A stretch of DNA of 64,000 nt from Nitrospiraceae bacterium (GTDB taxonomy: Bacteria; Nitrospirota; Nitrospiria; Nitrospirales; Nitrospiraceae): the NCBI GenBank assembly GCA_050246315.1, contig JBFWWG010000008.1:32001-96000 (forward strand). Direction: 5' to 3'. Position 1 is the first letter of the stretch; each line of letters starts with the position of its first letter. Below the pieces are notes generated by a model. That model made no database searches, had not been told where the DNA came from, and saw nothing but the letters and a program-made list of their open reading frames with translations. The position numbers and the translations under genes are program-made. Shown in pieces: positions 1 to 64,000 of this stretch.

Positions 1-1038
1 ATAACGACTCGTCGCGAGTCTGAACAGATACGAGTGGTAGAGCAGATTCCAGCCTGGCTGCTCCCATTGCCACGGAAGATACCAGCGATCGTAGCCGACG
101 AACGGGAGATCATAGATCGACCGATATTGATAGATATCTCTAGGATGCATGAGCGGAACATTCAAGAGCTCAAGATGGCCGTTCTTGACCACAAAACGAG
201 GAGCTGCCCATGGGCAGGTCTCCCAATTTAGCATCATGAGGAAGCAATAGATCCCCATGCCGCGTTCTGGAGCACCATCGGTAAAGCTCAGCACGACCAG
301 ATCCGGTTGCCACACCGTCACATCCCGCTCATAGCGCAGATACATTTGTCCGAGACTGTAGCCGGGAACCGCAAAGTTCAACACCCGACAAGACGGTCCG
401 AGCCGTTCTTGAAGGTATGCTCCCCATGTCTCCTCAAACGTTCCCTGCCAGCCAAAGGTGAACGAATCGCCCAGGAGCGCCACACGACAGGAAATGCGTT
501 CCTTCAAATATTCGATCCCCCGAGTTGGGCTACGCACCCCCTCCTGACTGCTATGCCACAATCCATCCTTGCTTATTTGATTGCGACCCACCGTCCAACC
601 CAACATTGAATCCCCGACAAAGTAGTCGGGAGTCACATCGAAGACATCCAACGTCCGATTGTATCGCTGAGTCACATACCCCCATCCCCGCGGAAGCAAC
701 AACATTGTCCCCAGTTCTTGTCCCCATGGCTTTTGCACCGTGGCCCATCGGAGTCCTATCTCGCCAACCATTCCGGCGCAGGCGATGACCAACACCGGAA
801 TTATAACGGCTCGAACCGCGTTCTGATGTTCATCCTGGCGAATCTTGCGGTACTCAGCAATGAACTTTCTCGCCGTCAACGGAACGCCTACAAACGCACA
901 CAGGAACACCGCACCGGGAAGGCTGACCAGGAACTCGAACCACGTCGGTTTGTACGAGAGGCGGTAAAGCATTAAGACCGACACTGCCACACAGACGACC
1001 CACAACATCATCACAACGAGGAGACGGAGGTGGATCAT
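1..1038 (-). CDS. Membrane-anchored SGNH/GDSL hydrolase-family protein (runs off left edge; absent from ORF track)
   Basis: Manual translation from ATG at 1038: MIHLRLLVVMMLWVV... with N-terminal TM segments, then RVALLGDSFTFG and VLNFAVPGYSLGQ (SGNH blocks I and II). Confidence 0.8.
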   Translation of the reverse strand, partial: MIHLRLLVVMMLWVVCVAVSVLMLYRLSYKPTWFEFLVSLPGAVFLCAFVGVPLTARKFIAEYRKIRQDEHQNAVRAVIIPVLVIACAGMVGEIGLRWATVQKPWGQELGTMLLLPRGWGYVTQRYNRTLDVFDVTPDYFVGDSMLGWTVGRNQISKDGLWHSSQEGVRSPTRGIEYLKERISCRVALLGDSFTFGWQGTFEETWGAYLQERLGPSCRVLNFAVPGYSLGQMYLRYERDVTVWQPDLVVLSFTDGAPERGMGIYCFLMMLNWETCPWAAPRFVVKNGHLELLNVPLMHPRDIYQYRSIYDLPFVGYDRWYLPWQWEQPGWNLLYHSYLFRLATSRY

Positions 1039-1134
1039 GCCGGAAGCTACTCACACCCGTGGGTCGGCCATGCCCAGTACGCGCCTACCATGTCGCATGA
1101 GAGGCTTCATGAGGAGCAAACCAGAATCACCCCA

Positions 1135-2397
1135 TTACCCCGTCAGCTCATGATAGAGCTCTTCATAGCGCCGAGCTTGCGCAAGGAGAGGGTAGTCGGT
1201 CAGAGCCGTCTCTCTCGCCTGCCGAGACATTCGATGGAGAGCAGCCGGTTCATTCAAGAGCGCAGCCATGGCGTCGCGCAAGCCCCCAATGTCGCCGGGG
1301 TCGACGAGAACTCCCGTCAAGCCGGGACGGACCATATCCCGAATCCCGCCAACATCGAATCCGAGAACCGGAATGCCACAGGCCATTGCTTCGAGGACGG
1401 TATTGGGAAGATTATCCTGAAGGGAAGGGATTACGAACAAGTCTGCAGCGCTATAGGCGAGCGAGAGGAACCGGTCATTTCCCACGTAGCTGAGGTGGGA
1501 CCCTCGCATCTCCGCTGGAAGCCGAGGCGGATTGTGTCCGACCGACAATAGCCACAGGCGATCCACCTGGCGAGAACATTCTTTGAGCGCCTCCTGCAGC
1601 AACGAGAACCCCTTGCGCCGGTTATCGACCATCTCAGCCAAAAACAGTATCACGTGAACATCCTGGGGAATGCCCAATACGTCGCGGGCTGCTGAACGGT
1701 CGCGCGGCGCAAAATACTCGAGATTAATCCCATAGGGAATCGTTTCGACACGGAATCGTGCGAAGATCGGGCTCTGTTTCACCACCTGCCCCAACCACCG
1801 ACTCGGTGTCACCAGGCACAATTTCTTCGGATCGATTCGGTCAAAGATCGTCCGTTTCCGATCCCACACCTGACCCGCTAGATCGTCCGGATCCTCAGAC
1901 CCGAGTTGAGGGCACGCCCCGCATCGCTGCGCAAATCGTCCACAACCCAAATCGTAGTGACACCCGCCCGTCAGGGCGTTCATATCATGCAGAGTCCAGA
2001 CGATCACGGTACGCCTCGATACCGCCTCGATGACCTGTTCATAATCGAGATATGCCGCCACCCAATGGAGATTCAGCACCTCACACGGCGGGATCTGATC
2101 AAGTAACGCCGCCCCGTAGGGTGTTCGATCCTCGCTGAACAGTTCGAAGCCAGGCGGGCGACTCGTTGCATAGGGCGTCGCGCTTCGGACAATCGCCTTG
2201 CGACGAGTCCATCGCCGCCATCGGCTGGGCAGATCCATCGGGATCACAAACTCGCTCACCGTCGGGTCCTGGCCGACTTTGCTTTTCACCAACATTGAGG
2301 AGTCCTGTCCGATTCGCAACAATCCCTGGTGAAGGCGGTACGCAGAGAGAGCCGCCCCTCCCTTCAGATCGTAGGTGCTCAAATGAACTACTCTCAT
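1135..2397 (-). CDS. Glycosyltransferase family 4 (WcaC-like)
   Basis: GGAA N-terminus, WTLHDM...GGCHY, C-terminal DNLPNTVLEAMACGIPV. Confidence 0.9.
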   Translation of the reverse strand: MRVVHLSTYDLKGGAALSAYRLHQGLLRIGQDSSMLVKSKVGQDPTVSEFVIPMDLPSRWRRWTRRKAIVRSATPYATSRPPGFELFSEDRTPYGAALLDQIPPCEVLNLHWVAAYLDYEQVIEAVSRRTVIVWTLHDMNALTGGCHYDLGCGRFAQRCGACPQLGSEDPDDLAGQVWDRKRTIFDRIDPKKLCLVTPSRWLGQVVKQSPIFARFRVETIPYGINLEYFAPRDRSAARDVLGIPQDVHVILFLAEMVDNRRKGFSLLQEALKECSRQVDRLWLLSVGHNPPRLPAEMRGSHLSYVGNDRFLSLAYSAADLFVIPSLQDNLPNTVLEAMACGIPVLGFDVGGIRDMVRPGLTGVLVDPGDIGGLRDAMAALLNEPAALHRMSRQARETALTDYPLLAQARRYEELYHELTG

Positions 2398-2442
2398 ACA
2401 ACTGGATTCCCTGAACTCAGCGCCCGTAGCCTAATGGCCCTG

Positions 2443-3426
2443 TCAATGTACCTTGCGGCCGACCGAGAGGATCCGTTTCAGCATGAAGATGAGTTTGGCC
2501 CGTACGCCATACCAAAGTGCCGATCCGACGAGCTTGTAGTACTCAGGAATGTACGGAAGGACAAACGCCCCTCGGACCCACTGAAAGAATGGAACGCGCT
2601 CTCGGTACATTCCATCCCATCGCTCGAGATAGGTCTGCCACCCTAGACGGGCCAGATGCGGCTTGAGCACCCGCCACTGCGCGGGCTCCCGAAGGGCATA
2701 TCGGAGAACCGCAGGATCCTCGTCCAGGAATTTCAGGTAAATGCACGTATCTTGGGCCAAGCTATCCACTTTGAGGGACCAGCCGAAACTCACATCGCTG
2801 TAGCGCCAGCGAAAGCTGCATCGTTGGCTGATCGCGACGGACCCCCTCAGACATAACTTGATTAAAATCGCATCGTCAGTGTGCGTTCCGCCTGGGATCT
2901 CGGGATGCCCGCCGTCTTCCCTGATGTAGGACGTCCTCCCGAGCACGGTGGAGTAGCTTTCGAAACCATAATTCGTCCACGATCGGATGAACTCCGGTCC
3001 CGTCATGAACTCCGGCACGCGGTCGGACGACACTCGTAACAACCGGCCGGCTGCATCCACAACCTCTTCCTTCGCAAGCGCGACCGCCACCTCCGGATGC
3101 GACTCCAAGATTCGGACCAGATCCGAGACGTAGTTCGGGCTGAGCATATCGTCATAGTCGAGAAACGCGAAATAGTCTCCGGTCGCGGCTGCAATGAGTT
3201 GATTGTAGTGAGTCGGCAATGGAACTGTTCGAGGATTTTGTCTGAATCGATAGGAACGCGGGTACCATTTCTCCGCCAAGTCATTGACTTGCGTCCCGTT
3301 TTCGCCGTTGTCAGATACGATCAGCTCGATGTTCGTATAGTCTTGTGCGGCCACCGATTGTAGCGCATCCACGAGATAGTCGAGGCGCTTGTAGACCGGC
3401 AAGGCTATCGTGACAACCTTATTCAT
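2443..3426 (-). CDS. Glycosyltransferase family 2
   Basis: VTIALPVYKR...ELIVSDNG...YFAFLDYDD (GT-A DxD). Confidence 0.9.
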   Translation of the reverse strand: MNKVVTIALPVYKRLDYLVDALQSVAAQDYTNIELIVSDNGENGTQVNDLAEKWYPRSYRFRQNPRTVPLPTHYNQLIAAATGDYFAFLDYDDMLSPNYVSDLVRILESHPEVAVALAKEEVVDAAGRLLRVSSDRVPEFMTGPEFIRSWTNYGFESYSTVLGRTSYIREDGGHPEIPGGTHTDDAILIKLCLRGSVAISQRCSFRWRYSDVSFGWSLKVDSLAQDTCIYLKFLDEDPAVLRYALREPAQWRVLKPHLARLGWQTYLERWDGMYRERVPFFQWVRGAFVLPYIPEYYKLVGSALWYGVRAKLIFMLKRILSVGRKVH

Positions 3427-3532
3427 CCGGATCCTGCTCCACCCCCATAGTTCCCACGTGTCACATCACGCCCATCGTGCACAATCGGGAGAGTCTCGAC
3501 GGATACCCGCCCAGCGCCTGCCGAGTCCTCCG

Positions 3533-4456
3533 TCACCTCGCCCCGGCAACGGATGGAAGGACCGTCAGGTCCACAGACGGATGAGGATTGATCCCTCGCA
3601 CGGCCTCTAGATAGCGATTCTGGAGGGCCCCCAAAATGGGTGCCTTTTCCGGCAACGGCATCCCTTCAATGGACGACGCCAGAGCGACTTCGTGCAATGT
3701 CCCGCAGACGCCGATCTCGTCGGCTATCAGGAGCTCGGTCCGATCAATCGGACGATGGACGAACACGATGCCCATGGAATGGGCCATGGTTTCCAATATG
3801 TCCAAGGTGATGCTCTCCAATGCTCCCTCCGACGGTGGGGGGGTGTAGACAGTGCCGTCCCGCACCATCATCAAGCACGACGCTGTGGCTTCAGCCACAC
3901 GACCAGATGCATTCAAGAGCACCATATCATCGTAGCCCTGCGGGCGTCCCTCGATGCGTGCAAGCCGGGAAACCTGATAGTTGCTGCTGGTCTTGATGCG
4001 GGCCGGAAGCGCGATGTCGCTGCTGCGCCGCCACGTGCTGACGCCCAGCTTCACCGACTCAGGATTTTTCTTGTCTTGATGATACGCGGTCAGGACGAGA
4101 TCGGCCTTTGTATGCTCACCCCAATGCCCTTCGGTCACGAACAGAGTGGTGCGAGCCCACATGTCCCGCTCGGGCCTCGCAAGAGCACCAAGCAACGCAT
4201 CGATAGCCTCATAATATTGCTCGAACGTCGCGGACCAGGGCACATGAAGGAGGCGGGCCGATCGGCACAGGCGATCATAATGTCGCCGCATGTGAACGAT
4301 TTTGAACCGTCCGTCCGGTTGCCAATACCCCTTGAGCCCTTCGAATACGTTCAGCCCCCGGGTGACAGCCTCGCAGCCGATATGTAAGGTGGCCTGGTCC
4401 CAGGGCACCAATCTTCCGTTCATATACGCAAGGTCTGGTCGTTGCAACTGAGCCAC
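3533..4456 (-). CDS. PLP-dependent aminotransferase class IV (BCAT/D-amino-acid transaminase fold)
   Basis: FEGLKGY, catalytic Lys in IKTSSNY, EATASC, LESIT, CGT. GTG at 4456 follows AAGGAGG (track uses 4495). Confidence 0.85.
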   Translation of the reverse strand: MAQLQRPDLAYMNGRLVPWDQATLHIGCEAVTRGLNVFEGLKGYWQPDGRFKIVHMRRHYDRLCRSARLLHVPWSATFEQYYEAIDALLGALARPERDMWARTTLFVTEGHWGEHTKADLVLTAYHQDKKNPESVKLGVSTWRRSSDIALPARIKTSSNYQVSRLARIEGRPQGYDDMVLLNASGRVAEATASCLMMVRDGTVYTPPPSEGALESITLDILETMAHSMGIVFVHRPIDRTELLIADEIGVCGTLHEVALASSIEGMPLPEKAPILGALQNRYLEAVRGINPHPSVDLTVLPSVAGAR

Positions 4457-4511
4457 ATTCGCCTCCTTGTTACGTACACTGTTACGTACACTCACATCAC
4501 TGAGAGCGGAA

Positions 4512-5306
4512 CTACCGATAGGTGCGCACAGCCTTTCTGAGATCCCCCGGTGTCCCTATATCGAGATAGGTCCCGCGCGGGAACGTGACACTCTCGACGG
4601 AGAGTCCCTGTCTCACGGCCGCCTTGATGACCGCGCCAACCGGTACGTCTCCCTGGGCGTCCATCTTGCCAGAGGTCACTAGCCCCATCTCTCGCAGGCC
4701 GAGGCCGGACGACAGCGCCTCATGTAAGAATTCTGTAAACGTCGATCTCCAGACTGCACAGACCCAGGCATATCGGAGGGACGTCCGCCGGGGCTTCAGC
4801 CAGAGTCCCCGTACCCTTCCCTCCTGATCCGCCTCGACCATGTCCATCGCTCGACAGTCATGGGCGGGGAACAATCCCAATACAAGGTCGCAGCGTCGTC
4901 GCATCAGATGATTCAACAACCGACAAAAGCTGTCCAGAGGCTGGAAGATGATATCCGGAAAGCCGAATGCAACGATCTTCCCAGAGATAAAGGGATACGC
5001 TCGATTAACGCTGTCGGGTGGGCCACTGGAATCACGAATGACGACATAGGCCAAATCCATGTCGACCGAACGGCCGTCCGCGAAGTACTGCGGGATGTCC
5101 CACTTCCCTTCCCGAATGACCACATAGGCCTTCCTGATCCCGGCCAACCGAAACGCCTTGAGGAGGTACTGGCTCACCACCTTCGGACCAGGAGGCTGAC
5201 TCCTGTCCGGTTCCATGAATCCGACCGGAAATAGCTCCTTGCTGCACGGTAGGAGGCCGAGCCTCCGTGAACGGCCGGCAGCCGGCACCACACCCACCAC
5301 CTCCAC
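4512..5306 (-). CDS. Sugar-phosphate nucleotidyltransferase (RmlA-like)
   Basis: GVVPAAGRSRRLG...SKELFPVG; FGFPD; YLDIGTP. Start uncertain (track 5354). Confidence 0.8.
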   Translation of the reverse strand: MEVVGVVPAAGRSRRLGLLPCSKELFPVGFMEPDRSQPPGPKVVSQYLLKAFRLAGIRKAYVVIREGKWDIPQYFADGRSVDMDLAYVVIRDSSGPPDSVNRAYPFISGKIVAFGFPDIIFQPLDSFCRLLNHLMRRRCDLVLGLFPAHDCRAMDMVEADQEGRVRGLWLKPRRTSLRYAWVCAVWRSTFTEFLHEALSSGLGLREMGLVTSGKMDAQGDVPVGAVIKAAVRQGLSVESVTFPRGTYLDIGTPGDLRKAVRTYR

Positions 5307-5343
5307 GTCCGCTCCGAATTCTTCCGCACCACGCGCGCAAGAT

Positions 5344-6288
5344 TTACGTACCATTGGATGAATCGGGACTGGGCTGACGATAAATCAGTTCGCCTTCGGT
5401 ACCGGTGCCATCATCGTAGAGGGCCACCAGTTCGTCGGGAATGCGTGACAAGTCGCTCCCCCGCAGATAGTCCCGCATTGTGGTCCCTGTGCATTCCTCA
5501 TCCACCTTTGGCGCACCACGTCTTGTTGCGACGTCGTCCAGGTGCACCACACGAAAATCCAGGCTGAAGCGGGTTCTGCCGGAGGTATTTGGCACGCTGG
5601 AGTGCATCTGTGCGCCCGAGAACAGAATCATTCCGCCCGGCGGCACGATCAGACGGATCTGCGGGTCGAGATCAAGGGGTTGTAAAGGTTTCGGCAAGGG
5701 ACGCGGATCTTCCTTGAGCAACTGCCCCACATGATCACCTCGGTACTTCTGATTCCAGAGATAGTAGTTGTATCCCTTCGAACTGTTCTTTACGGCACGA
5801 TTCCAATATCGCGGGTGGAACGCCATTGCATTATCGGATCGAATGCCAAAGATCGGAATCCACCAGTTGATCTGGCACGGTGGAGCCGAGTACCAAGTGT
5901 CCCGATGCGGGTGCCAGGCGTAGGCGATGCCCGTTGTCAGGTAATTGTCGCTGGTCGAACTCCGCATTTTTGGCACATCAAAGTAGGTCTTATCGAGATT
6001 GCAACCGAGATCCTGGAGTATAGCCCGAAGATGACCCTTTGACTCGGGGTGATGAATGAACGCGGGCTTGAGCTTCACCAGGATCTGAGCATATTCCTCG
6101 ACCGGCATGTCGAACTGCGCCGTTTCGGGGTCGCGCCCGCCGAACGCCTCATTGATCATTCTACGTGCAAATTCGACGAACGCCAGCGAACTCTTCGTTG
6201 GCGAATAGGCAAACAGTTGCCCGTCGAACAACGCACGTCGCCGCTCATCATCCGTCAACTGGGCGTCATAGTACACCGTGTTGTTCAT
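5344..6288 (-). CDS. Probable Fe(II)/2-oxoglutarate-dependent oxygenase (PhyH-like fold)
   Basis: HPHRDTWY (HxD), INWWIP, MHSSVPN (distal His), RFSLDFR (2OG-binding Arg). Confidence 0.6.
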   Translation of the reverse strand: MNNTVYYDAQLTDDERRRALFDGQLFAYSPTKSSLAFVEFARRMINEAFGGRDPETAQFDMPVEEYAQILVKLKPAFIHHPESKGHLRAILQDLGCNLDKTYFDVPKMRSSTSDNYLTTGIAYAWHPHRDTWYSAPPCQINWWIPIFGIRSDNAMAFHPRYWNRAVKNSSKGYNYYLWNQKYRGDHVGQLLKEDPRPLPKPLQPLDLDPQIRLIVPPGGMILFSGAQMHSSVPNTSGRTRFSLDFRVVHLDDVATRRGAPKVDEECTGTTMRDYLRGSDLSRIPDELVALYDDGTGTEGELIYRQPSPDSSNGT

Positions 6289-6394
6289 CGTGCACCTCAA
6301 CCCGCTGGATAAAGGTTCTTCTGTCCAGTCACCGCCGACCTGGTACCCCAACTCACGAGTTCCAACCGTTGGACATGCCGAACATGTCGTGCTC

Positions 6395-8014
6395 TTAGAG
6401 CGTCCCTTGCTTAAATGCGGCCACCAGGTGTTCGGCCGTCCGGGTTGCCAAAGCTGCGATGGTCAGCGAGGGATTCGCCCCAGCTCCGGTGACAAAGACG
6501 CTCCCGTCCGCGATATAAAGGTTGGAAACATCGTGCGTTCGCCCCAAAGGATTCACCACCGACGTTCGAGGATCCTTCCCCATCCGGCATCCGCCCATAT
6601 AGTGGGCCGAGGTCCCAGGCTTGTGATCCTCCGGCTCGAAAATCTCCTCCGCTCCTGCCGCGTGGAACAGTTCGACCAGGGATCGAGTGAACGCCGTAAT
6701 CATCTTGCGGTCATTATCACGATGCTCGCTCGTAATATGCGGGACCGGTACACCGCGGTGGTCCTTTTGATCCGAACTCAGCGTCACGCGGTTCCGTTCA
6801 TCGGGTAACTGCTCGCCACAGGCCGAAAGCTCGAAGCTATGCCCGACCAGCGCGCGCATCCTTGCCTTGTGCGCGCTCCCCCACCCAGGACTGTTCATGG
6901 CCACTGCCTGCGGCCAGGACCAGTCTTGGTTGATCATGATCTGCCACCCACGAGCAAAGTCCTGTCGCGGGTTCGTTTCATAGAAGTCCTGCATGTAGCC
7001 CCCGCCGGGAGGTCCCATCCACGGCTCCAGCGGCTCTCGGAATCGCGCAGTCACGGCGGTGGATAGGTGCTCCATGAAAAACTTCCCGACCATGCCGCTG
7101 GAATTGGCCAGCCCATTGGGGAACCGTCCTGACGTACTCAGGAGCAGCAGTCGAGGGGTCTCCACCGCATTGCCGGCCATGACAACAGCCTGTGCGGTGA
7201 TCTCCTGCTCCTTTCCCGTTGGATCAAAATAGATTACGCCCTTTGCTTTTCCATCCGACCCGATCCGGATCTCCCGCGCCAAACTCTCCGGTCGGATCTC
7301 GACGCGTCCCGTCGCTTCGGCTTTCGGTACGTATGTGACATCCATACTGGATTTTGCCCGGATACGGCATCCGTATCCGCAAACACCCGCCCGTATGCAG
7401 GCAGGACGTCCGCCCCAGGGCCGTGTGGGGATTGCAAGCGGGATCTGCACCCAATGCCACCCCAGCTTCGCCGCACCCCGCTGTATCAAACGGCTCGCAC
7501 AACTGAGTTCGTGCGGCGGATTGGGGAACGGCTTGCTCCGTGGAGGATCGAAAGGATTGGCTTCTGTGCCGACCGGGCCGCTCACCCCAAGTTCGTGCTC
7601 GACCCGTGTGTAGTACGGCTCCAGATCCGCATAAGTAATCGGCCAGTCTTCTCCTACCCCATCTCGGCTCTTCACCTGGAAGTCGGATTCATGGAAGCGT
7701 GGGACTTGAGCTTGGTATGCCAGTGTCGATCCTCCGACACCCTTTGCCCTGGTGAAGACAAACCCCTCGGACCCGCCGGCGCCGTATAGATTCTGGCGAG
7801 AATCTTTCGGCTCAAAGAACATCTTGGTGGCTTTTTTGACGAAGTCCTGCTGATCGGTTGCATAGTGAAGCACGGGATCATACCGCGGGCCTGCCTCAAG
7901 CACTACGACTCTGAGACCGGCTTCTCCCAGCTCCTTGGCAACAACCGCACCTCCGGCTCCACAGCCGATTACCACGACATCAGCCTTCGCCTTTTCGATC
8001 CTGAGATTGGCCAT
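6395..8014 (-). CDS. GMC family oxidoreductase (FAD)
   Basis: VVVIGCGAGG, GVGGST, Cys cluster CIRAGVCGYGC, HYMGGCRMG, NPSLT. Confidence 0.9.
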   Translation of the reverse strand: MANLRIEKAKADVVVIGCGAGGAVVAKELGEAGLRVVVLEAGPRYDPVLHYATDQQDFVKKATKMFFEPKDSRQNLYGAGGSEGFVFTRAKGVGGSTLAYQAQVPRFHESDFQVKSRDGVGEDWPITYADLEPYYTRVEHELGVSGPVGTEANPFDPPRSKPFPNPPHELSCASRLIQRGAAKLGWHWVQIPLAIPTRPWGGRPACIRAGVCGYGCRIRAKSSMDVTYVPKAEATGRVEIRPESLAREIRIGSDGKAKGVIYFDPTGKEQEITAQAVVMAGNAVETPRLLLLSTSGRFPNGLANSSGMVGKFFMEHLSTAVTARFREPLEPWMGPPGGGYMQDFYETNPRQDFARGWQIMINQDWSWPQAVAMNSPGWGSAHKARMRALVGHSFELSACGEQLPDERNRVTLSSDQKDHRGVPVPHITSEHRDNDRKMITAFTRSLVELFHAAGAEEIFEPEDHKPGTSAHYMGGCRMGKDPRTSVVNPLGRTHDVSNLYIADGSVFVTGAGANPSLTIAALATRTAEHLVAAFKQGTL

Positions 8015-8026
8015 CAATCTTGCCTG

Positions 8027-8758
8027 CTAAGCCTCTGGTATGCAGGAATGGCCACGGCCCGCATAGCCAAATGGAAACGGCGGACCTGAATAACCAAGCC
8101 ACTCCCACGCGATCGGCGTGGAGTAAAAGGCTTCCGCAGTGTCTCGAACTACTTGATCGACCAATATCAGGGCTGGATCACTAACCCCGGCGAGTTGCCG
8201 GTAATAGAGATGCTGCAATTTCCATTGTACTTTCCCTGAGAAGGTGGTCGGCGGAACCTGCGGCCAAAGTCTGGCATAGGCCAACTCCAAAAAAGTAAAT
8301 AGTTCTCGCTGCTTATCATGTGATAGTTCAATAAATGCTTGACCATGTCTTTTCTGAGCCAGCCCATTGATTGCCTGCAGCCCCTCGGCATATCGTCGCC
8401 GTACGGGCTCGGCATGGAGGGTCGATTGTTGAATCTGCTGTGCGACCCCAGCCTCCCTTGCGCCGGGCCCCTGCTCGTCGGAAGGAATAATCACGGCTGT
8501 CAGTGCCTCTAACGTGCGGAATTCGTCGGAGGACAAACAGCGTCCATCCGCGCAGGTCGCAGTCGACACAACGGTATCCGAAGCCTCAGCATATCCCGTG
8601 TATTGACCGCCTCCGTCGCGCCCCCCTTGCGTTGCCAGATCGAGCCAGGTCTGACCGAAAGCGATCGCAGCCCCGGTGGCCAGCAGACGGCCTACGAACC
8701 TTCGTCGAGAAATACCCCGGTTCCGCCTCCGTATGAAGTGAACATCTCGCATGCCCAT
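8027..8758 (-). CDS. Gluconate 2-dehydrogenase subunit 3-family protein with Tat signal
   Basis: SRRRFV twin-arginine motif; IIPSDEQGPGAREAGV; WEWLGYSGP. Confidence 0.8.
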   Translation of the reverse strand: MGMRDVHFIRRRNRGISRRRFVGRLLATGAAIAFGQTWLDLATQGGRDGGGQYTGYAEASDTVVSTATCADGRCLSSDEFRTLEALTAVIIPSDEQGPGAREAGVAQQIQQSTLHAEPVRRRYAEGLQAINGLAQKRHGQAFIELSHDKQRELFTFLELAYARLWPQVPPTTFSGKVQWKLQHLYYRQLAGVSDPALILVDQVVRDTAEAFYSTPIAWEWLGYSGPPFPFGYAGRGHSCIPEA

Positions 8759-8787
8759 CAGATTGCCGCCAAGTGTGCCGTCGAGCT

Positions 8788-10119
8788 TTAGGATTTTGGC
8801 TGCGTCCCCGGTTCAACCTGTTCTTGGAGCAGGCCGCAGGCCACCAACGCTTCGGCCGCTCGCTGTACCTCCTCAAACGACACATCCGCCCGCTCGGCAA
8901 TGTCCAATAGCGAATGGCGACCATCTGACAGGTTCAGCACCCATAAGATCACCAACTCTCGACTTTGCCTTTCCTGCTGTCCTGCGATGGCACGATAGAG
9001 CCCTCGGCGACCGAGTTGGGGCTCACATTTTGGATTTTGGTTCACATAGGTGCGATCCTGTTCCAGGAGGTCGAACACGGTCAAGCAATGCGAATAGGAT
9101 CTCGCCAGGGCGTCCGGCTTCACAAAATCCATGTCATCTGCCGAGGTATGATACTCGGGATATTCACCGTGGGGTGTCCTCATGAAACATCCGACCGGCA
9201 GGTCGAAGCCCGGAGAACAATATTGTCGCTCATCATAACCGTACGGGAAGAAATCGATAACGCTGTACGGCTCCCTTGAATGCTTCAAGATATGCTCCAT
9301 GGCCCGATCGATTTCTGCACGGCCCCGGCGACTTCGCTTGTACGTCACGCGATCTCCCGCGCCTATGCCGGTCAACACCAATCCATGCCGGATCCGCGAC
9401 ACCGCTTGTTCGTTGCGGGCCAGCCACGTGATCGACCCGATCGTCCCGGGAATGAACACAAAGCGATACGAGTATCGCGGCACACGACGCAGCAGTGTTT
9501 CGGCAAGGAATGTGGCCACCGCAATACCGGAAAGGTTGTCATTACAAAGCGAAGGATGGCAGATATGGCAGGACACCAGGACTTCCTGACTCGTCTCTCC
9601 GGCCAGGTAGCATTCTCCATAAGTGAGCGTACCCGGAACCAGAGTGGAATCGATGCAAATTTCATATTCTTCGTCCGACAATTGTGACAGTTGCTTGTGA
9701 GTGAGACAGAACCCCCAGTTCTTCTTGTAGTAGGAAGTACGATATGGAATCCATTCCGGATGTTCAGCACAGGTGAAGAGATGTGGCCGGAGGTCCGCCA
9801 AGCGCATTGTGGCTCGAACCGGTGCGCTATAGCTCATCACGTGCAGATTGGAGGCTTGGAAATCGACAATCCGTTTCCCATGACGATTCTTGATGAAGGC
9901 GTCCGTAATATTCCATTCAAGGGGTACGGACCAGTCGAAGACACGGGTACCGCTAGGCACTTCATGGAGTACAAGCGGAATCCGTGCCTGCAACGCACGC
10001 AGCGTTGTGCGAACCCCTTCTCCGGTAATGCTCCGACAGATCGGATAGAGCTCGCGAATGAGGTCATGCATGCCGGCTCCCAATCGACTCATGTCGCCAT
10101 GATGCTCCATGTCTGCCAT
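8788..10119 (-). CDS. DUF4910/DUF2172 aminopeptidase-like polysaccharide-locus protein with C-terminal wHTH
   Basis: PICRSITGEG, WIPYRTSYY, HICHPSLCNDNLSG, YDERQYCSPG, EYHTSADD, CEPQLGRRGLY. Confidence 0.85.
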   Translation of the reverse strand: MADMEHHGDMSRLGAGMHDLIRELYPICRSITGEGVRTTLRALQARIPLVLHEVPSGTRVFDWSVPLEWNITDAFIKNRHGKRIVDFQASNLHVMSYSAPVRATMRLADLRPHLFTCAEHPEWIPYRTSYYKKNWGFCLTHKQLSQLSDEEYEICIDSTLVPGTLTYGECYLAGETSQEVLVSCHICHPSLCNDNLSGIAVATFLAETLLRRVPRYSYRFVFIPGTIGSITWLARNEQAVSRIRHGLVLTGIGAGDRVTYKRSRRGRAEIDRAMEHILKHSREPYSVIDFFPYGYDERQYCSPGFDLPVGCFMRTPHGEYPEYHTSADDMDFVKPDALARSYSHCLTVFDLLEQDRTYVNQNPKCEPQLGRRGLYRAIAGQQERQSRELVILWVLNLSDGRHSLLDIAERADVSFEEVQRAAEALVACGLLQEQVEPGTQPKS

Positions 10120-10143
10120 GAATCCCTTTTGGCCTAATACCGA

Positions 10144-11649
10144 CTAGATCCTTGCCTGGTCCGGCTCGAGCTTCATCTTGTCGAGAACCTGAAGAACGGC
10201 CTCCGCGACAATACGATTTCCAATCACATTGTAGTGCGTCGGAAGCCTGAAGGGGAACAGCGCCAGGGGATCATCCTCTGCGGCGAAAACGGGGTGCATA
10301 TCTACAACTGGTATCTCAAGCGACCTCACAATGGCCAATACGTCTTCGCGATTGGGCTGTCCACCAATCTCCGGAACATAGCGCTCATACCGAGGGAGGT
10401 AGACAAAGACAAGTCGCCCTCCCCAGTCGGTCACGCTTTGCCGGGCTTTTGCCAATATGGCTCGAAAGAGCTCGAGTTCCGCTTTTCCTACCGAGGGCTG
10501 ATATGGTGCCGACCTCACCTTCTCCGTCTGGGTTGTGGCGGCAACTAATGAACTTTGGACCAAATCCCATACATAGGACAGCTTGAGGGTGCGGGCCCAC
10601 TCCAGACCATGCTGTCTCGGATGTACGAATCGATCCGAGAAAGAGGCCAGTTTGGCCCTGAAACTGCGTGCTTGCATGGCCCCGTCGATATGCGTCATCA
10701 AGGCCTGATCGATCTCCGACTGCTTCTTCACCAAACCCTGAACGAAGTCGTTTTCTAGATAATGCTGCATGACCGTCTGCCGCTCTCTCATCATGTCGTA
10801 GAGATCATTACCTTCGAAATAGGACCAGATCACGATCTGGGGACGCAGGGTTGAAAGATATTCCTTGATGGCGGCAATTTGCACCAACGGACCCACACCG
10901 TCATTTCCCAAATTGAGGGTTGCCGGGTAGCGCCGGCGGATCAGCGCGGTGTAACTCTCATCCATTCGGACACAAGCACCGTGTACGAAGGAATCCCCCA
11001 CCACGGCGATTTGAATTCTAGGTTGGCTCCACATCTGCCTCGGATTGGCAAATCCATGCTCGTCGCTGTCATACAGGACATACTCCCCGTTCTCGTTGCA
11101 GTAGACCGTCAGCTTATTCGCAACACCTCCAATTGGAAGCATCTCCCTACCATCCATGTGAATGAGAGATTCTCGGTACTTCGTGGGGAACGGTCCGGAG
11201 TAGTGCGTCCACCATTCCCGGAGAACGACGCGCGGGGCGATGGACGGCCAGGCATCGAGGCCTTGGCTCCGTAGGTCTGTGAGGATCTCCAGCCGACTGC
11301 GCGTGTCAAACGGCACCCCGAGACTCCTGGCGACCTTGGCTCGATCCTGCCGCTCTTCACCGGATTGAAACGACACCCACCGCGTGGGAGGATCCAGATT
11401 GGTCGACGCATCGGCAAAAGCTAGGACCAAATTGAAGATGTAGCACGTCAACACCGTTGCGACCCATGCAAAGGCCGCATTGATTCGCCACTCAGCATTC
11501 AACCTGGCCATCACCATCAAGGCAACGGCCATGGCGACTGGCAAGGCATACTTGATGTCCCATCCGTGAACCACGACCAAATAGCCGGCCACGAAAATGC
11601 ACAGCAAACCGCTCGCTCTCAACACTAGGGCTGCGATGCTAGCGATCAT
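10144..11649 (-). CDS. Membrane-anchored SGNH hydrolase-family protein (possible polysaccharide O-acyl modification)
   Basis: N-terminal TMs, AVVGDSFVHG, YFEGND, THYNVIGN. Confidence 0.75.
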   Translation of the reverse strand: MIASIAALVLRASGLLCIFVAGYLVVVHGWDIKYALPVAMAVALMVMARLNAEWRINAAFAWVATVLTCYIFNLVLAFADASTNLDPPTRWVSFQSGEERQDRAKVARSLGVPFDTRSRLEILTDLRSQGLDAWPSIAPRVVLREWWTHYSGPFPTKYRESLIHMDGREMLPIGGVANKLTVYCNENGEYVLYDSDEHGFANPRQMWSQPRIQIAVVGDSFVHGACVRMDESYTALIRRRYPATLNLGNDGVGPLVQIAAIKEYLSTLRPQIVIWSYFEGNDLYDMMRERQTVMQHYLENDFVQGLVKKQSEIDQALMTHIDGAMQARSFRAKLASFSDRFVHPRQHGLEWARTLKLSYVWDLVQSSLVAATTQTEKVRSAPYQPSVGKAELELFRAILAKARQSVTDWGGRLVFVYLPRYERYVPEIGGQPNREDVLAIVRSLEIPVVDMHPVFAAEDDPLALFPFRLPTHYNVIGNRIVAEAVLQVLDKMKLEPDQARI

Positions 11650-11724
11650 GATGACGCCACGCTCTGCTGAACGGAAGGAACGGACAACGACACGCGGATG
11701 TGATGCGCGGGAGCACCTCTATCC

Positions 11725-12264
11725 TCAACATGACAATGGTCGGTAGTCAGAATAACTCTGATCACGTGAGGAAATGATACGCACGGCCAGCGGCCATTGA
11801 ATGTCGAAAATCGGATCGTTCCACCTCACCCCTCGAGCGGACTCCGGCTCGTAAAATGCTGACATCAAGTACGACACCTCCGTATGGTCTTCCATCGTTT
11901 GAAACCCATGCGCCAATCCCTCGGGGATAAAGAGCATCTTCCCCTCGCGAGACGAGAGTTCGATTCCTAGATACTTTAGATAGGTCGGAGACTCAGGGCG
12001 CAGATCGACTATCACATCATACAGACTGCCGGATGTGCATCGCACCAATTTGCTCTCTCCGTGCGGTGCTGTTTGGTAATGTAACCCGCGTAACGTCCCC
12101 GCACGATGATTACTCGAAACATTGCCCTGAACCCATACCACTTTCAGTCCGTGAGCCTCGAACTCTCGTTGGCACCACACCCGTGAAAACAATCCTCGCT
12201 CATCCTGTATCGGTTCAGCCTCAATAACATAGACTCCCTTCAACTCAGTTTCTCGAAAGATCAT
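11725..12264 (-). CDS. rfbC: dTDP-4-dehydrorhamnose 3,5-epimerase family
   Basis: DERGLF, GTLRGLHYQ, LAHGFQT, GVRWNDP. ATG at 12264 overlaps upstream stop (ATGA). Confidence 0.9.
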   Translation of the reverse strand: MIFRETELKGVYVIEAEPIQDERGLFSRVWCQREFEAHGLKVVWVQGNVSSNHRAGTLRGLHYQTAPHGESKLVRCTSGSLYDVIVDLRPESPTYLKYLGIELSSREGKMLFIPEGLAHGFQTMEDHTEVSYLMSAFYEPESARGVRWNDPIFDIQWPLAVRIISSRDQSYSDYRPLSC

Positions 12265-13496
12265 GCATACACCTTCACCTCCGGGATCGGGACCACGAAC
12301 GATCCGCCCCACTCGCGGATATACGCCATCTGCTGCATGACTTCATCCCTCAGATTCCACGGCAGAATGAGTACATAGTCAGGACGGGTTTCGCGAATTC
12401 TATCAGGAGCATAAATCGGAAGTCGCACCCCAGGCAGGTAGTGTCCTTGCTTGTAAGGACTTCGATCCACCGTATAGTCAAGCAGATCCATGCGCACACC
12501 ACAATAGTTGAGCAACGTATTCCCCTTGGCTGGGGCTCCATAGCCCACGACTCGCTGTTTCCTTTCTTTGGCGGCGATGAGAAACGCCAACAACTTGCGC
12601 TTTGTTTCTTCGACTTGCGGACCAAATGAAAGGTAGTGACTCAATCGGCCAAACCCCTCCGCCTCCTCACGTGCCTTCAACGCTCCCGCTCGTGAGGACA
12701 CCGGCTTCGATCCGTCTTCAGCATGACAAGCGTAGATGCGAAGCGACCCGCCATGCGTGGGCAATTCCTCCACATCGAACAGCCTCATCCCATGGCGGAC
12801 GAAGACCTGTTCCACGGCAAGGAAGGAGAAATAGGAAAAATGCTCGTGATAGATCGTATCGAATTGGTTGTATCTCATCAGTTGAAACAGATGGGGGAAC
12901 TCCATCGTGACCAATCCCGTCGGCCGCAGGAGCGTTTTGAGGCCCTTCACGAAATCGTTAAGGTCAGGAACATGGGCTAGGACATTGTTGCCGATGATCA
13001 GATCCGCAGCCCATCCCTCTTCCCAAAGTTCAGCCGCAGTCTTCTCGCCGAAGAAGGCTACTCGGGTTTCAACGCCTTTCTTCCTGGCCGCCTCCGCAAC
13101 ATTGGCCGCGGGCTCGATCCCGAGCGCCGGAATGCCTCGTCCGACGAAGTTCTGCAATAGGTATCCGTCATTGCTCGCGATTTCCACGACCTTCGTTCGT
13201 TGGTCGAATTGAAACCGTTCCACGATCATCTCAACATATGTTCGGGCATGATCGAGCCATGAATCGGAGAAGGACGAAAAGTACGCGTAGTCAGAAAACA
13301 TATCATCCGGGGTCGAGAACTGTTCCAACTGAACAAGGAAACACTCTCCGCACACGTACGCGTGCAGTGGATAGAACGGCTCCATTTGATGAAGATGGTC
13401 CGATCTGATATAGGAATTTGCCAGGGGAGACATACCCAGATCAACGAACGTGTGCTTCAATGGAGCCGCGCACGCTCGGCACCGTGAGCCTCCCAT
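12261..13496 (-). CDS. NDP-hexose C-methyltransferase (Zn-binding N-terminus)
   Basis: CRAC...CGEC, EIASNDG, FDTIYHEH, THGGSLR, GYGAPAKGNT. Confidence 0.9.
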   Translation of the reverse strand: MGGSRCRACAAPLKHTFVDLGMSPLANSYIRSDHLHQMEPFYPLHAYVCGECFLVQLEQFSTPDDMFSDYAYFSSFSDSWLDHARTYVEMIVERFQFDQRTKVVEIASNDGYLLQNFVGRGIPALGIEPAANVAEAARKKGVETRVAFFGEKTAAELWEEGWAADLIIGNNVLAHVPDLNDFVKGLKTLLRPTGLVTMEFPHLFQLMRYNQFDTIYHEHFSYFSFLAVEQVFVRHGMRLFDVEELPTHGGSLRIYACHAEDGSKPVSSRAGALKAREEAEGFGRLSHYLSFGPQVEETKRKLLAFLIAAKERKQRVVGYGAPAKGNTLLNYCGVRMDLLDYTVDRSPYKQGHYLPGVRLPIYAPDRIRETRPDYVLILPWNLRDEVMQQMAYIREWGGSFVVPIPEVKVYA

Positions 13497-13561
13497 GTCC
13501 ACCTCTCCTTTCCCAGTCAGGTCCCGAACAATCTCTGACAGTTACCTGTGCCTTATCTCTC

Positions 13562-14626
13562 TTATCTCTCTTGTGCGATTCGGTCAGACCATTCCAGGTT
13601 GCTGGTCAGATGCCTGCTCTCCCTTAACCGCTGCAATGTGACAAGCCGCATGAATTCGCCGGTTCGGAAATCAGCGTCCTGGAAGCTCATCCCCTGAAGA
13701 CCATCTCGTAGGTCCATTACCGCATTCTGAAGATCCACTACGGGCAGAAAACCCTGCGCCAGCTTGGTGAACTTATCGAAATTGACGCGATAGGAGCGTT
13801 TATCGGGTTGCGCGTTCTTGTTAACGGTCACCTCAACATTCGGCACAAGCCTCGCGACAGCATCCGCCAAGTCCTTCACTTGGTAGTTCCAAGTCTCAGT
13901 CCCCACATTGAGGATGAGATAGGCTCCTCCATCACGAGAATCGCGCTGCACAGCCCAATCAATGGCTCGAGCCATATCAGTCACATGGATGAGCGGGCGC
14001 CAGGGAGTCCCGTCACTTAAAATATTGATACGGCCAGACACCAACGCTCCGGCGACGAAATCATTCAATACCAGATCCAATCGCAAACGCTCGCTCATTC
14101 CGCATGCCGTTGAAAACCGGAGGCAGGTCACGACAAACGTCTCCGAAGAGAGGGCAGCTAGGTCTCGCTCGGTCCACACTTTTGACTTTGCGTAGGCCGT
14201 CAGCGGATTCAGCGCATCCTCCTCTCGACGAGGCCCCCCTTCGGCAAACCCATAGACGCTGCAACTTGATGCGAATACGAATGCCTTCACTCCCGCCTGT
14301 TTCGCTTTCCTCGCAAGATTGATGCTGGCCCGGTAGTTGATGTCGAGGGTCACCTCTTCGAAATGAGCGCCCATGGGATCATTGGAAATGGCGCACAGAT
14401 GAACGACGGCGTCGGTCCCACGTAACATTTCCTCAGGAACATGCCTGATATCAGCAAAATATTGCACATCCACTCGAGTTTCGGGAAAGCGCGGCACTCC
14501 TGTCAGACAGTGGGCGAAGTAGCCCATGTCATATCCCACCAATTCTATTCCTGGGTGAGAATCCCTCAACCGGCGCAGTACTGCCGGCCCAACATATCCC
14601 ATGTTCCCTGTGACAACGATCTTCAT
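13562..14626 (-). CDS. NAD-dependent epimerase/dehydratase (extended SDR)
   Basis: TGNMGYVG, SSCSVYG, YAKSK. Confidence 0.9.
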   Translation of the reverse strand: MKIVVTGNMGYVGPAVLRRLRDSHPGIELVGYDMGYFAHCLTGVPRFPETRVDVQYFADIRHVPEEMLRGTDAVVHLCAISNDPMGAHFEEVTLDINYRASINLARKAKQAGVKAFVFASSCSVYGFAEGGPRREEDALNPLTAYAKSKVWTERDLAALSSETFVVTCLRFSTACGMSERLRLDLVLNDFVAGALVSGRINILSDGTPWRPLIHVTDMARAIDWAVQRDSRDGGAYLILNVGTETWNYQVKDLADAVARLVPNVEVTVNKNAQPDKRSYRVNFDKFTKLAQGFLPVVDLQNAVMDLRDGLQGMSFQDADFRTGEFMRLVTLQRLRESRHLTSNLEWSDRIAQER

Positions 14627-14636
14627 GCGCACCCCC

Positions 14637-15833
14637 TTAGCTTACGACCGCACGGATTCGTTCACATACGTAGTCAGAAAATGGAAGTCCGCATGTAAAG
14701 GCAGGTGAAACAGCATTCAAGACATGCATTGAGCGTGCATCACCCTCCAACACAAAATCCATTTCGAGTTTGCGCGTCTTGATATCAACCAGTTGTGCGC
14801 GAATCCCCGGTTTGCCCCAGTCCTGGAAATGCTTGGAGGTGACTCCTTCGGCGAGTTGGCTGGCAAGTGCGACCATCCTGGTCTTGGAATACTTTGCCAT
14901 CTCTCGGATGGCAAGCGTTTTGAAATCGAAATTTGATCGGCCGAGCAGACTCAACCCTCTCGCCGCCACTTCAATGAATTCACTCCACTGGAAATTGGCC
15001 GTGCCTCCGTAGTGTTCTCGCCAGAATCCTGGAATAGCGGTTGGACCGATCTTGACCTTCCCATTTGCCGCTACGGTGAAATGCACGCCAAGGAAGGGGT
15101 TATTGAGATTCGGAACCGGATAAATGTTAGTACGGATCGACCCGGGAGGTTCATTGGAATACAGGTAGAGTCCTTTGAAAGGTAAAATCCGAAATCGGGA
15201 GGAGAAGCCAAATCCACGCGCGATCTGGTCTGCATACAGGCCAGCCGCATTGACTATATAGCCGGCTTCACGGACCCCTTGCGTGGTCACCACCCGCCCG
15301 TTGGATGTATTAAGATATCGGACCCCGCAGTGGAGTTGCACCCCTTCATCGACCGCATCCTTTTTCATCGCCTGCATGACGAGTATTGGATCGATCGTAG
15401 CAGTCGCGGGAGAGAATAATGCCCTTTCGCAGGTCTTTACCCTGGGTTCGATAGCTCGGGCCTCCTTCTCTGAAATGTTTTCAAGAGGAATCCCGTTCGC
15501 TCGACCTCTTCGAAGTAGCTCATCAAGGCCTGTGTGGTCGTTCCGATCCTTGGCCACCACCAGCTTCCCGCATTTGTTCAGCGGAATCCCTTTTGCCTCA
15601 CAGTACTCCGTCAAGAGCCGATTTCCTCTCCAGGATAATTTCGCCTTCAAGCTGTCTGGAGAATAATAGAAGCCCGCATGCAACACCCCGCTATTGCGGC
15701 CGCTCGCATGTAATCCGCAGTCAGGTTCTTTTTCTATCAGATGGACGGACTCGCTGGGAAACATCCGCTTGAGGCCACGCGCGATGTTCAAACCGATGAC
15801 CCCACCGCCGATCACGAGAAAATCCGAGCGCAC
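14637..15833 (-). CDS. lhgO: L-2-hydroxyglutarate oxidase family
   Basis: IGGGVIG, HASGRNSGVLHAGFYY, PFLGVHFT, NAVSPAFT. GTG start at 15833. Confidence 0.85.
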   Translation of the reverse strand: MRSDFLVIGGGVIGLNIARGLKRMFPSESVHLIEKEPDCGLHASGRNSGVLHAGFYYSPDSLKAKLSWRGNRLLTEYCEAKGIPLNKCGKLVVAKDRNDHTGLDELLRRGRANGIPLENISEKEARAIEPRVKTCERALFSPATATIDPILVMQAMKKDAVDEGVQLHCGVRYLNTSNGRVVTTQGVREAGYIVNAAGLYADQIARGFGFSSRFRILPFKGLYLYSNEPPGSIRTNIYPVPNLNNPFLGVHFTVAANGKVKIGPTAIPGFWREHYGGTANFQWSEFIEVAARGLSLLGRSNFDFKTLAIREMAKYSKTRMVALASQLAEGVTSKHFQDWGKPGIRAQLVDIKTRKLEMDFVLEGDARSMHVLNAVSPAFTCGLPFSDYVCERIRAVVS

Positions 15834-15837
15834 GGTC

Positions 15838-16623
15838 TCACCACATCTTCCACGGCGCCGTAGATGACTGCCATAGCTCTTCCAGATAGGACTTTTCACG
15901 CAAGGTATCCATGCACGACCAGAATCGATCGTGGCGATAACCCATCAGTTGCCCTTCCCGTGTCAACCTTTCAAGTGGCTCCCGCTCCCAGCTCATACCA
16001 TCACCCTCAACATAATCGATCACTCGAGGATTGAGGATATAAAATCCTCCGTTGATCCATCCCTCCCCGGCATTTGGTTTTTCCTTGAACTCCAAGATCT
16101 GGTCGCGAATACGATCATCGTCGAAAATCATTCTTCCGAATCGTGCCGGCGTTCGAACTGATGTCACGGTTGCGAGCTTGCCATGCGCTTGGTGAAACTT
16201 AATCGAATCCTGGATATCAATATCGGCCACCCCATCCCCATAGGTGAAGAGAAAATACTCCTCCCCATCCAACCATTTCTTCAGGCGTTTCAGACGTCCT
16301 CCCGTTTGGGTATGCAGTCCTGTATCGACAAGATGAACTTTCCAATCCTCGTGCTGTCTGCCGTCGTGGATCGTTGTTTTCCCGGATTCCAGATCGACGG
16401 AGATATCCTTGTTAAACGCATAAAAGTTCATGAAGTACTCTTTGATCATTTCACCTTTATAGCCCAACGCGACGATGAACTCCTTGATGCCGTGGGTCGC
16501 GTAGATCTTCATGATGTGCCATAAGATAGGCTTCCCACCGATTTCGATCATCGGCTTCGGACGAAGATGCGTCTCTTCTGAGAGTCGAGTCCCCATCCCT
16601 CCAGCCAAAATCACGGCTTTCAT
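15838..16623 (-). CDS. rfbF: Glucose-1-phosphate cytidylyltransferase
   Basis: ILAGGMGTRLSEET...PKPMIEIGG, TQTGGRL, TYGDGV, FWSCMDTLRE. Confidence 0.95.
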   Translation of the reverse strand: MKAVILAGGMGTRLSEETHLRPKPMIEIGGKPILWHIMKIYATHGIKEFIVALGYKGEMIKEYFMNFYAFNKDISVDLESGKTTIHDGRQHEDWKVHLVDTGLHTQTGGRLKRLKKWLDGEEYFLFTYGDGVADIDIQDSIKFHQAHGKLATVTSVRTPARFGRMIFDDDRIRDQILEFKEKPNAGEGWINGGFYILNPRVIDYVEGDGMSWEREPLERLTREGQLMGYRHDRFWSCMDTLREKSYLEELWQSSTAPWKMW

Positions 16624-16708
16624 TGGTGCGCCTCCCTTCTTGCCCTTCTCGTATGGTTGCTAGGCGAACCCCTGACGTCAAGGTCAATTTCTTGATGAAT
16701 TCTGTGGT

Positions 16709-17611
16709 TCAGCCGGACGCCGCATGAAAGTGTTCGTTGTCATGACAATCGATGGAGGATGAAAGCCGATACGCATCGGGATTCCCATACATCGGATGGT
16801 CAAACACGTGGAGACTATACATTGTGTCGATCCACCACCACCTGAACTGTGGCGGCACAAAATATGTCAACCCCTTGATCGTGGATAACTTCCTCGTCTG
16901 GTGGCTCGCATTGAACTCGGAAATGGCAAGGAGTTCAGCTCCAAATTCGGTCACGTCCTTGCCAATTGCGCTGCGGAAAGAACAAGGCATCCGTGGAATT
17001 AGGCGCGAGTGATCTGCCTGTAACAGTCCCATGGCATCCTTCGTCGAGCTGTACATACCAGTATCAAACCCCACGAAGGCGAGTGGCGATGGCGCTCCCC
17101 CTAGAAAGGCTGGCACGGTATCCTTCAGCAGCCCGATACTCAGGTTCGCGTGTCTCAAACGCTGCCTCAGTTGATCGACATCGCACGGATAATAACCCTC
17201 CGCCCATTTGTATGGCATATCCCGGTAATCTTGAGGTTTTGGGATACCGACACCTGTGTCGAACCCATACACGTCTATTCTGATATCCGCGAGCGCTTCA
17301 CAGATTTCTGCCACACGCTGCATGGCCAACAGGCCTGCACCTCCCGCCACGCCGATCTCCGCCACAGTTACCCTATTCAATCCGAGAACTTTCCCTAGAG
17401 CCGCGCCTTGAAGCACACCCAACACATAATGCGGCCGTTTGGTTGCTATGGGATCCTTCATCACTCTGAGCATGGTCGCGAATAACCACGTATAACTGTT
17501 GTCGAATGGAATCGGCGGCGCATCCGGCGGCGCCGCTGGTTCGGTCTCACCCTCCTCCAACCAACCCTTCGCGCTTCTCAAAAGTGACTTGACGAGCCCT
17601 TTTACACCCAT
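16709..17611 (-). CDS. Hypothetical protein resembling TylF/NovP-type O-methyltransferases
   Basis: AEIGVAGG...VYGFDTGVGIP...FVGFDTGMYSST resembles TylF motifs. Confidence 0.5.
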   Translation of the reverse strand: MGVKGLVKSLLRSAKGWLEEGETEPAAPPDAPPIPFDNSYTWLFATMLRVMKDPIATKRPHYVLGVLQGAALGKVLGLNRVTVAEIGVAGGAGLLAMQRVAEICEALADIRIDVYGFDTGVGIPKPQDYRDMPYKWAEGYYPCDVDQLRQRLRHANLSIGLLKDTVPAFLGGAPSPLAFVGFDTGMYSSTKDAMGLLQADHSRLIPRMPCSFRSAIGKDVTEFGAELLAISEFNASHQTRKLSTIKGLTYFVPPQFRWWWIDTMYSLHVFDHPMYGNPDAYRLSSSIDCHDNEHFHAASG

Positions 17612-17684
17612 CCCTCTCCTCCTTGCCCATCGCCGACGTACATTCCCTTGTGGGTCGGCCTTGCTATGCTAGAGAGTGCTATCA

Positions 17685-18971
17685 TCACGATGGCGGACTG
17701 TATCGAGTGGTCCACTTCAAGAGTGGCCTGACCACTCCCAACATCTCACCCAGGAAATCCCCTCTGGCCGAATCCCCATGCATGCCGTCAACCACCTGGA
17801 ATGCGATGGCCTCCTCAACATAGAACTGTATGTGGTGGGGATCCAACGAGATACAAGCTGGACTGACAAAAAATGAACCCTCCGACAACAGATTCCCTGG
17901 GATGTAGCCCGTGCTGACATAGCGTCCGACTGATCGCGGGCGGCCTCGCCAGTCGGGGTCCAGATCGAAGGATTCAAACACATGAACCCCTTCCTGATTC
18001 ACGAGCACGAAGCAGGGAGTTAGTGCGATGTTAGACCTCAACACCTCAAATTCCACTTCAATCGAAAAGGCTTGCCTGATATCAATTGTTTCGACGACTT
18101 TCCCATCAAGGTTCTTCACCCGCACCGCGCAAAGGCACGCCGTCCCATCGCCAGGTGCCTGAGCAGGGTCGTCCCATTCCTTTTCTGCTTTAGAACTGAA
18201 GTTGGCATGGAGGTAGGTACCAACAACCTGTGCAGCCGGACCATCGGCGACGAGACTTCCCTTATCTAAGAGCAAAGCGCGATGGCACAAGCGGGTGATC
18301 GCTTGCATGTTATGCGAAACAAAAATAACTGTACGCCCGTCCTCGCCAATCTGATGCATTTTATCGAGACATTTCTTTTGAAATTGCTGATCCCCTACGG
18401 CCAATACTTCATCAACGATCAGAATCTCGGGTTCTAAATGGGCTCCCACAGCGAACGCCAATCTTACGTACATGCCGCTGGAATACCGCTTGACCGGTGT
18501 GTCGATGTATTTCTCAATCCCCGCAAATGCGATGATTTCATCGAGCTTTCTCGTGATCTCCGATTTGCTCATACCAAGTATGCTGCCACTAAGATAAATA
18601 TTATCGCGGCCCGTCAGATCAGGATGGAATCCAGTCCCCACTTCTAGAAGCGTGCCTACTCGTCCGAATATTTCAGCTCTCCCGGATGTTGGGTCAGTGA
18701 TACGAGACAGGATCTTAAGCAGTGTACTCTTGCCAGCACCATTGCGCCCGATGATTCCGACAACGTCCCCTCTTGCAATCTCAAAGGAAACATCCTTTAA
18801 AGACCATACATCCTCCCGCTGGTAATGCAGCTTGTGACTGCGTCGTCTAAATGGGATCAACCGCCGGGCACCTTCTGCGAGACGACTGGCAAGGGATAGC
18901 TCGGCACGGTGGCCCACCGTGATTGAATACCGCTTACCAAGCCGTTCTGCCTTGACAGCAATGTTTGCCAT
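17685..18971 (-). CDS. wzt: Polysaccharide ABC transporter ATP-binding protein with C-terminal Wzt_C domain
   Basis: GRNGAGKST, YSSGM, VDEVLAVGD, plus a long C-terminal extension. Confidence 0.9.
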   Translation of the reverse strand: MANIAVKAERLGKRYSITVGHRAELSLASRLAEGARRLIPFRRRSHKLHYQREDVWSLKDVSFEIARGDVVGIIGRNGAGKSTLLKILSRITDPTSGRAEIFGRVGTLLEVGTGFHPDLTGRDNIYLSGSILGMSKSEITRKLDEIIAFAGIEKYIDTPVKRYSSGMYVRLAFAVGAHLEPEILIVDEVLAVGDQQFQKKCLDKMHQIGEDGRTVIFVSHNMQAITRLCHRALLLDKGSLVADGPAAQVVGTYLHANFSSKAEKEWDDPAQAPGDGTACLCAVRVKNLDGKVVETIDIRQAFSIEVEFEVLRSNIALTPCFVLVNQEGVHVFESFDLDPDWRGRPRSVGRYVSTGYIPGNLLSEGSFFVSPACISLDPHHIQFYVEEAIAFQVVDGMHGDSARGDFLGEMLGVVRPLLKWTTRYSPPS

Positions 18972-19126
18972 CTCAGGTCCTGGCAGTCCATGCCCAAATT
19001 CGGCTTGCCACCGTGATCAAGGCCCACTTCATCCGAACATCACCAGTGCGCATCGAGCCCAGCCGTATACGCGATTTGTTCCAAACCGTACCAGCCTTGG
19101 GCAGATCGATAATTGCCGCGGTTATG

Positions 19127-19972
19127 CTAGATAACGTCAGCAAAGGTTCGTTCCACACGATTAAAATATGCAATGGCGCACAAGAGCACGACCACGATGG
19201 TACTCACATTCGCCATCAGCACCCCCGGGTCCGGTGGGTTTGTTCCAAGCAATGCCCAGCGAAACCCATCGATCACCCCGACCATCGGATTGACCAATTC
19301 ATATAACGTTCGCCACACCTCCGGAATGAGGCTGGACGGATAAACCACCGGGGACGCAAACATCCACAACTGAGTGATAAGCGGGACTGCCGCGCCGACG
19401 TCTCTATACCGCACATACAGGGCGGATAGCCAAAGACTAACCGCCAGAGAAGTGCCGACAGTTAACAGCATGAATACCGGGACGAGGAATATAGCCCAAG
19501 TAGGGGAGACCCCAAACCACGCCATGAGAATCAACAACAAAACAAAGGCGATAGCAAAATCAAGGAGTCCGCCCAACGTAGCAGAAAGCGGCACCACAAT
19601 CCGAGGAAAGTACACTTTCGTAATTAGATTCGATTCTGCCACAACACTAAAGCCGCTTCGATCCAGGCTCTTCGCAAGATAGCTCCATGGAACTAGCGCT
19701 GAGTATGCGAAAAGAGGATACGGCAGCCCATCCGATGGCATATTCGCAAGTCGCCCGAACACGAGTGTGTATACAACCATCATGACGAGTGGTTGGAGAA
19801 CAGCCCAGGCTAACCCGATCGCTGTCTGGGCGTACCGAGCCTTCAAATCACGCCATGCGAGAAAATAGAGGAGTTCCCGATACTTCCAAAGAGACACGAT
19901 CCCGAAGGTCAGCGCTCGCCTACTGGATTCGATGATTACAGTGGGCACCGGCATTGTCTCGATCTTTTGCAT
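19127..19972 (-). CDS. wzm: Polysaccharide ABC transporter permease
   Basis: RDLKARY, LITKVYFPR, NPMVGVIDGFR; multiple TMs. Confidence 0.9.
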   Translation of the reverse strand: MQKIETMPVPTVIIESSRRALTFGIVSLWKYRELLYFLAWRDLKARYAQTAIGLAWAVLQPLVMMVVYTLVFGRLANMPSDGLPYPLFAYSALVPWSYLAKSLDRSGFSVVAESNLITKVYFPRIVVPLSATLGGLLDFAIAFVLLLILMAWFGVSPTWAIFLVPVFMLLTVGTSLAVSLWLSALYVRYRDVGAAVPLITQLWMFASPVVYPSSLIPEVWRTLYELVNPMVGVIDGFRWALLGTNPPDPGVLMANVSTIVVVLLCAIAYFNRVERTFADVI

Positions 19973-21210
19973 AGAGCAGCCCCTTTATACTTTGGACACA
20001 GTTGCAGCGCCCTGCGTCGAAATTGCCACACATTTGCGAAACGAATGAATCACTCTAGCAGGCACAGCTAAGGAAGGTCTGATCAATTCAAAATTCTAGG
20101 CCGCGATCAGCCAGATTCCCCGTCTTTGGTACACCTACCAATCGAATTTGGGAATTATTCAGACCTTCCCTAATCAAGGGCGTATCGCTTCAGGATAGCT
20201 CTGAAGGTCAGCATGTCCGCGCAGCAGTTTGTCTCGCGAGCATCTTCGTTTACGAGGGATGAGGTACCGGCCCATTCTCGGATGGGTCATTCTCTCATAA
20301 CGGCTGCGCTCCAATGGGACCTGCGCTCCCGCTCGTTCTGGCCCCAGCAACTCTACCCTGATCTCAGCGTCGAAATCTGCGAGCGGCTAATTATGCATTC
20401 CAGGCGCTGACGCGCAGCCTTAAGAGGTATCGAGCCGGGATTCTAAACCCGGAAGCCTACCGCGTACTGACACACGCTGCCTACTGTCGACTGCCACTCA
20501 CTTCGCACTAGGAAACTGGCTGTTCAGCTATCAACTTCCTTACTCAAGGAAGCCGCTCGAAACCGTCGCAGACGGTCACCTACCTGGGCGCCTGCAATCG
20601 AAGACATGATGGTGGTTCGTCACAAGATTCAAAAACAAACACGATACGCTACAAAGCATGTCTAGAAAAATAACGCCTGAAGCGGCAGGTTCTCTCACTG
20701 ATAACCGGGCATCTCTTATTCAAAAATACAACAGTAGCTTCCATTCCTCGCAAAAGACCGTCTGAACAGGGACGATTTGTCCTCTCATGAAAGCTGTGGG
20801 CAGGAGTGCACCACATCTGCCGGATACCCGTGCAGGGCGTACATCGATGAGAACTTGTCACTCAATTACTGGAATCATATCGATCGGAACCACTCACCAT
20901 ACGATTCAGTCATCTGCGACGGTGCGAAGATCTATATCTCAGGTAGAACTAGTGCATAGGTACACAGACACGATTGTTCATGCAGTGAGTCCCGAATATG
21001 CCATAGCTGATCATTCAACTGTTAACATTAGGTATTACAATGTAACCATGCAACCTTGCACTAAGCGCATTGAGACCATTCTTTCATGGTGTGGCTCCCT
21101 CTGATCACATACCACAACTTGGAGAGGGAGAATCGTCCCTTATCCAACCTCAGAAGCAATTGCCGCAGAGTCGCCAAGAATCGGCTGCGTGTGTGAGCGG
21201 CATGAAGATG

Positions 21211-22176
21211 TCACTGAACTGCACCTAAACTTGGCAGCGCATCTTTGGCCCGCCATACCCCAAATCTGCCACACTCCTTCTCGGCCTCCGTCCTCGAACC
21301 CTCTCCTTTCGCTGCACACGCATAGATCTCACGCACCGGGGTGATAACTTCCTTGATCGGGGCAAATGCAAAGTCGGTTAGCAATCTTGAGAGGCGTTCC
21401 TGGGTTCGATGCAGATTAGTATAGTGTCTAAACCGAGACAGACAGGAACCCTCCATGCGAGGTTGATCGGGGTCAACCTCCCAGGGGTGGAAATATGTCA
21501 CAAGTGGAGCATTTGTTACCTCTGCCTTTCGAAATAGGGCTCTAAACAACCCATACGGGAAAATCCTAAAATATCCCCCTCCACCTATGGGGATTCTCAC
21601 CCCACAGATACTAACCGTTGAAGGTGGGATTTCCCAGATAATTCCGGATTCCGTCCTGACCTGGTGCGCCATACTAGGCGCATTGGGTATGCCATATCGA
21701 TCATGAACGATCGGGACTATACTGGTGTCGTAGGCATAACCTTCCTCGGAAAGAATTGATAGTGCCCAAAGGCTATCTTTGGTAATCGAGAAACTCGGAG
21801 CTCTGTACCCGCAGACAAGCTGCCCCGTTAGAGATTCAAGAATGGCCTTCGTCTTTCGGACATCTTCTCTGAATCTTTGAGGGTTCTGGGAGGTAACAAG
21901 CTCATGAGAATATCCATGGGACGCAATCTCATGACCACCAGAAAAAATTCTCCGAACAAGCCTAGGACAGCGTTCCGCTACCCAACCCAGGATAAAGAAG
22001 GTCGCTCTCACTCCTCTACATTCGATGAGCTCCAAAATCTTATCCGTGTTCCTCTCAACTCGGCTCTCATAATGACCCCAATTTTGTCTTCGCAGCGGTG
22101 CCTCGAATGCTGACACCTGGAAATGCTCCTCGACATCGAACGATAGGCAGTGCACAGCCCCACATTCATTCGTCAT
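21211..22176 (-). CDS. Polysaccharide deacetylase, XrtA/PEP-CTERM locus type (DUF3473)
   Basis: SFDVEEHF, HEIASHGYSH, GYRAPSFS, GGGYFR, YFHPWEVD. Confidence 0.9.
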   Translation of the reverse strand: MTNECGAVHCLSFDVEEHFQVSAFEAPLRRQNWGHYESRVERNTDKILELIECRGVRATFFILGWVAERCPRLVRRIFSGGHEIASHGYSHELVTSQNPQRFREDVRKTKAILESLTGQLVCGYRAPSFSITKDSLWALSILSEEGYAYDTSIVPIVHDRYGIPNAPSMAHQVRTESGIIWEIPPSTVSICGVRIPIGGGGYFRIFPYGLFRALFRKAEVTNAPLVTYFHPWEVDPDQPRMEGSCLSRFRHYTNLHRTQERLSRLLTDFAFAPIKEVITPVREIYACAAKGEGSRTEAEKECGRFGVWRAKDALPSLGAVQ

Positions 22177-22192
22177 ACGAAATAATATCTCT

Positions 22193-23260
22193 TTATCGAG
22201 CCCCTTCCCCGAAAACCACAACTTTTACCGTTCCAGCAAGTATGCGCAGATCCAGCATCAGGGAAAGATTCTTCACATAGTACAAGTCATACTGAAGTTT
22301 GACATGAGAATCCTCGGCGGAAGCACCGTATCGAAATTGTGTTTGAGCCCAGCCTGTGATTCCCGGTCGCACGGTATGGCGCAAATCATAATAGGGAATC
22401 ACGTTTCTGAGATCCTGAACAAACACGGGACGTTCTGGTCGAGGACCCACAAGACTCATCTCCCCTCTCAAAACATTGACGAGCTGTGGCACCTCATCGA
22501 GCCGCCACTTTCTCAAGAATCTTCCGACGCGCGAGATTCTAGGATCCATCTCTGACGCCCATCTTGCCCCATGTTTTTCAGCATCCTGAGACATCGAGCG
22601 AAACTTCCAGATCATGTACGGCTGCCCTCTCAACCCAACACGCATCTGCCGATAAAAAATGGGACCTGGAGAGTCTATTCGGATGAGCACCCCCAACAGG
22701 ACCATCAATGGCAGCAGCACGATTAGACCTAGTATCCCGACCGCAACATCCGTTGAGCGCTTCAAGGCCATGGTGATAACACGCCGCTTGAAGCCCGTTG
22801 AGAAGATCAGCGTGCTCGGCTTCAGGAGGTCAATGGAAAGCCGCCCTGATTCTTCCTCGTACAGATGATGCCCATCGACGATATCCAGCCCCATCGCCTT
22901 CATATCAAGAAGGGTTTGTACCGGCAATACCGCTCGTCGATCTTCGAGACACACTGCGATCGTGTCGATCTGAAATCGTTCAGCAACCTCAAAGAGTTGA
23001 TCGAACGTCCCAATCACACGGAGTTCAGCTAAGGATTCCCCTACGTGTCTCTGGTCTTTGGCCAGAAAACCTATCACCTCAGTGAACCAAGTTCCTCGTG
23101 AGAGCAAAACTTGACACAGGTCTTTGGCAAGCTGACCCACACCGAGAATCAACACGCGTCGCTTCACAACGGGCCAGCGAAAAGGGAGGGAGAGATACGA
23201 GTGTGAAAGTTCAGGCGAAACGATCTCTAGTCCCTGATCTGACTTACTTGAGTTGCTCAT
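22193..23260 (-). CDS. Priming sugar transferase (undecaprenyl-phosphate glycosylphosphotransferase, PEP-CTERM type)
   Basis: KFRSM, DPRI, LDEVPQL, MSLVGPRPE, RPGITGWAQ. Confidence 0.9.
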   Translation of the reverse strand: MSNSSKSDQGLEIVSPELSHSYLSLPFRWPVVKRRVLILGVGQLAKDLCQVLLSRGTWFTEVIGFLAKDQRHVGESLAELRVIGTFDQLFEVAERFQIDTIAVCLEDRRAVLPVQTLLDMKAMGLDIVDGHHLYEEESGRLSIDLLKPSTLIFSTGFKRRVITMALKRSTDVAVGILGLIVLLPLMVLLGVLIRIDSPGPIFYRQMRVGLRGQPYMIWKFRSMSQDAEKHGARWASEMDPRISRVGRFLRKWRLDEVPQLVNVLRGEMSLVGPRPERPVFVQDLRNVIPYYDLRHTVRPGITGWAQTQFRYGASAEDSHVKLQYDLYYVKNLSLMLDLRILAGTVKVVVFGEGAR

Positions 23261-25583
23261 GCGGTGCTTCGTGATAGTACATCTGTTGCATGTAATACGG
23301 CGTGTCCTGTACCTCAACTCCGTTTAGCACGATCGCTAATGGATTTTGCTCTCCGATTGTCTTTAGCGCCTTCTGCACCGCATCCCGTCCGGTAGCCCCT
23401 GCTCGAATCACCAGGGTGACTAGGTCAGCCATACTAGCGAGTACATTCATGTCCGCTAGTGGTAAGATCGGCGGCGCATCAACAATAATGTATTCAAATC
23501 GTGACCTTAAGCTGGCCAGGAGTTCCGCTAGCTGCTGCATTTTTGACAAGGCCGGGGGCCCGTCAACAACTGCGCCGGAGGGAAGAATCCAGAGTCCAAG
23601 CCCTTCCTGAAATCTAAGGCACTCTTCAAGTGAATTTTCACCATGCAGGAGTTCGACGAGTCCCGGCTGCGCATCTGTCCCAACATAGACATGTTGCATA
23701 GGCCTCTTCAGGTCACAGTCCACAAGGACGGTCTTTTTGTCAAGGTCACGCGCAAGGATATAGGCCAGATTGAGAGACGTGCAAGACTTACCCTCTCCCA
23801 TAAGCGCGCTGGTAACCACGATGACGGTCGTCTTCCTTTCACCAACCATCAACTCTAGACGAGTCGCGGCCACCCGAAACTGCTCTGCAACAAGCGATCT
23901 CGGACGCCACATCGTAACCAATTCGAGACCGGGTGAGGTCCGACTGCCCGTCAACGAGTCTCCCTTTGTTCTCCCATTCTTGGCCTCACCCTCCGGTTTG
24001 TAATGAGGCAACAGCGGCCGCGCTGTGCCTTGAGGCAACAGGGGCTGATTTTTACGTTGACGAAGCACTCCGCCCACCTGCTCAACGGTTCCTCCCAGGG
24101 CGCTCTCGTACGTAGGAATCGAAACAAGAACCGGAAGACCCAATACCAGCTCCACCTCATCCGCCGATGAAAATCCCCTTCTCAACAGCTCTAGCCCGAT
24201 TGCGCCCCCGATCCCCATCGCGCATCCGATTCCAAGCCCTCCTAGCATGATCATAAGAATGTTGGGTGTTTCAGGAAGGACAGGGAGATTGGCAGGATCA
24301 ATAATGGTGAATTGAGTACCCTTATGTCGCCTTTCAAGATTCCCCGCGATTCCAGCATGCAACTGCTTTTCCAACAAGGCCTGAAAATTCTTCTGCAGGT
24401 TTTCGTAGTCTCGCTCCAAAGCCATCAACTTCTGCTTATGAATCGGGGCTCGATCAAGCCTCACTTGATAGCGTTGAATCTCTGATGCGATGCGCAATTC
24501 CCTGGTCTTCGCCATCTCGATTTGCTCAAGCAACTCGTCCCGTTGTCGCAACAGGTCCGCATGATGTTGGTCGAGGATCTTCCCTTTTCCCTTTTTCTTC
24601 CCAGGCGATTCGGGCTTCCCCTCCTCCCCTTCGGGCAGCTGTCCAACATATTCCTCAGTCGTCATGGACTTCAGTTTCCGGATTTCTTCTTTAATTTGGA
24701 CAATATCTGGATAGGTCTCCTTATAGACAGCAGTCAAACCGACGAGGCTTCTCTCCAATTCTTTGATCCTGGCCAAGCGGAGGTCTCGAATACGTCTCGG
24801 ACCTGCCTCCTCACCATCCTGTTCCTCATAGTCCCGTATGCTCTTCTCCAATGAGCCCAATCGAAGTGCAAAGCTCTTGACCATTTCACGCTGTGAAACC
24901 TGCTCAGCCTCAAGTCGATCTACTGCACGGAGATTTCCCTCCATCTGTTCAGGTAATTCTCCCAAATTAGTCTTCTTGAATTCCGCAATAGCTTTTTCCC
25001 TAGCTTCTAGCTGCACCGTGAGCGCATCGAGTTCTTGCTGCAGGAATTCCGTAGATGTTTCAGCAATCTCTTCCTTATTACGGGAATTCTCTTCGATAAA
25101 TAGGTCGGCCAATCGAGCTGTCACATCTCTGGCGACCTTTGGATTCTGGTCAGAAAAAGATAGATTCAAAAAAGATCGGTCTTTTGAGAGCTCAATTTTG
25201 ATCAACCCTCTCATGCCCTTGACAACCCCGTCCTCAGACATCGCTGTCGCAGCGGTCTTGTCATATCCATGTAGATGAAGCTCATGAGCAACCTGAGTCA
25301 GAAACTTACGGCTGAGGAGAATTTGACGCATCGCGGTTACCCGCTCGTTCAGAGCAGCCACCTTATCAGGAGACGAGCCTTCGTTCGCTGAATCCACTCC
25401 TCGCACATGAAGCACCTTCGGCTCCTCCACCAGCATCAGAGTCGTGGACCGGTAACTCTTGGGGAGATACAAGCAGAGCACCCAGGCAATACCTGAACAT
25501 ATCACCACTGACCCCAAAATCAGCCACTTATGACTTGCAATTGCCCTTAAATAGTCCTGTGGGGTCAGCAAGCGGGCATTCAT
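23244..25583 (-). CDS. wzc: Polysaccharide co-polymerase fused to BY-kinase
   Basis: Two TMs flanking a coiled coil; Walker A GEGKS, DCDLKRP, IVDAPP; Tyr tail PYYMQQMYY. Confidence 0.9.
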   Translation of the reverse strand: MNARLLTPQDYLRAIASHKWLILGSVVICSGIAWVLCLYLPKSYRSTTLMLVEEPKVLHVRGVDSANEGSSPDKVAALNERVTAMRQILLSRKFLTQVAHELHLHGYDKTAATAMSEDGVVKGMRGLIKIELSKDRSFLNLSFSDQNPKVARDVTARLADLFIEENSRNKEEIAETSTEFLQQELDALTVQLEAREKAIAEFKKTNLGELPEQMEGNLRAVDRLEAEQVSQREMVKSFALRLGSLEKSIRDYEEQDGEEAGPRRIRDLRLARIKELERSLVGLTAVYKETYPDIVQIKEEIRKLKSMTTEEYVGQLPEGEEGKPESPGKKKGKGKILDQHHADLLRQRDELLEQIEMAKTRELRIASEIQRYQVRLDRAPIHKQKLMALERDYENLQKNFQALLEKQLHAGIAGNLERRHKGTQFTIIDPANLPVLPETPNILMIMLGGLGIGCAMGIGGAIGLELLRRGFSSADEVELVLGLPVLVSIPTYESALGGTVEQVGGVLRQRKNQPLLPQGTARPLLPHYKPEGEAKNGRTKGDSLTGSRTSPGLELVTMWRPRSLVAEQFRVAATRLELMVGERKTTVIVVTSALMGEGKSCTSLNLAYILARDLDKKTVLVDCDLKRPMQHVYVGTDAQPGLVELLHGENSLEECLRFQEGLGLWILPSGAVVDGPPALSKMQQLAELLASLRSRFEYIIVDAPPILPLADMNVLASMADLVTLVIRAGATGRDAVQKALKTIGEQNPLAIVLNGVEVQDTPYYMQQMYYHEAPHEQLK

Positions 25584-27157
25584 TTTTCTCCTCCGCCACT
25601 TCCTCCGGGAGCCGATTGGGAGCCACTTCCTTGCGATCCGCCGGAGCTGCCAGATCCCGCATCCTGAAATGCGCCACTCCTAAAAAAACTTCTAGCGGGA
25701 GTAAAGACGTAGGAGAGCGAGATCATGATCATCTGTTTGGAGAACGCGAATAGTCCCTGCTCTGAAATAGCCACTGGACTTCGGTCCGCAAAATTCAGCC
25801 ACGTGTGAGTAAGAGCCGCCCTGAACGAGGGGGTAAACAAGTAGTTTAGCGAGGAAGTCGTTCCATATGTGTCGAACGCAAAGGTGATTGCCTGCTGAGT
25901 TCCGACGCTTCGGGCAAAGTTTAGTCCCATCTGCAAGGTCATTCTATCTAAGACCCCTACCTGAGCCTGAGCACCCACGACATGACTTTCCATCGGACCA
26001 GACTGCGCGACAAAACTTGGAAAGACTGAATAGTTGTAACTCATCGTAATTGCGTATTGGCCGGGTCTGAATGACCCTCCTTGGCCGACATTCCAAGGCA
26101 CGGGAGGCAGACCACCAAACAACCCACTACCAAATGAAGCTCCGTAGGGCCCGATGTCCCGAAGGGTGGAGGCAAAGGAACTCCACGTAATGATCGCGCT
26201 GGCCGTCGGAGCAATTGCGGCACTGGTAGTGGTGGGGTTACCACTGCTCACATCGGTGAAACCAGGAATGAGCTGAGCGCCGCCGCCGAGGCTGCTTGTG
26301 AGCTGCCTGGTCCATGTCCGAGACCAGGTAACAGTTGCTGTATGAAGATTAAAGTTGCCAACTGTAGGCTGTTCGAACAGTGAATAAGAATAGTTTGTGG
26401 TCAGCGAATCTCTTTGAGAGAGTCGCGTGCTGAGTCCAACCTGTCCAAGATAACTGTTCGTATCATACAATTGATTTTGAGCACCTGGACTTGATACGCC
26501 AAATTGCCCGCCAAAGCTCAGATGAGAATAGGAACCGCTTAATTGAAGGTCGGTGCGAGGTGTCAACGCATAAGCAGTATTGAGCGTTGCCGTATAGGTA
26601 GTAATTCGCACTCGGTTCGTGACTTGTCCGCTGTCGAACGGACCCAAGGTACCCATCGTGCCCGTGGTTCCGAACCCTACTCCGGCAAAACCTACCCCGC
26701 CAGCCCCAAAAGCGGTGGCGCTCGGTGTGAATTGATAGCTTCCATACACATTCAATGCTCTTACTCGAGGAGACATCCGCTTTCCCAACTGAAGAAGGTC
26801 CATCATGGCCGACGCATTAAACCCGGCATAATCAAGCTGGGGATTGTTCACATATTTGGCAAACACTCCAGCAAAACTTAACGAGCCGTTGAAGGATCGC
26901 CCCGTATGAGCCAACAGGAGCTGAGGATTCGCAAGGGTTACAAAATCTTCCGGCTTCAGCCCAGGGGCGAGACGGTCCGTGGGGGCATAATACACGTTCG
27001 TGTCGTACGTTTCGCTGACCGAAATGAGAGGGATCACACGCGTCTCTCCATACGCGCTGCTTACCCCCATCACCGTGGCCAAGACCACCGAGCACCGAAT
27101 GACGATTATCCAACCAGCCCCCCTCCAGGCTAGGCTACGGAACCACAATGACATCAC
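25580..27157 (-). CDS. Outer-membrane beta-barrel protein of polysaccharide export locus
   Basis: Signal peptide, ETYDTNV, alternating amphipathic strands; lies between wza and wzc. Confidence 0.7.
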   Translation of the reverse strand: MMSLWFRSLAWRGAGWIIVIRCSVVLATVMGVSSAYGETRVIPLISVSETYDTNVYYAPTDRLAPGLKPEDFVTLANPQLLLAHTGRSFNGSLSFAGVFAKYVNNPQLDYAGFNASAMMDLLQLGKRMSPRVRALNVYGSYQFTPSATAFGAGGVGFAGVGFGTTGTMGTLGPFDSGQVTNRVRITTYTATLNTAYALTPRTDLQLSGSYSHLSFGGQFGVSSPGAQNQLYDTNSYLGQVGLSTRLSQRDSLTTNYSYSLFEQPTVGNFNLHTATVTWSRTWTRQLTSSLGGGAQLIPGFTDVSSGNPTTTSAAIAPTASAIITWSSFASTLRDIGPYGASFGSGLFGGLPPVPWNVGQGGSFRPGQYAITMSYNYSVFPSFVAQSGPMESHVVGAQAQVGVLDRMTLQMGLNFARSVGTQQAITFAFDTYGTTSSLNYLFTPSFRAALTHTWLNFADRSPVAISEQGLFAFSKQMIMISLSYVFTPARSFFRSGAFQDAGSGSSGGSQGSGSQSAPGGSGGGEK

Positions 27158-27800
27158 CAGCCTTGAGTATGAAATTCGCCTCTAGGTTTTTCCCGAGCAC
27201 GATATCCTCATAAGGAACAGGAAATTGGATTTGCTTCGGTTCTCCGTGACCATTTGTGACCATTCGGAGCACATGCATCTTGTTTCTCGATGCAAACGTG
27301 GTGAAGCCTCCAGCATAGGAGATGCCTTGAAGCACAGTCGCGAAAGACTTCAGCGTGTATTTCCCGGGCTTGGACACTTCTCCAAGCACATAAATGTAAT
27401 AGCTATTGATTTCTTTCACTTGAACCGAAACCGTCGGGCTAGCAATGTATTCGGCTAGCCCGTCTGCAATGCGTTTTGATAGGGCCTGTGCGGTCATTCC
27501 TGCAGCCTGGACATCTCCGATCAGCGGCAGCGAAATCTTCCCATCGGGCCGCACAATCACTTCCTTGGACAATTCCTGATTGCGCCAAACATTTACGATC
27601 AGTACATCTTCAGGTCCGATGAGGAACTCCGTTGGGGTAGCTCCTTTCAATGGGTATTCAACCTGGGTACCCGAGCAGCCGCCCAGCACAAGGACGCACA
27701 CCAGCAGACTGAGCTGGACAAGCGGCCAGTCGAGTCTCACATCGAGCCCAGGAGACGCTCGAAGACCACCAAATTGTCTCATCGCTACCACTTGCATCAC
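27135..27800 (-). CDS. wza: Polysaccharide export protein (Wza/OPX family, lipoprotein)
   Basis: LGGC lipobox, IGPEDVL, VRPDGKISLPLIG, SLBB domain. Confidence 0.9.
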   Translation of the reverse strand: MMQVVAMRQFGGLRASPGLDVRLDWPLVQLSLLVCVLVLGGCSGTQVEYPLKGATPTEFLIGPEDVLIVNVWRNQELSKEVIVRPDGKISLPLIGDVQAAGMTAQALSKRIADGLAEYIASPTVSVQVKEINSYYIYVLGEVSKPGKYTLKSFATVLQGISYAGGFTTFASRNKMHVLRMVTNGHGEPKQIQFPVPYEDIVLGKNLEANFILKAGDVIVVP

Positions 27801-27862
27801 CTTCGTTCTTGCTCCTTAAGGGTTGCGCGCACAAGATCTCCTTGAAACTAGGGGATACCGGA

Positions 27863-28561
27863 TCAACGGCTTGGCAGCACGACCATCGTTTCCGAAGGTA
27901 CAACGATCAAATCGCCTGGCCTGAGCTCGATATTCTGATTCGACCCATCCCGAATCACCATGTCGTCGTAGCTCGCCTTTATTTTTGTCAGACCTTCGGC
28001 ATCCTTACCATATCGAAAAACGACAATCTTATTGCGTGCAGCAACTTGTGTGAAACCTCCCGCAACCGTAATCGCCTGCAACAACGTCAACTTGCTAGTC
28101 AGCGGATACTTCCCTGGCTTATTCACCTCGCCCAGAACATAAATTTGATAGCTCTTCACTTCTTTAACCAAGATCGAAACAGTGGGATTCTCCATGTAGG
28201 CTCTGAGACGAGAAGAAATCTCATCGGTTAGCTGTGACGGTGTCTTGCCCACCGCCGAAACATCGCCAACCAGCGGCAATGAAATTCTTCCGTCAGGTCT
28301 TACCTGGACCTGCTTCGAGAGATCATTGTTCTTCCACACGGCGATTTCCAAAACATCTTCGGGCCCCAAGATATACTCGGGGGTTACTATCAATTGAGAA
28401 TTTTCGGCTGCGGCACTCATCAGCCGCACCTTCGTATCTGCTTGGCTCACTGCGGGAATGACAGGCCCTCCAGCTTGAGCAGGTCCTCCAGCTTGAGAAT
28501 GAGCCAAGTCACAAAACACTGCTAGCAAGAAGAGGATCAAACTGCTTGTCAATAGCCTCAT
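27863..28561 (-). CDS. wza: Second polysaccharide export protein (Wza/OPX family)
   Basis: LGPEDVL, VRPDGRISLPLVG, LRPGDLIVVP. Confidence 0.9.
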   Translation of the reverse strand: MRLLTSSLILFLLAVFCDLAHSQAGGPAQAGGPVIPAVSQADTKVRLMSAAAENSQLIVTPEYILGPEDVLEIAVWKNNDLSKQVQVRPDGRISLPLVGDVSAVGKTPSQLTDEISSRLRAYMENPTVSILVKEVKSYQIYVLGEVNKPGKYPLTSKLTLLQAITVAGGFTQVAARNKIVVFRYGKDAEGLTKIKASYDDMVIRDGSNQNIELRPGDLIVVPSETMVVLPSR

Positions 28562-28738
28562 TTCATCCCCCACGTCATTACTACCCCCATCATGCTCTCG
28601 GTCCTTCGCCCGCACCGAAAGGCCTTCCTAGATAGATAATCCGACAAATTGCAGCCATATCCCCTTTGTTCCCGTATCATCCATGCTGAAGACAACTGAG
28701 GCTGGATGGCTTCTTCAGTGAGCGAAGCACTCAATGAA

Positions 28739-29089
28739 TCAGAAAATAAACTTCAGCCCCACAAAATAGGCACCATTGCCGGCCGACTTACTAAAAGGCA
28801 GTCGGCGTGTCCAGCGAACCTCAGCTAGTGTAGGTGTTTCAGCATTCGTGATAGGGGTAGGGACGTAGACTTTAAGAACCTGGTCCAAGAGGGGCTCCCG
28901 ATCCATGAGAACGAGCATGCCCCCTGAGCTGATATTAAGTGAGAGGGCCCTACCCTGAAGAACAAGCGCCTCACGGGGAAGGTCGAGTGGTGCCGTGAGT
29001 TCATACGGAATGGGTCTTAGGAGGGCAACCCGCTCGCTGTGGTCCCTGTTGTTATCCTCAATCGTCCAATCCCAATCTCCAGCAGCCAC
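28739..29089 (-). CDS. Single-domain PilZ protein
   Basis: LNISSGGM, AEVRW, VGLKF; Arg motif is RDHSER. Confidence 0.75.
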   Translation of the reverse strand: MAAGDWDWTIEDNNRDHSERVALLRPIPYELTAPLDLPREALVLQGRALSLNISSGGMLVLMDREPLLDQVLKVYVPTPITNAETPTLAEVRWTRRLPFSKSAGNGAYFVGLKFIF

Positions 29090-29550
29090 CTCAATTACTC
29101 CCTTTCATTTACTTCCTTCCATTCCTTCTCGCGCTCCAAATTTGGCTTTACAGTGAAACGTGGAATCTTATGCAAAATATGTGCGAAGAAAGACAAATTA
29201 TTCCTAAAGATGGAACGAAAAAAGATTGAGATGCATGATGACACGTGAACGATCACAAGTTATTGAATGCAAATGTATATTGCATTAAATTTCCCACAAC
29301 TCGATGAACTGCTGGCACAGATCGCGGAAATCCTCGAGCGGTAACAAACTAATGGCGACACTATGAATTTGAGGCAAATTTGTACAATAACCTATATGTA
29401 TACCGTTCCATACGAAAGTAGCAAGTTGACTACCTCGAAAGTGTTAGATACTATTTCCATTGACGGTGGCAATGCAATGCTTGGTGTCCGTTCAGAATTT
29501 AGAATAGAGCCGAACTTACCCATTTCGACCACGAAAGTAAACAAATAGCC

Positions 29551-30174
29551 ATGTCGCCTGAGGATTATCAGAATAACGCTACATCTCAACCTCAGATCGA
29601 TGCAATAACCGAGCAGCGGGCTGGCCCCGGAATAATCGTTCTGTCCTCATCAATGCAATTACTCCACATGAACCGCCAAGCCTCAGAGCTTTGCCGGAAG
29701 ATAAACGATGCAGAACATGGGAAGCAGAACAGCAAGCAGGCGCAGGGCGTACTTCCATCAGCGCTCACGGAACTGTCCTCTGAAATCATTAAAGCACTGA
29801 CGGTTCGCACTGAAGCCAAAGACTGGGAACAGTTTGAAGTAAAGCGCGTAGCCGGAAATTCCGAGCAACCGATTCTGCTTCGGGGGTTTGGGTTGCCCGA
29901 TCGAGGCGGCATTTCCAGCGCCCGACTTGTTATCACCATGGAGGAGATTGGTCGCCGGCAACAATTTAGTACGGACCAGGCGAAAGAACGGTTCCAATTG
30001 ACCAACAGAGAGCACGCCGTAGTTGAGCATTTAGCAAAAGGCTGGACGAACAAAGAAATCGCCAATGCTCTGAACATAACGGAGCAAACAGTTAAGGAAC
30101 ATATCAAACATATTATGCGTAAGACGAATTCCACCACTCGCACCGGCATCCTTGCCCAAGTTTTCCGCTCATAA
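29551..30174 (+). CDS. LuxR-family regulator with N-terminal PAS-like region
   Basis: LTNREHAVVEHLAKGWTNKEIANALNITEQTVKEHIKHIMRK. Confidence 0.9.
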   Translation: MSPEDYQNNATSQPQIDAITEQRAGPGIIVLSSSMQLLHMNRQASELCRKINDAEHGKQNSKQAQGVLPSALTELSSEIIKALTVRTEAKDWEQFEVKRVAGNSEQPILLRGFGLPDRGGISSARLVITMEEIGRRQQFSTDQAKERFQLTNREHAVVEHLAKGWTNKEIANALNITEQTVKEHIKHIMRKTNSTTRTGILAQVFRS

Positions 30175-30326
30175 CATCTTCGTCGTCTCTGATAGATCAC
30201 ACCTGTTGTTTAAACGCATCAGTTGTTACTGATCTGCCCAGTGCGAACTGGTCGCCCCTTGGCTGCATTTTCAATGGCTTGAGAGTGTGCTTCGGTGGCC
30301 TGTACTTTGCTCATCATTATCTTCAT

Positions 30327-30845
30327 ATGGCTCCCAATTCGAAATGGATACAGTGTGTCTTCTTGGTCGCGCTGGGTGTGGTCATTTCCGGGTGTCAGTC
30401 CGACGCAGGCTCCATTCATCGATCAAATTTTGGCGAGATCTGGAAAACCTACCAGGCATGTCGGTCGGCCGATAAAACGGAAGAGGTCATCATGCATGCC
30501 AGAACCGTGGAAAATATGGTCGTGCTTAGGAGTCCGCGGATACTGACTGCCGATCCTGATCGAATCTCACAGGGAACGTTGACGAAACTCGTCCATCCTC
30601 TTAAGACCAGACTGGCCGTTGATCCGCAAGCCATGAACGCAGATTGCCTTCTCCACGCGGGACAAGTTGCCTATCGACAAGGACAGATTATCCTTGCGCA
30701 GGACATGTTTGGCCGAATCTTACGAGGCGCTCAAGAGCCTGAGCTTCGCTATTATGTCGAATCGGCACGGCTGGGACTGCTTAGAATCGATCAGGAATTC
30801 CAGGCCACAGCCGAGAAGATCCCACCGACTGCTCTGCCTAACTAA
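30327..30845 (+). CDS. Hypothetical lipoprotein
   Basis: Hydrophobic signal with VISGC lipobox; AVDP..M..DC motif. Confidence 0.6.
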   Translation: MAPNSKWIQCVFLVALGVVISGCQSDAGSIHRSNFGEIWKTYQACRSADKTEEVIMHARTVENMVVLRSPRILTADPDRISQGTLTKLVHPLKTRLAVDPQAMNADCLLHAGQVAYRQGQIILAQDMFGRILRGAQEPELRYYVESARLGLLRIDQEFQATAEKIPPTALPN

Positions 30846-32356
30846 TTCATAGACCCACTTCTTCGCTCATCGCCTGCTCCTGGATCTGGGCAAAGTATTT
30901 TGTAAAGTTCCTCATACTGTTGAGCGGCTCCAGTCCACCCAACCTGCACCTGCATGCAGGCATCAATCAGTCTCTCCCATTCCGACTCTCGGTAAAGACC
31001 GAGTGCCCTTTTCAGCGAGCGCATGAAGGCTTCCGGAGTCGGGTCGTCGAACACAAAACCTGTCGGTGCGTGGGAGGCATCTCCGGGATATCCTATCACG
31101 GTGTCAGCCAACCCTCCTGTTTTCCTCACGATCGGCACGGTCCCATATCGCAAGCTAGAGAGCTGGGTCAACCCGCAAGGTTCATATCGCGAAGGAACCA
31201 AGAAAATATCGGCACCGGCCTGAATGCGATGAGCCAACCCTTCGTCAAAACCCAGTCGGACCCGAACGTGAGTTGGGTACGCCTTCTCCAAGTCCTTCAG
31301 CCGGCGCTCCAACAGATGGTCACCGGTTCCCAGCACCACCATCTGGAAATCGATCGTGCCCATGCTTTCCAGTGCATCGGCCACCAGATCGATCCCTTTC
31401 TGCTCCACAAGCCTGGATACAACCCCGATCAACGGACTCTCGTCCACCGGTAACTGCATCGTCTCCTGCAAGGTCGATTTGCACAGTCGCTTCCCTGAAC
31501 GGTCACGCGCGGAGTATCGCGCGGGCAAGCACGGATCTTGTGAAGGATCCCACAGCTCGATATCGATCCCGTTCGTGATACCGATGAGACGATCGTGACG
31601 TTCCCGTAGCACGCCATCCAGCCCAAATCCCAGTTCCGGTAGTTGAATCTCCCGAGCGTAGGTCGGGCTCACGGTCGTGAGCCAGTCGGATGCGACAATG
31701 CCGCCCTTCAGCAGGTTGACGGATCCATAAAACTCGAGCCATGCCGGACTGAACCATTCAGGAGGCAATCCCATCCTCGGATATTCCGACCCAGGGAAAA
31801 TCCCCTGATAGCCGAGATTGTGAATGGTGAGAATGTTTCGAACCCCCTTCAGCATAGCCGGCCGGCCCTCATTTGCGCGTAGGTATAGGGGAACCAATGC
31901 TGCTTGCCAATCGTGCACATGAATTATGTCCGGCATCCATCCTGAAGACTTGGCGGAGGCCATCAGCCATTCCACCGTCGCTCTCGAGAAAAACGCGAAC
32001 CGATCAAGGTTATCGGGAAAGTCTCGGTTTTCCTGTCGATACAACCCCGGACGATCAAAGAACCCTGCGTGACGAACGACGACATAATCCGGACTGCGGG
32101 GGCCGTCTACACGATCCTGTCGAACCAGGATACATTCGATTGTCGCGGACTCGGTCCGACCGAGAACAGGGACGTCGATCGTGCAGAGGGGAGCCCTTGA
32201 AATCACGTGATTGTCTATCGAGCGGTAGCCCGGAAGCATGATCCGCACATCGTGCCCTCGCCGAGTCAGCTCATTCGAAAGGCCGGTGACCATGTCCCCT
32301 AACCCGCCAGTCTTGGCGAGAGGCACCGCCTCAGATGTCACCATGAGGACTTTCAT
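30842..32356 (-). CDS. glgA: Glycogen synthase
   Basis: KTGGLGD, HVHDWQ, TIHNLGYQG, SRYEPCGLTQ. Confidence 0.95.
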   Translation of the reverse strand: MKVLMVTSEAVPLAKTGGLGDMVTGLSNELTRRGHDVRIMLPGYRSIDNHVISRAPLCTIDVPVLGRTESATIECILVRQDRVDGPRSPDYVVVRHAGFFDRPGLYRQENRDFPDNLDRFAFFSRATVEWLMASAKSSGWMPDIIHVHDWQAALVPLYLRANEGRPAMLKGVRNILTIHNLGYQGIFPGSEYPRMGLPPEWFSPAWLEFYGSVNLLKGGIVASDWLTTVSPTYAREIQLPELGFGLDGVLRERHDRLIGITNGIDIELWDPSQDPCLPARYSARDRSGKRLCKSTLQETMQLPVDESPLIGVVSRLVEQKGIDLVADALESMGTIDFQMVVLGTGDHLLERRLKDLEKAYPTHVRVRLGFDEGLAHRIQAGADIFLVPSRYEPCGLTQLSSLRYGTVPIVRKTGGLADTVIGYPGDASHAPTGFVFDDPTPEAFMRSLKRALGLYRESEWERLIDACMQVQVGWTGAAQQYEELYKILCPDPGAGDERRSGSMN

Positions 32357-32874
32357 TGGGAGGATGGTAGACTACCAGAAGGCAGACCGCTAGTGTCAGG
32401 GTGAACGGAAGTGGGAGATTCCAGTCGAGTCTTAAACAATGCTTCCCGCTGCCAGAGTTTCCCCATTGCTTGGATCTGATCCTGACCCATCGACTCGCGA
32501 TACACCAGACGCTCTTGATAGAAACCCAGCATCATCTCCCGCTCCTCATAGGCCAAAAAGATGCCATCGCCCGCTACCATTGCGAGGTCCCAATTGGAGG
32601 GAGACTCACCGACATTCACACGGAAGTGGGGTATCCAACTGCCATCGGATAACACGAAGAATTGGGTCGGTTGAACTGATTGATAAGTCGGCGTCCCCCA
32701 CTCGAAGAGCACCGCCTGCCGCGACACTTTGTGTACCGGCAGCCCTCCAGCGGCAATGAGACGCCGCTGCTCGGCCATTGGCGGCAACCCGCTACAACTC
32801 AGACCCGCAAAGTACAGAACGACAATCCAACACACCGACTGGAACCGCAGATCACGGAGTCTCTGACTGACCAT
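32353..32874 (-). CDS. Hypothetical (lipo)protein
   Basis: In-operon ORF overlapping glgA start; signal-like N-terminus with Cys. Confidence 0.6.
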   Translation of the reverse strand: MVSQRLRDLRFQSVCWIVVLYFAGLSCSGLPPMAEQRRLIAAGGLPVHKVSRQAVLFEWGTPTYQSVQPTQFFVLSDGSWIPHFRVNVGESPSNWDLAMVAGDGIFLAYEEREMMLGFYQERLVYRESMGQDQIQAMGKLWQREALFKTRLESPTSVHPDTSGLPSGSLPSSQ

Positions 32875-32903
32875 CCTCTGTGTTCCTCACACCGTTGAGC
32901 CGC

Positions 32904-33260
32904 CTACAACAACCGTCTGCTCTTGGGCGCTTCAGGCTTCACCGGCTGACAAATGTCACACTGGCATGATCTGCGTAACAGCGCAAACGAATAGATCCCG
33001 CTGTCGTGACCATCGCTAAACGAAAATTTCAACCCGTATCGCCCGACAGGCTCAACGTCCTGGAGCATGATGAGGAGAGGGACATCGTCTGACTGCAATC
33101 GCCGTTCACCTGTCCATTCATCGACGCAAGCCGCACACGGACACTGTTGTCGTAGAAAACGAACGGGATAGACGCCCTGATGGCCATCGGTCCACTCGAT
33201 TCCGAGGACTCCCTTCCCCAGCCACTGCATGTCCTTTGGTTCCAGAGCAAGCGCACTCAT
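32904..33260 (-). CDS. DUF971 / GBBH-like N-terminal domain protein
   Basis: WTDGH...LRQQCPCAAC...VGRYGL...FSDGHDSGIY. Confidence 0.85.
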   Translation of the reverse strand: MSALALEPKDMQWLGKGVLGIEWTDGHQGVYPVRFLRQQCPCAACVDEWTGERRLQSDDVPLLIMLQDVEPVGRYGLKFSFSDGHDSGIYSFALLRRSCQCDICQPVKPEAPKSRRLL

Positions 33261-33327
33261 GACTTGGCTCCTACTTTACCGACCAGAAATCGTCGCACGA
33301 TAGTGAAGTCACCTCCGCAATCCATCA

Positions 33328-34083
33328 TCATCGCGCACGTGGCTCCCATGCATCGACCACCGGCATTTTTCTTCCCGCAACCACGGTAACGAACGTGTCG
33401 ATGGCGACTTCCAACTCAGCGCGAACCCCTCCTTCTGCCCGCAAGCGCGATACCAACGGTATCGGCAGCCTGACCGCCTGCTGCAACAGGGCAAGGGTAC
33501 CGGCTGAAAGAAGCATGCACGGAGCTGATTGTCGAGATAGACACACGGCACACACCATACCTCCGGACCGAGCCGAGAAATGGCGGCTGACCCGCTCCAA
33601 TCGCTTGCCGCAACCGGCGCAGAGATCGACCTGCGGACGAAACCCCGTTTGCCCAAGGATACGAATCTGAAAGAGGACCGCCATCATTCTTGGGTCCGGG
33701 CTCCAGTGAACGGCTTGGAGCCCGGCCTTCAGCGCCTCAAAAATTCTCGAATCCGCATCTCCTTCCGCGGTCACAGCAGCTACGACATTGACAAGCCGCG
33801 CCGCCGCGGTCATTCGATCGAGATTGTCCCTCAGCGCGAGAAACGGCTCTTCGATATCGACGTGCCTGATGCGGTACAGAGCATCGTTCGACTTTTCGAA
33901 CAGCGATACGCGGGAAACAACGAACGGTTCGAGGCCGCTCCCGAATTGACTCTTCGGCCGACGGGCTCCACGGGCCACCCCGCGAACTTTTCCTACCTGA
34001 AGGGTAAAGAACGTGACAATCCGATCGGCCTCTCCCCACCTTCGACTTTTGAGCGTGATAGCCAGGGTATCAATAAGCGGCAT
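33328..34083 (-). CDS. recO: DNA repair protein RecO
   Basis: GEADRIV, VARGARRPKS, CxxC...CxxC; downstream of era and mgtE. Confidence 0.9.
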   Translation of the reverse strand: MPLIDTLAITLKSRRWGEADRIVTFFTLQVGKVRGVARGARRPKSQFGSGLEPFVVSRVSLFEKSNDALYRIRHVDIEEPFLALRDNLDRMTAAARLVNVVAAVTAEGDADSRIFEALKAGLQAVHWSPDPRMMAVLFQIRILGQTGFRPQVDLCAGCGKRLERVSRHFSARSGGMVCAVCLSRQSAPCMLLSAGTLALLQQAVRLPIPLVSRLRAEGGVRAELEVAIDTFVTVVAGRKMPVVDAWEPRAR

Positions 34084-34125
34084 CGGTCAGGTACACGCCG
34101 CCGCAAGGGCGGTAGACAGGCGGAC

Positions 34126-35592
34126 TTAGCGAAGGTAATCGATCAGGAGCGTTGCCAATGTCAAATAGATGGTGATTCCCGTGATATCGTTGGCGGTGGT
34201 CACGAAGGGGCCAGCCGCCACAGCCGGATCAACCCCGCTTCGTTTCAGAAGAATCGGCATGAACGTCGCCATGCTTGTAGAGACCAGGAACGCGACGATC
34301 AAAGACATTCCCACGACCATTCCGAGATACCCCTGTCCATGCCACGCCCAGCCGACGAGCGTTAAGAGGAGACCGCAGGCCAATCCCAACAGTATCGCGA
34401 CACGGATCTCCCGAAAGAACACTTTCCAGGCATCCGACTGCTCAATCGATCCGGTCGCCAACCCACGAATAATGAGGGTAGACGACTGAAGACCGACATT
34501 GCCGCCCATCGCCGCAATGACCGGAATGAAGCTGACCACCGCGACCACTTCTTGAATGGTATAGCGAAAATACCAGAGGATCGCACCGGACAGGAGACTA
34601 CCAAACAGATTGGTAAACAGCCAAGGAAACCGAACCTTGGCCGCCGCCATGCTGGATGACTTGGACAAGACATCCTCTTCCAACGCTCCGGCCATTTTCA
34701 ACATATCTTCTGTCGCCTCTTCCCGGATGACGTCCACCACGTCGTCAACCGTGATGATCCCGACGAGGACATGCTCCCGATCGATCACGGGGATCGCCAA
34801 GAGGTTGTAACTTGCAACTTGCCGCGCGACCTCCTCCTGGTCCATATCGACCATCACACTCATCACATCCCGCGTCATGATGTTTTTGAGCGGCGTCCCG
34901 GGAGGAACCGTCAAGAGCTGGCGCAATGACAGGACCCCAACCAAATGATCGTCCTTGTCGGTCACATAAATATAGAACACGTTCTCGGCATCGCTGGCAT
35001 GCTGGAGCCGACGAATGGCCTCTTGAGCCGTGACATCCTCCGGCAGAGAGAAAAACTCCGTCGTCATGATGCCGCCGGCTGTGTCCTTGGGATACTGGAG
35101 AATGCCGGCGACCTCGGTCGAAACGTCGGCCTTCATCAGAGCCAACGCGTCGTGGGCCCGCTCCGTGGGCAACACTCCCAGAATGTAGGCCACGTCGTCC
35201 GATTCCTGATCCTTCAATAACCAAGCGAGATCCGGCGCCTGCAGATCCGCCACTACGGCATTAATGCTGTCGGCATCGAGTTCGCTGAGGACGAGGCCGC
35301 GTTGCTTCTCCCCGCGCACCAACTCAAAGATCGTCCGCTTGTCCTTGGGCGAGGACAGGTGGCTGATCACCCGGGCAATATCCGCCGAGTGCATGCGTCC
35401 CAACATGCGGGTAAGATTCGTGATCGCCCCACGTCGCAATAACTTCTGAACGCTGGCCAGCAGCAGGGCGAACTTCGATTGTCCCCGCTCCGCACTCTCC
35501 CTGGCCTCCCTGGCCGGGGACGCGCCGAGTCCCTGTCCGGCCTGCGCCGGCGTGTCGCGGACAACGTCTTTATCGGTCGGGATCGCTGACAC
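34126..35592 (-). CDS. mgtE: Magnesium transporter MgtE
   Basis: TAGGIMT, CBS pair, MGGNVGLQS, DPAVAAGPFVTTANDI. Start uncertain. Confidence 0.95.
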   Translation of the reverse strand: MSAIPTDKDVVRDTPAQAGQGLGASPAREARESAERGQSKFALLLASVQKLLRRGAITNLTRMLGRMHSADIARVISHLSSPKDKRTIFELVRGEKQRGLVLSELDADSINAVVADLQAPDLAWLLKDQESDDVAYILGVLPTERAHDALALMKADVSTEVAGILQYPKDTAGGIMTTEFFSLPEDVTAQEAIRRLQHASDAENVFYIYVTDKDDHLVGVLSLRQLLTVPPGTPLKNIMTRDVMSVMVDMDQEEVARQVASYNLLAIPVIDREHVLVGIITVDDVVDVIREEATEDMLKMAGALEEDVLSKSSSMAAAKVRFPWLFTNLFGSLLSGAILWYFRYTIQEVVAVVSFIPVIAAMGGNVGLQSSTLIIRGLATGSIEQSDAWKVFFREIRVAILLGLACGLLLTLVGWAWHGQGYLGMVVGMSLIVAFLVSTSMATFMPILLKRSGVDPAVAAGPFVTTANDITGITIYLTLATLLIDYLR

Positions 35593-35596
35593 GATG

Positions 35597-36481
35597 CTAA
35601 TACCCCAGTTCGGCGAGCAGGCGTTCATCCTGGCGCCATTCTTCGCGTACCTTCACCCAAAGCTGAAGAAAGACTCTCATGCCGAACAGCCGCTCCATTC
35701 CCAGACGGGCGTTCGTGCCGACCCGTTTCAGACGAGCCCCCTGCTGGCCGATCAGAATACCTTTATGCGAATCCTTTTCGACCAGCACCGTCGCGACGAT
35801 CCGCGCAAGTCCCCCCTCCTCCTTGAACTCTTCGATGTCCACTGCCACCGAGTGCGGCACTTCCTCTTCAGTCTCGTGCAGGATCTGCTCGCGAATCAAT
35901 TCGGCCGCAAGCGCCCGCATGGATTGATCCGTCAACATGTCGGCCTCGTACCGAGGTTCTCCTTCCGGCAACGCTTCGACTGTGCCGGCCAGAAGTCGAT
36001 CCACTCCGTCGCCGGTCTTCGCCGAAATGGGAATCAGCGCCGTCCAGGGATAGAGACGGTTATAGGCATCCAGCAACGGCAGCAGTAGGGGCTTTCGCAC
36101 CACATCGATTTTGTTCAGCACGAGCAAGACCGGCCGGGGGTGGCCCCCAAGCACCCGACGAACCTCCTGCACCACCGGACGGTCAGAGGATGCGGATTGT
36201 CGGCCGGCATCCACCACCACATAGACAACGTCGGCCGCATCCAGCGTATCCAGCGTGGTCTGTACCATCCGAGCATTCAGGCGATCCTGCGGCCGATGCA
36301 AACCGGGTGTATCCACAAAGGCAATTTGCGCCTCCGGCAAATGCGCGACCCCTAAGATTCTGCTTCTCGTCGTTTGAGACTTGTTCGAGACGATCGCCAC
36401 CTTCTCGCCGAGCAGGCGGTTCAGCAACGTCGACTTACCGACATTCGGCCTCCCAATGATGGCGACGGTACCCGACTTCAT
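35597..36481 (-). CDS. era: GTPase Era
   Basis: GRPNVGKST, DTPG, NKID, KH domain. Confidence 0.95.
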   Translation of the reverse strand: MKSGTVAIIGRPNVGKSTLLNRLLGEKVAIVSNKSQTTRSRILGVAHLPEAQIAFVDTPGLHRPQDRLNARMVQTTLDTLDAADVVYVVVDAGRQSASSDRPVVQEVRRVLGGHPRPVLLVLNKIDVVRKPLLLPLLDAYNRLYPWTALIPISAKTGDGVDRLLAGTVEALPEGEPRYEADMLTDQSMRALAAELIREQILHETEEEVPHSVAVDIEEFKEEGGLARIVATVLVEKDSHKGILIGQQGARLKRVGTNARLGMERLFGMRVFLQLWVKVREEWRQDERLLAELGY

Positions 36482-36843
36482 CGCGGCGTCACGCTCCCGG
36501 GGCCGATCGATGGGCTGGACGGCGCCAACTGATACACCGTTTCCCCCTTGCGCACGAATCCAAGTTGTTCCCGCGCCAGCTCCTCAAGCCGCTCAGGATC
36601 ATAGCGAAGCCGGTCTACTTCAAGATGCACTTCCGCATTCTTAACCTTCAATTCGCGGATCTCTCGCTCCAGTTGTTGTTCCTGGTTGAGCATCGCCCAA
36701 TATTGCGGAATCCCCATTTCATCGAAGAAAAACGAGATCACGAGCAACAGGCCCACCGCCACGGCGATGAATTTTCCCCACTCCGAGGCCCGTTGTTGGC
36801 GGTCGAGATCAGACCGCCCGCGGTTCCGCTTAATCACATGCAT
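36478..36843 (-). CDS. ftsB: Septum formation initiator FtsB/DivIC
   Basis: TM plus coiled coil, LEELAREQLGFVRKGE; directly after eno. Confidence 0.85.
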   Translation of the reverse strand: MHVIKRNRGRSDLDRQQRASEWGKFIAVAVGLLLVISFFFDEMGIPQYWAMLNQEQQLEREIRELKVKNAEVHLEVDRLRYDPERLEELAREQLGFVRKGETVYQLAPSSPSIGPGSVTPR

Positions 36844-36846
36844 GCG

Positions 36847-38220
<1,374 letters not shown>

Positions 38221-38535
38221 TTAGGTAAATATCGAATCCTCTGTAATGCCCTCCCGGCTTTGCATCCACCCATGACGACCAGCTAACTGCCGGCCATACA
38301 AACTTGGAGTCATTAAAGAGAGAGGCAATGCCTTCCCATTGCGGTATTCCTGAAATGAGCCAAACTGATCCCCACACAGCTTTAGAGTCCTGACAGAGGC
38401 TTGCCACCTGCTTGATATCTGCTGAACCACCCATAATGTCCAATTAAACAACTAGGTGCCTCCGTATAAAGAACTCACCGCCGACAAAACCATCGACCTC
38501 TAAGCTCACCCTATCCATACTAATCTTCTTCCCGA

Positions 38536-38667
38536 CTAGTGTTGCGTCCCAGAAGTTCGTTCGTGGTGAGCCTGTCGAACCATGAACGGAACGCGTTGAA
38601 AGTGGGCGCCCTTCGACACGCTCAGGGCGAACGGGTTATTACCGAAACCTACGGGAAACAACACTAG
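38536..38667. mobile_element. 132-bp MITE/REP-like element bounded by CTAG, with terminal and internal inverted repeats
   Basis: Ends CTAGTGTTG...CAACACTAG; internal inverted pair CGTTCGTGGTGAGCCTGTCGAACC / CCCTTCGACACGCTCAGGGCGAACGG. Confidence 0.65.
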
Positions 38668-38708
38668 CCTCCCACTCTCTCAAGAAGCTGGCCTCGTTCG
38701 AATCCTTT

Positions 38709-38809
38709 TTGGGGGGATGCCTAAACTCGCGTCTACTGCGCGCATGGAACGAGCACCTTCTGAGCGTGCGGGTTCTGCGAGCACACACGCGAGTTCAGGC
38801 ATCCCCCAA
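38709..38809. repeat. ~100-bp imperfect palindrome just downstream of gatB
   Basis: TTGGGGGGATGCCTAAACTCGCGT ... ACGCGAGTTCAGGCATCCCCCAA. Confidence 0.7.
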
Positions 38810-38819
38810 TTCATCTCTC

Positions 38820-40250
38820 TCATCCAGCCAACTTCTCCCTCAACATTTCGTTGACCTTGGCTGGATTCGCCTTCCCGCCCGACGCCTTCATCGCTTGCCC
38901 GACCAGAAAACCCAGCACCTGTGTCTTGCCGCTCTTATACTGCGCGACCTGAGCCGGATTCTTCGCCAACACCTCGTCGAGAATCCGCCCCAGCGCTCCT
39001 TCGTCAGACACCTGTGTGAGCCCCTTCTCCTGCACGAGCTGCTCAGGTGACACCCCAGAACGATAGAGGTCCGGGAAGGTGTCTCTCGCGACCTTCAGAC
39101 TGATGACCCCGCGCTCCACCAATTGCAACAGCTCGGCTAGGCGTTCAGGTGTAACCGGGGACCGATCGGCGGACAGCCCCGACTGATTCAATTCCCGTAG
39201 CAGTTCCCCCATGACAAAGTTGCTGATCGTCTTGGGCTGGGGGAACAGTCTGACGCAGGTTTCAAAATAATCGGCCAACGCCTTGGAACCGGTCAGCACC
39301 TGCGCATCATATTCGGGCAGGCCGTAGTCCGACACGAACCGCGACTGTTTGGCCTCCGGCAATTCCGGCAGGGTCGCGCGAAGGGCCTCAATCCAGGCCG
39401 GATCGATCGTCAGGGGCAACAGATCAGGGTCTGGGAAATAGCGATAGTCGTGGGCTTCTTCCTTGCTGCGCATGACCGCCGTTTGGCCCTTCTCCAGATC
39501 CCAGAGCCGCGTTTCCTGTTGGATCGTCCCTCCCTCCTCGAGCACCTTGGCCTGCCGTTTGATCTCATATTCCATCGCATCCTTCGCAAACTTGAAAGAA
39601 TTGATGTTCTTGAGCTCCACCTTTGTTCCGTAGGCCACTTGTCCGACCGGCCGCAGAGAGAGGTTCGGCTCGCAGCGAAAACTCCCCTCCTCCATGTTCC
39701 CGTCGCACACCCCGAGATACACCAACAGGTCACGCAGCGCCTTAAGGTAGGCTACGACTTCGTCGGGCGACCGCAAGTCGGGCTCGGTGACGATCTCCAA
39801 GAGCGGTGTCCCGGCTCGATTCAGATCGATCCGGCTGGATAGGGTGCCGGTCTCGTGCACGTTCTTCCCGGCATCTTCCTCCAGATGCGCCCGCCGGATG
39901 CGCACCCGCTTGGCCGCCGCCCTGGTCCGGATGTCGAGCCAGCCGTTCGCACAAATGGGAGACTCATATTGCGAGATTTGATACCCCTTGGGCAGGTCCG
40001 GATAAAAGTAGTTCTTGCGGGCAAATCGGCTGGCGGTTTCAATAGTGCAGTTCAGGGCGAGTCCGGCCCGGATCGCCATTTCCACCGCCGCGCGGTTGAC
40101 GACCGGTAGTGAGCCGGGCAATCCGAGGCAGACCGGGCAGACCAAGGTATTGGGAGCGGCGCCGAACGTGGTACTGCACCCGCAAAACATCTTGGAGTCG
40201 GTCCGCAACTGCGCATGGACCTCAACCCCGACAACGACTTCGTAGGTCAC
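38820..40250 (-). CDS. gatB: Asp/Glu-tRNA amidotransferase subunit B
   Basis: [34 protein letters not shown]. Confidence 0.98.
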
Positions 40251-40570
40251 GCGCTCCCTTTCCCTCCTTCGACCCGTTCTCGTTCACGGCGCATTGCATC
40301 CCGTCCCGCTTGAAAGGCCTCCGTCAACAACGATTTCTGGGACTCGACGAAATGCCGGCCCTTCTCGGCCACATCTTCCAAGGCTTCGCCCGCCTTTCCC
40401 GCCAGATCCCGCAATTCTCCTTCCGTCCGACGGGCATAGGTCCGCAACTGATCCCGCGTCTCCTGTCCTGAACGAGGGGCCAGAAACAAGGCCGCGACCG
40501 CGCCCATGGTCGCGCCGGTCAAGAACGCCAACAACACCGCCCCTGCTGTCGGTCCACGATCATCCGCCAT
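40247..40570 (-). CDS. YtxH domain-containing protein
   Basis: [27 protein letters not shown] at 40570 after GGAG. Confidence 0.85.
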
Positions 40571-40970
40571 TGGAACTCCCTCCTTGTGAATGCAACCGAT
40601 CTTTAACCACCGATGAGGCCGCACGAAACCCGGCGACCAAACTGGCCACGTTCGAAAGCAGCGACCCACCGGACCCTCGTACCAAGTTGTGAACCTGCTG
40701 GACGGATTCACCCACCTCACCGATGGCATGCAATAGGGTCGAAGCATGGGTGACGCCATTTTGTGCCTGGTCCGTGAGTTGATTGATGTTTTCCGTCATC
40801 TTCCGCAACTCGCTCAACAGGGTCGGCAGCTCCGCATTGAGTCGAACCAACACCTGGGAGAGTTCGCGAACCGTCTCCCGTAGTTGCAGCAGCGTCGGCA
40901 CGAGAAACGCCACAAAGCCGGCGAAGGCCACAGCCGCGATGATCGCTGCGATTTCAACCCCGTTCATCAT
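40560..40970 (-). CDS. DUF948 (YtxG-like) protein
   Basis: N-terminal TM followed by coiled coil; adjacent to YtxH. Confidence 0.75.
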   Translation of the reverse strand: MMNGVEIAAIIAAVAFAGFVAFLVPTLLQLRETVRELSQVLVRLNAELPTLLSELRKMTENINQLTDQAQNGVTHASTLLHAIGEVGESVQQVHNLVRGSGGSLLSNVASLVAGFRAASSVVKDRLHSQGGSSNGG

Positions 40971-41000
40971 TCAATCCTCCATGCTGGACAGCCGGCCCCG

Positions 41001-42469
<1,469 letters not shown>

Positions 42470-42473
<4 letters not shown>

Positions 42474-42835
42474 GAGGGTTTGGCCTTGTGCACGATGCGA
42501 TTCTTGTCGTCCACGAGAATGATCCGCGGATGGTGCCGCTTGGCCTCTTCCTCGCCGTAGTACTCGTAACAGAAGATGATGATCTTATCGCCCACGACCG
42601 CCTTGCGGGCCGTCGGGCCGTTGAGCACGACCTCGCCACTGCCCCGTTTCCCCGCCATGGCATAGGTGGAGAACCGCTCCCCGTTGTTGAGGTTGGAAAT
42701 CATGATGAATTCATACGGCAAGATGCCGGCCGCTTCGAGCAGGTCTTCGTCCACCGTCAAGCTGCCTTCGTATTCCAGATTGGCGTCGGTGACCAGCACC
42801 CGATGAATCTTGGACCGCAACAATTGTCGAAACAT
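42470..42835 (-). CDS. panD: Aspartate 1-decarboxylase
   Basis: RSKIHR, YEG-SLT self-cleavage site, [11 protein letters not shown] at 42835. Confidence 0.95.
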
Positions 42836-42893
42836 GCGACTATCCTTTTTTTCGCGGCCGGTTCCCACACAGCCCGGCCGACGCTTCGGTTTC

Positions 42894-43187
42894 CTATCGC
42901 TCCTGAATGACCTTGGGAACGAGAAACGTTCCTCCCTCCGCCTCCGGAGCGTTGGCCGTCGCGGCCTCGGCGCCCAACGACGGTCGGACCTCGTCCTCAC
43001 GCAACGGTCCGGGCTGGTCGAGTCCCGAAGCCATGTGGTCCACGCCCTCCGTGCCGATCGTCTTGAGTTGCTCGACATACTCCAAAATCTTGCTCAATTG
43101 GCCGGAGAACAAGGCCTTCTCTTCCTCGCTTACACGAAGCCGTGCGAGTTTCGCGACATGCTCAACTTGTTCGGTCGTGATCGACAC
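42894..43187 (-). CDS. gatC: Asp/Glu-tRNA amidotransferase subunit C
   Basis: VEHVAKLARL, LREDE, FLVPKVI. Confidence 0.95.
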   Translation of the reverse strand: MSITTEQVEHVAKLARLRVSEEEKALFSGQLSKILEYVEQLKTIGTEGVDHMASGLDQPGPLREDEVRPSLGAEAATANAPEAEGGTFLVPKVIQER

Positions 43188-43224
43188 CGTCAGGCCTCCC
43201 TTCGCCGCCTTCGCTCCTACCGGA

Positions 43225-45054
43225 TTATTCCACGGTCACGCTTTTCGCCAGATTCCGCGGCTGGTCCACATCGGCTCCGCGCAGGATCGCCACATGATAC
43301 GCCAGCAACTGCAGCGGAATCGCGAACAAAATCGGGGACAGCAGCGGATGCGTGTCCGGAACCGTAAACACGGCATCGGCCGTCATGCCCAATTCTCGCT
43401 CGCCTTCGGCCACCAACGCAATGACCGGCGCCCGCCGAGCCTTGACTTCCATGAGATTGCTCACCGTCTTCTCATAGAGCCGATCGCGCGGCGCCAGCAC
43501 CACCACGGGCATGTCCCGGTCGATCAAGGCGATCGGCCCGTGCTTCATCTCGCCGGCGGCGTATCCCTCGGCGTGAATATAGGAAATTTCTTTCAACTTG
43601 AGCGCACCTTCCAGAGCGATCGGATAGTTGATGCCTCTCCCCAGATAGAGAAAGTTGCGCTTCTTGTAAAATCGCTTGGCGATCGCCACGACCTCGGCTT
43701 CCCGCGCCAGAATCCGCTTGACCAGCGTGGGCAAGGTGACAAGTCGCTCCAGCCAGGCCTTGCCGTCGGCCTTGGACAGGACCCCCCGGACACGCCCCAG
43801 ATGCAGGGCCAACATATAGAGCGCGGTCAACTGTCCCGTGAAGGCCTTGGTGGAAGCTACCCCGATTTCAGGCCCGCAATGGGTGTAGAGGATACCGTCC
43901 GATTCGCGCGCCAGCGTGCTGCCGACGACGTTGACGATGGACACGACCCTCGCACCCTTCTGCTTGGCTTCCCGCGCCGCCGCCAGCGTATCGGCGGTCT
44001 CGCCGGATTGGGAAATGGTAATGAACAGATCGTTTTTCTCCACCAACGGATTCCGATATCGGAACTCCGACGCAATATCCACCTGCACCGGCGTCCGGAC
44101 CATTTCTTCCAACAGATATTTGCCCACCAGCCCCGCATGCCAGGACGTGCCGCAGGCGACGATCCAGATCCGGCCGACCGCAGCGAATTGCTCGTTCGTC
44201 AGACCGATATCGGGTAGATCCGCCTCGCCCTCTTCGAACGAATAGCGGCCACGCATCGTATCGAGAATCGTCTGAGGCTGCTCGTAGATCTCCTTCAACA
44301 TGAAGTGCGGAAACCCGCTCTTCTCCGCCGCCGCGGCATCCCACGTCACCTTCGTGATCTGACGGGACACCATCCGCCCCTCGCAGTCGGTCAGTGTGAT
44401 GTCGGAGGGGCCGACTTCCGCCACATCGCCTTCCTCCAGGTACAACACATCGCGGGTATGGTCGAGCATGGCCATCACGTCGGAGGCGACAAAAGAGGCG
44501 CCCGCCGACCGCCCGACCACGAGCGGGCAGCCGGAGCGGGCGGCGACAATCATGTCGGGCTCGCGTTCTGAGATCACGGCGATGGCGTAACTACCCCGGA
44601 TCTCTTTGGTCGCGGCCCGGACCGCTTCACCCAGCTTCATGCCCTTCTTGACGAACCTGTTGATGAGATGCGCAACCACCTCGGTGTCGGTCTCCGATTC
44701 AAAGCGGTACCCGTCCCGCTCCAACTGCTGGCGGAGCGGCACGTAATTTTCAATGATCCCGTTGTGCACCAACACACAGCCTTCCGAGCGATGCGGATGC
44801 GCGTTCTGTTCCGACGGCTTGCCGTGAGTGGCCCATCGTGTATGGCCGATGCCGATATGTCCGTGCAGCTCTTTGCCGAGCAGCGCCTGCTCGAGCTTCA
44901 TCAATTTGCCCACGCTGCGGCGCACCTCAATCCGTTCGCCCTGATGCACCGCCACCCCGGCCGAGTCGTATCCACGATATTCCAACCGTTTGAGCCCACC
45001 CAACAGAATCGGGACCGCGTCTTTGTCACCGATATACCCGACGATTCCGCACAT
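43225..45054 (-). CDS. glmS: Glutamine--fructose-6-phosphate transaminase
   Basis: MCGIVGY, GHTRWATHG, PRNLAKSVTVE. Confidence 0.98.
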   Translation of the reverse strand: MCGIVGYIGDKDAVPILLGGLKRLEYRGYDSAGVAVHQGERIEVRRSVGKLMKLEQALLGKELHGHIGIGHTRWATHGKPSEQNAHPHRSEGCVLVHNGIIENYVPLRQQLERDGYRFESETDTEVVAHLINRFVKKGMKLGEAVRAATKEIRGSYAIAVISEREPDMIVAARSGCPLVVGRSAGASFVASDVMAMLDHTRDVLYLEEGDVAEVGPSDITLTDCEGRMVSRQITKVTWDAAAAEKSGFPHFMLKEIYEQPQTILDTMRGRYSFEEGEADLPDIGLTNEQFAAVGRIWIVACGTSWHAGLVGKYLLEEMVRTPVQVDIASEFRYRNPLVEKNDLFITISQSGETADTLAAAREAKQKGARVVSIVNVVGSTLARESDGILYTHCGPEIGVASTKAFTGQLTALYMLALHLGRVRGVLSKADGKAWLERLVTLPTLVKRILAREAEVVAIAKRFYKKRNFLYLGRGINYPIALEGALKLKEISYIHAEGYAAGEMKHGPIALIDRDMPVVVLAPRDRLYEKTVSNLMEVKARRAPVIALVAEGERELGMTADAVFTVPDTHPLLSPILFAIPLQLLAYHVAILRGADVDQPRNLAKSVTVE

Positions 45055-45060
45055 GATGGG

Positions 45061-46689
45061 CTACCTCCTCTTCACGGACTTCGAGTCTTGCGTCTTCGTA
45101 GCTCGAGACTTCGTCCGACGGGACATTGGAACAGCTCCGGAGACAGATGAGCGTGCGCCGCTCACCGGTTTGCCGCTCTCCGCAAGCATGCGACGCTTGG
45201 TGGCCCAGCCAGGACGGTTGACCTGAGAGGCCCGCCCGATGGCCAGCGCATTCGGCGGCACATCCTGCGTCACGGTCGTGCCAGCGGCGATCAGCGCACC
45301 GCGACCGATCCTCACGGGCGCGACGAGTTGCGTGTCACTGCCCACAAACACGTCGTTTTCGATGACGGTCTGATATTTCTTGACCCCATCGTAGTTACAC
45401 GTGATCGTGCCCGCGCCGATATTCACGCCCTTTCCGATGACCGCATCGCCGAGGTAACTGAGATGATTGGCCTTCGATCCCTCGCCGAGTTCGGCCTTCT
45501 TGATCTCGACGAAATTGCCGACTTTGGCCTGTCGGCGCACCACGGTGCCCGGTCGCAAATGCGCAAACGGTCCAAGATGGGCCTCATCCTCGACCTGCGA
45601 CTCGCGCAGCACGCAGGAATCCAGGATCTCCACCCGATCACCCACCACGCAATCGGTCAAGCGTGCGTGCGAGCGAATTACGCAATCCTCTCCAATCCGG
45701 GTCTGCCCCTCCAACGTCACATGGGGATACAGCACCGTATCGCGTCCCAGTCTCACATCGGCATCGATCCAGGTCGTCGCAGGATCCTTCATCGTCACGC
45801 CCGCCTCAAGCCAGGCGGCCCGAATCCGCTCGCGGATCGTCCGCTCCGCCTCGGCCAATTGCGCCCGCGTGTTGACGCCCAAGCCCTCGGCCGCCTCTTG
45901 AAGTTGCACCGCTGCGACAGGACGCCCCTGCGCGACCGCCAAGCCGACGATGTCGGTCAAGTAATACTCGCCCTGCGCATTCTGGGGACGGATCTGATCA
46001 AGAGCTTCGAACAGAAACGACCCCTCAACGACATAGGTTCCGACGTTGATTTCACGCAAAGCGGCTTCCGCCGGCGTCGCATCCCGATCCTCGACAATGC
46101 GCAGCACTGCCTGGTTCCGAAGAGACCTCGCTCCTTGCTCGAACTCGGCCCGAACTACCCGCCCATACCCGGTCGGATCATCCAAGACGGCGGTGAGCAG
46201 GGTCACGGTGGCCCCATCTTGGCGGTGCACACGGAGCAGTTCCTCGACCGTCTCCTTCGTCAAAAGGGGCGTGTCGCCGTTCAGAATCAAGAACGTTAAC
46301 GGCGTTGAACCCTGCGCGGAAACGAAGACCGGACACGCCTGCCGGACGGCATCCCCTGTGCCCAGTTGTTTTTCCTGCAACACGATATGCAGCGGCGGCC
46401 GGCCGGCCGGCCCTCGCGATTGCGCCTCCAACACGGCCCGCACCCGGTCGCCCTGATGCCCCACAACTACCGCGACACCCCGATCGCCGAACTGCCGGCC
46501 AAGTTCCACCGCATAGAGCACCATCGGCCGACCCGCAACGGGATGCAGAACCTTGACGACCTTCGACTGCATACGTTTGCCCAATCCGGCCGCCATGATG
46601 ATAACGCCGACCCGATCCGAGACACCCGACTCGTTCCGCAAGGCAATTGACGTCGCATCGAGAGGAGCAGACTGCGGGACTCGCTTCAT
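45061..46689 (-). CDS. glmU: Bifunctional UDP-GlcNAc pyrophosphorylase/acetyltransferase
   Basis: AAGLGKRM, GEYYLTD, hexapeptide repeats, HLSYLGD, TCNYDG. Confidence 0.97.
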   Translation of the reverse strand: MKRVPQSAPLDATSIALRNESGVSDRVGVIIMAAGLGKRMQSKVVKVLHPVAGRPMVLYAVELGRQFGDRGVAVVVGHQGDRVRAVLEAQSRGPAGRPPLHIVLQEKQLGTGDAVRQACPVFVSAQGSTPLTFLILNGDTPLLTKETVEELLRVHRQDGATVTLLTAVLDDPTGYGRVVRAEFEQGARSLRNQAVLRIVEDRDATPAEAALREINVGTYVVEGSFLFEALDQIRPQNAQGEYYLTDIVGLAVAQGRPVAAVQLQEAAEGLGVNTRAQLAEAERTIRERIRAAWLEAGVTMKDPATTWIDADVRLGRDTVLYPHVTLEGQTRIGEDCVIRSHARLTDCVVGDRVEILDSCVLRESQVEDEAHLGPFAHLRPGTVVRRQAKVGNFVEIKKAELGEGSKANHLSYLGDAVIGKGVNIGAGTITCNYDGVKKYQTVIENDVFVGSDTQLVAPVRIGRGALIAAGTTVTQDVPPNALAIGRASQVNRPGWATKRRMLAESGKPVSGARSSVSGAVPMSRRTKSRATKTQDSKSVKRR

Positions 46690-47360
46690 CCGATGGGCAC
46701 TCCAATCTCCGGTTGTCGCACCTTGGACCAGGCGCTCTCGTTGCCGGCGTGTGGGTTGGAGGGCTCCGGCGAATACAGCCCACCGGACACGATCAGCTTC
46801 ATCGCCTCTTCCACTGAAATATCGACCGGCGTGACATCTTTCTCCGGCACCAGGAGGAAATACCCCGACGTCGGGTTGGGCGAGGTGGGTACGTACACGT
46901 TCAACAAGGGTTCAGGCGTCACGCGCTGGGCGTCCCCCTGCGTCGTCCCCGTGACAAAGGCAAAACAATACTGGCCGTTCTTGGGAAATTGAATCAGCAC
47001 CACACGGTTGTATCGTCCCCGCTCGCCGACCGACAAGACGTCCATCATGGATTTGATCGTCGAATAGATCCCGCGTACGACGGGCACTCGGTTCAGCAGT
47101 CCCTCCCACCACTTGACAACCTGCCGTCCGATGACATTGGTCGTAAAAAGTCCGACGGCGAGAATCAGCAACACGAGCGTGACAATCCCTAAACCCGGAA
47201 CGTAGGACTGGGGCATCACCAATCGGACAACGACATCGCCCAATATCCCATCCACGGTGACGAATAACGTCTTGAGGATGAGGATCGTCCCCCAGATCGG
47301 TGTAATGACGAGGAGACCGGTCAAAAAGTAGCGTTTGATCGCGGCCTTAACTGGTTTCAT
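46686..47360 (-). CDS. DUF502 membrane protein
   Basis: VYVPTSPNPTSGY, EAMKLIVSGG. Confidence 0.9.
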   Translation of the reverse strand: MKPVKAAIKRYFLTGLLVITPIWGTILILKTLFVTVDGILGDVVVRLVMPQSYVPGLGIVTLVLLILAVGLFTTNVIGRQVVKWWEGLLNRVPVVRGIYSTIKSMMDVLSVGERGRYNRVVLIQFPKNGQYCFAFVTGTTQGDAQRVTPEPLLNVYVPTSPNPTSGYFLLVPEKDVTPVDISVEEAMKLIVSGGLYSPEPSNPHAGNESAWSKVRQPEIGVPIG

Positions 47361-47465
47361 CGGGATCAGCAGGATGACTGGTCATCATACCCAGATCGAA
47401 AGAGCCGTCGCAAGCCTTTTCTTGCTAATTTCAATGACTTGGACTAGGATGCCGGCCACTTTCCC

Positions 47466-48221
47466 GTGACCAAATCCAAACCCAAACCATCGCCCGGTTC
47501 CGTCCTCAGTCCTCGTCGCCGGCCGGGTCTCTTCATTTCCCTGGAAGGAATCGAAGGGAGTGGCAAAACGACCCAGTCGGCGAGGTTGGCCGACTGGCTG
47601 AGTCGAGAGGGATATGAGGTCATCCGGACGCGTGAGCCCGGAGGAACGCCGCTCGCCGAAGCCTTGCGTGACTCGTTATTGAACGCGACAGATGAACCGG
47701 TGGCCCCTTGGACGGAAGTCCTGCTGGTATTGGCCGCACGGGCGCAGCATGTCGCACAGGTGATTCGTCCGACGCTGCAACGAGGCGCCATCGTCCTGTG
47801 CGATCGGTATGTCGATTCCACCTTGGCCTATCAGGCCTATGGACGAGGCCTTCCCTCGGCGATGCTCTTGCGCCTGCATCGACAAGTCACCGATAATCTG
47901 ATGCCCGACCTGACCCTGCTGTTTGACGTGCCGGTGACGGTGGGGCTACGACGCCGTCGAGAGGATGGGACCAAGACCAACCGTTTGGACGAGGAGACCG
48001 GGCAGTTCCATGAACGTGTGCGGCATGGATTTCAGGCTCTCGCGCGGAAGTATCCGTCCCGCATACACGTGATCCCCTCCGGACGAAGCCCGGAGCGGAT
48101 TCACACGGATGTGAAACGTTTGCTGCTGGCCGTCCTGACTCGCAGGAAGGACGCACTGCGTAGACAGAGTCCGACTTCCACTCTTCCGCGACAATTGATG
48201 AGAGCGCATGCCGTTCGCTGA
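47466..48221 (+). CDS. tmk: Thymidylate kinase
   Basis: EGIEGSGKTTQ, TREPGGT, CDRYVDSTLAYQ. Confidence 0.97.
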   Translation: MTKSKPKPSPGSVLSPRRRPGLFISLEGIEGSGKTTQSARLADWLSREGYEVIRTREPGGTPLAEALRDSLLNATDEPVAPWTEVLLVLAARAQHVAQVIRPTLQRGAIVLCDRYVDSTLAYQAYGRGLPSAMLLRLHRQVTDNLMPDLTLLFDVPVTVGLRRRREDGTKTNRLDEETGQFHERVRHGFQALARKYPSRIHVIPSGRSPERIHTDVKRLLLAVLTRRKDALRRQSPTSTLPRQLMRAHAVR

Positions 48222-49251
48222 CGTCGTCGGACATGACCGGGCCAAGAGCCTGTTACGATCGGCCATACTCAACGAGCGCGTGGCCCACGCCTATCTGTTC
48301 CACGGTCCGGACCGGATTGGAAAGCGGCTGCTGGCGTTGCGATTCATGCAGGCCATGGCATGCGAGGCAACTTCACCATCCGATGAACCGGATGCCTGCG
48401 GCCGCTGCCGTTCCTGCCACCAGTTCGATCAGGGCACCCATCCGGACCTCTCCCTGATCCGGCCAGATCCCGAGCAATCGTCCCCACAGATCAAAATCGA
48501 GGACATCCGAGAGCTGGAAAGCCGCCTGATCTATCGCCCGTTGATCGCGCCGCGGAAGTTTTGCCTGATCGACGATGCGGACGCGATGAACCTCCCCGCC
48601 GCGAACGCCTTATTGAAAACCTTGGAAGAACCACCGGGGTATGGGCTGCTCATCCTCGTATCGAGCCGGCCCTACTCAATGCCGGCGACGATCCGCTCCC
48701 GTTGCCAGAGCCTGCGCTTGACCCCGCCGCCATTTGAGCAAAGCGTCCGCCACCTGATGAACATGCGTGGCTGGTCGGAGCCGGACGCCACCGTCCTGAC
48801 GAGCCGCACCGAAGGCCGGCTCGGAGAAGCGCTCATGACCGACCTCGCATCGATCCAAGAGCGACACGATAGTCTTGCGACGCTGCTGGCGCCGCACGCC
48901 TTGCGCTCCACCACGGCGACCCTGACCGCTGCAGAAGCGCTCTCAAAAGAGGACCGACTCAGCGACAGCCTGGATCGGCTTTCCCGATGGGTGCGCGACC
49001 TCGTCCTGGTGGGAATCGGCAGCCGCACGGAATCCTTGACCTATGCCTCGCATCGGCCGCTGCTGGAAACCATCGCCAAGCCAGCGGACAGCGATCGGCT
49101 GCTGGGGCTGCTGCAAGAGATTGACGCCATCCAACGAAACAGCACCCGTAACTTGAATGCTCAACTTGTGCTCGAACACCTCTTACTCCAGCTCCGCGAA
49201 GCCGTCGCCCCCGATCTGCGCACCCCGGTTCCGAGCCCGCGTCATGAATAA
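48208..49251 (+). CDS. holB: DNA polymerase III subunit delta'
   Basis: HAYLF, CGRCRSC, HPD, ANALLKTLEEP, TIRSRCQ; follows tmk. Confidence 0.95.
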   Translation: MPFADVVGHDRAKSLLRSAILNERVAHAYLFHGPDRIGKRLLALRFMQAMACEATSPSDEPDACGRCRSCHQFDQGTHPDLSLIRPDPEQSSPQIKIEDIRELESRLIYRPLIAPRKFCLIDDADAMNLPAANALLKTLEEPPGYGLLILVSSRPYSMPATIRSRCQSLRLTPPPFEQSVRHLMNMRGWSEPDATVLTSRTEGRLGEALMTDLASIQERHDSLATLLAPHALRSTTATLTAAEALSKEDRLSDSLDRLSRWVRDLVLVGIGSRTESLTYASHRPLLETIAKPADSDRLLGLLQEIDAIQRNSTRNLNAQLVLEHLLLQLREAVAPDLRTPVPSPRHE

Positions 49252-49379
49252 TGCGGGCGAGCGCCAGTGTGCGGTCGTCAAATCCCCGGCTGACTTCTCT
49301 TCGCTCCAAACCCGCTATCCATTCTCTGCCTTTCGAAGCGACCTCCGGAAAATCAATACTCATGCCCGACCCCGTTACA
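49065..49379 (+). repeat. Direct repeat copy 1 (315 bp: holB 3' end plus repeat element A1)
   Basis: Matches 50150..50464; one mismatch seen by eye. Confidence 0.95.
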
Positions 49380-49450
49380 GTGACCCTGTGTTTCGGGCAA
49401 ATGCCCAGCAGGCTGATGACCGCCGCGAGCACGTGAGAACGAGCCGGTGG

Positions 49451-49689
49451 TCAGACGTAGAAATGAGGGCGCAAGTCATCTTCGGAGATGAATCGACTGG
49501 CTTGGCGAAAGATGGCGCGGAGCGTTCCAGGGTCTAACTCCGATGGAGCGGAATGGTCAAGACCTGGCGCGCGTCGGTCACTTCGCGGACAAGCTTGGCG
49601 TGGCTGCCCCGCTGGGAGGTTTGGCGAAAGCCGAAGCGGTGGGGAATGCTGAGGACGTCGTGGCCGCTGAGTCTACGAAGCTTGGGCAT
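49451..49689 (-). pseudogene. hicA: HicA-family mRNA interferase toxin, frameshifted
   Basis: MPKLRRLSG...QRGSHAKL...TIPLHR, then TAG at 49534-49536; the shifted frame continues ELDPGTLRAIFRQA...FYV-stop at 49451. Confidence 0.85.
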
Positions 49690-49918
49690 GCAGCGGGTCC
49701 AGCTCCATCGTCAAGACCACGGTGGGGTGCTCTCGCAGACCGAAGGTGGCGGGCGATTCTCCCTCCAGGTGCAAGGCGGTGGCCTCTTGGAGATTCTTGA
49801 CGGTTTCATCCAGCGTGCGCCCCTGAGTGACCACGGCCAGTTCGAGGCATTCTGCGACATAGCCGACGTCATCCCCGGGCCGAATGACGGCCTTGATGGT
49901 TTGTTGCAGCGGACTCAC
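49673..49918 (-). CDS. hicB: HicB-family antitoxin
   Basis: GYVAECLEL.VVTQGRTLDETVKNLQEA; AAGGAGG RBS; overlaps hicA start. Confidence 0.85.
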   Translation of the reverse strand: MSPLQQTIKAVIRPGDDVGYVAECLELAVVTQGRTLDETVKNLQEATALHLEGESPATFGLREHPTVVLTMELDPLHAQAS

Positions 49919-50030
49919 ACGACCTCCTTGGCGGCAATCTTAGGTGCGCAGAATACCGTGGCCGCTCTCTGGGCGCAAGCGACGGTTGGAGCCACCGGAT
50001 ATGCCCTGATCCGCCGCCATGCCTAGGAGT

Positions 50031-50142
50031 GAGTGCGCAGTCGTCAGATCCTGGCCGGCTGCCCCCCTCCCCAAGCGGGCATCCATTCCCTTCCTTTCGG
50101 AGCGGCCGTCTGTAAGTCAATACTCAGGCCTGACCCCGTTAC
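50031..50142. repeat. Repeat element B1 (homologous to A), ending TCAATACTCAGGCCTGACCCCGTTAC
   Basis: Aligns with 49266..49378; last 69 bp recur at 50467..50535. Confidence 0.85.
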
Positions 50143-50149
50143 TGTCGCA

Positions 50150-50464
50150 GGAAACCATCGCCAAGCGAGCGGACAGCGATCGGCTGCTGGGGCTGCTGCA
50201 AGAGATTGACGCCATCCAACGAAACAGCACCCGTAACTTGAATGCTCAACTTGTGCTCGAACACCTCTTACTCCAGCTCCGCGAAGCCGTCGCCCCCGAT
50301 CTGCGCACCCCGGTTCCGAGCCCGCGTCATGAATAATGCGGGCGAGCGCCAGTGTGCGGTCGTCAAATCCCCGGCTGACTTCTCTTCGCTCCAAACCCGC
50401 TATCCATTCTCTGCCTTTCGAAGCGACCTCCGGAAAATCAATACTCATGCCCGACCCCGTTACA
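50150..50464 (+). repeat. Direct repeat copy 2 (holB 3' fragment plus element A2)
   Basis: Duplicate of 49065..49379; encodes the holB C-terminus ...LLQEIDAIQRNSTRNLN...PSPRHE-stop. Confidence 0.95.
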
Positions 50465-50466
50465 CG

Positions 50467-50535
50467 AGCGGGCATCCATTCCCTGCCTTTCGGAGCGGCC
50501 GTCTGTAAGTCAATACTCAGGCCTGACCCCGTTAC
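50467..50535. repeat. Partial repeat element B2 (69 bp)
   Basis: Matches 50074..50142 with one mismatch. Confidence 0.9.
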
Positions 50536-50816
50536 GGATTGGCGATCATGAATTGCATGGCGGATTTCTTTGTGGAACTGGAAAGTGCCGGGGTTAAAAA
50601 CACAAGCAATAGCAGACCCGCCCACCATGTATAGAAGTACATGACTGCGAACGCAGCAGGTATCGAAAGAATCCACACCCAACTCCAGAACATGTGCGCC
50701 GCTTGATACCGCTTAGGCAACATTTTTGAGTTTGCGATTTGAAGAGCCTTTGAGCGATCCACGTCGACTTCCAGTTTTCCTTCGTTCCAAGACCGCACAA
50801 ATTCAGAATGCTCCAT
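50532..50816 (-). CDS. Small membrane protein, second ORF of integron cassette 3 (possibly truncated)
   Basis: TAATG coupling to upstream ORF; two TM segments; stop TAA lies inside repeat B2. Confidence 0.7.
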   Translation of the reverse strand: MEHSEFVRSWNEGKLEVDVDRSKALQIANSKMLPKRYQAAHMFWSWVWILSIPAAFAVMYFYTWWAGLLLLVFLTPALSSSTKKSAMQFMIANP

Positions 50817-51064
50817 TAGGCCTCCGTCACTTTCGAGCGGGCTTTGGCTTGTAATTTGTCGGAAAGCATCAGAAGGCCGATTCCGGGAGCCAATGTGATT
50901 ATCGTTACGACATAGTTGGCCACGTTAAATGGGCTCAGGAGGTCCTGAACGCCGGAAAATCCCTCCTTCATCCAGACCCCAACTATGCCCACCAAAATCA
51001 GGAGACCGGCCAACACAAGCCAGACATACCCAAGCACTTTGCATGTGATTGCCCAGAACTTCAT
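50816..51064 (-). CDS. Small two-TM membrane protein, first ORF of integron cassette 3
   Basis: AAGGGAG RBS then ATG at 51064, just after the attC crossover GTTAGGG. Confidence 0.75.
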   Translation of the reverse strand: MKFWAITCKVLGYVWLVLAGLLILVGIVGVWMKEGFSGVQDLLSPFNVANYVVTIITLAPGIGLLMLSDKLQAKARSKVTEA

Positions 51065-51078
51065 TTCGACTCCCTTAG

Positions 51079-51147
51079 CCCTAACGTCTGAATTCACCGG
51101 CCTTGCGCGGCTTTATGCGCAAGGTCCGGTGGAATGATGGGTTGGGC
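51079..51147 (-). other. attC: attC site (end of cassette 2)
   Basis: R'' GCCCAAC, L'' ATTCCACC, inner stem CCTTGCGC/GCGCAAGG, L' GGTGAAT, R' GTTAGGG; one extrahelical base in L''. Confidence 0.92.
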
Positions 51148-51933
51148 CTAGGTTGCATCAAGTACCCCAGCGGCCACGAGGTCTCTTTTGATCTCCAAGA
51201 GCTTTTCGGAGATGTTGTGAGTAAATCGCTTTTGAATAATTCCGCCAAAGTCTGAAAACAGCGATGTTCCTTCCTTGAGAAGAAGCATTGCACCCGACCG
51301 GTCAAGCCGACCACAGAACCACCCCAGTTCATAAATGACGTTGGGGCGAGCTTGAAGATAGACGTCCTTTCCCGAATTGACTTCATCATCCGGCGTGAAG
51401 ACTGCGATCGCGTAACTGCACGTTTTTGCGTAGTGCTCGAATTTCTCTACTACCGTCTTGCAGCCAGCGTCCGGCTGCTCCTGCAATACGATTGGGTTAA
51501 GACGGAACTCCGATTTCAAGATGTCTTTCAGTTCTCGCCATTTGGCTTCATCTCGGCCATGTATTACGAAAATATTTTCTCGACGGCGCAGTGCATCTTC
51601 GGCCTTCTTCCTAGCCATTAAGTCTGGGTTGCGGGTAAGGCGAGTGAGCGAGGCCCGAACAACTGAGAGAATGTTTTCAACACTCTTGTATGACGGAGAG
51701 CCAGTGAAGTTGGACACACCGTCGTTGAATTCGCCAACGATCTGAGCAGAGTAGGCATTGCTACCGAGAACGTCGTTGAATAGGTCTACAAGTTCCCGAA
51801 CGTACTGTCGAAACAGCGGATCGTCACCGCGACCGATGTGGATGCCATCACGGCTGCGCGTAAACCTGGAGAGTATTCCAGCGAGGTCGCCTTCATACCG
51901 CTTGAGTTCAGCAATGATTGTCTCACCGTCCAA
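51148..51933 (-). CDS. Predicted nucleotide-binding protein with TIR-like domain (CAP12/PycTIR type), cassette 2
   Basis: IFVIHGRDE, VEKFE, AIAVFTPDD, QARPNVIYELGWF, FSDFGGI; AGGAGG RBS before TTG at 51933. Confidence 0.88.
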   Translation of the reverse strand: MDGETIIAELKRYEGDLAGILSRFTRSRDGIHIGRGDDPLFRQYVRELVDLFNDVLGSNAYSAQIVGEFNDGVSNFTGSPSYKSVENILSVVRASLTRLTRNPDLMARKKAEDALRRRENIFVIHGRDEAKWRELKDILKSEFRLNPIVLQEQPDAGCKTVVEKFEHYAKTCSYAIAVFTPDDEVNSGKDVYLQARPNVIYELGWFCGRLDRSGAMLLLKEGTSLFSDFGGIIQKRFTHNISEKLLEIKRDLVAAGVLDAT

Positions 51934-51948
51934 AGTGCTGCCTCCTAG

Positions 51949-52008
51949 GCCCAACGTTCCGCATCAGCCGCGCCGCTTCTTGGCGTCGGCTGCATGCGGC
52001 TGTTAGCT
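51949..52008 (-). other. attC: attC site (end of cassette 1)
   Basis: R'' AGCTAAC, L'' CATGCAGC, L' GCTGATG, R' GTTGGGC; GATGTCAGCTAAC is the perfect complement of the cassette start GTTAGCTGACATC. Confidence 0.92.
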
Positions 52009-52743
52009 GACATCGTCTCCATACCTCATATGCTCGCCCCATTTGTAAAGCCAGGATTGGTATTCGGCGAGGCCATCAATGTCCGGAAACAAGGAGGCCT
52101 TGTGTATGCCGCACTTGTTCAAATTAAGCTTGAGGGTTAACGGGCCACGTCCGATTGTGATTCGCACAACGTTCTCCGGCTTGAAAGCATTCGCGGGATT
52201 CTTGTGTATGGTGAATAAACCGGTTTGAGCAGGTATCCGCGGGCTAATGTGTGGCGGGTAATACATCATCACATCGTCGAGGGCGTCGAGGTCGTTGTGT
52301 TTTTCAGGGGGCGCCAGTGGGACGTCTTTGACGGCGTAGATCATGGGCGGGACGGCGCGGTCACGCGCGTCTTCGACGGCAAAGTAAGCCGCAACAAAAA
52401 GGCTTTCGCTCCAGTCGAGCAGGCGGGTAAACATCCCGTGATGTTGTGCCAAAGCGAGCCACTCAAGCCGGTTGTCGGGAACATGCCTGACGTATGGTCC
52501 AGCGGCGCGCATGAAATGCCGCACCATTGTTTCCTCGGCGTTGCGGTCATAAAGAAGCTCGCCGCCGCTCAGGGCTTTGCGCGACCCCGGTCGACCGATC
52601 TTGGGAATGAGCTCGTAGTTGCTCTGACGCACTCCACGGAAGATCCAACTGCCGTCCTTACGAAAGGGCTGAACGAGGCTGGCCAGCTCCTCAAACGAGT
52701 TTATGGTTCGATCCTTCCGGATACTGATACCTATCTCCGCCAA
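52003..52743 (-). CDS. FRG domain-containing protein, cassette 1
   Basis: WIFRGV, LALAQHHGMFTRLLDWS, AAYFAV, RIPAQTGLFT, SLFPDIDG; stop lies within R''. Confidence 0.9.
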   Translation of the reverse strand: MAEIGISIRKDRTINSFEELASLVQPFRKDGSWIFRGVRQSNYELIPKIGRPGSRKALSGGELLYDRNAEETMVRHFMRAAGPYVRHVPDNRLEWLALAQHHGMFTRLLDWSESLFVAAYFAVEDARDRAVPPMIYAVKDVPLAPPEKHNDLDALDDVMMYYPPHISPRIPAQTGLFTIHKNPANAFKPENVVRITIGRGPLTLKLNLNKCGIHKASLFPDIDGLAEYQSWLYKWGEHMRYGDDVS

Positions 52744-52771
52744 GCCGCTCCCCCCGTTCGACTTTGATGTC

Positions 52772-52834
52772 AGCTAACTTGAAGTCGGCTCCCGAAATGG
52801 TGTAGTTGTAGACACCGTTGCGGCACAAGTTAGC
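52772..52834 (-). other. attI: attI region; crossover G/TTAGCT at 52778
   Basis: Cassette 1 begins TTAGCTGACATC at 52777, between intI and the first cassette. Extent of attI is inferred. Confidence 0.75.
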
Positions 52835-52848
52835 GAGAACCTCCTGCC

Positions 52849-53871
52849 ATGTCAATCACTTCGTCCCAGCCGAGGAAACCGCTGTCCAGGAGTTATACAC
52901 CTCAAGAGGCCAGGCCCTCCGATACCCTCTTCGACCAGGTGCGCGACGCCATCCGCGTCAAGCATTACAGTCTCCGGACCGAGCATTCCTATCTCCAATG
53001 GGTGCGCCAGTTCGTCGGTTACCACAAGCGCCACCCCGGCGCGTTGGGCGAAACAGAGGTGCGGGATTTTCTCACGCACCTGGCCCGAGACCGCCGCGTC
53101 AGCGCGTCCACGCAAAACCAGGCCTTCAGCGCGATTCTGTTTCTCTTTCGGGAGGTCTTGAAGAAAGACATCGGCGAGTTGCAAGGCGTCGAGCGGGCTC
53201 AGAACCGAGATCGCATCCCGCTCGTGCTGTCGCGGGAGGAAGTGCGTGCCGTGTTGTCCCATCTCCAAGGCACGCCGCGCGTGATGGCGGACCTGCTCTA
53301 CGGCTCGGGGCTGCGACTCATGGAATGTGTGCGATTGCGCGTGAAAGATATCGATATTCCACGACGGCAGCTCATCGTGCGAGAGGGGAAGGGCGGCGAT
53401 GATCGCGCGACCCTGTTGCCCCAGGCCGTGATCGCGCCGCTGCAACGCCAACTCGAGTATGCGAAGGCCCTCCACCAGCAGGACCTGCGCGACGGCTATG
53501 GCGAGGTGTACCTGCCCTTCGCGCTCGAGCGGAAATATCCCCATGCGGAGACGGAATGGGGGTGGCAGTATGTGTTCCCGTCGAAACAGCGGTCGGTCGA
53601 TCCGCGCTCGGGCAAGGTTCGCCGTCATCATCTCGACGAGAAGGTGCTGCAACGGGCGATGAAGGAGGCGGTGCGCGCCGCTGGGCTGACCAAGCCGGCC
53701 AGTTGCCACACGCTCCGACACAGTTTCGCGACCCATCTCCTGGAAGCGGGCTACGACATACGGACCGTGCAAGAGTTGCTCGGCCACAAAGACGTGCAGA
53801 CCACCATGATCTACACGCACGTGCTGGCCCACGGTCCTAAAGGGGTACGGAGCCCGTTGGACATGACGTGA
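52849..53871 (+). CDS. intI: Integron integrase
   Basis: [10 protein letters not shown], integron-specific patch [12 protein letters not shown]...[33 protein letters not shown]. Confidence 0.97.
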
Positions 53872-54009
53872 GTGTGGGCTTCTCTTTAGACTACCGTTTG
53901 CCGCCCTCCGCTGGCCCTCTCCCCTAGCCCGCGTCGGATGACTGCCATCCCACAGCCTCGTGCGCTAGCTTTCGCTCACGCGGTCCTGCTATCTTGACAA
54001 ATCAACCAG

Positions 54010-55980
54010 ATGGACCGCCCGTTTTTCATCACGACACCGATCTATTACGTCAACGACGTGCCGCACATCGGGCACGCCTACACCACTATTGCGGCCGACG
54101 TGCTGGCGCGGTATCACCGCTTGCGCGGCAGGCAGGTTTTTTTCCTCACCGGGGTCGATGAACACGGGCAGAAGGTCCAGCAGGCGGCCGCCAAGGCCGG
54201 CATCGACCCGCAGGCCTACTGCGACAAGCTCGCGCCGCAATTCGAACGACTCTGGCAGCCGGAGCGCCTCAACATCTCGAACGATGCGTTCATCCGCACG
54301 ACCCATAAGCAACACCAGGAGATCGTTCAGCGGTACCTCCGCGAATTGTTCGATCGACAATTGATTTATGGCGACGACTACACCGGGTGGTACTGCACCT
54401 TCGACGAGCGGTTCTGGACCGAAAAGGATGTGGTGGACGGACTTTGCCCGGACTGCAAACGGCCGGTCGAACGACTGAGCGAGCGAAATTATTTTTTCAA
54501 GATGGGACAGTATCAGGATCGGCTCATCGCGCACATCGACGCGCATCAGGACTTCATTCGCCCGGAGTCGCGACGAAACGAGGTCCTGGGCTTCCTCAAG
54601 ACTCAAACACTCGGCGACCTCTCGATCTCGCGTCCCAAGTCGCGGCTCTCGTGGGGCATCGAGCTGCCTTTCGATCCGGACTATGTCACCTATGTCTGGT
54701 TCGACGCCTTGGTGAATTACATCTCGGCGCTGGAGTACCTTCCGCGCGAGAACCCGGCCGGCCACCAATTCTGGCCGGCTGACCTGCATCTGGTCGGCAA
54801 GGACATCCTCACGACCCATGCGGTCTATTGGTCCACGATCCTGATGGCGCTCGGTCTTGAGCTACCGAAGACCATCTTTGCACACGGTTGGTGGACCGTG
54901 GACGGCGAGAAGATGTCGAAGAGCCGCGGGAACGTCGTGGATCCGAACGTGATGATCGACCGGTTTGGCACCGATGCCTTCCGCTACTTCCTGCTTCGCG
55001 AGGTGCCGTTCGGACACGACGGGGATTTCTCGGAACCCGGCATGGTCGGGCGCATCAACAGCGAATTGGCTGACGACCTCGGGAACCTGTTGAGCCGAAG
55101 CCTCACGATGATCGAGCGATTCGCCGACGGCGTCATCCCTCACGCCAAGCCCACGCCCGAACTTTCTCGACAAGCCGGCGAGGTTGTCTCGCGTGTCTTC
55201 GCGCATCTGGATCGTGTTGAATTCGGCAAGGCGCTCGAAGCCGCCTGGGAGCTCGTGCAATCGACGAATCAGTACATCGACAAGACTGCCCCATGGAAGT
55301 TGGCTAAACAACCCGATGCGAAAACCCATCTCGACGAAGTGCTCTTTCACCTTGCCGCCACATTGAAAACTCTGGGTCTGATTCTCGTCCCCTTCATGCC
55401 AACCAAAGGGAATGAAATCCTGAAACAGATCGGAGTTGCCCTGAAGCCTTCTGACTGTCTTCCTGACGCCGCACTCAATTGGGACGACCTCCCGGGTCAC
55501 AGGATTGCCAAGGGAAGCACGCTGTTTCCGAAAATCGACCAGCCTATACGAGGAGCCAAGCCCGTGACCGATTCATCGACACCAGCACCCGCACCGACCA
55601 CGCCGGCAGCTCAGCCGGCCGCCGCTGCGCCTTCAACCGCAATGTCCACGGCCCCGCCGCAGATCACCATCGACGAGTTCATGAAGATCCAGCTCAAGAC
55701 CGCCAAGGTCCTCACGGCCGAACGGGTGCCCCGTTCCGAAAAGCTCATCAAGCTCCAGGTGGATCTCGGGTCCGAGCAGCGTCAGATTGTCGCGGGGATC
55801 GGCAAGAAATATGAGCCGGAGCAACTGGTCGGCCGCACGATCGTGATCGTCGCCAACCTCAAGCCAGCCAAGCTCATGGGCATCGAGTCACAGGGGATGG
55901 TCTTGGCGGCGGGCGATGCGGAGGTGAAGGGACTCGTCGGGATCGTCGAAGACGTGGACCCCGGCACGAAGGTCAAATGA
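54010..55980 (+). CDS. metG: Methionine--tRNA ligase
   Basis: PHIGH, YVWFDAL, KMSKS, C-terminal tRNA-binding domain. Confidence 0.98.
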   Translation: MDRPFFITTPIYYVNDVPHIGHAYTTIAADVLARYHRLRGRQVFFLTGVDEHGQKVQQAAAKAGIDPQAYCDKLAPQFERLWQPERLNISNDAFIRTTHKQHQEIVQRYLRELFDRQLIYGDDYTGWYCTFDERFWTEKDVVDGLCPDCKRPVERLSERNYFFKMGQYQDRLIAHIDAHQDFIRPESRRNEVLGFLKTQTLGDLSISRPKSRLSWGIELPFDPDYVTYVWFDALVNYISALEYLPRENPAGHQFWPADLHLVGKDILTTHAVYWSTILMALGLELPKTIFAHGWWTVDGEKMSKSRGNVVDPNVMIDRFGTDAFRYFLLREVPFGHDGDFSEPGMVGRINSELADDLGNLLSRSLTMIERFADGVIPHAKPTPELSRQAGEVVSRVFAHLDRVEFGKALEAAWELVQSTNQYIDKTAPWKLAKQPDAKTHLDEVLFHLAATLKTLGLILVPFMPTKGNEILKQIGVALKPSDCLPDAALNWDDLPGHRIAKGSTLFPKIDQPIRGAKPVTDSSTPAPAPTTPAAQPAAAAPSTAMSTAPPQITIDEFMKIQLKTAKVLTAERVPRSEKLIKLQVDLGSEQRQIVAGIGKKYEPEQLVGRTIVIVANLKPAKLMGIESQGMVLAAGDAEVKGLVGIVEDVDPGTKVK

Positions 55981-56834
55981 GCGCCGGCCGACATTGGATC
56001 GTCTGTTTCTGGAGCGTCCTCGTTCTCTGGCTCGTTCATCCACCTCAGGCCTTTGCTCAAGGGACGCCTCCCAGCGACCAGCCTCTGAACGAAGCCCTCG
56101 CCACGAATGTGACCGTTCGGGTGGTCGGACACGGATCGCTCGTGCTCGGACGGGAGGTGGGAGGGGCTCGGGTCACCATCACCGACCTCGCCACGGGCCG
56201 AATCCTCGCGTCCGGATTGCAACAGGGCGAGGCCGGGGATCAAAACCAAATCATGCGCACGCCGCACTACATGCGGGAGCCGCTCTTTAGCACCAGCCCG
56301 TCCGCCTCCTACTCGACCACCCTGTACCTGACCCACCCTACCCAGGTCGAGATTACGGCAGAGGGTCCGCTCTCCTACCCGGCCGCTTTGCAACGGGTCT
56401 CAGAGACGGTCTGGCTGATTCCCGGTCAACACATGACGGGCGACGGGATCGTCTTGCAACTCTACGGCTACATCGTGCAGATCATGGAACCCAAAGCGGG
56501 AGACTCCTTGATCGCGAAGGAGGATCAACCGCTGCGCGTGTCGGTCCGAACGCTCGCCGGAACTCCGGTCCGGCCCCACGGAGACTGGGATTCGCGCCAG
56601 GTGCACATCTACGGGGAAGTGGTGGTCGGCAACCAGGTGACCGAACGGCTCCAGATGTTTTATTCCGGCGAGAAGGGACTCTTCGAGTCGTCCTTCTTCG
56701 TCCCTACTCCCAAGGACGCGCCGGATGGCCTGATGCTGCGGGTCGTGGCCGTCCATGCGACCGATGGGAACATGGCCGTGGGCGAAGCCAAGTTTCCGGT
56801 GCTGTCGGAACGGCTTCGCCCGCCACGCCGGTAG
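55977..56834 (+). CDS. Hypothetical exported protein
   Basis: Signal peptide ending AFA; ATGA overlap with metG. Confidence 0.7.
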   Translation: MSAGRHWIVCFWSVLVLWLVHPPQAFAQGTPPSDQPLNEALATNVTVRVVGHGSLVLGREVGGARVTITDLATGRILASGLQQGEAGDQNQIMRTPHYMREPLFSTSPSASYSTTLYLTHPTQVEITAEGPLSYPAALQRVSETVWLIPGQHMTGDGIVLQLYGYIVQIMEPKAGDSLIAKEDQPLRVSVRTLAGTPVRPHGDWDSRQVHIYGEVVVGNQVTERLQMFYSGEKGLFESSFFVPTPKDAPDGLMLRVVAVHATDGNMAVGEAKFPVLSERLRPPRR

Positions 56835-56871
56835 GCCGCTTCGCCCGCATTGAACAAGGAAGGGAATCCCG

Positions 56872-58698
56872 ATGGATCCCAAACAACGGCAATTCTCGAT
56901 CTGGTACGTCTTCATCGCCATCTGGTTGATGCTGCTAATTCAAACCTTCATCACGCCGCTCATCGGCCCCAAGGAGCTGGCCTATACCGAGTTCAAGAAA
57001 GCGGTGGCGGAGGACAAGATTCTTGAAGCGGCCATTTCCCAGGCGCTCATCCATGGCCGGGCCAAAGAGGGGGCGCTCGGCGACGGCAGCGATCTCTTCA
57101 AGACGATCAGGGTGGAGGACCCGCGTCTCCTGGAAGACCTCGAACAGCACCACGTGACCGTGACGGGCGTAATCGAGAGTACCTTCTGGCGAGACATCCT
57201 CTCCTGGGTCATCCCTGCGCTCGTGTTCGTTGGACTTTGGTGGCTGATTCTCCGCCGGATGGGTCAGGGCCAAGGGAGCTTCATGACCGTCGGCCAGAGC
57301 AAGGCCAAGATCTACATGGAACGGGAGGTCAAGGTCAGCTTCGCCGACGTGGCCGGCGTAGACGAAGCCAAACAGGAATTGCAGGAAGTCATCGAGTTTC
57401 TGAAAACGCCGGAAAAGTTTCAGCGCCTCGGCGGCAAGATCCCTAAAGGCATTCTGCTCGTCGGCCCGCCGGGCACCGGCAAGACCTTGCTCGCCAAGGC
57501 CGTGGCCGGCGAGGCGGCGGTACCGTTCTTCTCCATCAGCGGCTCGGAGTTCGTCGAAATGTTCGTCGGCGTGGGGGCCGCCCGCGTCCGGGATCTGTTC
57601 GAGCAGGCCAAGAAGCGGGCTCCCTGCATTATTTTCATCGACGAGCTGGACGCCCTCGGCAAGGCGCGCGGGATCGGCCCGATGGCGCACGAAGAGCGCG
57701 AACAGACCCTGAATCAGCTCTTGGTCGAGATGGACGGATTCGATTCACGGGTCGGCGTCATCCTTATGGCCGCGACCAACCGGCCGGAAATCCTGGACCC
57801 GGCCCTGCTTCGAGCCGGCCGCTTCGACCGGCAAGTGTTGGTGGACCGTCCGGATAAGATCGGGCGGCTCGCGATCTTGAAGGTGCACGCACGCCAGATC
57901 CGTCTCAAGTCCGAGCAGGACCTCGACGTGATCGCCGCCATGACGCCCGGATTCGTCGGCGCAGATCTGGCCAATATCCTCAACGAGGCGGCTCTGCTGG
58001 CTGTGCGACGCAACAAGGATGTCGTCGAACTGGCCGAACTGCAGGAGGCCGTCGAACGCGTCATCGCCGGTCTCGAAAAAAAGAACCGCGTGTTGAACAA
58101 GATGGAAAAGGAGCGGGTGGCGCACCACGAGGTCGGCCATGCGCTCGTGGCGCTTTCGATTCCAGGCGCCGATAGCGTTCACAAGATCTCGATCATCCCG
58201 CGCGGCATCGCCGCCCTCGGCTACACGATGCAATTGCCGACCGAAGACCGTTTTCTCATGACCAAGAGCGAGCTCAAGGACAAGATCGCCGTGCTGCTGG
58301 GAGGCCGCGCCGCAGAAGAGCTCGTCTATCAGGAAGTCTCCACCGGCGCCCAGGACGATCTCCTCAAGGCTACGGACATCGCCAAGAGCATGGTGAAGTC
58401 CTACGGGATGAGCGACAAGTTGGGCCAGGTCAGCTTTGAAACAGCGAGACAACCCCTGTTCCTCCAGACCGGCCGGACACCCCAGGGCGATTACAGCGAG
58501 GAAACCTCCCGTGAGATCGATTGCGAAGTGCGGGAGATCATCGACGCCGAATTCGAGCGGGCCCGCGCCGTGCTCCACCGGGACGAGCCGACGTTGCGGA
58601 AGGCCGCGCAGGTCCTCCTCTCCAAGGAAGTCATTTCCGGCGACGAATTGAAGGCTATTCTGGCCGACTCGCGCTCCGTCCAGGGCATGCCCGCATGA
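56872..58698 (+). CDS. ftsH: ATP-dependent zinc metalloprotease FtsH
   Basis: Two TMs, [29 protein letters not shown]. Confidence 0.97.
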
Positions 58699-59387
58699 TC
58701 ACCTGCGTGCTCTTCGATCTCGACGGCACGCTGATCGACTCGTGGCGGCTCTACATGGAGGCCTATACACAGACCTTCGAGGAATGCTACGGCCGCCCCT
58801 TTGACCGGTCGGAAACGCTGGAATTGCTCGGCCGCCGGCCCCGGTCGGAAACCTGGCTCCTCCACAATCTCCTCGGTCCGGCCGCCCGTCTCAATGCGTT
58901 CGAGTTATTTCTCGCGCGCTACCGGTCGCTGCACGGCTCGCATTTCAACGGCCCCTACGACGGTGTCGTGGACATGCTGCGGGAATTGCGCGCGCATCGC
59001 TATGCCTTGGGGATCGTCACCGGCAAAAGCCGCGAGGCCTGGACGATCACCGGGCCCCGAGCAGGGCTTCCCCCGTTCGACGTGGTCGTCACCGAAAGCG
59101 ACATTGCCACCCCCAAGCCGGACCCGGAAGGTTTATTGAGAGCGCTGAATCTGCTCGGACGAGACATCGCCGAGACCCTCTATATCGGAGATTCCCTCGT
59201 CGACGCCGAGGCCGCGCGGGCGATCGGCATGACCTTTTGGGCGGCAGCCTGGCCGAAAGCCCCGGATGAAAAACCGTCGTTTGCGGCATCGGTGCTGGCA
59301 ATGGGCGCGGCTCGCCTGCTGGAATCTCCCGGAGAGATCGTTCAGGCCTTGTGCCTGGATTCCACCGACGCTGTGACCAACCGATGA
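58695..59387 (+). CDS. HAD-family hydrolase (phosphoglycolate phosphatase-like)
   Basis: FDLDGTLID, KPDP, IGDS; ATGA overlap with ftsH. Confidence 0.9.
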   Translation: MITCVLFDLDGTLIDSWRLYMEAYTQTFEECYGRPFDRSETLELLGRRPRSETWLLHNLLGPAARLNAFELFLARYRSLHGSHFNGPYDGVVDMLRELRAHRYALGIVTGKSREAWTITGPRAGLPPFDVVVTESDIATPKPDPEGLLRALNLLGRDIAETLYIGDSLVDAEAARAIGMTFWAAAWPKAPDEKPSFAASVLAMGAARLLESPGEIVQALCLDSTDAVTNR

Positions 59388-59652
59388 ATCCGCACCCGAT
59401 GACCTCGCTTTACCCGGATGTATCATGATCGCTTTTCCTGTAACCGATCGCTTCTCCTGTAACCGCCTGTCTGCCGACAGGCAGGCCGATACGCCGTTGC
59501 GACGAGCTTGGATGCCGGTGTCTCGCATCCAAGCGGGCAGGCTTGCCTCATGTGGCGTCTGGGCGGTTTCGTCACGAACCGTCACGAATAATGCGGCTTA
59601 ACCGTCGGCAGGACGTTGGGCACAATCGCAGAGGAGAGAGAGGAGGGACCCT

Positions 59653-60351
59653 ATGCGCGCACGCCGCACAACCGACTCAGTGGTTCTGATCGGCCTACTC
59701 GCCGTTGCCGTCGGCTTCCTGTCAACCGGCGCGTTGGCCCAGCATGGGCATCAACGGGATCAACCGCGCGACATCAAGGAGTACCTCGAAAACCTGGAGC
59801 GACCCGAACGCGATGCCTATCAAAAGCCAGCTCAGGTGATCGAGGCGCTGAGACTCAAGCCCGGCATGGCCGTCGCGGATATCGGTTCCGGCTCCGGCTA
59901 CTTCACGAGACGGTTCGCGGAGGCCGTCGCCCAAACCGGGAAGATCTACGCCGTGGATGTCGAGCCGGAGATGCTGGAGTCTGCGAAACAGAGCGTCGAG
60001 CGCATGCGCGCGGCATTCAATGCCGAGTTCATTCTGGCGGAACCGGACAATCCCAAATTGCCGGTCGAGTCCGTCGATTTGATCTTCGTCTGCAACACCG
60101 TTCATCACCTGGAACATCGCGGCAACTATTTTGCCGGATTGCGATCGGCGCTGAAGCCGGGCGGCCGGATCGCGATTGTGGACTTCTATCCTGATGAACG
60201 TTCCGGCGATCTTGGCTTTTCCAAACGCCATCTGGTCCCGCGCGAGACGGTCCTCGACGACATGGCGAAGGCCGGCTACCGGCTGATCAAGGAACACGAT
60301 TTTCTGCCGAAACAGTACTTCTTGGAGTTCGCGCCGACCGCGGCACCATGA
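59653..60351 (+). CDS. Class I SAM-dependent methyltransferase with signal peptide
   Basis: ADIGSGSGYF, YAVDV, LKPGGRIAIVDF. Confidence 0.9.
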   Translation: MRARRTTDSVVLIGLLAVAVGFLSTGALAQHGHQRDQPRDIKEYLENLERPERDAYQKPAQVIEALRLKPGMAVADIGSGSGYFTRRFAEAVAQTGKIYAVDVEPEMLESAKQSVERMRAAFNAEFILAEPDNPKLPVESVDLIFVCNTVHHLEHRGNYFAGLRSALKPGGRIAIVDFYPDERSGDLGFSKRHLVPRETVLDDMAKAGYRLIKEHDFLPKQYFLEFAPTAAP

Positions 60352-60433
60352 GCGAAGATCCGAGCGTCCAAACCAGAGACGGGCCGGAGGCGTCCGTTTC
60401 TTGCTCCGAAAGGCCGCTCATGCGACACTACGT

Positions 60434-61381
60434 ATGATGACGACGTCGCACCCGCCCTATTCGGAACTCAGGCAACGCCTGTATCTCGCGCTCGGTCTCA
60501 ACGCCGTCGTCATTTTGGCCGAGTTTGCCGCCGGCTGGTGGCTCGACAGCATGGGCTTGATGAGCGATGCGAGCCACAACCTCATCGACCAGGGCTCGCT
60601 CTTTCTCGCGCTCTATGCCCACCTCCTGGCCGCGCGACCCGCGACGGAGTCTCGCACGTTCGGCTATCACCGGGCCGGCATTATCTCCGCCTTCGTCAGC
60701 TCGTCCGTGTTGCTGCTGACCGCGCTGGCGATCGCGGCCTTGGCCGCCAACCGCATCCTCACACCCGTGCCGGTCCAGGGCGGTTGGGTCATGGGGGTCG
60801 CCTTCCTGTCGTTCGTCGCCAATTTGAGCATCGCCTTGCTGCTGCGGCGCGGAGCGGAGGAGGACCTGAACATTCGGGGCGCCTTCTGGCACATGTTGGG
60901 AGACGCGTGGATCTCGCTCGGCGTGGTGGCCAGCGGTGCGGCCATCCTCGTGACGGGCTGGACCGTGCTCGACCCGATCGTCAGCCTGCTGGTGGTCGTG
61001 GTGATCGTGCGGGGAGCCTGGCCGATTCTTCGCGAATCGATGGAGGTGCTGCTGGAGTCAACGCCGCCCGGCATCAAAACGGCGCACGTAGTCGAGGCGA
61101 TCGAACATGTCCCGGGCGTGAAGAACGTGCACGATCTGCATATCTGGGCCGTCGAGCCACGCCTTGTGATGCTGACCTGTCACGTCATGGTGGAAGGCGA
61201 CGATTCCACCCTCACCAACGAGCTGCTCCACACCATCCGCCGTAAGGTGGCTGCCGAGTTCGGCATCCAACACCTCACGATCCAAATGGAAACGCAGTGC
61301 GGCCACGGGACGGACAGACACTGCAACCTCCGCCACCTCACCACCGACCACGCCACCGAACCCCTGCACGTGCATCAGTGA
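60434..61381 (+). CDS. Cation diffusion facilitator (CzcD/ZitB-like)
   Basis: SDASHNLID, TFGYHR, HMLGD, VHDLHIW, HLTIQME. Confidence 0.92.
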   Translation: MMTTSHPPYSELRQRLYLALGLNAVVILAEFAAGWWLDSMGLMSDASHNLIDQGSLFLALYAHLLAARPATESRTFGYHRAGIISAFVSSSVLLLTALAIAALAANRILTPVPVQGGWVMGVAFLSFVANLSIALLLRRGAEEDLNIRGAFWHMLGDAWISLGVVASGAAILVTGWTVLDPIVSLLVVVVIVRGAWPILRESMEVLLESTPPGIKTAHVVEAIEHVPGVKNVHDLHIWAVEPRLVMLTCHVMVEGDDSTLTNELLHTIRRKVAAEFGIQHLTIQMETQCGHGTDRHCNLRHLTTDHATEPLHVHQ

Positions 61382-61470
61382 GGGAACATTCTGCCGACTG
61401 CACGAGGGAATCGGCTCGGAAGAGCTGGCTCGGATGATCTCAAGGCGACCGGGGACGGAGAAGCCCCCTA

Positions 61471-61836
61471 TCATTCGCCCGCAGCAACGGCAACCGAACG
61501 ACGAGGTTCATCACTATTGATATCCGCAGCGATCGCCCCGCCGACTCCATCCGGATTCATCCAACGCGAACTGCCGGCCAGTGACGGTCCACGATCCGAC
61601 TCGTCCGCTGTTCCACGAGAACCGTCCGGATTGACCCAATCGCGATCGTTCCTTCCACGGACCTGGCTGTTGGCATCCTGCATTCCAACGCCAATGCCAA
61701 ACGACCCATCGGGATTCACCCACGTAACCTGTCCCACAATCATCGATCCTGGAGCCTCATCCCCTGCGTCAGACAATCCGCTGATGCCGAGTCCCAGCAC
61801 ACACATTCCCACGGCGACAACCACAGAACGTTTCAT
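61471..61836 (-). CDS. Hypothetical secreted protein with three W(V/M)NPDG repeats
   Basis: GGAGGAGG RBS, signal peptide, repeats TWVNPDGS, DWVNPDGS, RWMNPDGV. Confidence 0.75.
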   Translation of the reverse strand: MKRSVVVAVGMCVLGLGISGLSDAGDEAPGSMIVGQVTWVNPDGSFGIGVGMQDANSQVRGRNDRDWVNPDGSRGTADESDRGPSLAGSSRWMNPDGVGGAIAADINSDEPRRSVAVAAGE

Positions 61837-61925
61837 GGTCGCACCTCCTCCCTGTTGATGACCATCTCCATCATGGGTACAGGACCTCTTCTCACCGGCG
61901 TCCACAATTCACGCCGCTCGGTCAT
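61833..61925 (-). CDS. Putative 30-aa small ORF (MTERRELWTPVRRGPVPMMEMVINREEVRP)
   Basis: GGAGGAG RBS, fills the intergenic gap, stop overlaps next ATG (ATGA). Confidence 0.4.
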   Translation of the reverse strand: MTERRELWTPVRRGPVPMMEMVINREEVRP

Positions 61926-61927
61926 GG

Positions 61928-62767
61928 TCAATCTCCTCCATCCGTCTTGTCTGCATGCGGCGGCGAGATCATGGCTGATTTCACGCTCAACGGCTGCCCG
62001 GCCCAACCTGTTTTCGAAGCGAACCCCGGCCCATACAGGTCATAGAGTTCAAAAAACTGATAGCTCTTGCAGTCGGTCAACACTTCCTTGACCTCATTCA
62101 GATAGCGCTCAAATGAATACTCGAAGAGCACGCCTTGGCCTCCGACCATCGTCACGGTTCGACGCTCAGGATCGATCACACTTTCCTGATGAAACACGTA
62201 TCGGTAGTAGGGACTTTCAGGGCCGCCCACATGGCGAAGAAACTGTTCCCAGGTGGGCGGCGAGGTCAAAGAAAGCCGTTCGGCAATGTTGACACTCTGC
62301 ACGGGTCCGAACCTTCCGAAGAAATCCTGAAACATGTTGTCCATCCAGCGATGCTCTTCAGCCACATGGTGGATCGCATGCTCAAACGAAAGGATGGTGT
62401 GCGTTTCCCATCGAGATCCGGGCGCCCAGTGAAAGATGACGCCGTCCGTCGGCCCCGGCCATCCCGTCCCTCCCACCTGTTCAACTTGATGTTCGGTAAT
62501 CTTGTTGGCCCACACCCAATACAGAAAGTCGAGAAACCGCCGGTCATCGACCCTCAGAGTGAGCGTCTCGTTCGTCAACGCAGCCTTGGGGTTATAGCTC
62601 GTTCGGGCCGATTCACAATGGGCCTCCCACTCTGTGTTGGACCAGGCGGCATCGCTCACGGGGAAGGCCGGCGCCCCCTGAGGAAGCCACAGACACGATG
62701 TCACGAAGAGACACAAGACAGTCTGTAGAGAGGCCATTCGTGTAGATGTGGTTGTTACGGTCGCCAT
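61928..62767 (-). CDS. Hypothetical exported protein
   Basis: Long ORF with signal-like N-terminus; AAGGAA before ATG at 62767 (track 62806). Confidence 0.7.
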   Translation of the reverse strand: MATVTTTSTRMASLQTVLCLFVTSCLWLPQGAPAFPVSDAAWSNTEWEAHCESARTSYNPKAALTNETLTLRVDDRRFLDFLYWVWANKITEHQVEQVGGTGWPGPTDGVIFHWAPGSRWETHTILSFEHAIHHVAEEHRWMDNMFQDFFGRFGPVQSVNIAERLSLTSPPTWEQFLRHVGGPESPYYRYVFHQESVIDPERRTVTMVGGQGVLFEYSFERYLNEVKEVLTDCKSYQFFELYDLYGPGFASKTGWAGQPLSVKSAMISPPHADKTDGGD

Positions 62768-62860
62768 TGGACGTTCCTTCCGATCGCTCTGTGGCATGGA
62801 TGACATTCGCGAATCACGTCCTTCGCAGGAGACACGATCGCATCCTTTCCGTTCGATGCC

Positions 62861-62876
62861 TGCATAGAAAGTGCCG
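62861..62876 (-). promoter_or_regulatory. Possible sigma-54 (-24/-12) promoter
   Basis: CGGCAC-TTTCT-ATGCA on the minus strand, correct GG/GC spacing, ~95 bp upstream of the ORF. Confidence 0.45.
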
Positions 62877-63314
62877 AACAGACCTGTATGCCCTCACTGG
62901 AAATGGCATCATTTCTTTTCCCGTATCGATGTTGAACTTAGATATTGAGACACCTCTGCGGTGATCGCTTCCATGAAAAGCTCTGGAGCAACATTTTCTG
63001 TATCGGTTCAGATACGGCGAGTATCCATCTCGATACACATGTAAAATGATCGGAAGAGATGCCGCAATGCGATGAGGAACGAGCAGGACTCGACGCCTTG
63101 ACTATCCGCCAAAGGCGCTCAGTCAAAGCACCGATGAGTAGAATGGGCTATCGATGGTTTGGGACGGAAGGAACCTGGATTGGACTCCCGATTCGGCTCT
63201 GACGCGATGGCGCGAGCCTGCGTCACAGGAACCGAATCCAGGTGGATCAGGATGTGCTATCGCTCTCGACACCACAGAATGGGATAACGATCGGTACTCT
63301 CTCGTCGATGACGG

Positions 63315-64000
63315 TCACCGCTCTGTCGCATCGTTCTTTTCGCTCGATGGCGGATTCAAGGCCGTCAGTTCCAGCCCCTCGATCTCTTTCAATGATTTGC
63401 CCGCGATGCCCTGAAGATCGCCGTACATGCCGACCGTGGCCTGCATGACCCGCTCGATCTGTTCCTCGCGCTTGGCCCACTGTTTGGTGATCGCCTTCTT
63501 CTCCTTGTCCAAATCTTCCCGCATGGTTGAAAAGGCTTCGACGATCGCCTCGACCCGGTGGCGAAACCGCGGTCCGGTCAGATAGTCGTAGATCATCTCC
63601 ATCTTGGTCTGCTGACCTTCGGAGGCCTGCCGGGCCGCCGCCACCTCGATGAGCCTCTGCCGGAGCGCCATCGCGACCGGCAGCACGACCCTCGGATGGA
63701 CCACCCAGACGCCGTCCACCAAGTCAAAAGACTCAACTCCTTTGGGCAGTACCTGACTGACCATCACCGAGAGTTCCGCCTTGGCCGTCCGCTGATCCTC
63801 GCGCAACTTGGCCAGCCAGCCGTCGCTCCAGTTCTTGGTCCGTTTGGATTCCCAGAGAATGCTCCCGCAGGATTGACCGAGCGGACCGATGACGATCTGA
63901 AGCACATCGCCGCCATGTTCACCCTTTGGTATCGGTTGGATCGTATCGCGCGGGAAGGTGGCGCCGAGCAACGCCTCAAGTTCCAATTCCTGGACCTCTC
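63315..64000 (-). CDS. DUF2130 domain-containing protein (partial, runs off right edge)
   Basis: EVQELELE, KGEHGGD, ILWESKRTKNWSDGW, GMYGDLQGIAG. Confidence 0.88.
   Translation of the reverse strand, partial: EVQELELEALLGATFPRDTIQPIPKGEHGGDVLQIVIGPLGQSCGSILWESKRTKNWSDGWLAKLREDQRTAKAELSVMVSQVLPKGVESFDLVDGVWVVHPRVVLPVAMALRQRLIEVAAARQASEGQQTKMEMIYDYLTGPRFRHRVEAIVEAFSTMREDLDKEKKAITKQWAKREEQIERVMQATVGMYGDLQGIAGKSLKEIEGLELTALNPPSSEKNDATER

Follow-up and report, generated by a model that had tools for sequence, protein, structure and literature searches.

The four anchored DNA segments beside holB in the window (the whole 64,000-nucleotide stretch that was analysed) end in solo copies of TIR1, the terminal inverted repeat of a TIRtron, and the motif is not new. 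A TIRtron is a RAYT-like HUH/Y1 tyrosine nuclease gene with a helix-turn-helix (HTH) tail, termed TIRYT, which lies between two inverted copies of such a repeat. The motif array lies at the distal border of an integron island whose insertion point is the 3' end of holB. We interpret it as a product of local duplications and deletions at a breakage hot spot beside the repeat tip, which is probably nicked by TIRYT acting in trans, and assign to this reading a probability of about one half.

The motif array and its neighbourhood

The consensus TCAATACTCA(T/G)GCC(C/T)GACCCCGTTAC occurs four times on the + strand (49353-49378, 50117-50142, 50438-50463, and 50510-50535), and no match with up to three mismatches arose by chance in 100 dinucleotide shuffles. 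The four copies are in direct orientation and share the terminus ...GACCCCGTTAC (last bases 49378, 50142, 50463, and 50535), and the DNA that follows GTTAC is unrelated and different at each of them. The region is organized as follows.

48208..49251, + strand: holB (DNA polymerase III delta'), by Pfam DNA_pol3_delta2 (166 bits) and alignment with relatives
49266..49378, + strand: element A1 (~113 nt), terminated by a TIR1 copy with core 49353-49373 and by GTTAC
49381..49389, + strand: degenerate second tip box TGACCCTGT, directly after A1
49452..49689, - strand: frameshifted hicA toxin gene, open frame only at 49534-49689 (51 aa)
49673..49918, - strand: hicB-like antitoxin gene, assigned from its position adjoining hicA and from reading the sequence; weak match to Pfam DUF7387 (E 0.0018)
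50030..50142, + strand: element B1, a paralogue of A that is likewise terminated by a TIR1 copy (core 50117-50137) and GTTAC
50143..50146, + strand: filler TGTC (4 nt) at the joint of B1 with the copied holB piece, read against 49058-49066
50147..50463, + strand: copy of the holB 3' end and A, duplicating 49062-49378; A2 is 50351-50463
50464..50466, + strand: filler ACG (3 nt) at the joint of A2 with B2
50467..50535, + strand: element B2, matching the final 69 nt of B, with core 50510-50530 and terminal GTTAC
50536..50543, + strand: 8 nt, GGATTGGC, part of neither B nor the cassette ORF
50532..50816, - strand: last cassette ORF, 3'-truncated (94 aa, against 116 aa in homologues)
50816..51097, - strand: small membrane-protein ORF sharing a cassette with the last ORF; no family match
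51078..51147, - strand: attC site, GCCCTAAC...GTTGGGC; fold z = -5.4/-5.5, equalled by none of 200 shuffles
51148..51954, - strand: cassette ORF with a CAP12/Pycsar-type TIR domain (Pfam, 119.6 bits)
51949..52009, - strand: attC site (inverted repeat I1), fold z = -3.75
52003..52743, - strand: cassette ORF with an FRG domain (Pfam, 90.3 bits)
52772..52835, - strand: attI region or attC-like site beside intI, AGCTAAC...GTTAGCG; fold z = -2.3
52849..53871, + strand: integron integrase gene intI (TIGR02249, 462.4 bits, cut-off 265; also Pfam)
53892..54009, + strand: what is left of the ancestral holB 3' end and of the holB-metG spacer, by alignment with G001
54010..55980, + strand: metG (Pfam tRNA-synt_1g, 353 bits)

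The A-type and B-type elements align with 73% identity over ~113 nt. The 318-nt duplicate that holds A1 and A2 (49062-49379 and 50147-50464) is 99.4% identical, with C at position 49086 in holB and G in the duplicate as well as in the related genomes G002 and G001; B2 is 98.6% identical over 69 nt to the 3' part of B1 (50074-50142). These findings bear out a preliminary description of the locus, which had reported four copies ending at one motif, a degenerate motif after A1, and non-matching bases at two junctions. The segments also hold what it had listed, namely hicB-hicA, the copied 3' end of holB, and a B2 that starts inside B, with hicA being frameshifted. Its statement that the last end abuts an integron cassette is correct as to position, but the cassette is truncated. 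Repeated tip boxes like the one after A1 are also seen at other copies of the motif.

The hicA product matches Pfam HicA_toxin with 27.2 bits over profile positions 2-39 of 58, and its C-terminal part is in another reading frame. The last cassette ORF is cut at I91, its stop codon TAA lying inside GTAAC of B2. Homologues of this ORF were found in the large protein collection only, and in none of 150 other genomes of the family. One variant of the cassette protein, P0014, has 93 aa. The adjoining bases 50536-50545 read GGATTGGCGA, and their reverse complement TCGCCAATCC weakly resembles (20/22 nt, E 0.14) the sequence that adjoins the TIRtron tip next to holB in G002:C41; it also resembles the starts of A and B.

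Alignment with relatives indicates that the inserted island supplies the last ~12 codons of holB and that an imperfect repeat of the holB end, ~50 nt long, brackets the whole island. Comparison of the holB-metG interval showed that in G001 and G003 it is uninterrupted, holB standing directly before metG without the island. In G002:C41, where holB is 98% identical, a different TIRtron occupies the same spot, with GTAAC again beside GGGGTC.

On either strand, A and B fold no better than their shuffles (z +0.86, -0.02, +1.85, and -0.10), and the same is true of B2 (z +1.0/+0.1). Rfam, searched up to E 1, had no family matching A or B, a sigma-70-like promoter was not found in them either, and the pattern of the extended element, ATCCATTCYCTKCCTTTCGRAGCG, had no match in the genome_contigs collection. 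A sigma-54 -24/-12 element on the reverse strand (TGGCATGAGTATTGA) was rejected by eye, as it has GA where the conserved GC is expected. Descent of A and B from a TIRYT N-terminus or a diverged holB end was likewise dismissed by eye on the dissimilarity of the translations, and their identification as attC sites on the failure of either to fold.

The array in read data

The array structure is not an assembly artefact. Among Logan contigs, the unique junction pieces (50113-50197/50205, 50435-50515, and 50506 onward) are present in all four runs, which come from four studies, and in all four the repeated unit has ~2x the depth of its flanks. In a broader set, 20 runs from seven studies contain 92-95% of the words. 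The organism is present in wastewater and bioreactor samples. The order of the pieces comes from the window assembly together with the junction pieces, whose left sides are 29-30 nt, just under the 31-nt bridging rule, and none of the contigs extends across the array from end to end. A collapsed or chimeric repeat, which the preliminary description had named as a ground for abandoning its proposal and which might be suspected in a 30-contig assembly with 318-nt and 69-nt repeats in the region, is barely conceivable in view of these read data. A low-depth contig in two of the four runs shares B and GTTACTGTCG and then diverges, so part of the TGTC filler may be native flank; a 20-nt piece of its loose end is absent from the genome and the collected loci.

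The TIRtron repeat family and its TIRYT gene

The Y1/HUH enzyme to which the motif had been ascribed is encoded elsewhere in the genome; the window itself contains no Y1_Tnp gene, as had been stated. One Y1_Tnp/RAYT-like gene with a probable HTH tail lies on another contig (C20:15818-16744) between inverted copies of the motif (C20:15774-15794, - strand; C20:16778-16798, + strand), and these are two of the 16 copies with up to three mismatches that a genome-wide search recovered. Its product matches Pfam Y1_Tnp (52.6 bits, cut-off 23) and NCBIfam REP_Tyr_transpos (70 bits, below the equivalog cut-off of 80), and HVH and GRYQ motifs are visible by eye. The putative C-terminal HTH resembles Bac_DnaA_C (28.8 bits, below the cut-off of 31.5) and domain IV of DnaA (PDB 3pvp, E 0.0038). 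Orthologues in G001 and G013 likewise lie between inverted motif copies. The four window copies differ from the C20 copies by 0-2 mismatches in the 21-nt core. The tip GGGGTCAG, found in B-type, C20, and most other copies, fits GGGGWSAS, which the available text of PMC3733652 and PMC6006769 gives as the tip of TIRYT repeats; the GGGG(A/T)CAG-type motif that the preliminary description had placed beside some Y1/RAYT-like genes is this published tip.

Of 61 family genomes sampled, 22 contain the motif (reversed control, 0), whereas close TIRYT orthologues (57% identity or more) occur in only 5 of the 61, so many motif copies have no visible cognate enzyme. Incompleteness of metagenome-assembled genomes may add to this gap. 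Similarity among copies stops sharply on either side of aATAAG-TCAATACTCATGCCTGACCCC. At other sites the conserved unit stops with GACCCC, and only at the holB-side locus does GTTAC come next: this pentanucleotide is found after none of the 12 other copies in the genome and none of 42 copies from relatives, all with unrelated flanks, and the motif plus GTTAC had no match in the metagenome_contigs and genome_contigs collections, from which records of the same genome or its close kin may be left out. Thus, neither the sharp boundary after GTTAC predicted for other copies nor the proposed parallel with the TTAC of IS608 holds.

Breakpoints at repeat tips

As had been noted from the letters, the breakpoints are anchored beside the motif, and the joints of the array share one position, 5 nt from the core. 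Similar events are seen elsewhere. In G001, a member of the same genus, a 1,815-bp tandem duplication with 100% identity starts at (TG)|GGGTC of a tip box and has an arbitrary other end; this break is without GTT. Tandem duplication of the tip and its flank was found on the tip side of 9 of 58 distinct copies and on the other side of none, and tip stutter also occurs in a second TIR family. The distance from core to breakpoint varies, the G001 break lying after a second box, 13 nt out.

Proposed origin of the array

We propose that the TIR1 copies mark the point at which a chromosomal integron, lodged in the holB 3' end, has its cassette array broken off, and that each local rearrangement had one of its breakpoints after GACCCCGTTAC, 5 nt beyond the repeat tip. 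A tandem duplication of ~1,085 bp, which starts within holB (49062), reaches the end of B, and is joined through four filler bases, may have been followed by a ~695-bp deletion in the second copy, from the end of A2 into B, with three filler bases; an earlier event would have fused the flank of B to the truncated cassette ORF. This two-event path is the simplest order of events found, and alternatives are possible. It leaves the origin of B and hicBA aside, and A and B are only 73% alike.

As to the breaker, the strand broken, and the repair route, we infer that TIRYT in trans may nick one strand just outside its repeat tip, that the nick would give rise to a broken replication fork or one-ended break, and that this break would be repaired via imprecise joining or template switching. 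Nicking with imprecise repair would therefore generate duplications and deletions with one fixed and one arbitrary end. The 3-4 filler bases at the joints favour repair over precise strand transfer. As GTTAC accompanies the motif at no other locus, what sets the break position could be a property of the site and not of the repeat; this could be a lost palindrome or half attC, seen as TCGCCAATCC-GTAAC here and as ...GCCAAT-GTAAC in G002.

Ordinary illegitimate or homologous recombination without any role of TIRYT, the repeat being a bystander or a short homology patch, is an unlikely explanation, also when Campbell-type integration of a circle with the holB 3' end or exchange of strain alleles is counted with it. 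The 318-nt direct duplication around hicBA and B is what a circle integrating via holB homology would be expected to leave, and the base difference at 49086 and the ~50-nt repeat around the whole island point the same way, as does a 106-nt duplication of a gene 3' end around hicAB (C14:47777/48883), where the joint has no repeat. However, at least three independent joints on one phosphodiester beside the repeat, the start of the G001 duplication at a tip box, and the restriction of stutter to the tip side (9/58 versus 0/58) are left unexplained, and exchange between A and B predicts hybrid repeats and a duplicated hicBA, neither of which is seen. In a further model, which we consider decidedly unlikely, a Y1/HUH enzyme performs one-ended copy-and-paste in the manner of IS91/ISCR or Helitrons, moving a strand to another repeat end and so building a cassette-like array with pick-up of genes such as toxin-antitoxin pairs. 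On the - strand the units indeed all start with GTAAC-GGGGTC and have variable endpoints, and two of them repeat the other two in 3'-truncated form, which fits a fixed origin with variable termination. Moreover, small modules are bracketed by direct motif copies elsewhere (a higB/HTH antitoxin pair in G059:C55 and a small ORF in G044:C75), and 5 of 10 solo sites in the genome lie within 1 kb of toxin-antitoxin genes. Against this model, all copied DNA comes from at most 1.1 kb away, the joints carry 3-4 non-templated bases, the ends have no hairpins and their GTTAC is absent from the two collections, and hicBA DNA was not found in 40 relatives. No excised or relocated motif-flanked module was found either; the G059 higBA module occurs in none of 200 further genomes, matching only itself among the 201 searched, besides a ~107-nt repeat.

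The stacked segments for which the preliminary description had put forward a capture system are partial copies of DNA from within 1.1 kb, whose order is explained by tandem duplication plus deletion, and the evidence found does not support a new system of gene capture. The corresponding general notion, in which nicking or copying starts at TIRYT end-repeats as fixed sites, neighbouring DNA is copied from this fixed end and joined again to the end of a different repeat, and small modules are stacked, appears quite improbable. If true, it would account for toxin-antitoxin pairs bracketed by direct repeats and would provide an HUH-nuclease counterpart of integron cassette capture at ragged array ends.

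Joints made by the integron integrase at secondary G|TT sites, with GTTAC as a degenerate core or the remains of a terminal attC, are very improbable. An intact intI lies 2.3 kb off, the motif array continues the cassette array, GTT stands beside every joint, and a palindromic site since lost may have had TCGCCAATCC-GTAAC (here) and GTTAC-ATTGGCGA (G002, same strand sense) as its halves. In the attC test, however, A, B, and B2 gave z of about 0 to +1.9, against -3.75 to -5.5 for the true attC sites of the array, and A and B fold like shuffles (z +0.9 to -0.1; B2 +1.0/+0.1) and not like real attC sites (-3.8 to -5.5). The cores, if these were integron sites, would be GTTACAG, GTTACTG, GTTACAC, and GTTACGG, and GTTACNN misfits GTTRRRY. 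The units are also inverted relative to the recombining strand of the array, filler bases are present, the adjoining cassette ORF is cut rather than whole, unlike the outcome of attC recombination, and the G001 break lacks GTT. A preference of TIRs for attC sites gained no support, as the flanks of the second TIR family near a second integron were without clear attC halves.

Under the preferred reading, breakage beside a TIR tip, the locus, the perfect G001 duplication, and the one-sided stutter would constitute natural evidence for DNA breakage at a defined point, and together they indicate the oligonucleotide and position for assays. TIRYT genes are common in many phyla, and no activity of any TIRYT is demonstrated in the available text of the literature searched. 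Such repeats can remodel integron array ends and duplicate or truncate neighbouring genes.

Relation to known systems

IS91/ISCR elements have a Y2 Rep-like transposase and oriIS/terIS ends. Like these elements and complex class 1 integrons, the array has one end fixed and the other variable, and integron-adjacent DNA is partly duplicated; a search with PF04986 (Y2_Tnp) gave no match in the genome, but also none in 14 control genomes. IS608 TnpA of the IS200/IS605 family is an HUH/Y1 enzyme that cleaves at a fixed short distance from the recognised end. REP/REPIN-RAYT systems are reportedly the subject of studies by Nunvar (2010), Bertels and Rainey (2011), and Bertels (2017). As in those systems, to judge from the available text of PMC5581495, a Y1 gene, usually in single copy, lies between copies of its own short repeat, and this repeat has spread through the genome in trans; however, REPs form palindromic hairpins headed by GTAG and can number in the hundreds, whereas TIR1 is non-palindromic, does not fold, and has 16 copies. 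HUH/Y1 chemistry is shared with IS200/IS605 as outlined in the accessible part of PMC6006769, from which TIR1 elements differ in lacking subterminal hairpins and in having inverted rather than direct ends; unlike in IS608, TTAC is confined to this locus, and TIRYT is twice as long as TnpA and probably has an HTH tail.

The closest relatives are TIRtrons, described together with TIRYT by Di Nocera, De Gregorio, and Rocco in 2013 (PMC3733652), and TIRYT was mostly placed in TnpA_REP subclass 2.1 by Quentin et al. in 2018 (PMC6006769). As far as the available text of these papers goes, the family described here shares with TIRtrons a gene for a RAYT-like HUH/Y1 protein (~310 aa) with a putative HTH like Bac_DnaA_C at the C-terminus, flanking inverted repeats with a tip fitting GGGGWSAS, and moderate abundance, the copies being single, paired, or grouped. 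The repeat-anchored breakpoints, duplications, and tip stutter, and the tie to integron ends or toxin-antitoxin modules, set the present case apart from the descriptions in the same parts of PMC3733652 and PMC6006769. The A-type tip, GGGGTCGG, is one base off the TIRtron consensus published there.

The four motif copies and their joints

The window contains four copies of the 26-nt string TCAATACTCA(T/G)GCC(C/T)GACCCCGTTAC, all on the + strand, with ends at 49378, 50142, 50463 and 50535; at up to 3 mismatches, 100 shuffled sequences gave no match. Each copy is the 3' end of an element of one of two related types, about 113 nt long: A (A1 and A2) and B (B1 and B2), which are 73% alike. After the terminal GTTAC they continue into four unrelated sequences (AGTGACC..., TGTCGCAGG..., ACGAGCGG... 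and GGATTGGC...), which confirms the preliminary description of a single motif with a fixed end and a variable continuation. The order from holB is A1, hicBA, B1, the duplicated holB 3' end (holB') with A2, B2, and then three cassettes on the - strand:

49062-49379 and 50147-50464, the A1/A2 duplicate, 318 nt, 99.4% identical, including the last 190 nt of holB
A1-B1 segment, - strand, hicB-like gene and frameshifted hicA
50467-50535, B2, only the last 69 nt of B, 98.6% identical to 50074-50142
50532-50816, - strand, last cassette ORF, 94 aa
51078-51147, attC site, fold z -5.4
51949-52009, attC site, fold z -3.75
52772-52835, attI/attC-like site
52849-53871, integron integrase (TIGR02249, 462 bits)

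The cassettes, attC sites and integrase beyond B2 place the array at the far end of an integron. The described contents of the segments, namely a hicB-hicA pair in one, starts inside holB and inside B in two others, and a final end abutting a cassette, were all recovered. The non-matching bases reported at two junctions are TGTC (4 nt, between B1 and holB') and ACG (3 nt, between A2 and B2), neither of which matches the sequence on either side. Read on the strand of the integron, each unit begins with GTAAC-GGGGTC and is variable at the other end, two units being 3'-truncated versions of the remaining two.

The working holB carries C at 49086, where the duplicated fragment (50171) and holB of the relatives G002 (contig C41) and G001 carry G; the derived base thus lies in the functional gene and not in the duplicate. 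The same difference was seen, as C>G, in sequencing runs X7 and X12.

Support from public reads

Between 92 and 95% of the sampled words of 49000-50700 are present in 20 public runs of seven studies, covering wastewater, sludge, bioreactor, landfill and aquatic metagenomes. Each of four runs, taken from four studies, has Logan contigs with the unique junction pieces 50113-50197 (or -50205), 50435-50515 and 50506 onward and with the 773-nt piece 49350-50122. Depth over the repeated holB'/A unit is roughly double that on either side (23 vs 14, 45 vs 19, 26 vs 13 and 130 vs 71-80). An assembly artefact is therefore very unlikely as the source of the array, with the limits that the left sides of the junction pieces measure 29-30 nt and that no contig spans the whole array. 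Two of the four runs (X3 and X7) also contain a low-depth variant contig (6 vs 58-145; window 50108-50147), in which the B end and GTTACTGTCG are followed by about 350 nt of unrelated sequence (tabulated as a 255-nt loose end); a search of this genome for a 20-nt piece of that sequence did not find it. The variant contig represents either another allele at this joint or the copy of a relative.

The repeat and its TIRYT gene

The 21-nt core of the motif is present in 16 copies in the genome, including the four in the window (30 contigs, 4.39 Mb; up to 3 mismatches). Two of them enclose a Y1 gene, of the kind that the preliminary description proposed to look for in the genome:

C20:15774 and C20:16778, inverted core copies bracketing a 309-aa ORF

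The encoded protein has a Y1_Tnp domain (52.6 bits), HVH and GRYQ motifs visible in the translation, and a C-terminal Bac_DnaA_C-like HTH that scores slightly below the cut-off (28.8 bits) and matches DnaA domain IV in PDB (E 0.0038); against NCBIfam REP_Tyr_transpos it reaches 70 bits, the cut-off being 80. PMC3733652 describes RAYT-like genes that lie between terminal inverted repeats, the tip of which is in many cases GGGGWSAS, as TIRYTs, or TIRtrons with their repeats, and PMC6006769 places them mostly in TnpA_REP subclass 2.1 with Bac_DnaA_C/HTH tails. The preliminary description was right that GGGG(A/T)CAG-type motifs flank some Y1/RAYT-like genes; they correspond to this tip, which here reads GGGGTCAG and in A GGGGTCGG. 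Judged by sequence, the C20 gene and its repeat (TIR1) are of the published TIRYT/TIRtron type, and the same genome holds three further TIRYT repeat families.

Across the bacterial family the core was detected in 22 of 61 sampled genomes and 15 of 39 genera (up to 2 mismatches; one unpublished genome, G009, included), the reversed control giving none. Outside aATAAG-TCAATACTCATGCCTGACCCC similarity breaks off abruptly in both directions. In G001 and G013, orthologues of the C20 protein (63-65% identity) likewise lie between inverted copies. At 57% identity or more, orthologues are found in five of the 61 genomes (this one, G001, G003, G011 and G013), and a wider tally that takes in the unpublished G070 gives 19 of 61. 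Many genomes thus have the repeat and no visible cognate gene, which incomplete assemblies may explain in part. GTTAC after GACCCC is found at the holB array only: it is absent from the other 12 copies in this genome and from all 42 copies collected from relatives, and two collection scans gave no hit.

Instability on the tip side

Tandem duplication of the repeat tip with its flank (the final 6 nt and adjoining DNA; period 8-30; identity of 80% or more) affects the GACCCC side in nine of 58 distinct copies and the opposite side in none of the 58, a set that includes one copy from G009. The same stutter is present in a second TIR family. The complete genome G001, which belongs to the same genus, has a 1,815-bp tandem duplication with 100% identity between its copies (locus L068, G001:C1:3240559-3244190), comprising the TIRtron and 824 bp of neighbouring DNA; it starts at (TG)|GGGTC of an outer tip box and has an arbitrary end point. 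Both the one-sided stutter and this duplication indicate that the tip side is unstable. Microhomology at the G001 joint amounts to 2 nt (TG).

A second TIRYT repeat family of the genome under study (GGGTCAGGTCTTGCAATCA, 13 copies; C1:501004-507982 and C5:134177-134668) is arranged in pairs, spaced about 470-490 nt, that enclose short or broken Y1 genes; its tips are also stuttered. Several of these repeats lie 1-8 kb from the attC-like sites of a second integron, and one adjoins an intI fragment (C5:132231-132365). By a simple scan, those sites (C1:508632-512754) are on the 3' side of intI (C1:515191-516135, - strand), the less common 'inverted integrase' layout.

The holB-metG locus and the integron end

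Comparison of the holB-metG interval, proposed in the preliminary description, showed metG directly 3' of holB in G001 and G003 and an island of about 4.7 kb here. The last cassette ORF encodes 94 aa, whereas nearly all of the 120 homologues listed have 116; homology ends at I91, the stop codon falls within the GTAAC of B2, and no attC is present at the joint. The B2/cassette joint thus cuts the gene. Protein P0014 (93 aa; a 13-kb contig of another data set) is 90-92% identical to the truncated protein and ends one residue beyond the same point (…QFMID-L), so the truncation may be common to a diverged lineage.

The 8 nt from the ORF to GTAAC belong to a 10-nt stretch, GGATTGGCGA (50536-50545), which on the opposite strand reads TCGCCAATCC-GTAAC-GGGGTC. 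In G002:C41, whose holB is 98% identical, TCGTCGCCAAT-GTAAC-GGGGTC forms the tip of a different TIRtron family 50 nt past holB; statistical support for the resemblance between the two is weak (20/22 nt, E 0.14). A similar word, TCGTCA(A/G)ATCC, is present at the starts of A and B. The resemblance suggests that GTAAC/GTTAC is a feature of the locus, perhaps of a lost palindromic site at the array end, rather than of the repeat. An imperfect direct repeat of the holB 3' end, about 50 nt long, borders the island on both sides (49203-49251 and 53892-53942), and the island gives holB a new C-terminal tail that is also found in G002:C41; the flanking repeat looks like an att-type duplication left by an element integrated into the end of holB.

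The other two cassettes, both intact (51148-51954 and 52003-52743), encode a CAP12/Pycsar-type TIR-domain protein and an FRG-domain protein, and the integron cargo appears defence-like.

Origin of the array

The shortest path found to the present order would comprise two steps. First, 49062..50142 (about 1,085 bp) would have been duplicated in tandem and joined via TGTC, producing holB-A-hicBA-B-holB'-A-hicBA-B. The second copy would then have lost about 695 bp, between a point just past the A2 GTTAC and one 42 nt into B, with a join via ACG. Fusion of the B flank to the cut cassette ORF would be older. Together with the divergence of A and B, these steps imply at least three independent events whose breaks coincide with GTTAC| or lie no more than a few bases from it. 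Exchange between A and B was discarded as the origin of the order, as it would duplicate hicBA and create hybrid repeats.

The most economical reading, to which we assign a probability of about 0.5, has the TIRYT cutting a single strand immediately outside its repeat tip; the nicks would turn into broken forks or one-ended breaks, and imprecise joining or template switching would repair these. Such nicking would explain why one end is fixed and the other arbitrary, why filler bases occur at the joints, how the G001 duplication arose and why the stutter is confined to one side. The earlier attribution to a Y1/HUH enzyme is largely right. That the TIRYT cuts here, on which strand, and by what route repair follows, is something that we infer.

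Recombination without the TIRYT accounts for the long duplication but leaves the coincident breakpoints unexplained, and we consider it unlikely. One-ended copy-and-paste by a Y1/HUH enzyme is a shade less probable still. The polarity of the units suits it, as does the existence of small modules flanked by direct repeats: in G059:C55 a higB-like toxin is paired with an HTH antitoxin, and toxin-antitoxin genes lie within 1 kb of five of ten solo sites in this genome. However, a search of 200 further genomes for a relocated copy of the G059 module found none, the copied DNA is all local and the joints are imprecise. The 'non-integron capture system' of the preliminary description is not supported. 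That the integron integrase made the joints is less probable again: its gene is nearby and GTT is present, but A and B do not fold like attC, a cassette ORF is truncated, and GTT is absent from the G001 break.

We read the locus as a breakage hot spot next to a TIRYT end-repeat, where DNA at an integron array end has been duplicated, deleted and truncated; it is not a new kind of system. The accessible text of the two TIRtron papers reports no activity, tip stutter or tip-anchored rearrangements, and a literature search for RAYTs or REP-associated tyrosine transposases with integrons returned no report. The locus is useful as a pointer to the probable cut position of an uncharacterised, widespread nuclease family.

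Elsewhere in the genome, at locus L078, a 106-nt duplication (97%) of a gene 3' end (C14:47777-47882 and 48883-48988) surrounds an inserted hicA-hicB; some 330 nt beyond it, an Xre-type antitoxin gene without its 5' part adjoins a TIR1 copy (C14:49314). A MITE-like repeat of about 106 nt at 20067-20172 of the window (C8:52067-52172) recurs at 94-99% identity at no fewer than 11 other genome sites; its copy at C16:38141 starts 13 nt outside a TIR1 tip, as does another repeat family at C14:93822.
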